This document shows positions 1 through 64,000 of a DNA stretch of 64,000 nucleotides, piece by piece. This DNA comes from Elsinoe ampelina. Lineage: Eukaryota. The position numbers and the translations under genes were made by a program. The stretch spans positions 2,124,919 through 2,188,918 of the forward strand of contig ML992503.1 in assembly GCA_010093995.1 (NCBI GenBank), in the 5' to 3' direction. Position 1 is the first letter of the stretch, and each line of letters starts with the position of its first letter. The notes under the pieces were generated by a model that was not told the DNA's origin, made no database searches, and saw only the letters and a list, made by a program, of their open reading frames with translations.

Positions 1-3000
1 GCTTGCCCTCAATGCCCTCTTTTATGTTCTGCTGATTGTCAGTCATTCAACCACCAATATCTAAAAATTGAAACATACCTGTGGTAATTCAAGCCAGTCA
101 CTCGTGTTGTCCTTGGGGAAGACAACCATCTTCGCACCAGCACGCTTGGCTGCCACAGTCTTCTCCCGGAGACCGCCTATCCGAAGCACTTTGCCAGTTA
201 CTGTGAGCTCGCCCGTCATGGCAATCGTAGGGTCAATGGGCTTGTCCAATGCCAGTGAGAGCAGACTGGTGGCCATGGTGATACCTGCGCTGGGACCGTC
301 CTTCTGTACCGCACCTTCAGGACAATGCAAATGTATCCGCGCCTTGTCAAAGAATTTATTCTGTGGATAATTCCGTGCAATCAGACTCTTTGCGAATGAG
401 TATGCGATCTGTGTCGACTCCTTCATGACAGGTCGGAGGTTACCAGTTCGTTCAAAGCCAGGTCTCGAGTTGTATGCAAGAGCGCTCTCCAGTATCGATT
501 CGACGTACAAAGCAGCACCGCCCATTTGTGTCCATGCGAGCCCCATGGCAACTCCGGGTGGAGTCGTGTCGTACAATCTGTCGGCTGTGAAGATAGGTGG
601 GCCGACATAGTCCTTCAGGTTATCCTTTCCAATGCTAACATGCACACCTTCAGGCACTTTCAAGGCCACCCGTGGTGTCTCGGTCGTCTCCTTTTCCATC
701 TCAGACTCCGATGGCGTCTCCTTGACGTCCGTCTCATCCTTCTTGGATTGCTCCTGTGCGGCCTTGCCTTCTTCCGTTAATGCCTTCTCTTCGGACAAGA
801 CTTCCTCGCCCAGATCTTGGACAATCTTTAGCGCCGACTTTCGATAGACCTTCTCGATCTGCTTCTTCAAATTTCGCACACCGGACTCGCGACAGTATTT
901 GTTGATGAGCTCGGCAATGGCTTCCTTTTCGAGGTTGACATCAACATCCTTCAGTCCGCTAAGCTCCTTGGCTGCAGGTGCGAGATATCTCTCAGCAATC
1001 GCCATCTTCTCATCGGCCACGTAGCCAGACAGCTCAATCATCTCCATGCGATCCAGTAATGGCCGTGGAATGGTATCTGTCATGTTGGCGGTGCAAACGA
1101 AGAGCACTTTCGAGAGATCGACAGGGACATCCATGTAGTGGTCAAGGAACGAACTGTTCTGTTCCGGATCGAGCAGCTCCAGGAGTGCCGATGAAGGATC
1201 CCCCTGGTGCCCACGTCCAATTTTGTCCACTTCATCGATGAGCACGAGCGGGTTCTCTGTTTGGCATTTCTTCAAGGCTTGGATAATGCGACCTGGCAGT
1301 GCGCCAACGTACGTTCTCCGGTGACCCTTGATCTCAGCTACGTCGGTCAAGCCACCAACGCTGAAGCGATAGTACTGTCGGTTCAGAGCGCGTGCGATCG
1401 ACTTTCCGATACTGGTCTTTCCTACACCAGGCGGACCGACCATGCACAGGATCTTACCCTCGACTGTGCCGCGTAGCTTACCAACGGCGATGAACTCCAG
1501 AATGCGGTCCTTGACGTCCTTTAGGCCGTGGTGATCTTCATCCAAGACCTTCATGGCATTCTGAATCCCAAAGTTCTCAGCGCTCCTTTGACCCCAAGGA
1601 ATCTGCGTCAGCCAGTCCAGATAGTTCCTAGTCACGTTGAATTCGCTAGCGGCTGGCTCAAGATGCGCGAGCTTGTTAAGCTCCTCGTCGAACACCTTGC
1701 GAACAGCGTCAGGCATGGCAAGCTTGCCAGCACGCTCCTTGAACTTCTCCACCATCTTGTCCTTGCCATCGCTCTCGAGTCCAAGCTCGCGCTTGATACC
1801 CTTCATTTGCTCCATGAGCCAGTATTCACGTTGTCGCTTCTGGATCTTGCTCTCCACATCTTTGCTGATCTTTGAGCTGAGTTGCGCGTTCATGTGCTCC
1901 CGCTTGATGACAGTCAAGGCCCTCCGCAGACGCTCCTCGATGTCCAAGCTTGCGAGAACTCCTTGTGCCTCCTCCATCTCGCCGCCAGAAATCGCTGCAG
2001 CGAAATCGGCAAGCTTTGCCGGATCGTCCGCAATGTTGGCAGCCGTCTGTGACATGGCAAATGCCGACACATGATCTCTGAATAGTGGGTTGACTGTAGC
2101 AATTTCCTTGCAAGTGTTGACAATCTCCGAGACAAAGGCACGAATTGTCGCCGAGCTCTTGTCTATCGGCCCGTCCACAAGATTTTCGGTCTTGACAAGA
2201 CTGACTGGCCATGATCGGAGGAAAGACGTGGGCTCATACTGCGATACCTGCTTCTGCTGTTCCTGTCGTTGCTGTTGCGCCTCGGCCGATTCCTCGAAGC
2301 TTGCCACGACATCACCTTGCTTATCAGTCGCTGTCGGTGATGCAGGAGCGCTTTCGCCTTGAGTTACTGTGTCGGTTCCCTCCGTGAACGTTGCGGTTGC
2401 AGCCTTCTCGCCGTCGCTGGATGCTGACGCCGCGGAGCGATTTGGTGGTATCAGCTCGGTGAGCTTGATTCTGCGATGCGGATAGAGAACCGCCTGGAGT
2501 GCCTTCTCCTCTCCGTGGCCTGCCGAGAAGGCTCCAGTGATCTGACAGAAAGTGCCAACATCGTAGACTTCATCGGGGCTGTCGATGACGTCTTTGCTGG
2601 ACTCCGGATCCTTGAGCAGGAAGGCGCCAACATATGACTGCCCCCTCTTCACCAGCTCATTCACCGCGCTGATGACGTTCGGGTCCCGGATGGTGATGGC
2701 CTTGTAGAATCCCGGAAAGAGAGGTCGTTGAGCGATAGGTATAGCCATGACTTGAGGGTAGACATCGGGTACTTGTGGTTTCGTCAGGCTCTTCTCGCTC
2801 TTTCTTCTCCCTCTGCCGCCCCCTTCATTACCACCCGACCCAGACTCACCACCCGCGCCTCCGGCTACAGCTCCTCGACCATCAGGTGGCGGTATGGGCG
2901 CTGGATCTGATGATCTGCTCTTCGCGCTCACAATATCCTCCTCCGACTTTGCTGTGTCCGTTGTCTCATCCTCTCTCTTCTCGAAGTCCTCATCCTTGTC

Positions 3001-3213
3001 CGACTTCGGAGATGCCTTCTCTTTCCGCCGTGGCACCGAGGAGGCAAAGGTCCGGCTTGAGCAAATGTCTATTCGGGCGCCAGCATGCCGTAATGATACA
3101 AAAGAGGAGGCAGCTCGGATATGTGGAGTCCTAGTGCAAAGACATCGGTTCGCGGCGGTATTTGATTGTCGATAGGCTTGATGAACGAGATTCGGCCATC
3201 TCCTGTTCAACAT
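1..3213 (-). CDS. PIM1: Mitochondrial Lon protease (3' end runs off the window); intron 29-78
   Basis: Arg-rich presequence, Lon N domain (PLFPGFYKAI), Walker A GPPGVGKT, Walker B LIDEVDK, catalytic DGPSAG and GGLREK. Intron GTATGT...CTGAC...CAG rejoins the frame to NIKEGIEGK. Confidence 0.96.
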
Positions 3214-3611
3214 GCTAGATGACTGGTGAAGTTGCTGTGGATGTGAGATAAGACCTAGGGAAGTATGATCTAGCAGAGGAGGGGCCGAAAGGGCGAGGTT
3301 GCGTGGATGGATGTCGAGTATGTGTGGCGGCGAGTCGAAGCTTTGAAATCGAGTAGCGCGATCTACTTGCCAAACTACCTTAAGAATCTACATGGTCGTG
3401 ACGTATCTGAAATCGTCGGCCTTGGCACGAACCACTCCACACAAAACAATGAACTACTCGATCGGATTTGGAAGATCATGGAAGAAATGCTTGCTACTGC
3501 TATTGCGCCGGCGGCGCCCTAAAACGCCATAGCCATCATCGACCACCAGCGGGTATCTTCTACGTGCAACTCAGAGACGGTCAAAATGCGTTCTCCGGTC
3601 ATGATAATGGA

Positions 3612-5465
3612 TTAGTCGTCTTTGCCGCTTTTGCCCCTGGCTCTGACACCTTCTCCGACAAATCTTCCACTGCCCTCGGCTGTGACATCTTCCGTCCTGC
3701 GGCCTCTTTCCTCCTCATCTCTTTCCTCGTCCTCGTCGCCACCAATCTCGAAGCTGTCCGCCATTTCTATCAGATCACCAATTCCGGTCGGTCCACCCAC
3801 AGGCGGAGCACCCCGTTTCGAGCCCGGAGTGCTCTCGTTCTGATCCATTGCAGTTTGAGCACGACTTGCCATCTTCCGGATCCAGCTCTCCACGGCGGCT
3901 CCGACATTCTCCAAGCCTTGAGATGCGGATGGGGTGAGAGTACCACTTCCAAGCCTGCTACCGTTGGGATAAGGACTCGTAGATCTGCTGGGATCATCCG
4001 GGTAGAGTGGTATGTCTGGCAGGTACAGATTCTGCTGATTCGGGGGCGGTGCCACGTTCGGTAATTTGGCGGCAAAGAATTTGTTGAGAGGATCTTGTGC
4101 AGGTCCGGGTGATCGAACGTCCTTGGCCATGGTGCCCACGCCTCCAGGGCCAGTCAAGTAGGAGGGGAAGTATCCGTTACTGGCATTTGAGGTGCGGCGC
4201 GGTCGTCGAGGTCGCTGTGGAGGATCCGAACGCAGCGGTGATAGTGAGGCTACAGCATTTGGTGATGGATTGTCAAAATATGTCTGACGATTGATGTCAA
4301 GGCTCGTGCTTGGTGTGTCAAGATCGGAATATGATTGTGACTTTCGTCTCGCAGGAGGAAAGTAGCCTAAAGCTCTTCGCGGAAGTCGAGCTATTTCTGT
4401 CGGTTTCGTCGAATTGGGGAGCAAGACCCAGGAGTCATGAGTCCATGGCGGATCCGAATCTGCATTCGATGATCGTACCGAAGGCGGTGGTCGCTCCGAT
4501 GTGTTTGAGGTTGTCGAATCTGTCCTTCGATGGCTGTGTACTCCATTGGCTCTGGGTGTCGGAAGGTCTGAAGTATCCTTGTCCACCTTCTCAGGCTCGA
4601 ACATCAGGTCTGCTTCATTCTCCGACACTGGCCTTCCTTTGCTGGTACATGCATCGACCGGAAGTGTCAAGACTCTCCGAACCTGCACCTTGTCATTCGG
4701 CCACATTCGGTTGGCTTTCCGTAGTACATTGGCATTGCAGCCATAGCGTATGGTGATACCTGCCAGCGTGTCGTCTGGCTTGACATTGTGTAGATACACC
4801 AAAGCATCTCTGTCTTCGTTCGCGCCAGGCGGTGCCGAAGATGATATGCCCTCATCAGATGTCCTTCTCTTGAACTTCCCAAGTGAGTCCGGGTAACTTG
4901 ATGATGCCCCTGACAGCAAATCCTTTCTCTTCTGTGCCCTTACCAATGCTTCCCGTTCTTCCTGAGACCCTGTCGCGATGTACGTAGAGGGCGAAGTAGT
5001 TGAAGGAGCCTGAGGACCCCATGACGACTGTGCCGGTCGAACCAGGAGCTTCCCTGGCGGTATGGCTTTTGAATTCTTTCGTCGATGTGCTTGTTGTGGT
5101 GTGCTTTGCTCTCCAATCAAGTCATTGGCGATGCCTTGTATTGCATTCCATGATGTGCCCCATAGACTTGCAAAAGACACATTGGAAGCAGCTGCACTAG
5201 CTGCCCTCCTCGAGCTCGAGTCAGACCTTGGAGCGCTTGTTATCTCGTTCCTCCGATGACCCAATGCTGAACTTGTCCTCGACGATGGCCCATTCTTGAA
5301 AGGAGACCCATTGCGGGAATGCGGCGGTGATCGACTGCTCGGTTTGCTGCCGGGACGAGAGGAAGAGCCAGTACTCTCACCGGTATCGCTCAGCCCAGAA
5401 ATGAGTCGAGGAGCTCGTGGACGGAGCGAGGCAGAAGGGGTTGAGCTTGTCCGCGACGTACTCAT
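3612..5465 (-). CDS. Intracellular LysM (CBM50) domain protein, Ser/Pro-rich
   Basis: 617-aa ORF with LysM motif YLHNVKPDDTLAGITIRYGCNANVLRKANRMW...LTLP and no signal peptide. Confidence 0.85.
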   Translation of the reverse strand: MSTSRTSSTPSASLRPRAPRLISGLSDTGESTGSSSRPGSKPSSRSPPHSRNGSPFKNGPSSRTSSALGHRRNEITSAPRSDSSSRRAASAAASNVSFASLWGTSWNAIQGIANDLIGEQSTPQQAHRRKNSKAIPPGKLLVRPAQSSWGPQAPSTTSPSTYIATGSQEEREALVRAQKRKDLLSGASSSYPDSLGKFKRRTSDEGISSSAPPGANEDRDALVYLHNVKPDDTLAGITIRYGCNANVLRKANRMWPNDKVQVRRVLTLPVDACTSKGRPVSENEADLMFEPEKVDKDTSDLPTPRANGVHSHRRTDSTTSNTSERPPPSVRSSNADSDPPWTHDSWVLLPNSTKPTEIARLPRRALGYFPPARRKSQSYSDLDTPSTSLDINRQTYFDNPSPNAVASLSPLRSDPPQRPRRPRRTSNASNGYFPSYLTGPGGVGTMAKDVRSPGPAQDPLNKFFAAKLPNVAPPPNQQNLYLPDIPLYPDDPSRSTSPYPNGSRLGSGTLTPSASQGLENVGAAVESWIRKMASRAQTAMDQNESTPGSKRGAPPVGGPTGIGDLIEMADSFEIGGDEDEERDEEERGRRTEDVTAEGSGRFVGEGVRARGKSGKDD

Positions 5466-5781
5466 GGCCGCGTGGATTGTGCTTCATCCGGACATTGACG
5501 GTCATGGCCAGGATTAAGAGGATAGCATAGCTCGAATTGTGATCCAAAAGCTCCAGAATAGCCGCGTGTCGGGAAGATGATGTGGTTGCTAGTCGGGACG
5601 ACGTTTCGAATGTCTAAGATTGGGGAGGGCCACCTGGTCATCGGCCTTCTTGTCAAGACCCCCACGTCAACAGCCCCGGTCTGAGACGCAAGATAGGGCC
5701 AAGGGGACGCTCATGTGGCCCCAGCCTCGGTTGCCCTCGACAGTGCGGAGTTTCTTCCTCCTTACGCATGACTTGCTTAAT

Positions 5782-7456
5782 ATGAGCAATGTGGACGGTC
5801 AAGTCGGGGCTGCAGACCATGATAATCATGATGCGGCAGACGAGACGACAGCATTGCTACACGCTGCAGTCGACGACGATGATCAGCCCACCGTGACCAG
5901 ACGCGAGCTGTGGTCATATTACCTCTACTACAATGGTGACAACGGAGTCAGTCCTCAAAGCTATTCCTTAGCAATGTAGGTTTACAGGTCATAAAAGGTA
6001 TCTTTCATCTCATATTGTCAGCTTCCAGAGCGTCCTGACCGCAGCTGGACATGACCCTACCATCTTCCCACCACAAGCGGGCAATTGCACAACAGGTCCC
6101 TGTGTGATACCATGGGGATCGAGCAGCCACAATGTTAGCTCCATCCTACTCCTCGCCAACGGCTTCTGCTTCACCGTCATGACAGCCATGTTCCTCTGCC
6201 TAGGAAGCGCCGCCGACTACGGCTCCCTCGGTCCCAAGCTACTCCTCTACCTAACCATAACCTGCTGGATCGCCCAATACAGCTTCATGGCAGTCACCGA
6301 TGCCAGCCAATGGCCACTAGCCATGCTCCTCTACACAACCAGCTACATCACCTACGGCGCCACCCTCGTCTTCTACGCGGCCATCTTCCCTCGTCTAGCC
6401 CGGTACACCCCCTCCGTCCGCCACGCCCGCTCCACCCTCCTCCCCGCCTCCCAAATCACCCTCCACGACTACAACACACTCGAATCCCTCTCCCGCTCCC
6501 ACATCTCCAACATCTCCACCGCGCACTCCAACATAGGCTACCTCCTCGTCCTCCTCCTCAACCTCACCATCCTCATCCCCCTCTCCTCCCACCCCTACGC
6601 CAACAACCTCGCCCTCCTCCTCACAACAACCTACTTCCTCCTCCTCGGCCTCCCCTGGTTCATCTTCCAGCAACCCCGCCCCGGCCCCGCTCTCCCCAAA
6701 CCCACCTCCTACCTCCGCGCCACCATATCCCATCTCTCCCTCGCCCTGCGCTCGGCCAAACACCTCCCGCAAACCTTCCTCTACCTGTCGAGTTTCTTCC
6801 TCCTCTCCGACGGACTAAACACCACCTCCACCCTGATTTCCATCCTGCAGAACGACACCATCCACTTTTCGTTCCTGCACCTCACGTACCTGGGCTTGTC
6901 GCAGGCTCTCACTTCCACCGTTTCAACCCTGGCTTTCGACTGGGTGCAACGCCGCTTCTGCGTCCCGCCCAAACGCCTCTTCCAGGTGACGAATCTCTTC
7001 TCCGTGCTCATCCCCGCGTATGGCTGTCTGGCTCTGTCGCCTTCAGCTGTGGGACGGCCGGGCATGGGGTATACTACCCTGGCCAGCTTTGTGCTGTATA
7101 ATATTCTCTTTGGACTGTTTCAGGCGCCGTATTATGCTTACTCTCAGACGCTGATGGCGGAGTTGACCCCGAGAGGCTATGAAGGCGTGTTCTTTGGTTT
7201 GTTCGGGACGATGAATAGGGCTTCGTCCGTGGTGGGGCCGAATGTGTTATTTGCCATCACGGAAGGGACGGGGAGGAGGGAGTGGGGATTCGTCTTTTTG
7301 ACGGGGCTGACGGCGCTGGCCAGTCTGGTCATTTGCGTCGTGGACGTGGACAAGGGGAGACAGGATTGCAGACGGTTTGTGGGTGAGAAGGTAGGTGATG
7401 GTCACGTGCAAGCCGGGGAGGCCGACGAGAGCGAGATCCACGCAGAGATTGGATGA
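5782..7456 (+). CDS. ATG22: Vacuolar MFS amino-acid efflux transporter, Atg22 family; intron 5976-6021
   Basis: Atg22-type motifs VTRRELWSYYLYYNGDNG, GSAADYG, FLLSDG and AELTPRGYEGVFFGLF, with many TM segments. Intron GTAGGT...CAG joins the exons in frame. Confidence 0.85.
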
Positions 7457-7617
7457 AGGACACGAGAAACACGACGCATTCATTCGTTCGTCTATCGTCA
7501 TCAAAGCAAACCCGCAAAAAACACCCGGCCAACAGAATCCCATCATCGTCCTTCCATTACCGACCTCACCTTCACCATGTCTGCGAAGCACACTCGGTCG
7601 CTACTGTCCACAACCGA

Positions 7618-8230
7618 TCAGGTGTATTGCCAGGCACCAATCCCTCCGGTCCACTTCTGCCACTTGGCCTGGAAGCACAAACAATTCTGTCCGGTGAATC
7701 CCGGCGTCTCGGCGAAAACTTGCCACTGACCTGGCTGACCCTGGACCGGGCAAGCAGCGAAGCCGGCACCACTGGGTCCGCGATAGCTGCCGTCAGAGTA
7801 TGCAGCGAGATCGGAGGAGTAGTAGTCGGGCCTGAAAGAAGAGTGGGCCTGAGTGTAAGCTAGGGCGCCAGATTTCTGAACGAAAGTTGCTTGACCGCCG
7901 GGGACCATTGCGTACTGGGAAGTGTCAGCAGATTTATCACGGAGACAAGCTGCAGAAGAGACATACCATTGCTCCGTTGAGCAGAACCGTGTCGGTAGTG
8001 TTGGGGCAGGAGCTGCCGACCTGGACTGGGCAGTAGCTTGAGGGGCTTTGAGGGCCGAGGAAAAAGCGTTGACCAGCCGCCTGGATCTTGAGCTTGTCGA
8101 TGGGAGAGTTGGGACGAGAGGCGATGAGAGTGAACGGTGGCTGTTGATTTTGACGCTTCTCCATGTCGAGCGGGGTGGCAGTGCCCAGTGCGGCGAGGAT
8201 CAGGATGGAGGTGATGGTCGAGAGATGCAT
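7618..8230 (-). CDS. Small secreted Cys-containing protein (fungal IgE-binding/cell-wall protein-like); intron 7915-7966
   Basis: Signal peptide MHLSTITSILILAALGTA, KR processing site, and motifs SYCP, VPGGQ, YTQAHS, GFAACP and C-terminal AWQYT. Confidence 0.8.
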
Positions 8231-9036
8231 TGTGAGGCTGCTGATATGGTTGATGCAGAGATGAATGCTGATTTTGTTCAAGTGTTGCTGCAATGAAGCT
8301 GATGGTTGTTGATGGAATAGTGGTGAGGATGGTGAAGAAGATATAGAAAATCTTAGGAACTCAGGCTGATGTAGGATGAAAGTCGAACGGAGCACTGCAG
8401 CGTTGCACTTACCTTGATATTTGGAATGGTCGTTCTCAGCAAGAAAGAGAAGTAGCGATGGGATGCTGCTTCTGTGACGCTGAAGCGACAGACACCACGT
8501 CAATATCTGTCAGCACGGGGCGAACTCCGTCCGTAAAGACTGCGCTTCGCATGAGATCGAGCATAATCCATGGACCGTCGGTTGAATGTGCTTGTTAGGT
8601 AAACACAATTCTGCGATGTGAATTGCAAACGAATGTGACCATAGAGCGGTAATGCAACTTCAGAAGATCGAACCTCGTATGCGACGCAACGCCATGCGAT
8701 GTACCCTTGTCACAGCTCGAGGTCCCCAGTCGCACATGACGAGGCGCGGGCCCTGTCGTTGTGCTAGCCAGTTGTCGCAACACCTCCCTCAGTAGCACTC
8801 CAGCTTCGTGTATTCTGCAGCTGCCACCTCTACTGCTTCAAGGGTAAAGACAAGCTCTTCAGGGACAAATCTGACATGACAGGGTATCATTTCATCAGCT
8901 ACATATCGTAAAGCTCATCCGAAGCGACCGCACGTGTTGCTGAACCCTATTTTATTTCCTCGCCCCTACCGTGCATAGTGATGTAGTGTCTGGATCGACG
9001 TCGTGATTCGTGGTACCGTAGCATTCGATGATAGTC

Positions 9037-10526
9037 TCATTCGAAAAGGAAGCTGGCAGCTGCATCGACATTGCCGTCCGTCGCTTGAAGTGCATTAATG
9101 GCTTCTTGTCTGCTCATGCCCATGCTGACCAGAGCATCGATGGCCTCTTTCGGAAATGGAGACGACGCTGCCGCCGGCGCGGAACCTGTCGGGGCGGCAG
9201 GAGTCTGCTGGACGTTCGGAGGAAGCTGGCCCAGTGTCTGACCCCGTCCACTAAAATTACTTGCAGGAGTCGAAGTATTCGCCGTCGATGAAGATGCGGC
9301 AGGACGGATGGTGCCAGTCTCAGTGCCAATTTTCGTGCCGTTGGGGCCGTCGACCGTGGGTTCGTCAGCTCGATCGTCCTCCTGACTCTTCGGGATTTCG
9401 CTCTCTGGCAGAAAGTCGATCTCCTCATTTGGCAGGATGAGCTTGTTCTTCTTGAGGTCGATGTTGACTTGGTACTTCTTGAGCATATCCAGGCCGAGCA
9501 AGAGATCGACTGACTTTCCCTCCATGACCATGAAGCTGCATGGGAGGAAATGGCTTCCGATGTGGAGATCCGCCGAGTGTACCCTTCCGAGAATCTTGGC
9601 TGTGCCGACGCCTCTAGCGATGCCTGCATATCTCCTGTCTATCAGCCGCATGATATTGCAGGCTTCTGCACAGGACGGTGACATGACAGTCATCTGAGCC
9701 CCACTGTCGACCAGGACCTTGATGTGGTGGCCGTTGATCGCGGCGTCGATGTAGAGCATAGTTACGGCTGCGAACGCTGTATCATTGTCAACACATATGC
9801 CGTGATGATCAGTGAAAGATCAACTCACATTCCGGATTATGCTCGTGCGCATATTGAAGGTTGGCGGTGACATTCTCTTGCCTGATCATCTCCTCAATCT
9901 TCATTTGCGCCTCCACATTGAAGGGATCCTCGTTGAGAAGCTGCATCTGGCGCTCGCGCTCTTCGTTCCTCCTCCTGTCTTCTGCCATACGGGCCTCGAA
10001 CCTTTGTCGGAACTGTGCGGGGTCGTTGATGACTTCAGCGAGCTCAGGGGCTTGAGCGCGGATCTGCTCGAGCTGGCCTCTGTTGTTCAGGCACGCAATG
10101 CGCAGTCCCTCGATGTTGGCCGTTGGTGCGTCTGTTTGACCTCCTGCTCGTGACGGTGCTTGTCTTGAAGCTTGTGGTCTCTCTTGTCCCGATGTGATCA
10201 TCACAGCCAGCATGTCACCATCCTTAACTCCTACCGTTTCAAGCGTGGTGTTGTCGTCGGTGAGTGGTCTGCCGTCGTAAAACAGCTGTTGCTTTGCTGG
10301 CTCGAAAGAGGTCTCGGCTTGAATGTAGCTCTTGAGGTCGGCAAGAGTGAAAGAAGAGGATACGTCGATCTCGAGGAGATCCTGGTCGACATCTTGATTC
10401 GTTGCCGTGACATTTATGACGAAGCGAGGCCTGTGGTAACAAGGAGGTCAGCAGTCCGTCCGAAATTCAAGGATGAGCGAACGAATTCCATTTCAAGGTG
10501 CAACCTGAGACAAGGACTACTCACAT
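9037..10526 (-). CDS. DDI1: DNA damage-inducible aspartic protease (UBL-RVP-UBA); introns 10431-10524 and ~9777-9829
   Basis: Reconstructed UBL MPRFVINV...LFYDGRPL..TLETVGVKDGDML, HDD region (LLNEDPFNVEAQ), retroviral-protease motif VDSGAQ and C-terminal UBA (LVSMG). Confidence 0.93.
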
Positions 10527-12314
10527 GTTGATTTGGAAGTGCTGTGAGTAGGGCCGACCTTGCTTTGTTATGGATGGATGCAGGTGGCTCGAATAGGAAA
10601 TGTGAAGTGATGAATGTATGGACGAGAAGAGGAATGACGGCTAGTCGAGAGAAGAGCTCAGCAAATCAATGACTAGTATCCCTGCAGGCTGCACTGTGGC
10701 CACGTTGTAGCTGTCACCGAGACATGGTGATAGTTCGGAGCGTCTTAGTCAACAATTTGGAGCTTCAAAGAAGGTGATGGAAGGTGAATGGCCACGCCAG
10801 CAGCGGATGGAGTGAGGCCGACTTTATGCAACTGGTGAGGGCAAGCGTCAACTGTGTGAGTGATGATTTGACAGTGGGAAGAGCGGTCTGCAAGTGAAAA
10901 ATAATTGGTCGTCGATATGCAGAGATGGATTCAGCTGCAGGGTGGAGCGCAGAGAAATGCAACCTGGAGAGAGCATGCGAGCATGAGATCATCTCGAGAT
11001 GCAGCTTGCCGTCCCGCACTCCGGGCTGTGACCGAGGACCGGCGGACCCTCACGCCTGTTGTGCTTGAGCTGTTGAGTGAACGACTCGTCTTCTGCAGCC
11101 GCACCATGTGGATACTGTACAGGCAGGTACGTTACGAGCTTGATCTTTCCTTTGAGGGAGAGGAAGTGACAGTCTTGTCTCTGCTTCGCAGGATGAACCT
11201 GCTTCGATATCACGTCTTAATATATAGTCGGATCACACTGTCTGCGTGCATCCCATTCTCATTCACACTCCAACTTATGATCCATCGCAAACACCATCGT
11301 ACCACTGTCTCTCATGTCTTTGCATCAACCACCAGGCTATCAGACCATCAGACTTCTCTGCTCGCGCAGCGGCTGTCTCACGCGACGCGACGCGACGGTG
11401 GACAACCAGACGAACGCAAGCACTACAGCGTAGTCATCATTGGTCTTTGTGCAGCACAGGATGGATACAACCAGGTGGGTCCTCAATGATGAACAGTCAG
11501 AAACTACACCTAATAGTTGTGGTTTTGATGTTTTGAACATCGTTAACCCTCTATTGATGCAGTTTCTATTGTTCTGAGAGGTTCCACAATTTTAGTCAGC
11601 TTCGGCTGGCACCCAATTTTTTGCTTCCGCAGGTCAGATCTTCTTTCGAATCAACGATTGTCCAGCTTCCGGTCGAAAGCACAACGTAATAACGAACGAG
11701 TTGGAGTTTGGATGTCAAGGATGACGGGGCTTTGAGTAGCGCACGTTCCCACATGCAGTCGCGACCTCAATGAAATGTCAATCTTCCAAAACTTCTGCGT
11801 GCTCGCTGTGATATGAAGATCGGCTCGTGGCAAGAAAGAACATACCCAGATTGAGAAGTATGTGCGACAGACTCAAAGGACTAGTTCATAAGCATGGACT
11901 CAAAGACTTGATTATTTGAAGCGGTGTTTGTCATGTTATAAACTCGTCTGAACTTGCCCTGACCTTGATGACATGCATGTGATTCGACAGGAATTGCGGG
12001 GCAGAACAAGGCACGCGACTCATGGGCACTGCTCAGAGGTGGAAATGCCCCGCCACGCTTCCAAGTCGAGACAGGACCGAGCCGTCATTCAGGATGACAC
12101 CAGGTCTTGCCGCCGTCTGCATCTCTCTCTATCGCTTCGACCAACTCGACGGAAAACGTAATTTCGACCTGCATATGTATCACAACCCGACACTGCACCT
12201 GCACTCGTACACCTTGCATACTTGATCACCTCATCCAATCACGTTTCCCTGCTTTGCAGGCTCAAGGCATGGTTTGACGAGGACAGCCATTGACCACGCG
12301 ACCTCTTCACCGTC

Positions 12315-13274
12315 ATGCCCCGCGACCTGCAAGAGGACAAGGACGACGTGTGGCGCAACATTGCCAATCTGGAAAAGTCATCCGACGAGACCGAGACGAC
12401 ATACGAACAAGCTCAACCAGGCGACATGGGTTTCATCGTAGGCGGCGGCTCACAATCGCACCAGGACCTTTCACCCGCCTCGCGCAGCAGCGAGGTCAAA
12501 CCCTACGTCCAAGCCCTCACCTTCCTCGACCTTGACTCCTGCGTGAAACTCGAAGAAGTCACCTTTCCTCCAGAAGAACGCTGCAGCAGAGAAAAGGTCC
12601 CATGCCTCATCCCCTCCTCCATTTCCCCCCCACTAACACCCCTCCCACAGTTCCAATACCGCTTCTCCAAATGCTCCGAGCTCTCCCTCGGCCTTTTCAC
12701 CAGCGCCGACACTACCATCGCCACCGCCACCACCAGCCAACCCACGCTCGCCAACCCCGGCAGCGCCACCACAGCCTCCACTGCCGTGCCAGTCTACTCG
12801 GGCACGCCCGAGCGCAAATCAATCCTGCTAGGCCACATCATCGCCACCAAAACCACCAACCCCCTCGTGCGGGACGAGGACATGGCGCTGCCCCCGAACT
12901 GGCGGGCCGAGCACCAGCGCGGCATCGACTCCCCTTCGACCGTCACGCCGGCTGGGACGCCCCGTATCGGCGCCTCGGGGGACGGACCCGGCGCTACTCC
13001 ACCAGGCCACAAGGAGGACGGACGCACGATCTGCATCCATTCTTTGGCTGTGCTGCCGGAGTTCCAAGGCAGAGGGCTGGGGAAATTGTTGTTGAGGAGC
13101 TACATTCAGCGCATGGAGGGGAGCGGGGTCGCGGATCGGGTGGCGATCATCGCGCATGAGAAGCTGGTGCCGTGGTATGAAGGGATGGGGTTTGAGAGCA
13201 AAGGGCAGAGTCCCGTGGAGTTTGCGGGGGGGAAGTGGGTTGATTTGTCGTTGGATCTCAAGAAGGAGGAGTGA
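12315..13274 (+). CDS. GNAT-family N-acetyltransferase (Paa1/aralkylamine acetyltransferase-like); in-frame intron 12597-12650
   Basis: FPPEERCS motif, LLGHIIAT, and acetyl-CoA motif ICIHSLAVLPEFQGRGLG. Confidence 0.85.
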   Translation: MPRDLQEDKDDVWRNIANLEKSSDETETTYEQAQPGDMGFIVGGGSQSHQDLSPASRSSEVKPYVQALTFLDLDSCVKLEEVTFPPEERCSREKVPCLIPSSISPPLTPLPQFQYRFSKCSELSLGLFTSADTTIATATTSQPTLANPGSATTASTAVPVYSGTPERKSILLGHIIATKTTNPLVRDEDMALPPNWRAEHQRGIDSPSTVTPAGTPRIGASGDGPGATPPGHKEDGRTICIHSLAVLPEFQGRGLGKLLLRSYIQRMEGSGVADRVAIIAHEKLVPWYEGMGFESKGQSPVEFAGGKWVDLSLDLKKEE

Positions 13275-13512
13275 GAAACCTATTCTGCGATGGGATGCAT
13301 GCCTGGACATTCTCATTGGGAGAAGGGTCAGGTAGGAGTCAGTGCCACTATGAATTCAGCTATCCAGCATGAATGTCACCATCACAATGGGAAGCAAGCA
13401 AGTGATTGTTTGTTTCTAAGGTGCATTAAAAATTACGTATACTTTTCTCCAACTCCTCTTCCTCTCAACCTTCTATCCCCTTTGAAACCTTGCAATTTCT
13501 CTATCCTTTGAT

Positions 13513-14016
13513 CTAGAGAGCAACAAGACCCACCAGCGCGAAGAAACCCATCCACTGGCCCGCCTTGAGCGCGTCCGCACCACCAGTGTACGGCTTGGGG
13601 GTGGTACCAGCGTAGCCAGTTCCGTTGGTAGGGGCAGTAACGCCGCCAGTGGCAGCGACAACAACGGGGGAGACGACCGACTTGGTGGCTGGGAGGGTGG
13701 ACGCCGAGGCCGCGGAGGCGGATGATGCAGGGGCGGAGGATGAGGCGGCACCGGCGGCGACGACGCCGGCGGCGGAGCAGATGTCCTTGCTGACCGAGAG
13801 GGTCTTGGCTTGGTCTGCCGCGGAGCAGCCGCTGGATACGCAGGTGGTGAGGGCGGTGGCGTAGGCCGTGTCCTTGCACAGGCAGGCTGTGTCGGTGATG
13901 GCGCACGAGGAGCCCTTGATGGCGGTCAGGGCGCAGGTGGTGGCGCAGGTGGGGAGGTCGGCGACGGTGGCGGCGGCGGCGACGGAGGCCAGAGCAGCGA
14001 CGGCAGTGAACTTCAT
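13513..14016 (-). CDS. CFEM-domain GPI-anchored cell-surface protein
   Basis: Signal peptide, 8-Cys CFEM pattern (PTCATTC...C...DTACLC...CVSSGC...C), Ser/Ala/Thr linker and hydrophobic C-terminal GPI signal. Confidence 0.9.
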   Translation of the reverse strand: MKFTAVAALASVAAAATVADLPTCATTCALTAIKGSSCAITDTACLCKDTAYATALTTCVSSGCSAADQAKTLSVSKDICSAAGVVAAGAASSSAPASSASAASASTLPATKSVVSPVVVAATGGVTAPTNGTGYAGTTPKPYTGGADALKAGQWMGFFALVGLVAL

Positions 14017-15731
14017 TGTGATTGGATTTGAGGGGGTGGGGATTGGTGATGCGGTGCGGAGTGCTAGTTGGATTGGTAACGAGTGACTTTTGGGTAGTGA
14101 GTGTGGAGTTGGGATGATGGAAGAAGGATCAGAGAGAAGAGATTGGACGGCTGATATAGATAGATCGACTTGCGGTTGGCCATCAAATTACCTTCAATGA
14201 AAAGACGTTGTCGTCACGGAAATCTCGCAGCTCCAGCGATAAATTTACCCCGGGGATTGAAGGCTGTTGAGGGTGCAACTGACGTTGATGCCAGTGTGTG
14301 AAGATGAGCCGCTGGGCAACCAAGGCGTTGATGGGTCGCCCATCAGTCTCTGACAGGGAGGAATTGTCGGGTTTGAGAGTGGCCGTTATACTGGTCTGCG
14401 GGTGTTTTGGCCACCGTTGAGTATTGGCTCATCACTTGAAGAGATTTCTGCTACACCAGCCACCTCGTCCATCTCTCGGTGAGTCATGGGTTCAATAGTC
14501 CGGATGATGATGCGCAACCATCAAGACAATCTCGCCGTAATCCGGGTGTGCTGGGCGAGTGCGTCAGACTCGGGCGTCACTAATGTCTATACCATCGAGG
14601 CACGGACACCAGACCCTGAGACGCTGTCGGACCTTCATCTGCGAGTAGCTTGGCGGTCGCAACGGTCGTCTGTTCGACGTGTGGCACGAGCAATGAAATT
14701 ACCATCTTCCATGGACCGTCAGGGGGATACTCGCAGCGCTGCGTGCCTGGCAAGCCGCGCCTGGGGAGATGGGCCGAACGCAATGGTATGATTAGTCTTT
14801 GCCGAAGACGGCAGGTCAGCTCTTCTAGACCTTATCGGGACTTCCCACCCATCGATAATGAAAGTCTATAGGCGATGAACTGAACCATGGCAGATGAAGG
14901 AGGGCTCTCGAAGAAATGAGCATGTCAAGTCGGTCCATCAATAGACTCTGGCCCTCCACAATGATCGACGCGGATGAGGCGGGGAAAGTTGCATGACCTC
15001 TTCCCTTCATCTGCAGGTCACGGTCAGCGGCTCAGGGGCATGTGCGGATGACAGACGGACAGAATGTGAGGTGGTGCCAGAGGGTTTGAAAGGAGAAGAC
15101 TTGTTTTCGGCACATCTTGGCTCGCTGAACAAGCAAGTCTGGATTCTTGGCCTGAACGACGACCACCCTTCTACACTACCACACCTTTTCATCGTAATAC
15201 CGTCACGTCAAGCTCCAAAGCAGCAGCTTTTCTCCATCTTTAGCAGCTAAGCTCTGTTGCGCTATTCCAGGGAATCTGCGCGTGCCTGGCGTGTGCCAGA
15301 CAGCTACACCTGGCCGAAGGATCTGCCATACGACCTCGGCGACTGACACATTCTTCTACCTCTGGTCCGTGGAGCATCAAGACCAGAGACCCTTTTGAAA
15401 TGAATAGATGAAATATCGCGGGGATTGGACTGGACGATCATGAGCTGAAGGTCACGCTCTCATCTCTCATGTTTCCCATCAGCCAATCATCTCATACCAC
15501 CTACGGCTCTTGACTTCCGAACTTGCCTTCTCCGCAGTCAAGCTAAGTACAAGCTTGCTGCTAGAATGTCAAGCACGGCTTCTAGTCGACATAGTTACAT
15601 GCACCATTTCCAGTCGTGGACAATGCATCGTGATCTCTGGACGTGGCCATACCGTCAAATGACCATGCTCCACTGCAGACCGGACAACTTGAAATACCAT
15701 AAAGTGCCCTCACTCGTCAAGGTAGGTCATC

Positions 15732-18222
15732 ATGCCACAGGCATATCTTACAATGCTCGCAGCTCTTCTTCTCTCATTCTTGTTCGAGCTACCCGCTCTG
15801 GTAGTTGGCCAGTCTACATTCTCACCGACTCGACCTCCAGCTATTCCTCTCGCCGTCAAGTCCCCATATCTGTCATGCTGGCAGCTAGCTGGTAGTGACA
15901 GTGGTAACGGAGGATACCTAGCAGGTCAATGGTCAACCTTCTGGAAGTAGGTCCAACACTCCGGCCACCACGCATGTGCTTCACTGATCATTGCAGTGGC
16001 CAGATTGTCGCTTGGACTGGTCTCATCCGTGTTGACGGCGTCACGTATATATGGATGGGCAATCCGGCGGGCAACTTGACCCTTGCCACTCAAACTTCTT
16101 TCGAATACACGTCGACTAGATCCATCTTCGAACAGACCGTCAATGACCAAGTCTCCGTCAAGGCTACATTCCTTAGCCCTGTGACGCCCAGCGACTACAT
16201 GAGGAGCTCACTCATCTCCTCCTACTTGCAGGTCGAAGTAGCTTCGATGGACGGACAAGAGCATGATATCCAACTTTATACCGACATCTCCGCAGGTAAA
16301 TCATGGAGAGTAAGACATAGTGACACGACTGACAATGTCAAGAGTGGATATCTGGCGACAGGTCCGCGATCGCCCAGTGGGAATACGATGTTGCCCAGAT
16401 TGGCTCTTCACCTTCGCAGAGCTCTGTTGCTAGTGGACAGTACACTGAGCCGGCCGATATCCAGTCTTTAGGCACCAAAACTAGCTACGAAGGTTGGAGA
16501 GCTGCTGTCGCACACGCCACTGATGCTGCACGCTTCAAGCCGGGGTATAGACAACCCCAAGAAGCCACTACCACTGTCTCTACCAGTGACAGCACTTCGG
16601 CGAGTGACACGGCCACTTCTATCCCCACTACATCTGCTGCTGCGGGCATTGCCTATCACAAGGTATTCCGTCAGACTCAGCTTGCCTTCTCCGAGGTCAA
16701 CGACCAGACCGAGTATGGTGACTGGTACTACATGACAGCAAACACGGACAGCTTGACACATCAACAAGACTCGGATGTCGTAGTCCGCGGGCAGTTTCAG
16801 TCAACCGGTGTCCTGACAAACGTCGACGACACTAATTTTAGAGCTATCAACGATGCCTTTCCAGTATTTGGGTTCGCGATCGATCTCGGAATTGTCGGGT
16901 CCACACCAGCATCATCGCTCTTCACCATCAACCTGAACCAGCAAGATGTCATTGTATTCGAGGGCGCCAACGGGAACGAGACCTTGCCGAGTCTTCGTAA
17001 TAGCTACTTTGCTTCAGATCTAGACGCAAACACTTTCTTCTACAATGAGTACAGCACTGCTCAGACCACGGCGGATGAACTTGACAACAAGATCCAGAGC
17101 GCGTCCACTGCTGCAGCTGGTGACAACTACTCGATCATAACCACGCTCGCCACTCGTCAAGCATACGGTGCACTTCAGCTCGCTGGCACGACCGATCAGA
17201 CTCTGCTCTTCATGAAGGAGATCTCCAGCGATGGTAACGTCAACACGGCCGATGTGATCTACCCTTGGCACCCCATCGCCCTCTATACCAACCCCGAGCT
17301 CCTCAAATTCGTCCTCGAACCACTTTTCATCAACCAAGAAGCCGGTCGCTGGCCCTTTGCCTTTGCCATCCACGACATCGGCTCCCGCTACCCCAACGCC
17401 ACCGGCCACAGCGACGGTAACGCCGAACAACAACCCCTCGAAGAATGCGGCAACATGAGTAAGCCTTTCCCCTCTCCTCCCACCACCCCTCCCCTAACAT
17501 CCCCAGTCATAATGTCCCTCGCCTACGCGCTCACCTCCAACGACACCGCCTGGCTCACCTCCCACTACCCCATCCTCACACAATGGGCCACCTTCCTGAT
17601 CGACGAAGCGCTCATCCCCGCCGACCAAATCTCCACCGACGACTTCGCCGGCTCCCTCGCCAACCAAACCAACCTAGCCCTCAAAGGCATCATCGGCATC
17701 GCAGCCATGGCCACCATCGCCGACCTCACCTCCCACCCGTCCGACAGCGCAAACTACACCTCCATCGCGACCGGCTACATCGCGCAGTGGGAGCAGCTCT
17801 CGGCATCCAACACCACCCCTCCCCACACAACCCTGTCCTACGGCGCCACGGACTCCTGGGGCTTGCTGTACAACCTGTACGCCTCGCGGCTCCTCAAGCA
17901 GCGTCTCGTCCCGCAACGCGTCTTCGACCGGCAGTCTGCGTTTTACCCCGCCGTGGCGCTGGAGTATGGCGTGCCGCTGGACACGAGGCACACGTACACG
18001 AAGCTGGACTGGGAGGTTTTCGTGGCGGCCGTGGCGGGGACGGAGACGAGGGATTTGATACTGGGCAAGGTGGCGGAGTGGGTGGGGGCGACGGTCACGG
18101 GGTATGCGCTGGGGGATTTGTATGAGGCTGGGAGTGGGGATTATCCGGGTGGGATTACGTTTATTAATAGGCCGGTGGTGGGGGGGAGTTTTGCGCTGTT
18201 GGCTTTGGGGGATTCGGGATGA
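15732..18222 (+). CDS. gtaA: Secreted glutaminase A (GtaA family); introns 15947-15996, 16296-16342, 17459-17506
   Basis: Motifs RPPAIPLAVKSPYLS, GLIRVDG, FMKEISSDGN, HDIG..YPNATGH, PLEECGNM, STDDFAG.LANQTNLALKGIIG and RPVVGG. All three introns restore the frame. Confidence 0.9.
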
Positions 18223-18637
18223 GGAAGAGATGTGGTGGCGGGATAGGGAGAGGATGGAGGGAAGTGGTGGTTGTACTTAGCTTGTAATGTCTGATATGGA
18301 ATGATGATCCGGGTCGTATGAGTTTCAACCGGCATGATGGTGGCAGCGTGAGACACGAAGCAGAAGAGCAGGGTGTCATCTGGGCTAGCGACAGATTCTC
18401 ACCCCATAGATAGGATGAAGCATTCCTACCACAATGTGACAGCATAACGCACCCACGATCACTGATGGAAGAAAAAAAATTGGCAATCAAGCCCGCCTCA
18501 TGCTTTCGCACAAAGACAAGCGACACCTTGGTATGACAATCCGGTATATTCCTCTGCAAAACCTAGCTATTTCATGCCGGCCAGGCCGCAGAATGACCGA
18601 TACGCCATATCATGAGCCCTCCCCTCGTCATGTCTTC

Positions 18638-19211
18638 TTACGACCTTGGTGGCCTGTCCCCGAACCTCCTCGGCCTATCAACGACCTGCTGCTGCTGCAC
18701 CGCAACGACGTTGACGGGGATGCTATCGAAACCCATGCTCTTCAACAAATCCTTGGTCTCCTGGTCGACGTCCAACAAACCGCTCTCGCTGTTCTGGGAG
18801 AAGTCGAGGGCCGAGATCTCGGGGACGTATTGATCCTTGCGCTCGCGCTCTTCTTCTTGGAGCTTGAAGGAGATACCGCGCACGGGGCCGCGCTGGATAC
18901 GCTTCATCAAGTGGGTGGTGAAGCCGGCAATCTGAGAGAGGTGTTAGTGAGTAAGAGATTGATGGTAGTGGGACAGGCGTGCCTTGTTGCGCAGGCGCTT
19001 CGAGGCAATGATGGCGATCTCATCACAGATGCGCTTGTTGGTCTCGAAGTCGAGGGTGAGCTTGGGATAGTAGCGCTCAATGATGACCTTTGCGGACTTT
19101 TTCACGGTCTGGGAGGGGATTAGAAATTTTCGATGGTTGGAGGCGCCATTGCTATGCGTGGTGTCGCTATGGCTGCTGATGATGACGGACCTTGGTGCGG
19201 ACGCGACCCAT
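18638..19211 (-). CDS. RPS17: 40S ribosomal protein S17 (eS17); introns 19109-19190 and 18932-18982 (GC-AG)
   Basis: Spliced protein [87 protein letters not shown]. Confidence 0.97.
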
Positions 19212-19471
19212 GTTTGCGGTTGTGTGATGAAGAGACCGTAGGTGTGGTTGTCGTTGGCTGTCGTCGTGAAGCTGGAGATTTTGGTGCGAGGTGGCAGAGG
19301 AATTCTCGCTAAACGGATAATCTTCGGAACTCGACCGACTAGCCAACCTTGTCCGGTAATCCCAGAGCCGCATTTCACGTTTGGCAGCGAAAAGACGAAC
19401 ATGTGCTTGAAGCTTGCTGATGAAGTGTGATTTTTGTCTATTTGTACACGAGTCTATGCAACAGTCGAATA

Positions 19472-21148
19472 TCACGATTGTCCAGTAGTTGCCCGACTGT
19501 TCAGAATGTTCATAATCGACGAACCCAATCTCCCATTAGGGTCGCCTTTTGCCTGTTTCACGGCATCCTTCAAGTTCTTCAATTCTTCCCCCTCCAATGG
19601 CTGTGCTCGCGGCAGGGTCCTGGTGTCTGGCAGAGCGCTACCATAGTTTGCGTTTTGAGCGGTCCCTGCGGGCGCTGTATTGCGCTGATCGGCTGCACTG
19701 AGGACAGGGGTGTTCCTAAGCCGCTCGACAATCGCATCATCGTTATCAAAGTGCACTTTCCTCGGATCAGGACCACCAGTCTTGACGGCAATTGCTTCCT
19801 TCTCCGGATACACAATGTCGATCCGAATGCGGCTGTTGTCATCGACGTGTGCCTCAGATGGCGTGACCCATAATTTATTGCCTCCGGGCGTGTCGAAGTT
19901 CCACGTCATCCCTTTTTGAGGGTTGCTGTCTTCATCACCCGACCTATAACTTCTTCCTGTGACATAGTCCTTGGTGACGAACCCACCGACGCCGATGACC
20001 GAGTGCTCTACAGGACCCTGGGGGGCCCTTCTTGGTCGAAGCACGCGAGCTTCCAAGGGAGCGTGTTGGAACTGCGGCCCATGAACTGGTGAATTCTCCA
20101 TGAAGGATCTTGAACGGATATAGGACAACCCGCCTGAAGGATGTGTAGAAGGTGGTGTTTCTGAAGATTTCCTGATCCCAGTGGAGAATCCAGTGATGCC
20201 ATGAGGCGCACTTGGGGACGCTTTGGGAAGAGGTGGCAAGTCGAAGAATTCTTGAATAAGGGTTGGCAAGGTCGAAGAGAGGTCCGTGTTGTTGCTGCGG
20301 AGTTCAAGTATGTATCTTTCGAGGCCTTGATCCTCTTCCTGATCAATACGGCACATCTCATCCAATCGTGCCACATCGTCTGGGTTCTCTGGGTCAAATC
20401 CAGCTTCGTCTCGCATTTGCTCCACGGCTTGCAATCTTTTCTTGTCTGCCCGGTTCTTTCGCAGGAATTTCTTGAATTCGTCTCGTATCCGAGGCTTGGA
20501 CACTACCTCTACCAAGTACTTTTCAAAATCAATTTCGGACATCATGGGAAGCCAAGGCCCGTCCGTCTTCCATCTCTCGGGCTTTTCTCCGCGTTGTTGG
20601 AGTATGCTGTTTATCGATCGGATTCGCAATGTACGCTCCATGCCAAGAGGAAGCCTGTTGATATTGTCACTGGCGTCTGCACTATTTGTTGAGGGTCTCG
20701 TTGGCTCTTGCAAGGCAGTGTGATCGAGGGTATCATCGAAAGCCGAGATCGAGGAGTTGAAGTTGTTAGTCCTCTTCCTATTGGCTCGAGTCATCCACAG
20801 ATTCAATTCTTGGGCCTTCCTAAGCGTGAGCGTATGGTCGGAGGCCGAGTCAAAGTCCGTGATGTGTTCGAGCGTATCCATGGCATTGATGCGAACATGA
20901 GGCGTGGAGGTGTTATTCGTCCTTTCAGGAAGCGGACGCTTGAGACCCCAATCACCTCGATGTCGACTAGAAGCTGGAGCTGATATGGCCTGCTTTGTCG
21001 GGTATGGTAGAGTTGCTGTGTCGGACGTTCTGATGTTACCTGATGTCGTCGGCAAATCGACCGAGGGTTGTGGTAAGGGAGGGGGAAGCGAGAAGAACCT
21101 CGACGAGCGCAAGATGCGCGCCGCCGGTGAGTTCAGAGCCTTTGACAT
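19472..21148 (-). CDS. MRP51: Mitochondrial small-subunit ribosomal protein Mrp51 (bS1m)-like
   Basis: Presequence plus motifs LPYPT.QAI..P.SSRHRGDWGLKRPLP, THPSGGLSY and VGGFV. Confidence 0.8.
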   Translation of the reverse strand: MSKALNSPAARILRSSRFFSLPPPLPQPSVDLPTTSGNIRTSDTATLPYPTKQAISAPASSRHRGDWGLKRPLPERTNNTSTPHVRINAMDTLEHITDFDSASDHTLTLRKAQELNLWMTRANRKRTNNFNSSISAFDDTLDHTALQEPTRPSTNSADASDNINRLPLGMERTLRIRSINSILQQRGEKPERWKTDGPWLPMMSEIDFEKYLVEVVSKPRIRDEFKKFLRKNRADKKRLQAVEQMRDEAGFDPENPDDVARLDEMCRIDQEEDQGLERYILELRSNNTDLSSTLPTLIQEFFDLPPLPKASPSAPHGITGFSTGIRKSSETPPSTHPSGGLSYIRSRSFMENSPVHGPQFQHAPLEARVLRPRRAPQGPVEHSVIGVGGFVTKDYVTGRSYRSGDEDSNPQKGMTWNFDTPGGNKLWVTPSEAHVDDNSRIRIDIVYPEKEAIAVKTGGPDPRKVHFDNDDAIVERLRNTPVLSAADQRNTAPAGTAQNANYGSALPDTRTLPRAQPLEGEELKNLKDAVKQAKGDPNGRLGSSIMNILNSRATTGQS

Positions 21149-21602
21149 TATCGAGGCGGATCCAGCTGTTGCTGGGAATGCTATAGTGACATGATGTTAC
21201 AGAATGTGTATCGCTCAAAAGTGAATTGAAGCTCTTGGTCCGCAGCTCAGGACTTTTCCGCGAATGCCAAGGCCGCCGGAGCTTTGAGCAATGTCCGCGA
21301 GTCATGCTCCCCTCCCCGTCTCGCCAATCCTATGTTCCCGTGACATTGTGAAAGGAGCATGTTATAAATCATACTAGAGATGACCTTATAGTATCATGAC
21401 ATACGCCATGTGACCTTTCCTTTTGTTTGCAGGTCATGTATCAGACCAGAGCAGATCAGATGCTTCGTGATTGGCCCGAGAAGATTCGGCGCGCACGGAT
21501 CATCCAAAAGTTGTCGAGCATCGTCATGTCAAATAAAAATGTACCTCCAACTCAATTATCCCTTGACAGAAACACCAGAGACTGGCCTCGTACAATACAA
21601 TC

Positions 21603-23293
21603 ATGAGTCTTGTGACTCCGTCAATCCTCTGCAGGTTCAGCGCCCCTGCGAGAGCACTGGCCGCATCGAAACAATGTCCCCGGTACTCCGATCTGAGCAA
21701 AGATACACCACGAGAAAGACGGGCAGGACTCTCGACAGCCCATGGGCCTTTGAGGCCTCATAATCAACGATCGCAATCTAGTAGAGTGACACAGTCCCAA
21801 TGTAGGGTATGTGAACCGAGCTGTCGCAAGACACATAGCATCTCACTAATGCTGAACAGAAGTTCCACTCGAGTAGCCCCAGGCTCGCCATCAAAGATCC
21901 CTATGCAGCCCTTGGCATCAGCAAAGGTGCTTCATCCTCGGAGATTAAAAAGGCTTACTATAGTCTTGCCAAAAAATACCATCCAGATACCAACAAGGAA
22001 GCATCGGCAAAGGAGAAATTTGCGGCAGCCCAATCCGCGTACGAGATTCTGTCCGACCCGAAGAAGAAGGAAGCCTTTGATTCATATGGATCTGCAGCAT
22101 TTGATCAAAGTGGAGGCTTCAATCCTGGCGCAGGAGGAGATCCTTTCGGAGGAGCGGGCGGATTCAGAGGCGGGTTCGGAGGCGGGTTCGGAGGTGCTCA
22201 AGGATTCCCAGGTGGCGATTTCAACTTCGAGGATTTGTTCGGCGCATTTGCTGGACGATCGGGTCGAGGTCGCGGCCAACGGGGCGGAGGCTTTGCGGAA
22301 GAGATTCTGGTTGGCGAGAACATCGAGGTGCAGTCAAACATTTCTTTCATGGACGCTGCCAAAGGCGTCCGCAAAGACATCCATATTACCCCTCTTGTGC
22401 AATGTAAGACTTGCACAGGCAGCGGAATGAAGAAGGGAGCATCAAAATCGGCCTGCACATCTTGCGATGGTACAGGAACGCGGGTGCACTTTATGCAAGG
22501 AGGATTTCAGATGGCGAGCACGTGTGGGACTTGCGGTGGGCAAGGTACTGTGACACCACGAGGAAGTGAATGTAGCACTTGCAAGGGCGATGGAGCTGTC
22601 AGGGAGCGAAGAACAGTGACTGTGGACATTCCTGGAGGTGTTGAAGATGGCATGCGATTGAGGGTAGCTGGAGAGGGAGATGCAGCTCCAACTGGTCAAG
22701 CAGCCACGCGTGCTCGCTCACAGAGCGGCGACCTGTATGTCTTCATTCGAGTCGCGCCAGATTCGAAATTCAGCAGGGCGGGCTCGGATATTCTATACAC
22801 AGCATCGATTCCTCTGACGACTGCGATACTTGGAGGAGAGATTACAGTACCAACTCTTGACAAGGATGTACGCGTCCGAGTCGGCACGGGCACCAACACT
22901 GGTGATCGAGTTACACTCTCTGGAATGGGTATGAAGAAGCTGAGCAGTCGGAGGGGTGGACAAGGCGACCTTAGGGTGGAGTTCAAGGTCCAGATGCCAA
23001 AGTACCTCAGCACCAACCAGCGTACGATTGTCGAAATGCTGGCGGACGAGATGGGCGACAAATCGGCCAAGCGCATCATGAATGTCGGCAAGCCACCTGT
23101 ATCGTCGACGACGGGAGATAGTGCAAATGCCAGCGAAGCAGACAAGCACAAGAATGAGGGATTTCTCAAATCGGCGTGGCACCGACTGACGCACCAACAC
23201 AATCACCTCGACGAGCAGCCGAAGCAGACATCACAAGAGAGCCAGACCGATCAAGACGAAGAGCAAAAGAAGAAAGCTTCTGGATCGAACTGA
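21603..23293 (+). CDS. MDJ1: Mitochondrial type I DnaJ co-chaperone; intron 21807-21859
   Basis: Presequence, J domain with KKYHPD, G/F-rich region, four CxxCxGxG repeats and C-terminal DnaJ domain. Confidence 0.93.
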
Positions 23294-23954
23294 CTTTTGC
23301 GAGCGTCGATCGGAATTTACGCATGTTTTGTAATATATCACTTACCGATTTACGGCTGATAGTGGCATTGCGATTGGAGTTTAAGAAGGCATCAGCAGGG
23401 CGGCTGGGATAGCCAGTGTACATACCCACGCAGGATAAGAGATGGAGGCACTCTCAGCTCTAGAATTTGTATAGACGAGACCGAAAAGAGTCAATCAATT
23501 TACAGCGCTTAGCAGGCCTTATGTCGAGTCGATAATTGATTATGATTGGCTGAAGCTGAGTAGGCGGAGCGGTGATGGTTTGCGGAGCTTCCCTTTGGCT
23601 TTGGCTGGCACTGGCTTTCCTGACATGCACGTCACCTCCCAATGCTTCTGCCTCGCCCGTCAGCTCGTGTATTGACAAGGTCACCAAACCCTTAATCGAA
23701 TAGCTCTTCTTCACCTCGCTGCTTCGGATCCGACAACACCGGAGCAGGAGCCCTCACAGCCCAACACCTGGAGACTACCGGCCGTTTCAGAGACCGCCCT
23801 CGAGAGCCATGCCTGAAGAGGTCGACCGACGATAGCACGGCATACGCGCCCAGTGTGATCCATCTCGACCCTGGCTCGTGGTCGCCTGTCTATATACCTT
23901 CGTACGCCACGAGAGTCACCCCTCACCGGTCCGCGTCTCTTCGTCGTCGCCAAC

Positions 23955-26900
23955 ATGCAGAGCCCCATGATATCTGCCCCATTGAAGCAGACGAATGAGA
24001 TTGATTGGGTGCAACCTCTGAAGCATTATATCAGATCTTCCTACGGGGACGAGCCGGAGAGGTACTCGGAAGAATGCGCTGCCCTCAACAGGCTGCGGCA
24101 AGACATGCGAGGTGCTGGGAAGGATAGTGCATCTGGGAGAGATCTATTGTACAGATACTATGGGCAACTGGAACTGCTGGATCTTAGATTCCCAGTCGAC
24201 GAAAACCACATCAAGGTCTCCTTCACCTGGTAAGGACGACGGAAGATGCATAAAGTAACCGGCTGACAACGTACAGGTTTGACGCCTTTACACAGAAACC
24301 CACTTCACAATACTCATTAGCATTCGAAAAGGCGTCCATCATTTTCAATATCTCTGCTGTACTATCATGCCATGCTGCTAATCAAGATCGGCACGAAGAT
24401 ACTGGTCTCAAGACCGCCTACCACTCTTTCCAGGCCTCTGCAGGAATGTTCACTTACATCAACGAGAACTTTTTACACGCTCCTTCGACTGATCTCAGCC
24501 GTGAGACTGTGAAGACGCTCATCTCCGTAATGCTTGCTCAAGCTCAAGAAGTCTTTCTTGAGAAGCAGATCAACGACGACAAAAAGGTCGGTCTACTCGC
24601 CAAATTGGCTGCCCAGGCGACATATCTGTACGGTCAAGCTGTCGAGGGCATCCAGGAGAACGTCAGCAAGGGCATCTTCGAGCGCCCATGGCTGATCCTT
24701 GCCCAAGTCAAGCAATTTTACATGGCCGCGCTGGCTCAATACTATCAAGCTTTAGCGGATAATGACGCCAACTCACACGGCATTGCCATCTGCAGGCTGC
24801 AATCTGCCCTCGCGCAAGCAAAGGAGTCACACAAAATCGCAAATTCATTTCCATCTTCGGTCTCGCAGGACACAAATCTGAGCTCTGAAACAAGCTCGAT
24901 ACTGCTAGAAATGACAAAGAAGCACATCACTGCTTGCACAGAGAAGCTCGCAGAGCTGAACAAGGATAACGACTTCATCTATCATCAGCTTGTGCCTGCC
25001 GAGCCATCTTTGACTGCGATACCGAAACTTCCGGCTGCGAAACCAATTCCAGTAAGCGAGCTGTACCAAGGTCAAGATGTGCAACGAATCATCGGCCCAG
25101 ACATCTTCCAGCGGATTGTACCTATGTCGGTCACCGAGTCAGCAAGTCTCTACGATGAGGAAAAAGCCAAGCTCATCCGTGCGGAGGGCGAACGAGTTGA
25201 GATTGCCAATGACGAGCTTGCTGCATCGCTGGACTACCTCAAGCTTCCAGGAAGTCTCAACATACTCAAAGGTGGTCTCGACCAGGAGATGGCGGTCGAT
25301 CCAGAGTTCCGCAGATGGTGTGAAGATTTCGCCGGCCACGAAAGATTCGGAGGTGTCTTCGAGCAGCTCAATGCCACAAAAGCAGATATCCTGAGAATGA
25401 TCGACAACGCAAGCAACAGTCTCGACAGAGAAGCAAGCGTATGCGAGAAGATGAGGTCAAAATATGGCGCAGAATGGACTCAACAACCAAGTTCAGCGTT
25501 GACAACAACATTACGGACAGACATGCGGAGCTATCGCCAGGCCATCGAGGAAGCTTCGACGAGTGACATGTCTTTGTTCAACATGTCTCGACAATGTGAA
25601 GCGGACTTTGACGAAATGCGATCTGCTGGCGAGACGGACGAGGCTGATGTCCTATATCAACGAGCCATGATCAAAGCAGGTGCGGCGAGAGCAAATGGCA
25701 AGGGCGTCGGCAGCCCGTCACTAATCGAGGGCAATCTTCTCGACGATATCGACGAGGACGACAAGCACTCTGTGTCTGATCAGATTGCCATGGTTGAGGA
25801 GTTGATCCGCAAGCTGAACCTGGTCAAGCGGGAACGACAGCAAGTACTGAAGGACCTCAAGGACAAGGTTGGTGTACTTAAGCAACTTTCCATTGCCATT
25901 GCTTACAAGAACAGATTCACAACGATGACATCTCCAACGTCCTCATCCTTAATAAAAAGGCTGTGACCACGCAAGAGAATCAGATATTCAAGTCTGAACT
26001 CGAAAAGTTCCGACCATTTCAGAGCCGCATTTTGCAATCGAATCACAAGCAGAACTCCCTCATCAAAGAGCTTACCCGGACTTATAGCGAGCTTTTATCC
26101 GACAAGCGTGTCAAATCAGAGCAGAACAAGTACGAGTCGTTCTCGCGGCAACGGAGCTCGGTCATGAACAAGTACAAGAAGATCCACCAAAACTTTGTCG
26201 ACCTACAAGCTGGCGTTGACCGAGGCAGATCATTCTATTCAGACATGAAGGATACTGTGGACAGTATGTGCAAAAACGTCGAGGCTTTTGTAGGTAACCG
26301 CCGGACAGAAGGCAGCGCCCTTCTAGCTTCCTTGGACAATTCAAAGACTGCTGGTGCAGGTGGCGACCAAGCCCGACTGAAAGAGCTCATGGAGCGAATG
26401 TCTGTCACGTCGCCTGCACCAGGAGGCCCACCGGCACCTCGTCCGCCTCAGCTACAGTCTACGCCGTCCTATCAGACGGGGTATGGCCAACCTCAACCTC
26501 CACAGCCTCGCTATCCGCAAGGACCACAGCCCGGGCAATACGGCAGTCCTGCTCCTCAACCACAATCGTATGCTCAAACGCCCATGAATGGCTCGTACGG
26601 CTCGCCGAGTGTAGGCAGCTACGGTAGCCCAGCACCTTATAATCCCAACTCCTACGGCCAGATCTCCCCGCCGGCACATCAGCAATTCTTCTCCCCACCT
26701 CCAGGAAGTCAGCCTGGCTATCCGCAGCAACAACAACATCAGCAGAATCCTCCATACCCTAACATGTCGCAAGGCTATGTTCCACCCCCACCACCTCCTG
26801 GAGGTCCACCACAGCAAAGCTACAATATGCCAACTGGACCTCATCCGTCCGGACCAGGTGGTTATGCCCAAGATCCGAGAAGACAGCCTCCCATGCCTCA

Positions 26901-26976
26901 ACAACACCAACAGCAGCAACACCCTGCTCAACACCAATCGGGGGACCCTTGGGCAGGATTGAATTCATGGCAATGA
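23955..26976 (+). CDS. BRO1: ESCRT accessory protein Bro1; introns 24230-24276, 25868-25914
   Basis: Bro1 domain (YRYYGQLELLDLRFP, SLAFEKAS, KDNDFIYH), V domain and Pro/Gln-rich tail. Confidence 0.92.
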
Positions 26977-27072
26977 GCAATGAAAGATGAACAACAAGTA
27001 TATATCAAATGCAAGACCATCATCCACCCTCTTCTATCCCTTCATTCGTATCCAGTCCCGTGTGCATCATGC

Positions 27073-29095
27073 CTAAATCAATCCTGCACTCTCCAAACCC
27101 TCTCTCACCGCCCTCTCCTCCTCTCCCTCTTCCTCCCCTTTCGCCTGCACCACCTCCACCTCTATCCCGTCGAAATGATTCTCCCAGAACCTCACACCCC
27201 TCGCATCCTGCTCCCTAACCAACACGCCTCTCTCCTCGGCCATCTCCAACTCCTCCCCCGCCACCCCGAGACTCCACCCAAACCTCTCCGCCGTCTCCTT
27301 GACACTCACCCCCCTCCCATACAGTCGCCAATCATACCCCACCGCACCATCCCCCTCCCCATCCCCAATCCCCGCGTACCCCACCCCCTCCACCCCCGGC
27401 CACGCATAAGGCGGCACCTCCCTCCACCCCCTCAACCACTCCCTGATGCCCCTGCACGTAGCCTCATCACTCCTCCCCCTCTCCTGCACGACCAAGACCC
27501 CACTCCTGAACCTCCTCAAGCGCAACGGCAACCTGAGCCCCTCCCACAACGCCGCCGCCGCCTCGAAATCGCGTGGCGAGACGAGTTCGATGCCGTTCCT
27601 GCGCCGGTTGAAGACGGCCCACAGGTCGACGAGCGTCATTATGCCCCCTTCTCTCCGCAAGACGCCGTGCCGGTCGTCGGTGAGGTACTCGGCCAGATCG
27701 CGCGCCAATTGCGTCAGGTACGTCCGTTCCTGCGCCGAGGTGGGCGTGGTGGTGGTGAGCATGTCGCGGGTCACGAGGCCCAGGGCGGAGGCGGACTCGG
27801 CGAGGACGACGGAGGCGGAGGGGTCGGAGGAGGAGGATGAGGTGGGGTTGGACGAGGCGAAGCGTTCGGCGAGCGCGATGACTTCTTTGGCTGATGTCAT
27901 GAGGGCTTCGAGATCTTCGAAGGCGGAGCCCATTACTGCTTCGTTTTCCTTGCGGAGGGCAGAGGTGCGGGATTCGAGGGCGGCGATGCCGATGCGGCGC
28001 GGGGTGGGAGGGGGAAGCGGGGTAGGGGTGGAGGAGAGGGGGAGGGTGGAGTGCGTGGGTTTGGGTGGGGGTGGGGCGGATTCGAGGAGCCATTTGCGTT
28101 GGATGAGGGCTTCTTTGAGGCGGTCGTGGAAGGTGGTGGCGCCGGCTGCACCGGAGCGGAAGGAGAGTTTGATGATTTCCATGGCGGAGGGGTCGGGGGG
28201 GAGCATGGTGGTTGGTGCTGGGGATGCGGACCGAGGGGTGTTGGGTCCTGTGCTGGGGGATATGGAGACGGGTATTGGAGAAGCCCGGGGCAGGGGCGCA
28301 CCGCAGATCTCGCAACTCGTGAGGGATGGATGGTTCCGAAATGTGCAGCGAGTGCAGATTGTTGAGCTTGATGGTGGCGGAGGCCGCGGCGAAGGTGACT
28401 GCACGCCGGCCTGAGACGACACTTGCTGAGCTGGTGGGGTATCTGTAAAGGATGATGATGGTCGGTTCGAAAGAGCTGCTATAGCTGCTTTCGTGACGTG
28501 GACTAGTGGCGGTTTGATACCACATGCGAGACATGGTGGAAGAGGTGTGCTGGCATTCGCTGTGCCTGGATCAAAGTTGGACGGTACAGGGTTGGAGAAT
28601 GAGCAGATGGGGCAGATCCAGGTGGCGTTTGAAGGTGGCGGCGCTGGAGATGCAGGCGCGGGAGTGAAGCCTGATCTCGTCGGTGATAAGGTCGCTGAGT
28701 TGAACGAAGGGTTTCCATATGCTGCTGATGATGTGCGCACCGCCAACGATTGCCGCTTCGGTGTCTTGGGGTACAATGTTATCTTTGGTGACGACTTCAA
28801 GAACCCCGCCTATATCATGTCAGATGGTTTGTACTTCGCAGGAACGACTTGATCTCACGTATAACTCAGGATGATCAACATCCTTCAGGTCGATTGCTAC
28901 CGAACGTTGTCTCGGCTCTTCGTCATCGACATAACAAATCCGATGGGAAGTGAGGTAGGCATGGCCATTCTGATGACCTTCGATCTTGTACTTGTCGCGA
29001 TACAGTCCCACATTGTCCTGAACGAACAGTAAGACCTCTTCTGGTAGTAGTGACGGCCGAAGCGCAGTGGTGAGGTCGAGTTGCCGCAATATCAT
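27073..29095 (-). CDS. VPS36: ESCRT-II subunit Vps36; intron 28810-28858
   Basis: Split GLUE domain (QDNVGLY, YLTSHRICYVD, LSFR), two NZF fingers (WICPICSFSN...CLACG; CTRCTFRNHPSLTSCEICG) and EAP30 region (AFEDLEALM, ELVSPRD). Confidence 0.92.
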
Positions 29096-29575
29096 CCAGT
29101 GTTGTGACGTGACCGCCTTGAGCAGTCTAGGCTAATGTCAGAAGGACAGATGAATTCGATTCCCCTAGACTGGCAAGATAGCCTCGAGAGAGCGTAGAAA
29201 ATACTATGGTAATCTTTTGACAAGCTAAGTTGTAGTGTCAAGACACGCGCTCATACTGATAGATCATGGTTTCTTTGGATCGCGGTGCGTGCCAAGCACG
29301 TGACCAACAACGACAGACTCAACAAGCTGCAGATTTTCGAATCCATGGGTCTGTGGCACATTCACTATCGCAGAAGGTATTTCAAGTATGGTGAGTGGAT
29401 TCATGCGTGGTATCTGAGCCGAGAGTCTACAAGAACACGCCCACGCTATTCTAATCATGCATTCCTCCCCGAACTCCATGCCCATTCCCAATGTGCTGTC
29501 CCTCCCATGAATCATGTCATTGTAAGTCATCGCATTGCTTATAATCATTCCACACCATTCTCTCCCAGACTTCGC

Positions 29576-32500
29576 TCAAGCGGTTCCCTCCCTGCGTTGC
29601 CTCTCCTTCTCGCCTCTCGCCAGCTCAGCTCCGACGCCCAGCGCATAGACAAGTGCAGCGCTAGTAGCACCGACACTGAATGCAAACTTGACTCTCCTCT
29701 TCCAGGACGCTCTTTTCTCATGGCGCCTGGACCGACCCCTGTGGTGTTCGTGATGCTTCCCTGATCCGGAGAAGACTGGCTCCTGCCTGTGCACACGAGG
29801 GTAGTGGCGATAGTATACACCGTCCTTCACGAGAAGCTCCTCGGACTCTTCGCTTTGCTTTGGATCTGCCTCCGCAGGTTTCTCGATAGGGAAGACTGGA
29901 TCATGATTGACGAAGCCAGTGGGAGAGGCATAGTTACCGGTTGCCGTTTCGGTGTGATAGCGAACAGTCCCATCAACAGGGTTGACGGTGCTGGTGGCGG
30001 ACGTTGACTTCTGTGTGACCTTTGTAGCGACTTCTTCGGCAGTATTTGAGCCAGTTGAATGCACCTTGCGGAGTACCAACAAGTTCCCAGAAGCGTGTAT
30101 AGCTTGATAACCTTCTTTCTGCAGGCCGGCAAAATGAGTGACGAAACGAGTGGGCTCAGACACACTTGAGAGCGCTTGTGGTACTGAAATGGGGACCTCG
30201 TTGTCAGCAAAGCGGGAGGTTGTTGAGACGATCTGCATGGAATCGGAAGACCAAGAGTTGTTAGGATCGTAGGCCAGAATCTTGTAGGACGATGGCTCTG
30301 CCCACTGGAAGCCGGAAGGAAGTGCAGACTCGTGAAGTCCAGACGCATTCTGCTGGTTGTCTAGCTTGGCTGAAAGCTCTCTATTCTCGTTGCTGAGTTG
30401 CTGACGGGTCCTGAGAAGCTTCGATTGTTGCCTCATATGCTGCCTTACTTGGGCTTCCAGATTGCCGTTCTCCATTTTCAACTCGTCCTGTTTCGATGTT
30501 GCGCGCTTGACCTGTGACTCGAGGAACTTGACTCTATCCTTGAGCTCCTTTTGCACCTTGTCATAGTCGCTGTGCTGCATGAGACCGTTCTCCTTGCAGA
30601 TCCTTACAACTTCTGAGACTAGCTCGTCCTCTACTTTGGATGATGTGCGAAGGGTGTTGTTCTGCTTGTACCATTTGTCGCTCTTGGCAAATCTGGCAAC
30701 GTTCGTGTCCATATCTCCTTCACCCTTGGTGATAATATCATGGGCATGACGGGTCTCGTACATGCTCATGACTTGCTTCTGAGTCGAGATTTCTGAATCG
30801 AGCATCTCTCTAGCAGCAGCCTGCTTCTGCACCTTCGCCCCATCGACTGGCCTGGTTCGAGGAACGTAACCTTTGCCAGCCAAGAACTGTAAGCTGGGTG
30901 GTAGTAGGAGAGCTGGATCTTTGGCTTGAGTCTTGGGTAGATTATTCATGGCTTTCAACTCCTCTTCAAGTGTGGGACGTCGACCCTTCGAACATGCCTC
31001 TCTCTCCTTCTCATAGCAGGATTGGAGGCCAACAGCTTTGTTGGTATATCCGTCTTCATGCTGCCCCGCCAGGCCTGACTGTGCTTGTGCCGCAACCTGA
31101 GCATCGTGCTCCATCTCATCGGCGAGAGCAGGTCTGATGCCCTTGGCGACTTCTTCGCGCTCTTTTGCATAGGTGCTTTGCAGTCCAATCGGCTCCTTGG
31201 TGTATCCGTCGACCGACTCAGTATTCTCCAAAGGCTTGTTCGCGATCTCGGAGGCAATGTCTGGACGCACCTGGTCGGCAACGGCTTTCCGCTCGTTCGC
31301 GTAGCTGTTCTGCAATCCGATGGGCTGTGTGGTGTAACCATCATTTATCAGGATCTCTTCACCGGGCTTTCTGGAAATTTCTTCAGCAATATCTGGCCTG
31401 TCGTTCTTGGCTACCGCTTCGCGTTCCTGAGCAAAGTTGCTTTGGAGTCCGATCGGGTCAGTGGAATACCCGTCGTTAGTCGGTATGTCTTCCGAGGGTT
31501 TGTTAGCAATCTCCTGGGCGATGTCTGGTCTGGCTCGCTTGAGGACGGCCCTACGCTCGTTTGCGTAGTTGCTTTGAAGACCGATGGGTCTGGTAGTATA
31601 GCCGTCGTTGACTTGCGTATCTTGCAGAGTCTTGCTGGCAATTTCTTCAGCAATATCTGGCCTGCTTTGCTTCGACACGGCCTCGCGCTCGTTGGCGTAG
31701 TTGCTTTGTAGACCAATGGGCTTCATGGAGTAGCCGTCTGCAGGTACGAAATCCTCAGAGCCCTTATTCACAATCTCCTCGGCAAGAGTGGGCCGGTCTT
31801 GATTCTCGACGGCCTTCCTCTCGTTAGAAAATGTCTTCTGGAGTCCTACGGGCTTGTTCGTGTAGCCGTCGTCTTGGTAAGTTTCTTGAACCCTGTTTGC
31901 GATCTCCTGCTCCAGCCCGGGTCGTCCTTCCTGTGCAACTGCCTGGACCTCATTTGCGTAGGTCTTCTGCAGTCCAAGAGGTTCTTGCGAATAGCCATCT
32001 GAAGAGGCAAGACCTTCGAACGCCTTGTTTGAGATTTCCTGGGCCAGAGGAGTCTGCTTTTGATCTGCACATGCCTTCTGCTCTTGTCTGAAGGACGTCT
32101 GCATGCCCATCGGCTTGTCAGAGTAGCCATCAAGCATGGCCAGAGCCTTGCGGATCTTCTTCTGGGCAGCCGGCGTTTCACTGTACATTCTGTTCAAAGC
32201 TGGCTGGATCGTTGTTTCTCCTCGCTGTTTGGTGATTTGCAAACTTGACTTTGCCTTGGACTCGGCAAGCTGCTGCCTAGCATCTTCAATTTGCGAGGTA
32301 ATTTCCTTCCACCGCCTGTCAAAGTCGTTGCTCAGGACACTCCGATCTGTCTTGATGGACTGAGTCGTGCCTTCGCGAGTCCGCAAGGTCTTGCCCATGG
32401 AAGCGCGGATGGCATCAGCGGTCATGAGATCAACGTCATCCTTGGGTAAAATTGAGAGCTTCTCGGCAGTCGACGATTTCTCTTCCACTGGCTTGAGCTG

Positions 32501-33481
32501 AGGCGCGGCTGCCGGAGCAGACCTTGCCTTGGATGCGCGGACCAAAGTCGAAGCTGGACGAAGATCTCCTACAAAACGCTTTACTGGAAGATCAACAGCC
32601 ATGTTGCCTTGACCTGCATGTTTGGACGCCTGAGTGTGGCCCGTAGGATCAAGGGCGTTCGCCGTTGTGCTCGATGGTTTTGAAGGGATCATACGTCCAG
32701 AGATGGGATCATACTCCAAGTGCTTCACTTCGTTAGACGTTGAGTCCCAGCTGGACGAATTCGCCTGAATGACAGGAGCCTTTCCAGATCCTTTGGTAGA
32801 AGAGTAGGAGAAGGATGAGGTCTTCGCGAACGACTTGGCATGTCGTGGTCGGGCCGCATCTTGGGCGGAAGGATCGTGGTTCGAGGCGGTTGTAGGACTT
32901 GCTTCATGGGCCACACTAGCGGACTCGGACTCGCCTTTAGCCCAAGAAGGTATGAGTGGGCCCCACATGGTCGGTGACCAGAATGGATCGAATGGCTTGC
33001 CGAAGACAGCTCGGTATGGATTGGCATCCACATAATCCTTGACAGCGTCCATTTGCTTCCTCCAGCGCTTCTCACCAGGAGACAGCTCATAATCGTCCTC
33101 GGCCTTTGTTTTCTTCCTCACTTCTTCCTCGATCTGAGGCCATCTCTTGAGATTGGATCTGCTCCAGTGACTAGCTGCGCGAGAACCGAGGACTCGGCTG
33201 AAAGGGAGTGGCATTTGCCATTTGGATCGTCGGCGTAGAGCATCACGGAGAGCGGCGCGGACTCGCTGGTGACGCTTGCGGTGGTACTCGTGATATTCGG
33301 GATCGAGGTGCGAATTCCAGGAGTATTCCCTTTGGCGAAAGAAAGTACGTTTCTGCTGTGAAGTTGGCACAGTGGTGTTGGGAATGGTCAGCTGCGTAGC
33401 GAAGGCAATCGCTCGGACGGAAGTAATCGAGGGCCTTCTGAGCCCAGACGAAGAGCTCGCCCGGAGCTGAGGTGGTAGCAT
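29576..33481 (-). CDS. Uncharacterised 1301-aa protein: presequence-like N-terminus, nine ~44-aa repeats, coiled coil, C-terminal TM
   Basis: Single uninterrupted ORF with repeats DGY-x3-P-x-GLQ, YKILAYDP and TGNYASPTGFVN blocks, and a hydrophobic segment near the C-terminus. Confidence 0.85.
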   Translation of the reverse strand: MLPPQLRASSSSGLRRPSITSVRAIAFATQLTIPNTTVPTSQQKRTFFRQREYSWNSHLDPEYHEYHRKRHQRVRAALRDALRRRSKWQMPLPFSRVLGSRAASHWSRSNLKRWPQIEEEVRKKTKAEDDYELSPGEKRWRKQMDAVKDYVDANPYRAVFGKPFDPFWSPTMWGPLIPSWAKGESESASVAHEASPTTASNHDPSAQDAARPRHAKSFAKTSSFSYSSTKGSGKAPVIQANSSSWDSTSNEVKHLEYDPISGRMIPSKPSSTTANALDPTGHTQASKHAGQGNMAVDLPVKRFVGDLRPASTLVRASKARSAPAAAPQLKPVEEKSSTAEKLSILPKDDVDLMTADAIRASMGKTLRTREGTTQSIKTDRSVLSNDFDRRWKEITSQIEDARQQLAESKAKSSLQITKQRGETTIQPALNRMYSETPAAQKKIRKALAMLDGYSDKPMGMQTSFRQEQKACADQKQTPLAQEISNKAFEGLASSDGYSQEPLGLQKTYANEVQAVAQEGRPGLEQEIANRVQETYQDDGYTNKPVGLQKTFSNERKAVENQDRPTLAEEIVNKGSEDFVPADGYSMKPIGLQSNYANEREAVSKQSRPDIAEEIASKTLQDTQVNDGYTTRPIGLQSNYANERRAVLKRARPDIAQEIANKPSEDIPTNDGYSTDPIGLQSNFAQEREAVAKNDRPDIAEEISRKPGEEILINDGYTTQPIGLQNSYANERKAVADQVRPDIASEIANKPLENTESVDGYTKEPIGLQSTYAKEREEVAKGIRPALADEMEHDAQVAAQAQSGLAGQHEDGYTNKAVGLQSCYEKEREACSKGRRPTLEEELKAMNNLPKTQAKDPALLLPPSLQFLAGKGYVPRTRPVDGAKVQKQAAAREMLDSEISTQKQVMSMYETRHAHDIITKGEGDMDTNVARFAKSDKWYKQNNTLRTSSKVEDELVSEVVRICKENGLMQHSDYDKVQKELKDRVKFLESQVKRATSKQDELKMENGNLEAQVRQHMRQQSKLLRTRQQLSNENRELSAKLDNQQNASGLHESALPSGFQWAEPSSYKILAYDPNNSWSSDSMQIVSTTSRFADNEVPISVPQALSSVSEPTRFVTHFAGLQKEGYQAIHASGNLLVLRKVHSTGSNTAEEVATKVTQKSTSATSTVNPVDGTVRYHTETATGNYASPTGFVNHDPVFPIEKPAEADPKQSEESEELLVKDGVYYRHYPRVHRQEPVFSGSGKHHEHHRGRSRRHEKRASWKRRVKFAFSVGATSAALVYALGVGAELARGEKERQRREGTA
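30960..32131 (-). repeat. Nine degenerate ~132-bp (44-aa) coding tandem repeats
   Basis: Consensus DGY[ST]xxP[IV]GLQxx[YF]xxERxAVxxxxRPx[IL]AxEIxxK read directly from the translation. Confidence 0.9.
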
Positions 33482-33836
33482 GACGACTAGACAGCGTTAG
33501 ATCACATCGAAGACCGATCGTAGAGCAAATTGTGAAGACGGCGGTTGTGCAGCAGTGAGGGAGGAGGTGAGGTTGCCGTTGCAGCTGGCAGTGAGCATTC
33601 CAAACGCGGGGTTGATCGACACGTGCGGCTGCCTGGACTTGTTGCTTACAGGAAATGGTGCTCAGCTAGCACGAGATTATCATGGGAGATCAGGCAAGTC
33701 TTGAGTGGTGACTTGCTCCCATTCACCGAACCAGTCGCCAGCGATTCGACAGATGGACACAGAGGGGGATGAGAGTGACAGACCAAATGCATTCGGGGTC
33801 TCTCGTCTTATCGGGCCAACGCGGGGAAAGGGAAAG

Positions 33837-33978
33837 TGTTGTAATGGAAGGCTGGTACAGCTTCTCTGGTACTGAAGAACTGGTACTGATGAGTCAGCGC
33901 ACGCACAGTAGATAAATCGGTTATTGTAACTCTCTAAATGAAACACACGTCTCTCGATCCGATTTGCTAGTTATAACA
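33837..33978 (+). repeat. 5' LTR (142 bp)
   Basis: TGTTGTAA...TTATAACA, direct repeat of 40347-40488 with 11 transition differences by manual alignment. Confidence 0.95.
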
Positions 33979-33990
33979 GGTTATGAGCCC
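33979..33990 (+). promoter_or_regulatory. Primer binding site GGTTATGAGCCC (half-tRNA-iMet type, as in Ty5/copia)
   Basis: Immediately follows the 5' LTR and lacks the TGG start of a full-tRNA 3'-end PBS. Confidence 0.75.
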
Positions 33991-34202
33991 AGCGCTTCTA
34001 TAAAAGCACTTAAAGCTATAGCAAATTAAGTATGTTATTATTAAAAGGATTACTAAGCCGCCTATACTAAATTCTAGACTAGCTACATTAAGATAAACAC
34101 TTGTAGTAGCCCGTATTAACCCTTTAATTAAACGGTTTAAACGGCTTAAACAAGCTAATTACATTAATTAAATTAATAGGCCTTTAGCTAATTACTATTA
34201 TT

Positions 34203-37200
34203 ATGTCTAGATTAGCAAAAATGCTCGAGACTTAGATTCTTAAGAGAGAAAGCAACTATAATACTTAGAGATCAACCCTTAAGGTAGCCCTCCTTAAAAA
34301 GGATATACTTAGATATACAATTTATAACATCGACTAGATACTAGTAGTTATAAAGCCTAAAGAACTAGCCCTAGATACTAGTAAAGGCACTAAGGCAATC
34401 TATAAGGTTAGGAACAAGACCTAGTACAAGAATAATAGAATTGCTTATAGTATTATTATAATAAGGATTTATAAATCTATTAGACCTTACTATAGTATAA
34501 CTTAGAAGACTTTAAAGGAACTTCTAGATACTATTAAAGCTATATTTAAACCTATTGTTTTATATAAGCTATATATAGCTATCTATAACCTTAATAAGGT
34601 AATTATAACGAGTTATAACACCTAAAGGTACTATAAAGATTTTATAAAGTACTATTATTAATATACTATTACTATAGAGTAAAGAGTAAGCACTATTAGT
34701 GCTAAACTAGATAAGTTTAGGCTCTCTCTATACTATATTAAGACTATGTTTATTATAGAAATAGAGACTACTAAATAGTTAAGGAGCTAGAGATCTAGCC
34801 TTAACTATAAGAAAAGTCTTAAAGAGATAATAGACTCTCTTAGAATATAGAAGCCCCTATATAATAGAAGAACTAATCTAAACTCTATTTATAGAGTAGC
34901 TAGTTATATTAAGGATTAATACACTTAGTACACTTATTATATCTACTCTAATATAGATTACTTTAAGTAGTACCCTAAGAAAGTACTAAAGAGTTAGAGT
35001 AAAAGGAATAATAAAGATAGGTTAAATAATAAAGACATAAAGGCTAAAGGTAAAGGTAACAAGTTAAAGACTAAGAAAGTTAGAGGTTAAGTAGCTATTA
35101 AAGAATCTAGAGAACCTACTAAGGTAGGTAAATTAGATAAACGCTCTAATACTAATATTAATATTATTATACTAGTCTATAGAGTAGTAGTAGTATCTAT
35201 ATTATTATCTTTAACCTATAGTAAGAATAGAGCAATCTATAACTCTAGTGCGTTAAGGCACTTTATTAAAGACAGGTTATAGTTCTTAACAATTAAGGTA
35301 TATAAAGGTGTTCTTAAATTTAAATAAGCTATTAGTATAAAGAAGCTACTTAATATAGAAGTAGGTATAGTTAGGCTTACCCTAACTAATAGTAAAGGCA
35401 AGAAGTTAATTATTAAGCTTTATAATTGTATATACTTACTATTATTACTAAACACCCTTATATCTAATCTTTAGAATAAAGAGGAACTTAATATCTCTAT
35501 AGTTAGCAAATCCTTAATAAAGAATAGAAAGGAAGTTAGCCTTATTAAACACTTTAAAAGAGTTAAATAGCTTAAGAACTTTAAAGTATATAAGTCTTAG
35601 AACTATAAGGAATTACCTACAAGGCTAAAACTATAGAAGCTATAGACTATAAGAGTAAATCTAGCTATTATAACTACTTAAAAGCTAACATTAGAAAGAT
35701 AGTACTAGAGGTTAAGCTATGTTAGTAACACTGTTCTCTCCCTTACTAAAAGTTAAGCTATTAGATTAGAAGAACTTTAAATATTAGATCTTAGCTACTA
35801 TAAACTATATACTATATTAAAGGCATAGAGAGTAGTATTAAGGGAACTAAGGGATATACTAAAATGCTTACTAGATAAGCTCTATCTAGACCTTATTAGT
35901 CCTATTAAACTATAGTTAAGTAAGAGCTATAAATATCTTCTCCTTATAATATATAGTAAGAGTAAGTATAAGTTTGTTACTATTCTCTTCCTTAAGAGTA
36001 ATATACTAGCAGTAATTAAACTTATCTATATAAGGAACAAAATAGCCTATAATAAGCTTTTATTTATCTTTATCTCTAATAGAGGAGGTAAATTTAGGAA
36101 CTATAAACTAGTAATAGCTATTTATCTTAAAGGGTAAAGATAGAACATCTCTACACCTAATACTTAATACTAGAATAGTGAATCTAAGGCCACTAACAAA
36201 GTAGTTATTCTTAGAATAAGGTATATCTTTGTTAATTATAGAGCACCCCTTAAACTCTAGTATATAGTTATAGAGTTTATAATCTACATTAGTAATAGGA
36301 TTACCTATACTAAAACTAAGAAGATCCCTATATAAGAGCTTAGAAAGAATCTTCTTAATAATAATAAGCTAGTCTTATTAACTTATATTAGATGCTTCGG
36401 CTATAGAGCCTATATCTATAACTAACATGTTTCTAAATTATACAAATTCTAAGCTAGAGTACTACTTAGTTAGCATATTAGTATATAGAACAACTTAACA
36501 ACTAATTACCTTATCTAGATACTCTATTAGTATTATACTTAGTAAGCCTAGAAGGGAAAGATTATTATATTACTCTATATAACATTTAATAAGAATATAG
36601 TCTATAAAGACTAGGTAATATAAGTTATTAAATAGCTATATATCCTATAGGTATAATAACCTAAGGCTTTATAGCTTTAGGAGGAGCAGACATTTAGTAG
36701 TAATTATAATTAAGACTATAGCTATAACTAACTACCCTTTAGTTATAAGAATCTATAAACTACTTAGGCTAAATAACCTTAAGTTAAACAACTAACATCT
36801 AACTACCTTTCTATCCCTAGATATAAATAACAATTATCTACCCCTATTAAAGAATAGAAGGAGTAATACTAATATCCTAAACTAGATCCTTAACCTATTA
36901 ATAAATAGAGAGAGCAACTTAATGTTACTAATTATAAAGGTAAAGACCTTATAACACTACTACCTAAAGTTATTAGTGAACTATATTTAACCTTTAATCC
37001 TATAGTTAATGTTAATTAACTACTAATATATATATAGAATAAGGATGTTAACTTCCTTATTATACTATTTAACATATAACCTCTAACTAGTAAAAGGAAG
37101 AGATCTCTCTTACTATAAGAAACTATTAGAAGGTCCCTTAGAATATATCGCTAGATTAATTATAAGAAACTTAATAATAGTAAGATTATTAGATCTATAG

Positions 37201-37919
37201 CTATTAATTTTAAGCTAGACCTATAAATAGTAAGAGATATACTATTCTCTTCTAAAGGTTATTACTAGTAAGCTATAATAGAGACAGAGTAGAAGGCTCT
37301 AACTAACTCTAAAACCTTTTTAATTATTAAGAAATCTTAGGCACTAAGAGGTGTTAGGCTAATAACAGGTAAATAGGTCTTTAAGACTAAGAGGCTTACT
37401 AATAGTAAAGTTGAAAGATATAAGGCTCGTTAGACTATAAGGAGCTTTACTTAAAGAGTAGATATTAACTTTGTTAGAACCTTTATACTAACACTAAGAG
37501 CTAAAACTAGAAGAGTAATCCTTGTATATGCTCTTTATTATAACTAGGTTATTATAACAGTAGATATAGTTACTATATTCCTTAGACTAGATATTAATAT
37601 TAAGAACTATATCTCCTACCTAGAAGGCGTACTAATTCCTAGTAAATAGGACAAGCTTATTATTCTTATAAAGGGCTTATATAGGCTTAAGTAAGCTACT
37701 ACCCTCTAGTATAACGCTATAGTTAAGGCACTTCTATTACTTAGCTTTAACAAATCCTATAGTAATACCTATCTCTTTATTAACAAGTATTATATAGTTC
37801 TTATATATGTTAATAACTTTAGAATTATTACTACTAGGTAGAAGTATATAGATAAGCTAGTTAAAGATCTTTATCTTAAGTTTCTAATAAAGATTATAAA
37901 CTTAAACCTCTTCCTTAGT
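34203..37919 (+). pseudogene. RIP-inactivated gag-pol polyprotein
   Basis: De-RIPed motifs: gag L.GESNYDTW (~34240), Zn knuckle (~34920), protease IYDSGASRH (~35235), pre-integrase WHxRLxH/CxxC (35700-35810), integrase HLDLIGP, SDGGGEF and QNG.SE, RT KWVFK..RYKAR (~37371-37430), and YVDD relic TATGTTAATAAC (37806-37817). Confidence 0.9.
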
Positions 37920-38832
37920 NNNNNNNNNNNNNNNNNNNNNNNNNNNNNNNNNNNNNNNNNNNNNNNNNNNNNNNNNNNNNNNNNNNNNNNNNNNNNNNNN
38001 NNNNNNNNNNNNNNNNNNNNNNNNNNNNNNNNNNNNNNNNNNNNNNNNNNNNNNNNNNNNNNNNNNNNNNNNNNNNNNNNNNNNNNNNNNNNNNNNNNNN
38101 NNNNNNNNNNNNNNNNNNNNNNNNNNNNNNNNNNNNNNNNNNNNNNNNNNNNNNNNNNNNNNNNNNNNNNNNNNNNNNNNNNNNNNNNNNNNNNNNNNNN
38201 NNNNNNNNNNNNNNNNNNNNNNNNNNNNNNNNNNNNNNNNNNNNNNNNNNNNNNNNNNNNNNNNNNNNNNNNNNNNNNNNNNNNNNNNNNNNNNNNNNNN
38301 NNNNNNNNNNNNNNNNNNNNNNNNNNNNNNNNNNNNNNNNNNNNNNNNNNNNNNNNNNNNNNNNNNNNNNNNNNNNNNNNNNNNNNNNNNNNNNNNNNNN
38401 NNNNNNNNNNNNNNNNNNNNNNNNNNNNNNNNNNNNNNNNNNNNNNNNNNNNNNNNNNNNNNNNNNNNNNNNNNNNNNNNNNNNNNNNNNNNNNNNNNNN
38501 NNNNNNNNNNNNNNNNNNNNNNNNNNNNNNNNNNNNNNNNNNNNNNNNNNNNNNNNNNNNNNNNNNNNNNNNNNNNNNNNNNNNNNNNNNNNNNNNNNNN
38601 NNNNNNNNNNNNNNNNNNNNNNNNNNNNNNNNNNNNNNNNNNNNNNNNNNNNNNNNNNNNNNNNNNNNNNNNNNNNNNNNNNNNNNNNNNNNNNNNNNNN
38701 NNNNNNNNNNNNNNNNNNNGAGAGAAAGAAAAAGCTATTATAACTCTATTACTAGCTACTTATACCTAAGCTATATCTACTACTTAGTACTATTATTACC
38801 TTTAATAACCTCTACCTATCCCCTACCTCTAA

Positions 38833-39986
38833 TTACTTCTTTATAGAAGGAGAACCCCTTCCCTTATTACTACTAGTAGACCTTATAGAAGTGTTAGATC
38901 TAGACCTACTATACCTTATTAGTACTAGGCCTAGTATAAAGGCATAAATAGGAGAAAGCTAACTAGAGTAGCTAGTAGCTATAATCCTTATAAGCTCTAC
39001 TATATAGTTTGTTACTATAGTAGCTAAGTTATAAACCTTAGTAGTAGTTAAGTTAGTAGGATCTACAAAGTTTGTAGGGACTACTATAAAGTAGTAAGAG
39101 TTAGTATAAGTTATTAAGGTATTAACTACACCTAATAATACCGCTAGTATATAGGCCCTTAGTAAGAACCTCTAAGGCAAAGTACTACTAAAAGAGACAG
39201 ACCTTAGGAGCTCTATTAGTAGGTGTATTAGGCTATATAGAATAGGCTAAGTAATGACTCTTAAGCTACTTAAGGTCCTTATAGGTTTAGGAGAGCTAAT
39301 AGGCCTTAGAGTTAAAGTATAGTTAGCTAAGAAATATCTAGTATATTAGTTGCTATAAGTATAGCAAGTGTAGGCCTTATTAAGCTAACTAGGCAAAGTA
39401 ATGCACTTACTAAACTTACTACCCCTGCCCTTACTCTAATTATTACTAGGGTTAGATCTCTAACACTTAGTATAGCAATTAGTACTATAGTAGACTACTC
39501 TACTAGTAGCACTAGAAGCTATTAAAGTAGTAGAGTAGTTAGTAGATCTAGTAAGGTTAACTTGCTTAGTTAGATCCTTAACTAGAATAGAATTAGTAAC
39601 TACTAGGTGTACACTATAGGTACTAAAGGCCTAGACTACTATAGACCTTTAGATAGGATATAAGTTAGTATAGTTATAATAACTAATTATCCTAAGCCTA
39701 AGGAGAGTATTCTAGATTATGTCGGCTAACTATTAAGTCAAAGTCTAAGTTAATTAAGCTATTAATGTTAGCTTGTGCTATTAATGCTTTATAGCTACTT
39801 ACTAAGAGTATTAAGACAAGTAATTAGTCTTATAGTAGTATTATAATTAACATTAGAAGTACTAGGTAACCTTAATAAAGGATTTCTCTTCTTACTACTA
39901 CCTCCGCTACCTAGTAAACTACTTAGAGCACTAGCACTAGTAGTAATACTACTAATGCCTAGCTATTACTATACTATAGCACTTAT
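38833..39986 (-). pseudogene. RIP-inactivated antisense accessory gene inside the Copia element; ~370 codons, one intron (39759-39802), DUF3716-like Cys6 domain
   Basis: One continuous frame interrupted only by TAA/TAG, with intron GTAAGT...GCTAAC...TAG in the correct phase and a Cys cluster at 39330-39480. Confidence 0.7.
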
Positions 39987-40336
39987 GTTATAAGTGTTAT
40001 TAATGTAGTATAGTAAGAAGGTAAAAGTATTATATAAAAGAAAAGGCTACTACTATAAGTGTAATAAAGGAAAGAGAAATTATAAAGAGGCTAGTTAGAT
40101 ACTTATATCTCTTTAATTAAGACTTATAAGCTAGTCTATTTACATAAATAATAGCTGCCTAGCTATTATTAATAGTTACTATTGTTGCTAGCAATTATAA
40201 GCTAAACTAATAGTGAATTCTTACTAATAATTAGCTAACACTAACAATTATAAGCAATTATAAAGAGATAAAGTAATAAGCTAATTACTTTACTTACATG
40301 TAATAGGATAGTTCTCTAGCTTTAGTAATCTATACT

Positions 40337-40346
40337 AGAGGGGGAG
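40337..40346 (+). promoter_or_regulatory. Polypurine tract AGAGGGGGAG
   Basis: Directly abuts the 3' LTR. Confidence 0.85.
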
Positions 40347-40488
40347 TGTTATAATAGAAGGCTAGTACAGCTTCTCTAGTACTAAAGAACTGGTACTAAT
40401 AAGTTAGCGCACGCACAGTAGATAAATCGGTTATTGTAACTCTCTGAATAAAACACACGTCTCTCGATCCGATTTGCTAGTTACAACA
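40347..40488 (+). repeat. 3' LTR (142 bp)
   Basis: TGTTATAA...TTACAACA followed by the GAAAG TSD. Confidence 0.95.
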
Positions 40489-40620
40489 GAAAGCAGGCAG
40501 CACGGGCCCTGATCCACCTGTCCCGAGCCAGAGTGTGGGGGCCGGCGGGATATTAGGTAGGATGCACACCGAGACGGTCATCTGCTTGTTTCACTCCAAG
40601 TCGTGCAGGAGAAAAGGTGA

Positions 40621-41388
40621 TCATTGTATGTACAATACCCTCTTGACAAAGGCAACTAGATCATCCACGCCTTGAGGCTCATTCAGCCAATGGCCCCCAT
40701 CAACATACTCACGCCATTCCACCTCCGCCCCAAGCTTCCCCAGAAGCTCACACAACCGCCTGCCATTGCTCACAGGTATAACCTCATCATCCTCACAATG
40801 CCCCAAGAAGACTGGTAGTGATCGCGTTTCTCCTACCACCCCAGCCTGCCCATTCGTCAACCCCATCACCCGTGCCACCCTCTCCTTCCCCTCCCTCTCC
40901 CCCTCCACAATCTTCTCCACCTCCTCACCAAGAGCAAACCACGTACTCAACCCAACAAACCCTACACAACCCGTCCTCAACACAGCATGCACCCCCACCG
41001 CCGCCCCCTGACTCATCCCAGCAACCAACACCTTCTCCCTCCCCACCACCGCCACCTCCCGCTCGATAATCCCCACCACCTCCCCAACACTGGTGCTCAA
41101 CTCCACCACTTGCTCCCTCCACCTCTCATCCGGGTTCTGCACATCCCACATGTCGAACCACTGCGTCATGTCGCAATCGAAGCGGGCGCTGCGTAGCGTG
41201 GGCGCCGAGGGGAATACCCATCGCACGCCTGGTAGGAGTTGAGGCAGGGTGAGGTCGTCGCTCGCTTGTGATTCGAAGATTTCAGAGGCGAATTCTGTTG
41301 CCGTCGAGTCCTTGCCGTGGAGGAAGATGACGGTGTGTGTGTGTTCGGCGAGGGGTGCGACGACGTGCGTCGTGGTTCGTGGTGACAT
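40621..41388 (-). CDS. Phospholipase/carboxylesterase (acyl-protein thioesterase-like alpha/beta hydrolase)
   Basis: HTHTVIFLHG, WVFPSAP, QWFD, nucleophile GMSQG, D in DDEVIP and catalytic H in GGHW. Confidence 0.9.
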   Translation of the reverse strand: MSPRTTTHVVAPLAEHTHTVIFLHGKDSTATEFASEIFESQASDDLTLPQLLPGVRWVFPSAPTLRSARFDCDMTQWFDMWDVQNPDERWREQVVELSTSVGEVVGIIEREVAVVGREKVLVAGMSQGAAVGVHAVLRTGCVGFVGLSTWFALGEEVEKIVEGEREGKERVARVMGLTNGQAGVVGETRSLPVFLGHCEDDEVIPVSNGRRLCELLGKLGAEVEWREYVDGGHWLNEPQGVDDLVAFVKRVLYIQ

Positions 41389-41627
41389 GTCGATGATGGC
41401 TTTGCCTTGTGGCGGGTCTGGTAGTAATTTGGTAAGAAATGTGGTGAGTACACTCTGGTCAGCAGAATTTCAGCTATATATGCTCGAGGTGAGTCACGAA
41501 GCTTGCTTCTTTGCAAAAAGGAAATGCATCTTTCTGGTAGTTTTGATTGCTTTTTGATTTTGTAAAATATGGCTCTTTTCGGCTTCCGTATTACGCCGTC
41601 CCGATGTGGTAGTTTCTATATTACATT

Positions 41628-42962
41628 TCAAGGTTCGTCAGTCAAGTTCCTCGTCTGGCGGGTCTCGCCTGGGATCTCGTCGATCTCGAGAGCCTCAATG
41701 CCGTCCCCGGTGATGCGGACAGCACCGGCTCGTACGAGAGCCTGTTGCAGGTCATCCAATAGATCAGCAATATCCTCGATACCAACGCAGAGACGAATGA
41801 TATCTTCTGGTAGTGATCGCTCTTTTCGAGTGGCTGCATCGATGCTTGCGTGGCTCATGCGGCAGGGCATACTGATCAGACTGTTAACGCAGCCGAAAGA
41901 TACGGAGATACCAAATAGCCTGGTAGCCTCAACAATCCTCTCCGAAACCTGAGTGGAACCGGTCTCGAAAGAGAGCACAGCACCAGCGCCACGCGCTTGT
42001 GACCAGTGAAGGTCGTACTGTGGGTGGCTCTTCAAGCCAGGAAATCTGACCTTGAAGCCATGGTTCTCCAAGAATGTCGCAATAGCCATTGCATTGCTCT
42101 GCTGCTTCTCCATGCGGACGGACAAAGTCTTGACACCACGCAGCAAGAGCCAAGAGTCAAATGGGCTCAATCCGCATCCTGATGCGTTGATGGTGAAGAA
42201 GAGCTTATCACCGATCTCCGAGCTATTGACTGCCATGACACCAGCCATAACATCGTGATGACCAGACAAATACTTTGTGCCGGATTCGTACGAGATATCT
42301 GCACCCAGATCGAGCGGGTTCTGGAGCATAGGAGACATCATGGTGTTGTCAACAATGACCAAGGCTTTCGGATTGACCTCATGCGCAGCAGTCGCAATGG
42401 TGGAGATGTCAACAACCTTGATCAAGGGGTTTGTCGGGCTTTCCAACAAAACCATGGTGGTCTTGGGTGTGAGGACAGACTTGACGGCCTCGGCATCTGT
42501 GGTATCGACGTGATGCACCACAATGCCTCCGTTGCTAGCCAGATACTTGAGCAAGCGGCTGGTGCCTCCGTAAAGATCATCACCAGTGACAACCTCGTCT
42601 CCGGGCTTGAGAATTCTGGTGATGACATCGAGTGCGCCCATACCAGACGATACGACCAGCGCACGTCTGGCGTTCATGATCTTGGCCATGTGCCTTTCCA
42701 AGTGTGTACGTGTGGGGTTCCCAGATCTTGTGTAGTCATACTCGTTGCCCTCGCCTTTGAACGTGGCTGATTGGTAGATGGGCATGCTACTAGAGTTGTA
42801 CTGATCGTTGGTCTCCGTATAGACCAGCTCGGTGGCCAAGGCATACTTGCGTCCATTGCTCGGGCTGGATGGGGCTGGCGAGGGAGGTAGGTCGTGGCCG
42901 TCGAGGTCGCGGTTTTGAAACGCCTTGCCAATGCCGCTTCCGGAGGCTTTTGAGGATGACAT
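41628..42962 (-). CDS. STR3: Cystathionine beta-lyase
   Basis: PIYQSATF, YDYTRSGNPTR, SSGM, LYGGT, ESPTNP, VDNT, PLP Lys in ESGTKYLSGHHD, and ISVSFGCVNSLISMPC. Confidence 0.92.
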   Translation of the reverse strand: MSSSKASGSGIGKAFQNRDLDGHDLPPSPAPSSPSNGRKYALATELVYTETNDQYNSSSMPIYQSATFKGEGNEYDYTRSGNPTRTHLERHMAKIMNARRALVVSSGMGALDVITRILKPGDEVVTGDDLYGGTSRLLKYLASNGGIVVHHVDTTDAEAVKSVLTPKTTMVLLESPTNPLIKVVDISTIATAAHEVNPKALVIVDNTMMSPMLQNPLDLGADISYESGTKYLSGHHDVMAGVMAVNSSEIGDKLFFTINASGCGLSPFDSWLLLRGVKTLSVRMEKQQSNAMAIATFLENHGFKVRFPGLKSHPQYDLHWSQARGAGAVLSFETGSTQVSERIVEATRLFGISVSFGCVNSLISMPCRMSHASIDAATRKERSLPEDIIRLCVGIEDIADLLDDLQQALVRAGAVRITGDGIEALEIDEIPGETRQTRNLTDEP

Positions 42963-43479
42963 GTCGGGGATTGGTGGTTTTTGAAGAGGGCCAGAGACCT
43001 CTATGCTGTATCTAGGAGGATGAGATTGTGAATGTGTTGCTATCTTGGCCGCAAGGAAGATAGACTGCTTCGAGTGTGATTGATATTAGTTGTTTGCAGG
43101 TGTAGGTGACTGTGTGCTCGAAGGCTCTGCGGGCAAAGCAGAACGGAGTCGGAAGAACAATGTGGGGTCTGACCTCGGAGATAGGCTGGAATTGGCCTCT
43201 TCACCGATGGCGTGCTCGTGGGTCTGATCCGATATCGGCCGAGTACGTTCACGATGTTTGTGGGACTCTGGGATTGAAAATAAATCCGGTCAACTTCTGT
43301 CAATTATGAGATGGGGCTTCACTTTCGCCAAGCTGAGGAGATCGGGATTGTAGAAGCGAGGCGTCTGACCGAGGCCAGGCATTTATTCCTTCACACTACA
43401 GCGGTAGGTTTGCTGAGTCTTTCAGCGCTTCATTTCGTGCTCTGCTCAGTCAACTTTCGAACTTCTCTACAATTTCTGC

Positions 43480-44484
43480 CTAGACACAGTCAGCGACGTC
43501 ATAGTCAACTTAGCCCTGCCAGATGATTATTTCGATGCACCCTCGGATGTTCAACCAACCCAGGCCAATAGACCTGTGCAAGATGAGCAATATGGTTTGG
43601 CAGAGATTTCGGGATGGTCCGCCGCATGTTCATGGTATGGCGTCGAAACCAGGACAATTGCGAACTACACCATCAGTCAACCATTCCAGGACCTGCCCGG
43701 ATTGTGGTGTCTGAACCCTGGAGAATCGGATCCATCTTATAGGCAAGCTATTCTGTTGGTGACTCGGTCATCGTCCTCGACTCGACCGCACACCAGAGCC
43801 GATTCGTCATGCAATGGGTACAGGAGACTCTGGGCAAGAACGTTACACACATTTGGGTATGGTAGAGTGTTCACCTAACTTTGCTATTGCTAACATTGAA
43901 CGCAGCCATCCCAGCACCACCACGATCACTCTCTCGGCGTGAGAGACTACGTCAGAGTCGGCGCCAGTATCATCGCACTGGATGACACGCAAGAGTACCA
44001 CAGCGGCATTCCAGGAGTCTCATTCCTTCCATTCACCTGAGTTCGTGAAGTTCTATGTCAGCTGCAGATTCCAACAACCGCAAAGAAGCGATGTACCAAT
44101 GACCAACCAGGACGACAAGATGCAAGCCACCTTTTCCACTCTGCCGATGAGAGCTACGCCTTCATCACACCGACCAATCCCGGCATAAACAGCACTGTCG
44201 CGGTTCTCGATGCTGACCACGTCACTCCCTCGTTGGACACCACACTGGAGTCTGCTGCGCCCATGGAGCTGGTGGACCAGATGGCGAAGGATGGTGTGAC
44301 CAGCACGGCAACGTAAGCAATTCCAATATACCAGATCGTTGAAGAGAAGCTGATCACTCTTGCTAGACTTACCTCTGCACATGAGGAGCTGATGCCAGTA
44401 ACGAGGGTCATCCGGGCTGTCGACTACCAGTACCCGGAGCTCTCTGCGACCGGCTTCAAGTACCTGAGACTCCTCAGGGTGTGA
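43480..44484 (+). pseudogene. Degenerate, 5'-truncated metallo-beta-lactamase-fold hydrolase
   Basis: Stitched frames give ...DPSYRQAIL / VGDSVIVLDSTAHQSRFVMQWVQETLGKNVTHIW|PSQHHHDHSLGVRDYVRVGASII. Frameshift at ~43755, TGA at 44038-44040, and introns 43857-43905 and 44313-44366. Confidence 0.7.
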
Positions 44485-44728
44485 AGGGGCGTCTTGCGTG
44501 GACCCTACTCCTTATCAATCTCGAGAGGGCGAGGCAAATGTTGAGCTCACGGGGGTGGTGGCGTGCACGGAACATCGGGAATGTACAGGACAGGGTTTAC
44601 GGAGTGAATAGAGCGCAATGCGTTGGCCGGCGTGTACAAGATGTATGGAGTGCATGTAGAATAAAGACATAATATGATGCAGTCAGAGAGATATCACTCA
44701 TTCATCATATCCTCCCAACCTCCCTACC

Positions 44729-45169
44729 TCATCCCCTCTTCTCCTTCCCCCCTCCTCCCATCCGCCACATCTCCACCGCATACCCAACCCAAGCCGCCAC
44801 CACCACCCCACCAAACACAATCTTCTGCGCCCCCTTCCCGCTCGTCTCAAACTCCGGATCCTGCCAATCCGTCCCAGGATACAGTATCGCACTCAGCCCC
44901 GTCAGACCATAGAGACTGCTCACCAAAGCCGCCACCCAAACCGAATCCCTACTTTGCTGCAGCGACATGGTGGGTCGGAAACACAGGTAGGCACTCAGGA
45001 GCACAAGAGCGATGGAAAGGCTCATGGTTTGGCCATTGTGGAATTTGGCGTGGGGTGGCCAGCGGGGGTTGAGGACGTGGGTTTCGGTCCAGTCGAAGGT
45101 GAAGGCGCCAAAGGCGGTGAAGATGTTGCTTAGGACGATGAGGAGGCGGCCGTATGGGATGGTGGGCAT
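44729..45169 (-). CDS. Small four-TM membrane protein (DUF6640-like by recall)
   Basis: DWTETHVLNPRWPPHAKFHNGQTMSL and LYPGTDWQDPEF motifs with four hydrophobic segments. ATG at 45169. Confidence 0.75.
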   Translation of the reverse strand: MPTIPYGRLLIVLSNIFTAFGAFTFDWTETHVLNPRWPPHAKFHNGQTMSLSIALVLLSAYLCFRPTMSLQQSRDSVWVAALVSSLYGLTGLSAILYPGTDWQDPEFETSGKGAQKIVFGGVVVAAWVGYAVEMWRMGGGGKEKRG

Positions 45170-45438
45170 TGTGGTTGATGCCAAGGATTGACCGAGATAT
45201 CGGTGTATGAGTTAACATAGATGAGCAAGGAAGCAAGAAAGGTGGGCGGTGTGGGCGGTGTATGCGTGACACCCCGCTTCAACGTCACAGGGAGGAATCA
45301 CTGACTTCGTCATGCATGTCATGTTGCCGGGCAGAGGCACAGATGATATTCGTGTCTGCAAAATGTTCATGGATGGTCTATGTACGAAGGTGTGCAAATT
45401 TCACAATGGAAACTCATCTGTCTTTGATGAGACCTCCT

Positions 45439-46638
45439 TTAGAGCTTGATGACTTCCTTCACTCGACGATCCGGCCCAACGACCAGTCGCAATTGACGGC
45501 CCTTCTCCGGATATGAGCCTGACCTCAACTTGACGCCGTACAGTTCATACGCCGGATAGTCTGTCAAGGGTAAGTATGTCACTCTTCATGAGGCCTATTC
45601 GCAACTCACAGCCATTCACAAAGTGGATGACCTGCTCTTCTGTCATTCCAGTACCTTTCGAGGCCCGCAGTGCTGTCTCCTGCTGCTGTCTCCAGTCATA
45701 GACATACTGTGTGTCTTCTGCATCACTACGCACTATCAACAAATTGAGCTCCAATCATGATCACAAGGCACTTACATGTGCACCAAAGCATCGAGTTCAC
45801 TGGAAATCAGGTCAGCAATTTCCACTTTCGTCTGGTCGGACGGCTTACTCTGTCATCTGGTCGTACTCCTTCAATGCTTGATTGACGAATTGCACATCCT
45901 CAAGCTTCAGTTTACCCAACTGTCCTTTGTAGGAGCTTCCAGATTCGGCTTCCTGCTTGGCTTGTTTCCAAGTGCTCTGCAATTCGGCGTCATCAAGAGG
46001 CTTGAACCCGACACACCAACCCTCGAAGATGATGACCTCGACAGGCTTGTTGCCTTCCTTGTTGATGGTGTGCCATTCACTCTGCGGACGGCGATCGCCC
46101 TGCCCGGAGAATTGGCTCTTGTCGTAGCTTGGAATCTTGATGTTTGCTTTGCGGCTCTTCAGTGCGGAGAAAAGCTCGACGCCAAGGGAAACATCGTGAG
46201 TGGAAGGCTGTCCTCTGTGCTGAACCAGGGGATTATTAGGATGTGATTGAGCTAATTGAACTTGTCGGTCGTGTGGCAAGTATAGATCATCGATGGACAA
46301 GACCACGGTTGGAAGATTGTACGGTTCAGAGGTCAAGAGGGAACAGAGCGTCTCGACCTACAGCTGTCAGGCACCGTTGATCAATGCGAGGGATATTCTA
46401 CACCGACGACGATGAATGGAATGGATGATGGATGAGTGAATGTATGAATGGCACGTGATCAGTATAAAGGTAAATGACCTACCAAGGTGGTCTTGCCCGC
46501 ACCCTGCACACCATTCAGACCGAGGAAGAAAGGCGGAGGAGTCTGGTCCAAGCCCTTGTAGTGGTCCTGACTTGCTTTGATACGTTCCAGAATGAATGGA
46601 ATGACATGCTCGGATTTGTCGTCAACGATCTGAGCCAT
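45439..46638 (-). CDS. TDA10: P-loop kinase, Tda10/D-glycerate 3-kinase-like; 5 exons incl. 24-nt micro-exon 45776-45799
   Basis: GLNGVQGAGKTT, SIDDLYL, RGQPSTHD, YDKSQFSGQGDR, FEGWCVGF, YVYDWRQQQE and YYPAYELY. Introns are canonical. Confidence 0.85.
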
Positions 46639-46761
46639 GACTGCAACCGAGTGCCGAAGAATGCCTGAGTGGGCAGAAGAGATCGGGACTTGCAGTGTTG
46701 CTTCCAGTTCCAGTTCCTGGGGCATGTGAAATCACCCCAAAGTGGCCCAAGCTTCTCCATC

Positions 46762-46782
46762 CCTCGGCTCTGTCAACCTCGG
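46762..46782 (+). promoter_or_regulatory. Two CCTCGG cores (FarA/FarB fatty-acid-response elements) upstream of FOX2
   Basis: CCTCGG at 46762-46767 and 46777-46782, ~160-180 bp upstream of the FOX2 ATG. Confidence 0.6.
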
Positions 46783-46940
46783 CCTCGCTGGATTGATCTG
46801 CCCCAGATCCAGACGTTACGTCTGTTCGGCATCTCCTTCTGAAGCTCTCCACGCTCTGAAGACTAATCTCCTCCTTCTCAAGACTCTTTTCTTTCCTCTT
46901 TCCTCTTTCTTCTCTCATATCCTATCATATATCACACAAA

Positions 46941-49865
46941 ATGGCTGGAGATCAATTACGCTGGGACGGACAGACTGTCGTCGTCACTGGTGCGGGGGGT
47001 GGCCTCGGAAAGGCATATGCCATTTTCTTTGGCTCCAGGGGTGCCAATGTCGTCGTGAATGATCTCGGTGGCTCCTTCAAGGGCGAGGGTGCTTCCACCA
47101 AGGTCAGCAGCAGCTGTTTCAATCACGGCCAGTGTTCAAACTGACAGTCTTCAGGCCGCCGATGTTGTTGTCGACGAGATCAAGAAGGCCGGTGGTAATG
47201 CTGTCGCAAACTACGATTCGGTTGAGGACGGAGACAAGATCATCGATACCGCGATCAAGGCATTCGGCAGAATCGATGTACTCATCAACAACGCCGGTAT
47301 CCTCAGAGACATCAGCTTCAAAAACATCAAGGATGCGGATTGGGACCTGATCATGAAGGTCCACGTCAGGGGTTCATACAAGGTGAACTAGACGGACAGC
47401 AGTACCGTGACCACCTCGCTGACTATCGCAGTGCGCCCGAGCTGCATGGCCTCATTTCAGGAAGCAGAAGTATGGACGAGTGATCAACACCGCGTCCGCT
47501 GCTGGACTTTTTGGCTCTTTCGGCCAGACCAACTACTCAGGTACGTCCATCTGGACTATAGCCCAACTCTCGACATGACTGACCAGCGCAGCCGCAAAAC
47601 TCGCCCTCGTCGGTTTCACCGAGACTCTTGCAAAGGAAGGTCTCAAGTACAACATTCTCTGCAACGTCATTGCACCAATCGCCGCATCAAGAATGACCGA
47701 GACCGTCATGCCCCCTGATGTCCTCGAAAATCTCAAGCCAGACTGGGTTGTTCCGATCGTTGCAGTCCTCACACACAAGTCCAACACAGAAGAGACGGGA
47801 TCGATATTCGAGGCTGGAGGTGGACACGTCGCTAAGCTCCGGTGGGAGCGTGCAAAGGGTGCTCTCCTCCGAGCCGACGATAGCCTGACCCCTGGCTCCA
47901 TTCTCAAGAAGTGGAACGATGTCAAGGACTTTAGCAAGCCACAATATCCGAATGGCGTAGCCAACTTCGCCGAGCTCCTCGAGGAGGCTCAGAAGTTGCC
48001 ACCAAACCCACCTGCCGAAAACCCTGAGTTCAAGGACCGCGTTGCCTTGATCACTGGAGCCGGTGCTGGTCTCGGCCGCATCTACGCTCTCCAGTTCGCG
48101 AAGTACGGCGCCAAGATTGTGGTCAACGATCTTATGAACCCAGACAATACCGTCCAGGAGATTCAGAAAATGGGTGGCCAAGCCGTTGGTGTCAAGGCCT
48201 CCGCAGAAGACGGAGAAGCATTGGTCAAGGCCGCGATTGACGCATTTGGCCGCATCGATATCATTGTCAACAACGCCGGTATCCTCCGCGACAAGGCATT
48301 CGCCAACATGGACGATGCTCAATTTGACCAAGTCCTGAATGTCCATCTTAGAGGCACTTACAAGACCACGAAGGCCGCCTGGCCATACTTCCTCAAGCAG
48401 AAGTACGGCCGTGTTGTGAACACCACCAGTACCAGCGGTATATACGGCAACTTCGGGCAGGCAAACTATGCGGCTGCCAAGTGCGGCATCCTCGGTTTCT
48501 CTAGGGCTCTCGCTCGCGAAGGTGCCAAGTACAACATCTACGTCAACACCATCGCCCCCAACGCTGGTACCGCCATGACCAAGACCATCCTGCCAGAAGA
48601 GCTCGTTCAAGCCTTCAAGCCTGACTACGTCGCGCCTCTCGTTGTCCTGCTCTCGTCCGACAAAGTCCCTGAACCCACCGGCAAGCTTTACGAAGTAGGC
48701 TCTGGCTGGTTCGCTCAGACCCGCTGGCAGAGAACTGGCGGTCACGGCTTCCCGGTCGATGTGCCACTCACCCCAGAAGCTGTCGTTGGCCAGTGGAAGC
48801 GCATCATTGACTTCGAAGATGGCCGCGCCGATCACCCAGAAGACCCACAGGCGGGTACCGCGTCGATCATGAAGAACATGACCAACCGAAGTGGTGGCTC
48901 CAAGCCAGCGGCGAAGAAGGCTGCTGCTCCTAACAAGGAGATTCTCGCCAACATTGAGAAGGCTAAGAAGGCACAGGCTGAGGGCATTGAATTCAATTAC
49001 GACGAGCGTGATGTCATCCTTTACAGTAAGTCTTGAGATGTATGCTTTCAATATTACAGACTAACACAATCCAGACCTCGGTGTCGGCGCCAAGCGAACA
49101 GATCTTCCGCTTGTCTTCGAGCAGGACGACAACTTCCAGGTCCTTCCAACTTTCGGTGTCATTCCTCCATTCAACGCTGTCTCTCCCTTCCAAATGGGCG
49201 ATGTCGTCCCCAACTTCTCGCCCATGATGCTGCTTCACGGTGAGCAGTTCCTCGAGATCCGCCAGTTCCCAATTCCCACCGACGCCACTCTCGTATCATA
49301 CCCCAAGCTGGTTGAGGTCGTAGACAAGGGTAACGCCGGCATCGTCGTGACTGGATCGACCACCAAGGATAAGCGGACGGGCAAGGATGTCTTCTACAAC
49401 GAGTCCACCGTCTTCATCCGCGGCTCGGGCGGCTTCGGTGGCCCCAACAAGGGTAGCGACCGTGGCGCTTCTACTCGTGTCTACAAGACACCTTCTCGCA
49501 AGCCCGACGCTGTCGTTGAGGAGACTACCACGCAAGAACAAGCCGCCGTATACCGCTTGTCTGGCGATCGCAACCCACTGCACATCGATCCCGAGTTCAG
49601 CAAGGTTGGTGGCTTCGACACCCCCATCCTGCATGGTCTCTGCTTCTTCGGTATCGCCGGCAAGGCTGTGCTCCGGACATATGGACAATTCAAGAACATC
49701 AAGGTCAGGTTTGCCGGCACCGTACTGCCTGGACAGACTCTCATTACGGAAATGTGGAAAGAGAGCAACGTGGTCATTTTCCAGACCAAGGTCAAGGAGA
49801 CGGGCAAGCTGTGCATCGCCGGTGCGGGTGCCGAACTTGTTGATGGAGGCAAGGCAAAGTTGTAG
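46941..49865 (+). CDS. FOX2: Peroxisomal multifunctional beta-oxidation enzyme (2 SDR domains + hydratase 2); 4 introns
   Basis: Two SDR domains (TGAGGGLG / [28 protein letters not shown]), hydratase [20 protein letters not shown] and PTS1 -AKL. Confidence 0.97.
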
Positions 49866-50267
49866 ATTCCCAGCATGTGTAATTCTGTGCAAAATAGGTA
49901 GTTTGGAATGTTACGGTGTGAATCCGGCTGTTTCCAAGATGAACCATGAATTTTAGTGAATGCTGAGCCATGGGCGATGCCAGCAGAGGGCGAGAGCTGA
50001 GCTTTGACCTCTGCCCGCATCTCTGGTTTCAAGTGGCCCGCGGTGACGAAGTCTTTCCAAGACCAAGAGACGTAGCCTGCCATTCAATCCGCTCAGCATA
50101 CCAGGCTGTTCTCTGCGGACAAGAGAACGGATCTATCTATGCTCAATCCAATTTAAACTGACACCACGAGCGCGCAACGCCACTTCGAACCGCATTTCAG
50201 CTCTGGCGCCTGATCTACCACATCCCACCGGCAGACGAGGCATCGCTGTTTGAGACCATTGGCAGTA

Positions 50268-53200
50268 ATGTCTGCGGCACCTTTCAAAGTCAAGGCTGTC
50301 TTTGAGTACAGCAGTCCACATGAGGACGATCTGAGCTTCCCCAATGGCCAGATCATCACTGTGACGGAAGAGGAAGATGCGGATTGGTATGTGGGGGAAT
50401 ACACCGACGAGCAAGGAGCACCACAATCTGGTCTCTTCCCAAAGAACTTTGTGGAAAGGTACGAGCCGGAGGTGCCATCACGACCTACAAGACCTGCCAG
50501 GTCAAAGGGTACCGTACAATCACCACCTACGCAGGCTGCCGAGTTCGCCGATGACGAGGACACCGCTGCCCCTCCACCAAACGTGGAATCCAAGCCAGCT
50601 CCAGCGCCTGCACCTGCACAAGACCCCGAGCCAGTAGCTGAGAAGCCTCCACCACCAGCAAGAGAAGAGCCGAAGGCCGCACCAGCACAAGCTCCAATCG
50701 CAGCGGCGGATACCCCCTCGAAACCTGAGCAACCAACGTCGGGCACTCCAGGTAAAGGACCGCCGCCCCCCGTCGCCGCCAAATCAAGCTCATTCAAGGA
50801 TCGAATTGCTGCTTTCAACAAGAGTGCAGATGCGCCTGTACTTCCATTCAAGCCTTCCGGGAGCACGGGGAGCTATGGCATCAAGAAACCATTTGTCGCG
50901 CCTCCACCAAGCAGAAACGCGTATGTCCCTCCGCCGAAGCCCGACCCGGTCCAAAAGATATATCGTCGAGATGAAGACCCAGAAATTGCTGAGCGCCTTG
51001 CAGAGGACCGGGCAGCTGCGGAGTCTGCTGGATTGGCAGTTTCTCAGGATCTGGGAACTGCTGATGCCGAGGAGGGAGAAGATGCGCCAAAGCCGCAAAG
51101 CTTGAAGGACAGAATCGCACTTTTGCAGAAACAGCAAGCCGAACAAGCACAAAGACGCGCGGATGCGGGAGGCAAGGAGAAGCCGAAGCGTCCATCCAAG
51201 AAGCGCACAGAGTCCGCTGAGCAGGTTGCGGCCGAGGAGGATGTGCAAGACGAGTCGGAGAAGTCCCTGCCAATACGAACGTCACAAGATGTCCCGGATC
51301 AGTTACAGACAACGAGAACGAGGACCATGTCTCCAGCACCAATGTCGCCATCAGTGCGAGAGCATGACATCCTTAGCGACGGCAACGAAGCAGATCAGTC
51401 CGCAGCCGGGGAGACAACGGAAGCAAATGAAGACACTTCGGATGCGGATGAAGGCGAGCCACAGAGGTCTGCCCCTCCAACGCGGCCTGTGCGAGCCGCT
51501 GCAGCTCCTGCTCATGAAGCAGATGTAGGCGACGAGGAGGACACAACAGAAGGTCAGTCCGAAGAAGATGAGATGGACGAGGAGACTCGACGGAAATTAG
51601 AGCTGCGTGAGCGCATGGCGAAGATCAGTGGCGGTATGGGAATGGCTGGAATGTTTGGCCCGCAACCAGGCATGGCTATTGCACCGCCGCGGCAAAAATC
51701 CACAAAGTCGAAAGAGCCGAGAGAGCGGAAGGTAAGTGAGGATAAGCCGGCATCGCCTCCACAACCACCGCGAGCAATGATTCCTGTGCCGGGCATGATG
51801 CCGCAGGTTGCTAGCCCGCAATCAGAAGATACCGAATTTGCAGTGGGTAAGGAGGAAGAGCCAGCTGGATCAATCACTAATACACGGGACCCCGATGAGA
51901 CACCCGATGTTGAGGACGTAAAGCCTCCCCCACCACCAAAGGAGAGCAGGAAAAGTATGGATGGTAAGCAAGTCGAAGCCAGCACATAGAAAGTAGGAGC
52001 TGACAATCCGGCAAGATCGAGGTGCAGCGCCTCCTGTACCGGGCGACAGGCCTGTGCCATTGCCACCACCGTCTTCTTGTATGTTCGAACTTTGAGAATC
52101 ACCTCACAAGGTACTGATCTATCTAGCACGACCAATGCCACCTGCTCCTCCAGCGAGGGTCCCACAATCGCCGGATCCAAGCGAACAGCCGCCACAGAGT
52201 AAGCGCTCCTCTGTCGAGACACCGAGGGGCACAGAACCACCATCGAGTCGCGGTTTACCACCTCCTGTACCAGGCACTCGAGGTTCAGTGGACAGCGCAC
52301 GATCACCGCCACCTCTACCTGGCCAGGCATCGTATTTTGGGAATGACGCTCAGTCGGAAGCGTCAATACCTGTCAGTAACGATCGCCGTATGAGCCGAGG
52401 AGCTCCACCTCCCGTTCCTGGCATACCACCAACATCGCCGCCCCTCCATTCACGTCCTCCGCCGCCTCCGCCGCCAGCTGCTGCTCCTGTAGAAGATCCT
52501 GATGAGGGTGAAAGCGAGTATGAGGGCGATTATGATACAGACATCGCATCTAGCGACAAACACAAGGCTGCCCTGAAGGCGCATCAAAGACAGCCAAGCT
52601 TAGACGAGAGCACAACGGCAGATGATCTGTCTGTTCAAAGATCCCCTCCTCCACTGCCAACATCTCCACCGACGCAACACAGAGCAGTGCCACCGCCGCC
52701 ACCTGGTCAGGTATCGAGAGGCAAGCAATCCACCGATCTTCCACGCACTGCCCCTCCGCCTTTACCGCCGTCAAGGCCACCTCCTGCAGATGAGCAGGAT
52801 GAAGATGATGACGATGATGGTCTGGATAATTACCAGCGGTACCAGGATTCACAGAGACCCGTACCACCGCCTCCACCAACAGCAGCTCCGGCGCCCGTGC
52901 CCAGTCATGCTGCAGACACTACAGCACAAGACAGCTCAGACGACCTGTACTCGGCGCCAACACGAAAGTCGGTGGAAGCGCCGAGAACAGTGCCACCTCC
53001 CCCGACGGAGACCTCACCACGTCCCGCCGAATCATCTCGCTTCGGTGGGCGACAATCTCTCGACGCCGTCCGCGCACTCAACCGCAAATCCATGGACGCT
53101 CCCCGCCCCTCGACGTCCAGCGACGGCTTCATCGCCACCGACATCGACCTCCCCACCTCCCCTCAATGGTGGGCCCAACCCTCCACCCCGCCTCCCGTCT

Positions 53201-53922
53201 TCCAAAACCGCCACGACCTCCTCTTCGAAGTCGAGGAATCCTCCACCTCCAAACGCGGCGGCAAAACCACAATCTCAAAAGACATCTACGTCCTCTTCCA
53301 CGACTACTCCCAAACCATCATCACCGCGACCTACGACAAATCCAACCCCTCGGACGTCACCCTCGATCAACGCCACGAACCCCCGCCCCCCCGCCTCCGC
53401 CAAGACCAGCTGGAATCCGCCTGGTCCTCCTTCGGCTCGCGCATCGCGTCCGAAGCCGAACGCCTCGCCTCTGCGAAAAAAGACAAAGACGGCCTCGGCG
53501 ACGGCACGCCCTTTGCCCTCGCGCACGAGCTCATCCGCTCACACCCCACCGCCCTGCTCCCCGTGGGCAACAGGTCGTACGGCGCCCTGGTGTACGCCAA
53601 CATCGGCAACGCGTCGGTGCAGCAGTTCGACGAGATCCGCGCGGGGGACATGGTCACGTTCCGCAACGCGAAGCTGCAGGGGAAACATGGGTTGCAGAAG
53701 TATAGCTCCGAGGTCGGGACGGGGGGCCAAGGGCACGTGGCTGTCGTGGTGGAGTGGGATGGAACGAAGAAGAAGGTGAGGGCTGTGGAGCAGGGGAGGG
53801 ATGACAAGGGGAGGGTGAAGGTGAGGGGGGAGAGTTATCGGTTGGGGGATCTGAAGAGTGGGGAGGTGAGGGTTTGGAGGGTGGTGGGGAGGGGGTGGGT
53901 GGGGTGGGATGAGGGGGCGTGA
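50268..53922 (+). CDS. BBC1: SH3-domain, Pro-rich myosin-tail-interacting protein (Bbc1/Mti1); two introns near 51964-52126
   Basis: N-terminal SH3 (AVFEYSSPHEDDLSF...WYVGEY...GLFPKNFVE), SFKDRIAAFN, LRERMAKISGGMGM and conserved C-terminal domain (YGALVYAN, EWDGTKKK, SGEVRVWRV). Confidence 0.85.
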
Positions 53923-54606
53923 GTGTAGATACAGGGGGAAGGGGAGGAGGGGATGGAGAGGATAGAGCGGAAGGGAATAATGTATTGTTTTGCTTTGTCT
54001 ATGACTATGCGTCTAGTGATGATGTGGAGCTTTTGCTCGTGATGTCATACATGGTGCCTGTTCCTGGACCCGCTTGGTCGCTTATGCGATGCGTGCCCGC
54101 GCCTATCAATGCCTTCGTACCATTTTCGCGGGCCGCCAGGCTTCTTCGATTGCGACCTGGTCAGGGTGGCGCTTGCAGCCGCGCTCCTTTTTGATACCAG
54201 GGTAGTCATGCTCCTTGGCGATCTGCTCCTTCCTTCCACGAGCGGCGCCGTTCGATGGCCTATGTTTGATTGCATAGGACGCTCCTCGGCAATCGCGATA
54301 TGTACCGGCCCCATTGACGCCGTCATACCCTTGCTCCGTGGTCTTGCATCCCTCTCGCGAGTCGTGCAAATAGTGGTGCGGCTTCCCCTCCTTCCCTTCT
54401 TCATCCCACGGCCGTATCGACTCCTTCTTCTTGGGGTCATGGAGCTTTATCTTTGGACGTTGACATTCTCGGCGATCATGTCCCTTGACTTCTGCCACTG
54501 GTGTCCCATGATGGTCGAGGTCTATTCGGGTCTCTCCATATTTCGCTGGCCGCGGGGGAATTGGGATAATCGTTGTGTCGGCACTGAATTTGACCCTTCT
54601 GCCATG

Positions 54607-55181
54607 CTATGTCTGCGCTGTCTTTTGATTGATGGGTGTGCTCCTCTTCTTGAACTCCCTGTCCTGGTTGTTGATCGTGTACACCATGCCTGCAGCCACG
54701 GCTGTCTGATCTGCCGGCATGCTGTTGAAATGCTTCCTGACAGCGGTCGCGAGGTGCTGCTTCGACGTCTGTTTCTGTGCCGCTCTGTGTTTTGCGATTG
54801 CTGTGGGGGAGTGTCGACCAAGACCTTTGTTCTCGAGGACGGCGCGGTGGAAGGTGTTTGTGTATGGGGCTGGTAGGGCAAGTCTGTGCTGGAAGCGGTA
54901 TCTCTGAAGGACTTCAATGTCTTCCTTGTCCCATGAGAGCTAAGGTGTGTTAGCTTCGTCGTCTTGAGATTTTTGGGAGTATGTCCTACGCCTTTAGAGC
55001 TATCCTGTCCATCGTGGCCACCGTCGACACCATTGACCTTGGATTGATCTTTGGGAGTGCTGTTTGCTACTTGATTCAAAGCTGAGTTGGCGGGCTTCTT
55101 GCCCATAGCCTTTGCTGAAGGAGCTTGCGCTTTGGAGCTCGAGGACGAGTCGTCTTGTGCGGTCTTCTTGGTTGGGGCCAT
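54607..55181 (-). CDS. SAP30: Sin3/Rpd3L histone deacetylase subunit SAP30-like; intron 54940-54989
   Basis: After splicing, exon 2 reads LSWDKEDIEVLQRYRFQHRL...GLGRHSPT...SKQHLATAVRKHFNS...VYTINNQDREFK, typical of the SAP30 Sin3-binding domain. Confidence 0.75.
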
Positions 55182-55829
55182 TTCTGTCGCGTGTCGCGGG
55201 TGATTTGTGATTTACAAGGAGCGATGCAAGGCGGACAAGTGTACTGTACAGGAAGTGCACATTGTGCGATTGTTACAAAGAAATATGAACAATTGTGCTA
55301 TTGCTATTCAACGAGGAATTGCTATTGACGCGAATGGTCAGTCACCGAGGCACGCTAAGGCACTCACGCTGCACGAAATTACAGGCAAGACGTCATCCTC
55401 TCCAGCCAGGGCTCGGCTTGTGATTGGTCACAGACCTGTTCTCCAAATTGACGAGGCGGAGACGTGTGGCGGTGCGCCAGGAAAAAAGCACAAGCCACAC
55501 ATACACATCTGTAGCATCCTCCGCGCTTGTAGAGAAAAATAAACACACAAGCTTCCAACATCCACGGCAGCAAGGCGGCAATCAAGTCGGGCATCATCAC
55601 TCAGACGACACGTATTAATGTGGATGTTGAGAGTGGATTCAGCATCGATGGTGTACCTGCTGAGTCCACTGAGCAACATTGAAGGACATGACACTAGCAC
55701 ACAAGATGCCCATTTTCAGAAGCACAGAGATCGCATGCTCATTATGCATTCCAAGCCCTCTTCTATAGTAAATACTCTGGCCAATTGTAATGGTACCCTC
55801 ATTCAACCCACATATGCACGGTGAGAAAC

Positions 55830-58800
55830 TCAATCAATCACCTCCTGTTTGACCACCACCTCTCGTTCTCCCCCATCCTCATCCATCTCACCAATTACAA
55901 CCATCTCCCTCTCACCTCCTTCCCTCTTCACCTCCACAATCTCCACTCTCCTTCCCGGCGCAGGCCTCACTTCGCTCGCCAAACACACCGTCTCAATCCC
56001 CGCCGGCATCCTCTCATCCTCCGGGCCCCACGGCAAATTATCCACATCAATCTCCAAATTCAACAAACTCCTCAGTATCACCTCGGCACCAGCTTTACTC
56101 ATCACCATATTCGCCTCCTTGCACCTCTCCGAACAACAACACTCCAAACACCCCTCATTACAATGGCACGCCTCCACCCGCTTGCAAGCCTGCACCAACA
56201 ACAAATCAATAAACTCAAACGCCTTGGTACTGATCCCTGACCCATGCGCACCCCCCTTACTATCGTAAAACGTCAACCGTGCCGGCCTCTTCCTCGTCGT
56301 CTCCTTCTTCGCAAACTCTTTGATCGCGACTTTACACTCCGTCTTAACGTCCCCCGGCATACTAATCACAAAATTCGGCATCAGACTCAGAATCGCATGT
56401 TCCGCGGCGTGGATCGCCCCGGCCACATTCAACCTCCTCGAATCGAGTATCTCGATCGCGGACTTGGGGACGTCGAGCCACATCCCTTTACTGAAGATCA
56501 CAATGGGCGGATTATCCACCTCCACGGCGTCGAGGATGCGTCGCTTCTTGTCGATCTTGAAGAAGCCAAAGACGTTTTGCACGACTTTGATGGTGCCGAA
56601 GAAGGCGCGGGAGAGGGAGCCGGGGATGCGGCGGATGGCTTCGGTTTCGATGGGGTCAATGTCGGTGAAGTCGCGCTGTTGCGTGGTCCAGTCGACTTTG
56701 ACGAGCTCGACTTTGGCCACCATGCGTTCGGTGGACATTTCTTTGACCAGGTATGTGTGCCCTTGGTGCAGGAAGATGCCGCCTTCGTAGATGGTGAAGA
56801 AGGCCCGGTCGGCTTCGAGTTCTTCGAGGACCGTGTTGCGGTTGGCCGTCGTGTCGATGATGGCGAAGTGGCTGTCGGCTGTGTCGCGGATGGCGACGGT
56901 GCGGGACGGGTAGGGGAGGAAGCGCTCGTCCGTGTGGTAGAAGCCGAGGTCGTCTTTGCGCATGCGGGTGGTGCAGATCTCGGTGAGGAGTTTGCCGAAG
57001 TAGGCCTCGTCGTTGTCGGGGTGGACGGGCATTTCGTGGGCGGCGCATTGGAGGTGGCCTTCGAGGACGAGCATGTTGGTCAGGTCGATGGAGAGCTCGC
57101 AGTGAGGCTTTGTGAAGATCTCGTCTGGGTTCTCCATGAAGTATTGGTCGGTGGGGAAACAGTCGCCGACGAGGACCGAGAGGGAGTCCTTGTTTCGACG
57201 ACCAGCTCTGCCGGATTGTTGACGAAGATTAGCGACTGTGTAAGGGAAGCCGACGGTGATGACTGCATCGAGAGAGCCAATATCGACACCGAGCTCTAGA
57301 GCGTTCGTACCAACGATGCCAACAAGCTTGCCTGTGAACATCTCTTTCTCGATCATCCGTCGGTCCTGCGGAGTGTAGCCACCTCTGTATGCCATGATAC
57401 GATTGATGACCTCCGGTCGCTCCAGTGCCTGCAACTCTTGCTTGACAGAATTGAGCATTACTTCGCATTGCTTGCGGACTCTGCAGAATGAGATGACCCT
57501 GACACCTCTTAACACAAGCTGACAGAATAGCTTCGCGGCTTCGGCCATTGTATCGCCCCTGCCGGACGACGGATCAGCAGGATCTTTAAAGGGAGTGTTC
57601 CAGCACAAGAACTCCTTCCTGCCGGATGGAGACCCGTCGTAGTCGGTGAGCTTGACCTCGTCCACACCAAAGATAGTCTTCATGTGCTGCTCTGGGTTTG
57701 CCACGGTGGCCGAGCACGAAATGAACTTGACATGACGATTGCCAACAGCTGTGCAAATTCTTCGGAGTCTCCGCATGATCAGAGCAACGTGAGCGCCGAA
57801 TAGACCATTATAGACGTGGAGCTCATCCACCACAACGAAACGGAGATTCTGCAAGAACGTTCTCCAAGCTTCTTCCTGCGGCAGGATCGTGATATGCAGC
57901 ATGTCAGGATTGGTAAAGATGATTCGTGCCTCGTCTCGAATATAATTCCGGGTCGGCATGGGTGTGTCACCATCGAAAGTGTCCACTACCATGTCTTGCA
58001 GTCCATCCATGAAGTGCATAATGTCTTTGAGACTTCGTCGCTGATCCTGAGCAAGAGCCTTGGTCGGGAAGATGTACATTGCTCGAGCGTCCTTGTTCCT
58101 CTCCAGCTCATGCAGCACTGGGATTTGATAGATGAGCGATTTACCGGAACTGGTGGATGTGGAGACAATGACATTGTGTCCGTCGTAGAGGTTGTTGATG
58201 GCCTCGGCTTGATGGGCGTATAGCTGAGTGATGCTCCTGGTGTTATACAGAGCATTGACAAGACTCTGAGAGAGCTCAAAATTGAGATCTCCGTACACGG
58301 GCGCTTGAGGATCGAAGACTCGGTGGCCGTCTGGCACGATTTGACCTGTGTACCACTCCATCGACTTGATCTCGCTGATAATCTGGGGTATAGAATCCCT
58401 TTCATCCGGTATCGATTTGGGCAGCTTAGCTCTAGCTTCTGGATTTGGTGTGGCAGGTCTGCTGTCAGCAGGCGCAGGTATATTGGCAGCATGATCCAGA
58501 TCTAGCTTCTCCACCGGATCGACGCCCTCCTCTGTGCACTCATTGAGCCAGGCATTCACGGCTGAGGTGAACTTGGTGTTACGCTTTGTAATCAAGTTCA
58601 ACATCTGCTTTTGGCTGAATACCGGCATCTTCAGATCCTCTTCCCGCAGCTTTCGAGTGACTTTGGTGGGTTCACCGGTCTTTTTGTGGGATACTTGACG
58701 TTTGAGATCTCCGTCAATGAATTCAAACAGAAGAACCTCCCTATGTTCAGAGTTCTCAACAGCATCTGCGGGATCTGGTAACATAAACTCCTTTGCCCGC

Positions 58801-59339
58801 CGCCGGCGATTGCTGTCCTCCTCGCCCATGAGATTGACCTGCAGAAGAGCCTCATCGACGTAAGCAAAATGAATGGCTCTTGGAAGGAGCGTCTTGATTC
58901 TCGCAATGTCTGACAGATCTAGCTTCTTCCCAATGTGACTTTCCACTGAAGATTTGATGGTCTCAAAAGTGGTGGCGATAGCTTTCCGAGTACAGCAGAA
59001 AGTGTAGACCAGGTTCAGTGCCTTGTGAACAGTTTCGAGCTGCTTAAATTTGTCTGGCCAGGGTATTGAAGTCTCTATCATGTTTGAAGAAGAATTACGG
59101 CGGAGTGTACCCGGTCTGGCTTTGCCGTCAGCCGTCCGTCGAGGCTTTTTGCCACCATCGTGAGTCTTGGTTGGCACGGTCGTAGTGGCTTGAGAAGGAG
59201 AAGCATTCTCTGTATCATTCTGATTTGGCGATGATGCTGTGTCGTGACCGTCCTGATGCTCATCCCCCGATTGAGTACGTTTGCGCTTGCGATGGAAGAC
59301 AACCTTGTTCGACAAGGTTGACGCTTGAAGCTTGACCAT
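55830..59339 (-). CDS. HRQ1: RecQ4/Hrq1-like DEAH-box DNA helicase with C-terminal Cys-rich (DUF1998/MrfA) domain
   Basis: LYAHQAEA, TSTSSGKS, FPTKALAQDQ, TNPDMLH, VVDELH, SAT, QQSGRAGR, HAAEHA and C-x-C-x2-GC-x2-C. Confidence 0.93.
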   Translation of the reverse strand: MVKLQASTLSNKVVFHRKRKRTQSGDEHQDGHDTASSPNQNDTENASPSQATTTVPTKTHDGGKKPRRTADGKARPGTLRRNSSSNMIETSIPWPDKFKQLETVHKALNLVYTFCCTRKAIATTFETIKSSVESHIGKKLDLSDIARIKTLLPRAIHFAYVDEALLQVNLMGEEDSNRRRRAKEFMLPDPADAVENSEHREVLLFEFIDGDLKRQVSHKKTGEPTKVTRKLREEDLKMPVFSQKQMLNLITKRNTKFTSAVNAWLNECTEEGVDPVEKLDLDHAANIPAPADSRPATPNPEARAKLPKSIPDERDSIPQIISEIKSMEWYTGQIVPDGHRVFDPQAPVYGDLNFELSQSLVNALYNTRSITQLYAHQAEAINNLYDGHNVIVSTSTSSGKSLIYQIPVLHELERNKDARAMYIFPTKALAQDQRRSLKDIMHFMDGLQDMVVDTFDGDTPMPTRNYIRDEARIIFTNPDMLHITILPQEEAWRTFLQNLRFVVVDELHVYNGLFGAHVALIMRRLRRICTAVGNRHVKFISCSATVANPEQHMKTIFGVDEVKLTDYDGSPSGRKEFLCWNTPFKDPADPSSGRGDTMAEAAKLFCQLVLRGVRVISFCRVRKQCEVMLNSVKQELQALERPEVINRIMAYRGGYTPQDRRMIEKEMFTGKLVGIVGTNALELGVDIGSLDAVITVGFPYTVANLRQQSGRAGRRNKDSLSVLVGDCFPTDQYFMENPDEIFTKPHCELSIDLTNMLVLEGHLQCAAHEMPVHPDNDEAYFGKLLTEICTTRMRKDDLGFYHTDERFLPYPSRTVAIRDTADSHFAIIDTTANRNTVLEELEADRAFFTIYEGGIFLHQGHTYLVKEMSTERMVAKVELVKVDWTTQQRDFTDIDPIETEAIRRIPGSLSRAFFGTIKVVQNVFGFFKIDKKRRILDAVEVDNPPIVIFSKGMWLDVPKSAIEILDSRRLNVAGAIHAAEHAILSLMPNFVISMPGDVKTECKVAIKEFAKKETTRKRPARLTFYDSKGGAHGSGISTKAFEFIDLLLVQACKRVEACHCNEGCLECCCSERCKEANMVMSKAGAEVILRSLLNLEIDVDNLPWGPEDERMPAGIETVCLASEVRPAPGRRVEIVEVKREGGEREMVVIGEMDEDGGEREVVVKQEVID

Positions 59340-59753
59340 TGAGACTCAATTAATTCAGAGAATGCCCATATCGCACGAGTAGATTTCAGCACATGCGCTC
59401 TCCGGGAAAGCTAGCAAGGCATGTGTCATCAAGTGCTGTTTCGTGGTGAGAAATGTGGTTGTACCTGAAAGTCACGGCCACGAAGGGGCGTCGGGTGGCG
59501 AAGCGGCAAAGGTTCCGTAATCACGTGCCTGAATGCTCAACATACAACCAATTCACATCTTTGCATATCGTCGAACCAATGTCACGTGCGTTCATTCACA
59601 TCTCTCCGCGGCCACACTCTTGTAAATGGTGGTTTCTGCCAACCATTTCGGTGGCGCTCTGCTCCAATGGGTACAGGCAGCGAGGCCATCCAACAACTCC
59701 TTAGACATGCACATGAAGGGCCCTTGCCACCGGACAACATTTTCAATCCGAAT

Positions 59754-60287
59754 CTACAGACGTCCCTCCTTCCTGCCCGCTTCCTTCATCGCCCACTCTC
59801 CGTCAACGAGGATACACCATCCCTCGCTCCCTCCACCGCCATCACCACCGACTGCAGCTCCAGGAAACTCTTTCTTGGCTAATGCGAGGACCTCGGAGTC
59901 AAAACTACCAGGCTGAAGCCAAACTGATCTGATACCCACTTCCTTTGCTTCTTTCAATAGCTTCGAGGTGACTGACGGAGGAGTGATGACAGACAAGCTT
60001 GTGTTCTTCGGATCTGACAATGCCGATGGTGAGGCTTTCGTCTCGAAGCTCTTGTTACGAACGTCAACACTTGATGTTGTCGGATTCAAAGGTGTAGGAG
60101 TAATGCCATGCGCGAGGTACCATGCAAATACTGCGATTAATCAGTGGTGGCTCCGTATGCTCACTATAAAACCACCCATACTTTTGTTCCCGAATTTGCG
60201 AGGGTCCGAAGATGCGCCAGCGACAGCGAACTTTGACGAAGCGAAGAAGACCTTTGCGGCCTTTTCCATCTCCTCTTCGGAACTCAT
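59754..60287 (-). CDS. CoA-binding (YccU-like) Rossmann protein; intron 60131-60181
   Basis: FAVAGASSDPRKFGNK|IFAWY, SLSVITPP, VWLQPGS and WCILVDG. Confidence 0.85.
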
Positions 60288-60575
60288 CTCGATGTTATCT
60301 TGAGAGGATGAATGGAGCAGCAATGAGCACTTCGGTTAGCCTCGGCAATGACGATGAGGCAAGAAGGATGGCGATATCGGACTTCGCGGAGTCGCAACGA
60401 CGATGCAACAGCGATGATCAAGTTTGATTGCAGTATAAGTTGTGTCAGCAGTCCGGGTCTGAAGTTCAGATCTAAAAACGATGTGAGCACAAAAGGTTGG
60501 ACGTCTTTGAATTCACCATACCTCATTTCATTTCATCGCTGTAGATAGCTCAGAAGTGAGACATTCAGTGCCACC

Positions 60576-61506
60576 ATGGCGACATTTGCGTACGTAAAGT
60601 CGTCATGTACATTGCGGATACATTGGCTAACGAAATACCAGCAACAAGACATTCAACACGGCATCATACGCAGCAGTCCGACCATCTTATCCGAACAAAC
60701 TTTACGACATTGTTCTTAAATATCACCAGGGACCCCGCAATCAGTGTCTCGATCTAGGATGCGGCCATGGCATCGTCGCTCGCCAATTTGGCGGCAACTT
60801 CAAAAACTTCTTGGGGACGGACCCTTCCCCAGGCATGGTTGAACAGGCTAGAAAGCTCACACCACAATCTGAGTACGGTAGTGCCAGTTTTCAAGTGGGC
60901 TTCGCACATGACGATGTGCCCATCCCTGATGGGGGCGTCGACATGGTCACAGCGGCAGAGGCAGCACATTGGTTCGACTATCCCAAGCTGTACAAGTTAT
61001 TGAATGCGAAAGTGCGCAAAGGAGGGACGCTGGCCTTCTGGGGATACAAGGATCATGTTTTCGTGGACCTTCCGAAGTCGACGGCTGTCATGGACAAGTA
61101 CGTCTATGTACAGGATAAGGACAGGCTCGGACCATATTGGCCGAAAGGACGCGAGATCCTCACCAACAATATGAGGGCCATCGTGCCGCCAGAGTCTGAC
61201 TGGGAGGATCTTGAAAGGATCGAGTATGAGCCAGGAACGAATGGTAAGAATAGCGGGGAGGGCACACTCTTGATGAGCAAGACTCTAAAGGTTGGCGAGT
61301 GTAAGGCGTATTTCAGAACATGGAGCTCTTATCATGGATGGCAAGAGGCTCATCCAGACATGAAAGCGAGGAATCTGGGAGGGTCAGGTGATGTGATAGA
61401 CGTGATGTTCGACGAGATGGCTGCCGAGGATGATATCATGCGGGATGAGGAACAGTCTCTGAATATTGAATGGGGCACGGCATTGATCCTTGCAAGGAAG
61501 AAGTAA
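60576..61506 (+). CDS. SAM-dependent methyltransferase (Tmt1/Crg1-like); intron ~60590-60641
   Basis: MATFA|NKTFNTASYAAVRPSYP, LDLGCGHG, GTDPSPGM, AEAAHWFD, GGTLAFWGY and RTWSSYH. Confidence 0.88.
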
Positions 61507-61758
61507 GATCATCGACGACAGTTGACAGTCAGGGCGGAGAAGGCGAATTGTTTACACTCTTGTCGGTTTACCCTAGCAACCAGACGCGCTTTCCCACCTA
61601 ATGACATTTCCTAATCGAGCCACATTTCAAACACTGCCAAGCTGGAGAGGAGACCGCATTTTTGGAAGCATCAACTTCAACAACTTGCGACCGTGACAAC
61701 AGCTGCCAGTACGAATATCAAGAGTCACCATATCAGTCCCTCGATCACACCTTTCATA

Positions 61759-62477
61759 ATGGTGAGTTCCTCTCTGCGGATTTTGCATTCCTCCTTCGCC
61801 CAGCCGACTGGACCCTGTAATCAAGAATAAACAACAGCCTCATTCCTGCTGTCTCAGTCAGCTCAGCGCCGCGAAATCACATCGCGAATGCACGAAGATC
61901 GCAGAGTACGAGAACGAATATTGATGGACAAACGCTAACCATGTCTTCTAAACAGGCCAGCACAAATTACAAGGAGGCATTTGCGCTCTTCGACCGCCGC
62001 GGAAACGGACGTGTCACCCAGGACTCACTCGGCGACCTGCTTCGCGCATGCGGACAGAACCCAACACTCTCTGAGATCTCCGACCTCGAGAAGTCCGTCG
62101 GCTCAGATTTCGACTTTGATTCGTTCCAGAAGGTTTTGAACAGGCCCGGTGGTTTCCGTGACCCAGGCGAGCCGGAAGAATACTGCAGAGGTTTCCAGGT
62201 GTTTGACAAGGAGATGACTGGATTCATTGGTGTTGGTCAGCTACGATACAGTATGTCACGAGAAGAAGAAATTGGACACGAAGAGCCAGGCTGACAATAC
62301 ACGTAGTCCTCACAAACCTCGGAGAGAAGATGAGCGACGATGAGGTGGACGAGCTCCTCAAAGCCGTCGACACTAGCAGCGGCGAGATCAACTACATGGG
62401 TAAGCAGGCTCTAGATCGGCAAGCAACGTTGGGACTGACATGCTACAGATCTTGTCAAGACAATCCTCGCCAACTAG
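61759..62477 (+). CDS. cdc4: Myosin light chain (Cdc4/Mlc1); introns 61762-61955, 62251-62306, 62400-62448
   Basis: ASTNYKEAFALFDRRGNG..LGDLLRACGQNPTL..GFQVFDKEMTGFIGVGQLRYILTNLGEKM..DLVKTILAN. Confidence 0.93.
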
Positions 62478-62605
62478 ACGGAACGAAAAGCAATGTCTAT
62501 ACTCTTAATGTTTCAGCGAGCACGATCGGCGTTGGGTCTCCTCCACAGTCATGACCTTTTGCATGACAACCAGATAGCCTTCCAATGAACCAATACCCTC
62601 CATCA

Positions 62606-63259
62606 TCATACTGAGCCTCGCTCGTCCCTCGCAATCTCTCTTGCCAGCATCTCCGCCTCCTCCCTCATCACCTCCGCCGATCTATCCTTCCTCTCCTCGT
62701 CCGTCGCAAACTTCCTTTTTGACTTGCCTTGCCGTTCCCTCAAGTGCCCTCCCACGTTCCCGCCTTCCCCTTCTAGTTCAGCATAGATTGCGTCTCCGCC
62801 GCCCCGGTCATCCATGTCCCCCTCCCTCCTCGGAATGACATGGCAATGCACATGCGGGACGCTTTGTCCAGCAGCCAACCCATCCTGAATCGCCACGTTG
62901 AAAGCTGTAGCGTTGAAGACTCTTTTGAGAGTTGGTTGAAGCTTTTGTACTGTGAGGAACAGATCGCTGATTTCCGCCGAGGATAACTGTGATAGATGCG
63001 GTACAACTCTGTGCGGGCAGACCAGGATGTGGCCTGGCAGCAAGGGGCGCAAATTGACCAGGGCAAAGGAGTGAGGCGTGCGGTGGAAGACCTATGGAGT
63101 CAGATGCGAGCATGTGAAACATTGTGTGGGCAAATAGGACGCAGGGGCATGATAGTGACGGGTACAGGAATCGAGAGATCAAGGAAACTTGAATCGTACT
63201 TGTGGTGTAACAGTGAATGACCCAAACCGCACGGCATTGCTCAGAGAAGGTGGCGGCAT
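62606..63259 (-). CDS. HNT2: HIT-family diadenosine polyphosphate hydrolase (Fhit/Hnt2); intron ~63092-63199
   Basis: SFALVNLRPLLPGHILVCP, IQDGLAAGQSVPHVHCHVIPR and MREEA. Confidence 0.9.
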
Positions 63260-63604
63260 GTCAGCCTCGAGCTGGGTATCGCCCATGGACAACAAATATT
63301 GAATCTAGGATTTTAGCACAGCCAACGTCTCGCTTGAAATCTTTATCGTGAGCTCTGCAGTAGCGTCAGAGATGGAGGAAGTTGGGAAGCAGAAAGTGCA
63401 GATCTAGGATGAGATGAGATGAGAGGTGTTGGCACGTGAAGCAAGTCAGAACTTCTGTCACATGTTTTTTCTCCAACCTCACAACTAACATTCAAATTCG
63501 AATCCTCACGACAACTCTTCTTTGGGGGCCGCGATTCCCTCAAAGCTGTCAACGGACTGCATCGATGTCATTCCACAAGCCATAGCACGACACAGTACTC
63601 CAAC

Positions 63605-64000
63605 ATGCCTGCCGAAATCCACACCTACCACTGCCCCTGCACTTCTCTCCTCTTCGCCAGCTCGACCCTTCTCACTTCTCTTCCTCAGCGCAAACTCGAC
63701 TCTACTACCATTCTTCCGGTCACGAGCTCCCCGACACCCATCTCCCCGACCAGCAATCCGCACTTTGCAACCCTCTACTCCAAGCTAGAAGAGCACATCT
63801 TCGACCCCTCTCCCCAGGACTCACACAACCCTCACGCGACCAACGGCAGCAGCGCAGAGAAAAGAGTCAAGCTAGACCAGAGTGTCAAGAGTGAGGAAGC
63901 CCTGCCGAAAGAGTTTGTCGCAAGTCTCGAGGATGGATTTGAGAAGCGCTACCTCTTGAGATGTGGCAAGTGTGAGGCGCCTTGGGGGTATCTGCTGGAC
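63605..64000 (+). CDS. STEEP1/UPF0428-like Zn-binding protein (runs off the window end)
   Basis: MPAEIHTYHCPC...LPQRKLD...ILP...DGFEKRYLLRCGKC..WGYLLD, open to the window end. Confidence 0.7.
   Translation, partial: MPAEIHTYHCPCTSLLFASSTLLTSLPQRKLDSTTILPVTSSPTPISPTSNPHFATLYSKLEEHIFDPSPQDSHNPHATNGSSAEKRVKLDQSVKSEEALPKEFVASLEDGFEKRYLLRCGKCEAPWGYLLD

Follow-up and report, generated by a model that had tools for sequence, protein, structure and literature searches.

A probable relic of a convergent two-exon gene in a high-copy Copia family inactivated by RIP

In the window considered here, a 64,000-nucleotide stretch of Elsinoe ampelina DNA, a retrotransposon has a long segment between pol and its PPT, which raises the question whether this segment once encoded a protein of its own. 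The preliminary description proposed that it hides, on the minus strand, an intron-containing gene for a Cys6 protein of the DUF3716 type, transcribed separately from the Copia element that carries it.

The host element is a Ty1/Copia LTR retrotransposon at positions 33837–40488, heavily mutated by RIP. Its parts are as follows.

33832–33836, no strand: left target-site duplication GAAAG, with the same five bases after the 3' LTR
33837–33978, plus strand: 5' LTR of 142 nt, TG...CA, found as direct repeat D1 (151 nt, 91%)
33979–33991, plus strand: PBS GGTTATGAGCCCA, adjoining the 5' LTR, an initiator-tRNA half-site
34140–37919, plus strand: gag-pol ruined by RIP, a low-stop frame, with the RVT_2 reverse transcriptase at about 37347–37895
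37920–38719, no strand: stretch of N, exactly 800 long, that conceals RNase H together with the ends of the reverse transcriptase and of pol
38721–38846, plus strand: possible C-terminal tail of pol, an open frame of 41 codons with TAG at 38844–38846
39987–40336, minus strand: non-coding spacer 5' of the putative antisense gene, with 13–20 stops per 124 codons in all six frames
40337–40346, plus strand: PPT AGAGGGGGAG, read directly, adjoining the 3' LTR
40347–40488, plus strand: 3' LTR, 91% identical to the 5' LTR
40489–40493, no strand: right target-site duplication GAAAG, matching the left copy

That the host belongs to Ty1/Copia is borne out by the RVT_2 matches, the LTRs, the target-site duplication, the PBS and the PPT. 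In the X-read plus frame of 36900–37919, Pfam found RVT_2 (PF07727) with 64.0 bits and E=2.1e-17 (cut-off 31.6), and a second Pfam run gave 60.7 bits and E=2.1e-16. The reverse complement of the PBS includes CTCATAA, the loop form with the CAT anticodon; in copia and Ty5, a fragment of the anticodon stem-loop of initiator tRNA-Met has been described as the primer. Pfam rve had no match on the RIP-damaged reads of 35700–36400 or 36301–36900, while motifs resembling the integrase core were seen, by eye only, at about 35860–36200, in the pol frame and upstream of the reverse transcriptase. The short open frame to the right of the N run (38721–38846) may be the end of pol, depending on the phase across the run. 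In the spacer at 39987–40336, no frame was labelled sense by the codon model described below.

Damage by RIP, another claim of the preliminary description, is evident from both indices. The ratio TpA/ApT is 1.84–2.85 in the element and 0.48–0.51 in the flanks, and (CpA+TpG)/(ApC+GpT) is 0.21–0.25 against 1.32. Per kilobase, the element has 206.7 TpA, compared to 28.0 in the flanks, and 26.0 CpA+TpG, compared to 147.4. When the two LTRs are aligned, all 13 of the 13 differences are CpA/TpG versus TpA transitions. We placed on the element 11,633 contigs of run X1 and 4,939 contigs of run X2, both from one sample of the same organism. Among those of X1, an unmutated letter reached at least 5% of the copy depth at 75 places only (34 A>G and 41 T>C), while the element has about 1000 RIP-derived TpA. 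Since most RIP sites are thus fixed across copies, a deRIP consensus built from the copies of this genome cannot undo RIP. The Copia family is wholly inactivated by RIP, and the candidate antisense gene is dead, all frames being filled with stops today.

The minus strand between pol and the PPT has the following features.

39803–39986, minus strand: candidate exon 1, made up of ATA, three TAA/TAG codons and then 55 open codons
39759–39802, minus strand: candidate intron of 44 nt, phase 1, GTAAGT...GCTAAC...TAG, the sole strict motif
38833–39758, minus strand: putative second exon of the relic gene, with codons at 38836–39758 and then TAA at 38835–38833, recognised by stop density
39325–39498, minus strand: segment rich in codons of the Cys/Tyr/His class, residues 78–135, putatively zinc-binding, recognised by codon enrichment

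The minus frame of 38836–39729 contains 10 stops in 298 codons, and the other five frames contain 27, 30, 45, 55, and 64. In dinucleotide shuffles, the best frame had on average 29.1 stops (sd 3.0, minimum 17), and none of 5000 shuffles had 10 or fewer. A pol control segment of the same length has 14 stops, a count equalled by one of 2000 shuffles, and over 38790–39540 the density in the minus frame is 2–5 stops per 100 codons, a range shared with the true pol frame. We also applied a codon model for which 17 host ORFs, under simulated 85% RIP, were the training set; in two pol control segments it labelled all 12 frames correctly. It called the minus frame of exon 2 sense, at +10.2 bits, and the codon-aligned plus frame antisense, and gave the other four frames of the region no coherent labels; the strand margin of 10.2 bits is modest, as the pol controls had 70.1 and 28.4 bits. 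A codon model trained on pol made no strand decision, scoring the minus frame at −12.6 bits and the aligned plus frame at −11.3 bits. Stop density, shuffles and the host-trained codon model agree on an ancestral antisense coding frame between pol and the PPT, as had been proposed.

The landmarks of the proposed gene are all present at the positions first reported, that is, ATA at 39986–39984, GTAAGT starting from 39802, GCTAAC within the intron, TAG ending at 39759, and TAA at 38835–38833. It had also been stated that the frame is broken only by TAA and TAG codons; this is correct but nearly empty of meaning, because RIP converts TGA to TAA in any frame. The description of 38833–39986 as one frame holds in part: it is continuous with the intron removed, whereas a single-frame read contains 54 TAA/TAG codons and one TGA, since the frame is lost past the intron.

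The intron-like signal lies exactly at the change of the minus frame, and removal of 39802–39759 joins minus frame 2 (39986–39803) to minus frame 0 (39758–38836). The strict pattern GTAAGT..CTAAC..YAG occurs once in the 11,136 strand-bases of the element, and this single match is the one on the minus strand. In simulated RIPed host DNA its frequency is 0.023 per kb (53 in 2.29 Mb), and when the 1627-nt region was shuffled 2000 times, 424 of the shuffles had at least one match anywhere; we estimate the chance of a match in the correct 100-nt window and in the correct phase at roughly 0.1–0.5%. Judged by its motifs and phase, 39759–39802 may well be a true intron. The evidence from candidate exon 1 is of a different kind. 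Its ATA at 39986 is possibly a RIP relic of ATG, and taken alone the exon scores −0.1 bits in the host-trained codon model, an equivocal value that does not set it apart statistically from non-coding DNA. The element has 12 stop-free runs of at least 55 codons, and with such runs common, a single one is useless as a statistic. An intronless start at ATA near 39720 is a possible variant.

The segment is common across the family, not an insertion in a single copy. In X1, the summed contig depth is 72,245–113,148 over 38750–40324 and 66,826–124,065 over gag-pol, and in X2 the region is likewise covered as deeply as gag-pol, although summed contig depth is not copy number. No insertion or deletion reached a share of 5% among the placed contigs. 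Among antisense ORFs of LTR retrotransposons, those present in all or most copies have been taken as retained, and those confined to a single copy or a few as transduced (PMC7264820, in the part available); by summed depth in one sample, the present ORF is in most copies. The exceptions are two contigs, one each from X1 and X2, that join 38839 to 40292 and so lack a 1452-bp block; the depth of this joined form is 198 in X1 and 189 in X2, while over the block it is about 70,000–110,000. The block is bounded by a direct repeat.

38829–38838, plus strand: left 10-bp direct repeat CTAATTACTT, bounding the 1452-bp module
40281–40290, plus strand: right 10-bp direct repeat CTAATTACTT, a perfect repeat of the left copy

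A further run (X4), only guessed to be RNA, yielded nine contigs, all of them at LTR edges and none internal, and has no bearing on expression.

In the segment at residues 78–135, codons of the types TGY, TAY, and CAY make up 12 of 58, compared to 19 of 240 elsewhere in the ORF (Fisher p=0.0068). All four TGY codons of the 298-codon read fall within 38 residues (85, 89, 109, and 122, at minus-strand positions 39477, 39465, 39405, and 39366), so that four cysteines survive in the motif region, not two as previously counted. This is modest internal support for a Cys-rich domain, and most simply the segment of about 55 residues would be a zinc-binding module, to judge from its residues. Together, the surviving and possible cysteines are at 85/86, 89, 109, 120, 122/123, and 132. 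The first pair had been given as C-x2-C; the DNA reads C-x3-C (C-Y-T-K-C), and the C-x2-C form is obtained with the TAT at residue 86 taken as Cys. The label Cys6, in the sense of a Zn2Cys6 cluster, does not suit the ORF. The spacing of that cluster is C-x2-C-x6-C-x5-12-C-x2-C-x6-8-C, and here the second and third cysteines are 19 residues apart; Zn_clus had no Pfam match in six frames or in short segments.

DUF3716 is the Pfam family PF12511, a fungal domain of 59 positions with a cut-off of 22 bits. At E<=10, Pfam gave no match to it in six frames, in short segments, or with TAG and TAY codons read as X, a search that is weak on RIPed DNA. In the same element, Pfam recovered RVT_2 as the only Copia domain, and the gag, protease, and integrase segments matched no family; the DUF3716 miss therefore has little power, as most true Copia domains are missed here as well. 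The cysteine pattern of the domain, which we take to be C-x2-C, F-x2-C, A-C-x2-C-x-Y, and R-C, is fitted by the spacing of the present ORF only after reversal of RIP, with three to four Tyr codons counted as Cys and a first-pair loop longer than in the pattern. It had no match in controls, but it was fitted post hoc and so is not independent. PF12511 was found in none of the 144 ORFs of the window, and a search via a plasmid set gave no matches, with 0 of 14 in the control genomes. Among the members of DUF3716, NCU05718 is cited for binding telomeric sequence (PMC10776026, in excerpt).

Searches for relatives of the ORF were affected by RIP in a similar way. In phmmer, the stop-masked ORF had no credible homologue among 1.84 billion representatives; the single match, a 612-aa repeat protein with nine weak stretches, was judged to be junk. 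A word-index search gave no matches among 245 candidates for the Cys region, 1463 for the whole ORF, or 1638 for the reverse transcriptase region, and since the true reverse transcriptase region was unmatched too, this index misses RIPed queries. A RIP-degenerate pattern of 39384–39430 had no matches in metagenome contigs or in viral contigs, the LTR pattern had none in metagenome contigs, and of 86 pattern matches of the reverse transcriptase translation in viral contigs none was confirmed. We regard as noise a PDB match at E=0.14 and Pfam Gram_pos_anchor at E=0.27, the only family among the short-segment reads.

Could the region hold no gene at all, its low-stop minus frame being a by-product of RIP composition or the shadow of a plus-strand reading frame (an extended pol, for instance, or an ORF3 of the env type)? 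Low-stop frames do come in pairs, as the antisense frame of pol is nearly as open as the true one (16 versus 14 stops in 300 codons); the pol-trained codon model does not separate the strands, and the plus strand of the region stays free of stops over stretches of 64 and 63 codons. Yet the best plus frame has 27 stops in 298 codons, and the low-stop stretches of the plus strand are in different frames (39331–39522 and 38756–38944); moreover, a count of 10 stops was beyond every one of the shuffles, the host-trained model calls the minus frame sense, and the sole strict intron motif is on that strand. We consider this explanation very unlikely. Even less credible is an assembly artefact, in which the sequence to the right of the N run would be foreign to the element and two pieces mis-joined. 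The gap is exactly 800 N and is spanned by none among the contig matches listed. Against this, 38720–40346 leads uninterrupted to the 3' LTR; this LTR pairs in sequence with the 5' one, and an identical 5-bp duplication flanks the two. Contig depth is similar on either side of the gap. Contigs of X1 and X2 extend into the N run from both sides, with loose ends at 37919 and 38720, and we read those past 37919 as RIPed sequence that continues the pol frame. Nor does the 3' region derive by inverted duplication from gag-pol or from a host gene nearby.

The alternative that deserves more weight, although we still find it unlikely, is that the 1452-bp block (38839–40291) is a passenger, either a captured host gene or a piece of another mobile element, which came into the founder copy in reverse and was amplified passively, without ever being useful to the retrotransposon. 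In its favour are the perfect 10-bp direct repeat that bounds the block and the joined contigs of X1 and X2, which look like a minimal Copia in that the end of pol is followed by a short spacer and the PPT; also, DUF3716 genes, if that identity is right, are borne both by hosts and by a DNA transposon (PMC10776026 and PMC8232023, as excerpted). However, the joined form is rare, at a depth of 198 and 189, and resembles a microhomology deletion and not an ancestral form. The ends of the block have no terminal inverted repeats, no host gene in the window resembles the block, and presence in all or most copies is the mark of a retained ORF (PMC7264820, in excerpt).

The reading that we hold to be probable is that of a dead convergent gene of two exons, left as a relic in a high-copy RIPed Copia family and encoding a putative nuclear accessory factor. 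The spacer between pol and the 3' LTR would then have held a second gene of about 369 codons, antisense and convergent to pol and probably divided into two exons by the 44-nt intron. Its predicted product would have an N-terminus that is now Ser/Thr-rich, and Gly/Ala-rich with RIP reversed, with a short basic patch; a middle part of about 55 residues in which many codons specify Cys or His now or possibly did so before RIP; and a C-terminal tail of about 170 residues. Transcription may have started from an own promoter in the approximately 350 nt that separate the ORF from the PPT; a start in the 3' LTR, used in reverse, would be the alternative. Being antisense to the genomic RNA of the element, the intron would never have been spliced from the replication template, and it would have been copied into each new insertion for as long as the family remained active. 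The protein may have been a nuclear accessory or regulatory factor acting on nucleic acid, a role suggested by analogy with the antisense ORFs that other elements have in this place.

The preliminary description held such an organisation to be undescribed. This needs to be narrowed, as the class is known from plants and from the fungal Gypsy element Boty; for fungal Ty1/Copia, we found no antisense ORF between pol and the 3' LTR in the literature searched. Antisense ORFs in this place are a recognised class of plant LTR retrotransposons (PMC7264820, in the part available). Those called aORF-3R, exemplified by gene23 of Grande, RIRE2, TRP28 of Retand, and the SMC ORF of PvRetro13, from maize, rice, Silene, and Phaseolus, respectively, share the position and the orientation of the present ORF and are likewise present in most copies of their elements; Grande has an own promoter upstream of the antisense ORF, and the proteins from aORF-3R are either located in the nucleus or predicted to be DNA-binding (PMC7264820 and PMC11963269, both in excerpt). 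They differ in their domains, which are TRP28, SMC, or none, and, unlike the candidate intron here, no intron is mentioned in the accessible text of PMC11963269. According to excerpts of reviews, the extra antisense genes of LTR retrotransposons have no known function (PMC7264820). Boty (brtn, 2011, Virology) is also a fungal LTR retrotransposon with an extra gene antisense to gag-pol (PMC7264820 and PMC8365987, in excerpt). It belongs to Ty3/Gypsy and the present element to Ty1/Copia, and Boty is known here from citations only. Plant elements with aORF-3R are mostly Ty3/Gypsy as well. A case in fungal Ty1/Copia would extend the class beyond plants and the fungal Gypsy element Boty, and a retained antisense intron would mark expression of the gene separately from the genomic RNA.

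The HBZ gene of HTLV-1 is spliced. It belongs to vertebrate retroviruses, and the proteins of HBZ and its relatives are unrelated to the present ORF. The likeness lies in an antisense gene near the 3' end with a promoter in or near the 3' LTR (PMC7264820, in excerpt).

The most far-reaching form of the proposal, a fungal Ty1/Copia lineage with a conserved, spliced antisense gene for a nuclear zinc-binding protein of the DUF3716 type that bound chromatin or the DNA or RNA of the element itself and controlled its expression, integration, or escape from defence, seems possible but doubtful to us. If it is true, DUF3716 would gain a function that is open to test. The value of the observation is in the lead rather than in the locus, because the gene is dead in this genome. 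If the Cys-rich segment is DUF3716, an accessory role in nucleic-acid binding would be indicated, and this orphan fungal domain would occur in two unrelated classes of transposons. The other is represented by REP9 of Zymoseptoria tritici, a class II transposon of the IS3EU type with the DUF3716 genes REP9-1 and REP9-2; its likeness to the present element, as a mobile element with DUF3716, depends on the DUF3716 reading being correct (PMC8232023, in excerpt). REP9 is a DNA transposon and the present element is a retrotransposon, so that, should the spliced DUF3716-type reading be true, the two would make DUF3716 a recurrent accessory domain of transposons.

The locus is a real, family-wide, now dead antisense gene, and it is carried by a fungal Copia element. 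Only one AT-rich island is present in the window (~34000-40300, GC 25-32%), while the remainder has a GC content of 49-63% and is ordinary ascomycete gene space, with genes for Lon protease, ATG22, glutaminase A, DnaJ, BRO1/ALIX, Vps36, a Cys/Met PLP enzyme, MFE-2 and HRQ1 helicase. The island edges form a direct repeat (151 nt, 91% identical). In the preliminary description, the host was called a Ty1/Copia retrotransposon. This identification is confirmed, as a plus-strand frame matches RVT_2, and the LTR pair, the GAAAG duplication, the PBS and the purine tract agree with it. The features are:

33837-33978 and 40347-40488: LTRs (142 nt, TG...CA), from alignment of the direct repeats
directly outside each LTR: target duplication GAAAG
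directly 3' of the 5' LTR: PBS, its complement shaped like a CAT anticodon loop
~34140-37919, plus strand: low-stop pol frame, Pfam RVT_2 match (2.1e-16 and 2.1e-17)
38833-39758, minus strand: exon 2 of the antisense gene
39802-39759, minus strand: candidate intron
39803-39986, minus strand: candidate exon 1
adjoining the 3' LTR: polypurine tract AGAGGGGGAG
38829-38838 and 40281-40290: perfect 10-bp direct repeat CTAATTACTT, flanking a block skipped in two contigs

The element ends ~135 nt from a minus-strand Abhydrolase_2 (phospholipase/carboxylesterase) ORF at 40624-41469, and host-level GC is regained inside the 3' LTR. Also beside the element is a minus-strand open frame of 1306 codons (29579-33496), for which no Pfam family was found at E≤1e-5.

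Repeat-induced point mutation (RIP) converts Cys, His, Gln and Trp codons to TAN and first-position G to A, among other changes, and it bears on all the tests below. The TpA/ApT ratio is 1.84-2.85 in the element and 0.48-0.51 outside, and (CpA+TpG)/(ApC+GpT) is 0.21-0.25 versus 1.32. Per kb, the element has 206.7 TpA and 26.0 CpA+TpG, compared to 28.0 and 147.4 in the flanks; some four in five RIP targets have been lost. Against a baseline of 28 TpA per kb, as in the flanks, ~1000 of the 1151 TpA are RIP-derived. All 13 differences between the aligned LTRs are CpA/TpG versus TpA transitions. In contigs of run X1, the unmutated letter reaches at least 5% of the depth at just 75 places (34 A>G and 41 T>C). 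RIP thus looks saturated, having gone to fixation at the majority of sites in almost every family copy, and for this reason a deRIP consensus from these copies is not feasible. Despite the shared RIP, most family contigs are still at least 95% alike.

X1 and X2 are two DNA runs from one sample of organism A and hence not independent of each other. At a likeness of at least 80%, 11,633 and 4,939 of their contigs, respectively, match the element. Depth summed over contigs, which is not copy number, is 72,245-113,148 (X1) and 43,045-88,828 (X2) at 38750-40324, and 66,826-124,065 and 57,173-112,944 over gag-pol. Across the family, the 3' region clearly matches pol in abundance, which speaks against a one-off insertion, an eventuality raised in the preliminary description. 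No insertions or deletions at a share of at least 5% were found over the element in the contigs of either run. A run of exactly 800 N (37920-38719) conceals RNase H and the final portions of RT and pol. A mis-join across it was considered and rejected: the ends of X1 and X2 contigs read on into it from either side, so it is a gap within a continuous element. Two further runs gave minor matches. In X3, labelled as a different organism (B), a 207-nt contig with six differences lies on 39376-39582, within the Cys-rich stretch of the antisense frame, the remaining pieces matching over just 18-43 nt. Contigs of X4, guessed to be an RNA run, cover solely the LTR edges (33832-33883 and 40420-40489) before passing into unrelated sequence; possible sources are solo LTRs and the LTRs of insertions elsewhere.

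The coordinates initially proposed for the antisense frame, its start, intron signals and stop are all correct. The frame is indeed broken only by TAA and TAG, as had been stated, but this is uninformative, since RIP eliminates TGA. Stop density says more. Across 38790-39540, stops in 300-nt windows of the minus frame number 2-5 per 100 codons, a range also seen in the true pol frame. The 298-codon read at 38836-39729 contains 10 stops, and the other five frames 27, 30, 45, 55 and 64; in dinucleotide shuffles of the region, the best frame had 29.1 stops on average and 17 at minimum, and none of 5000 shuffles came down to 10. A control segment of pol, matched for length, contains 14 stops, a count reached in 1 of 2000 shuffles. 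However, the antisense frame of pol, with 16 stops, is nearly as open as the true one, and stop density is therefore insufficient to fix the strand. Training a codon model on the pol of this element gave no decision (minus frame -12.6 bits, aligned plus frame -11.3 bits). For a second model, the training set was 17 host ORFs with RIP simulated at 85%; its labels were right for each of the 12 frames in two control segments of pol (margins +70.1 and +28.4 bits). In the antisense region, this model favoured sense for the minus frame (+10.2 bits) and assigned "antisense-0" to the codon-aligned plus frame, the other four frames having no coherent labels. Plus-strand open stretches here are split over two different frames. 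The evidence that the minus strand is the coding strand is good but not overwhelming.

The element, 11,136 strand-bases in all, has a single match to a strict intron pattern (GTAAGT, then CTAAC, then YAG), the 44 nt at 39802-39759 on the minus strand. It sits exactly at the change from minus frame 2 (39965-39800, one stop in 55 codons) to minus frame 0, and brings the two into phase. The background rate in simulated RIPed host DNA is 0.023 per kb, and 424 of 2000 dinucleotide shuffles of the TA/AG/GT-rich 1627-nt region hold at least one such pattern somewhere; for a motif at the frame change (position ~100/1600 nt, phase 1/3), coincidence is roughly estimated at the order of 0.1-0.5%. Alternatively, the gene is possibly intronless and starts at an ATA near 39720: open runs of 55 codons are common in the element, and exon 1 by itself is not recognisably coding (-0.1 bits, host-trained model). 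On balance, we consider the 44-nt stretch somewhat more likely than not to be a real intron.

The mutated translation had no match in protein, Pfam or PDB libraries by profile, phmmer and word-index searches, a weak test on RIPed DNA, as among the element's own segments Pfam recovered RVT_2 and no family for gag, protease or integrase; by word index, the RT region also had no match. The DUF3716 model has just 59 positions, and several putative Cys would now read as Tyr. The sequence itself gives some evidence of a Cys-rich module: the 298-codon read retains four TGY codons, at residues 85, 89, 109 and 122, and actual or possible Cys/His/Tyr codons account for 12 of the 58 codons of residues 78-135, compared to 19 of the other 240 (Fisher p=0.0068). 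A DUF3716-like pattern, fitted post hoc and hence not independent, matches once here and never in ~2.25 million control codons; a looser six-Cys pattern is common (0.3 per 1000 codons). A Zn2Cys6 reading was rejected, as the Cys spacing does not fit. Membership of the product in DUF3716 is a tentative assignment, somewhat less likely than not. DUF3716 occurs in two genes of an IS3EU DNA transposon of Zymoseptoria (PMC8232023) and in an orthologue of a telomeric-sequence-binding protein of Neurospora (PMC10776026).

The preliminary description knew of no account of this organisation in fungal Ty1/Copia elements, and searches of open-access text found no fungal Copia with an antisense gene. The organisation is a new form within a class already described, that of ORFs running antisense in the space from pol to the 3' LTR. 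According to PMC7264820, such ORFs occur in most copies of maize Grande, rice RIRE2, Silene Retand, Phaseolus PvRetro13 and, among fungi, Boty of Botrytis and Sclerotinia; they have no known function, and the Grande ORF has its own promoter upstream. Some products are nuclear or have DNA-binding-type domains (PMC7264820 and PMC11963269). Boty is described here as citing papers report it.

In one contig per run (X1 and X2), 38839 is joined to 40292, skipping the 1452 nt that contain the antisense gene plus its upstream spacer; the depth of this joint is 198 and 189, respectively. The form without the block looks like a rare microhomology deletion between the copies of the 10-bp repeat. Alternatively, the block may have entered as a single unit in the past, the repeat being a trace of this acquisition.

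Over ~450 nt of the integrase-RT linker (36390-36840, plus strand), reading one position out of register with pol gives 3-6 stops per 100 codons, compared to 9-18 in the pol frame, and the aligned contigs contain no family-wide indel there at a share of at least 5%. This frame switch could reflect a double frameshift shared from the founder, or a Gln/Trp-rich linker.
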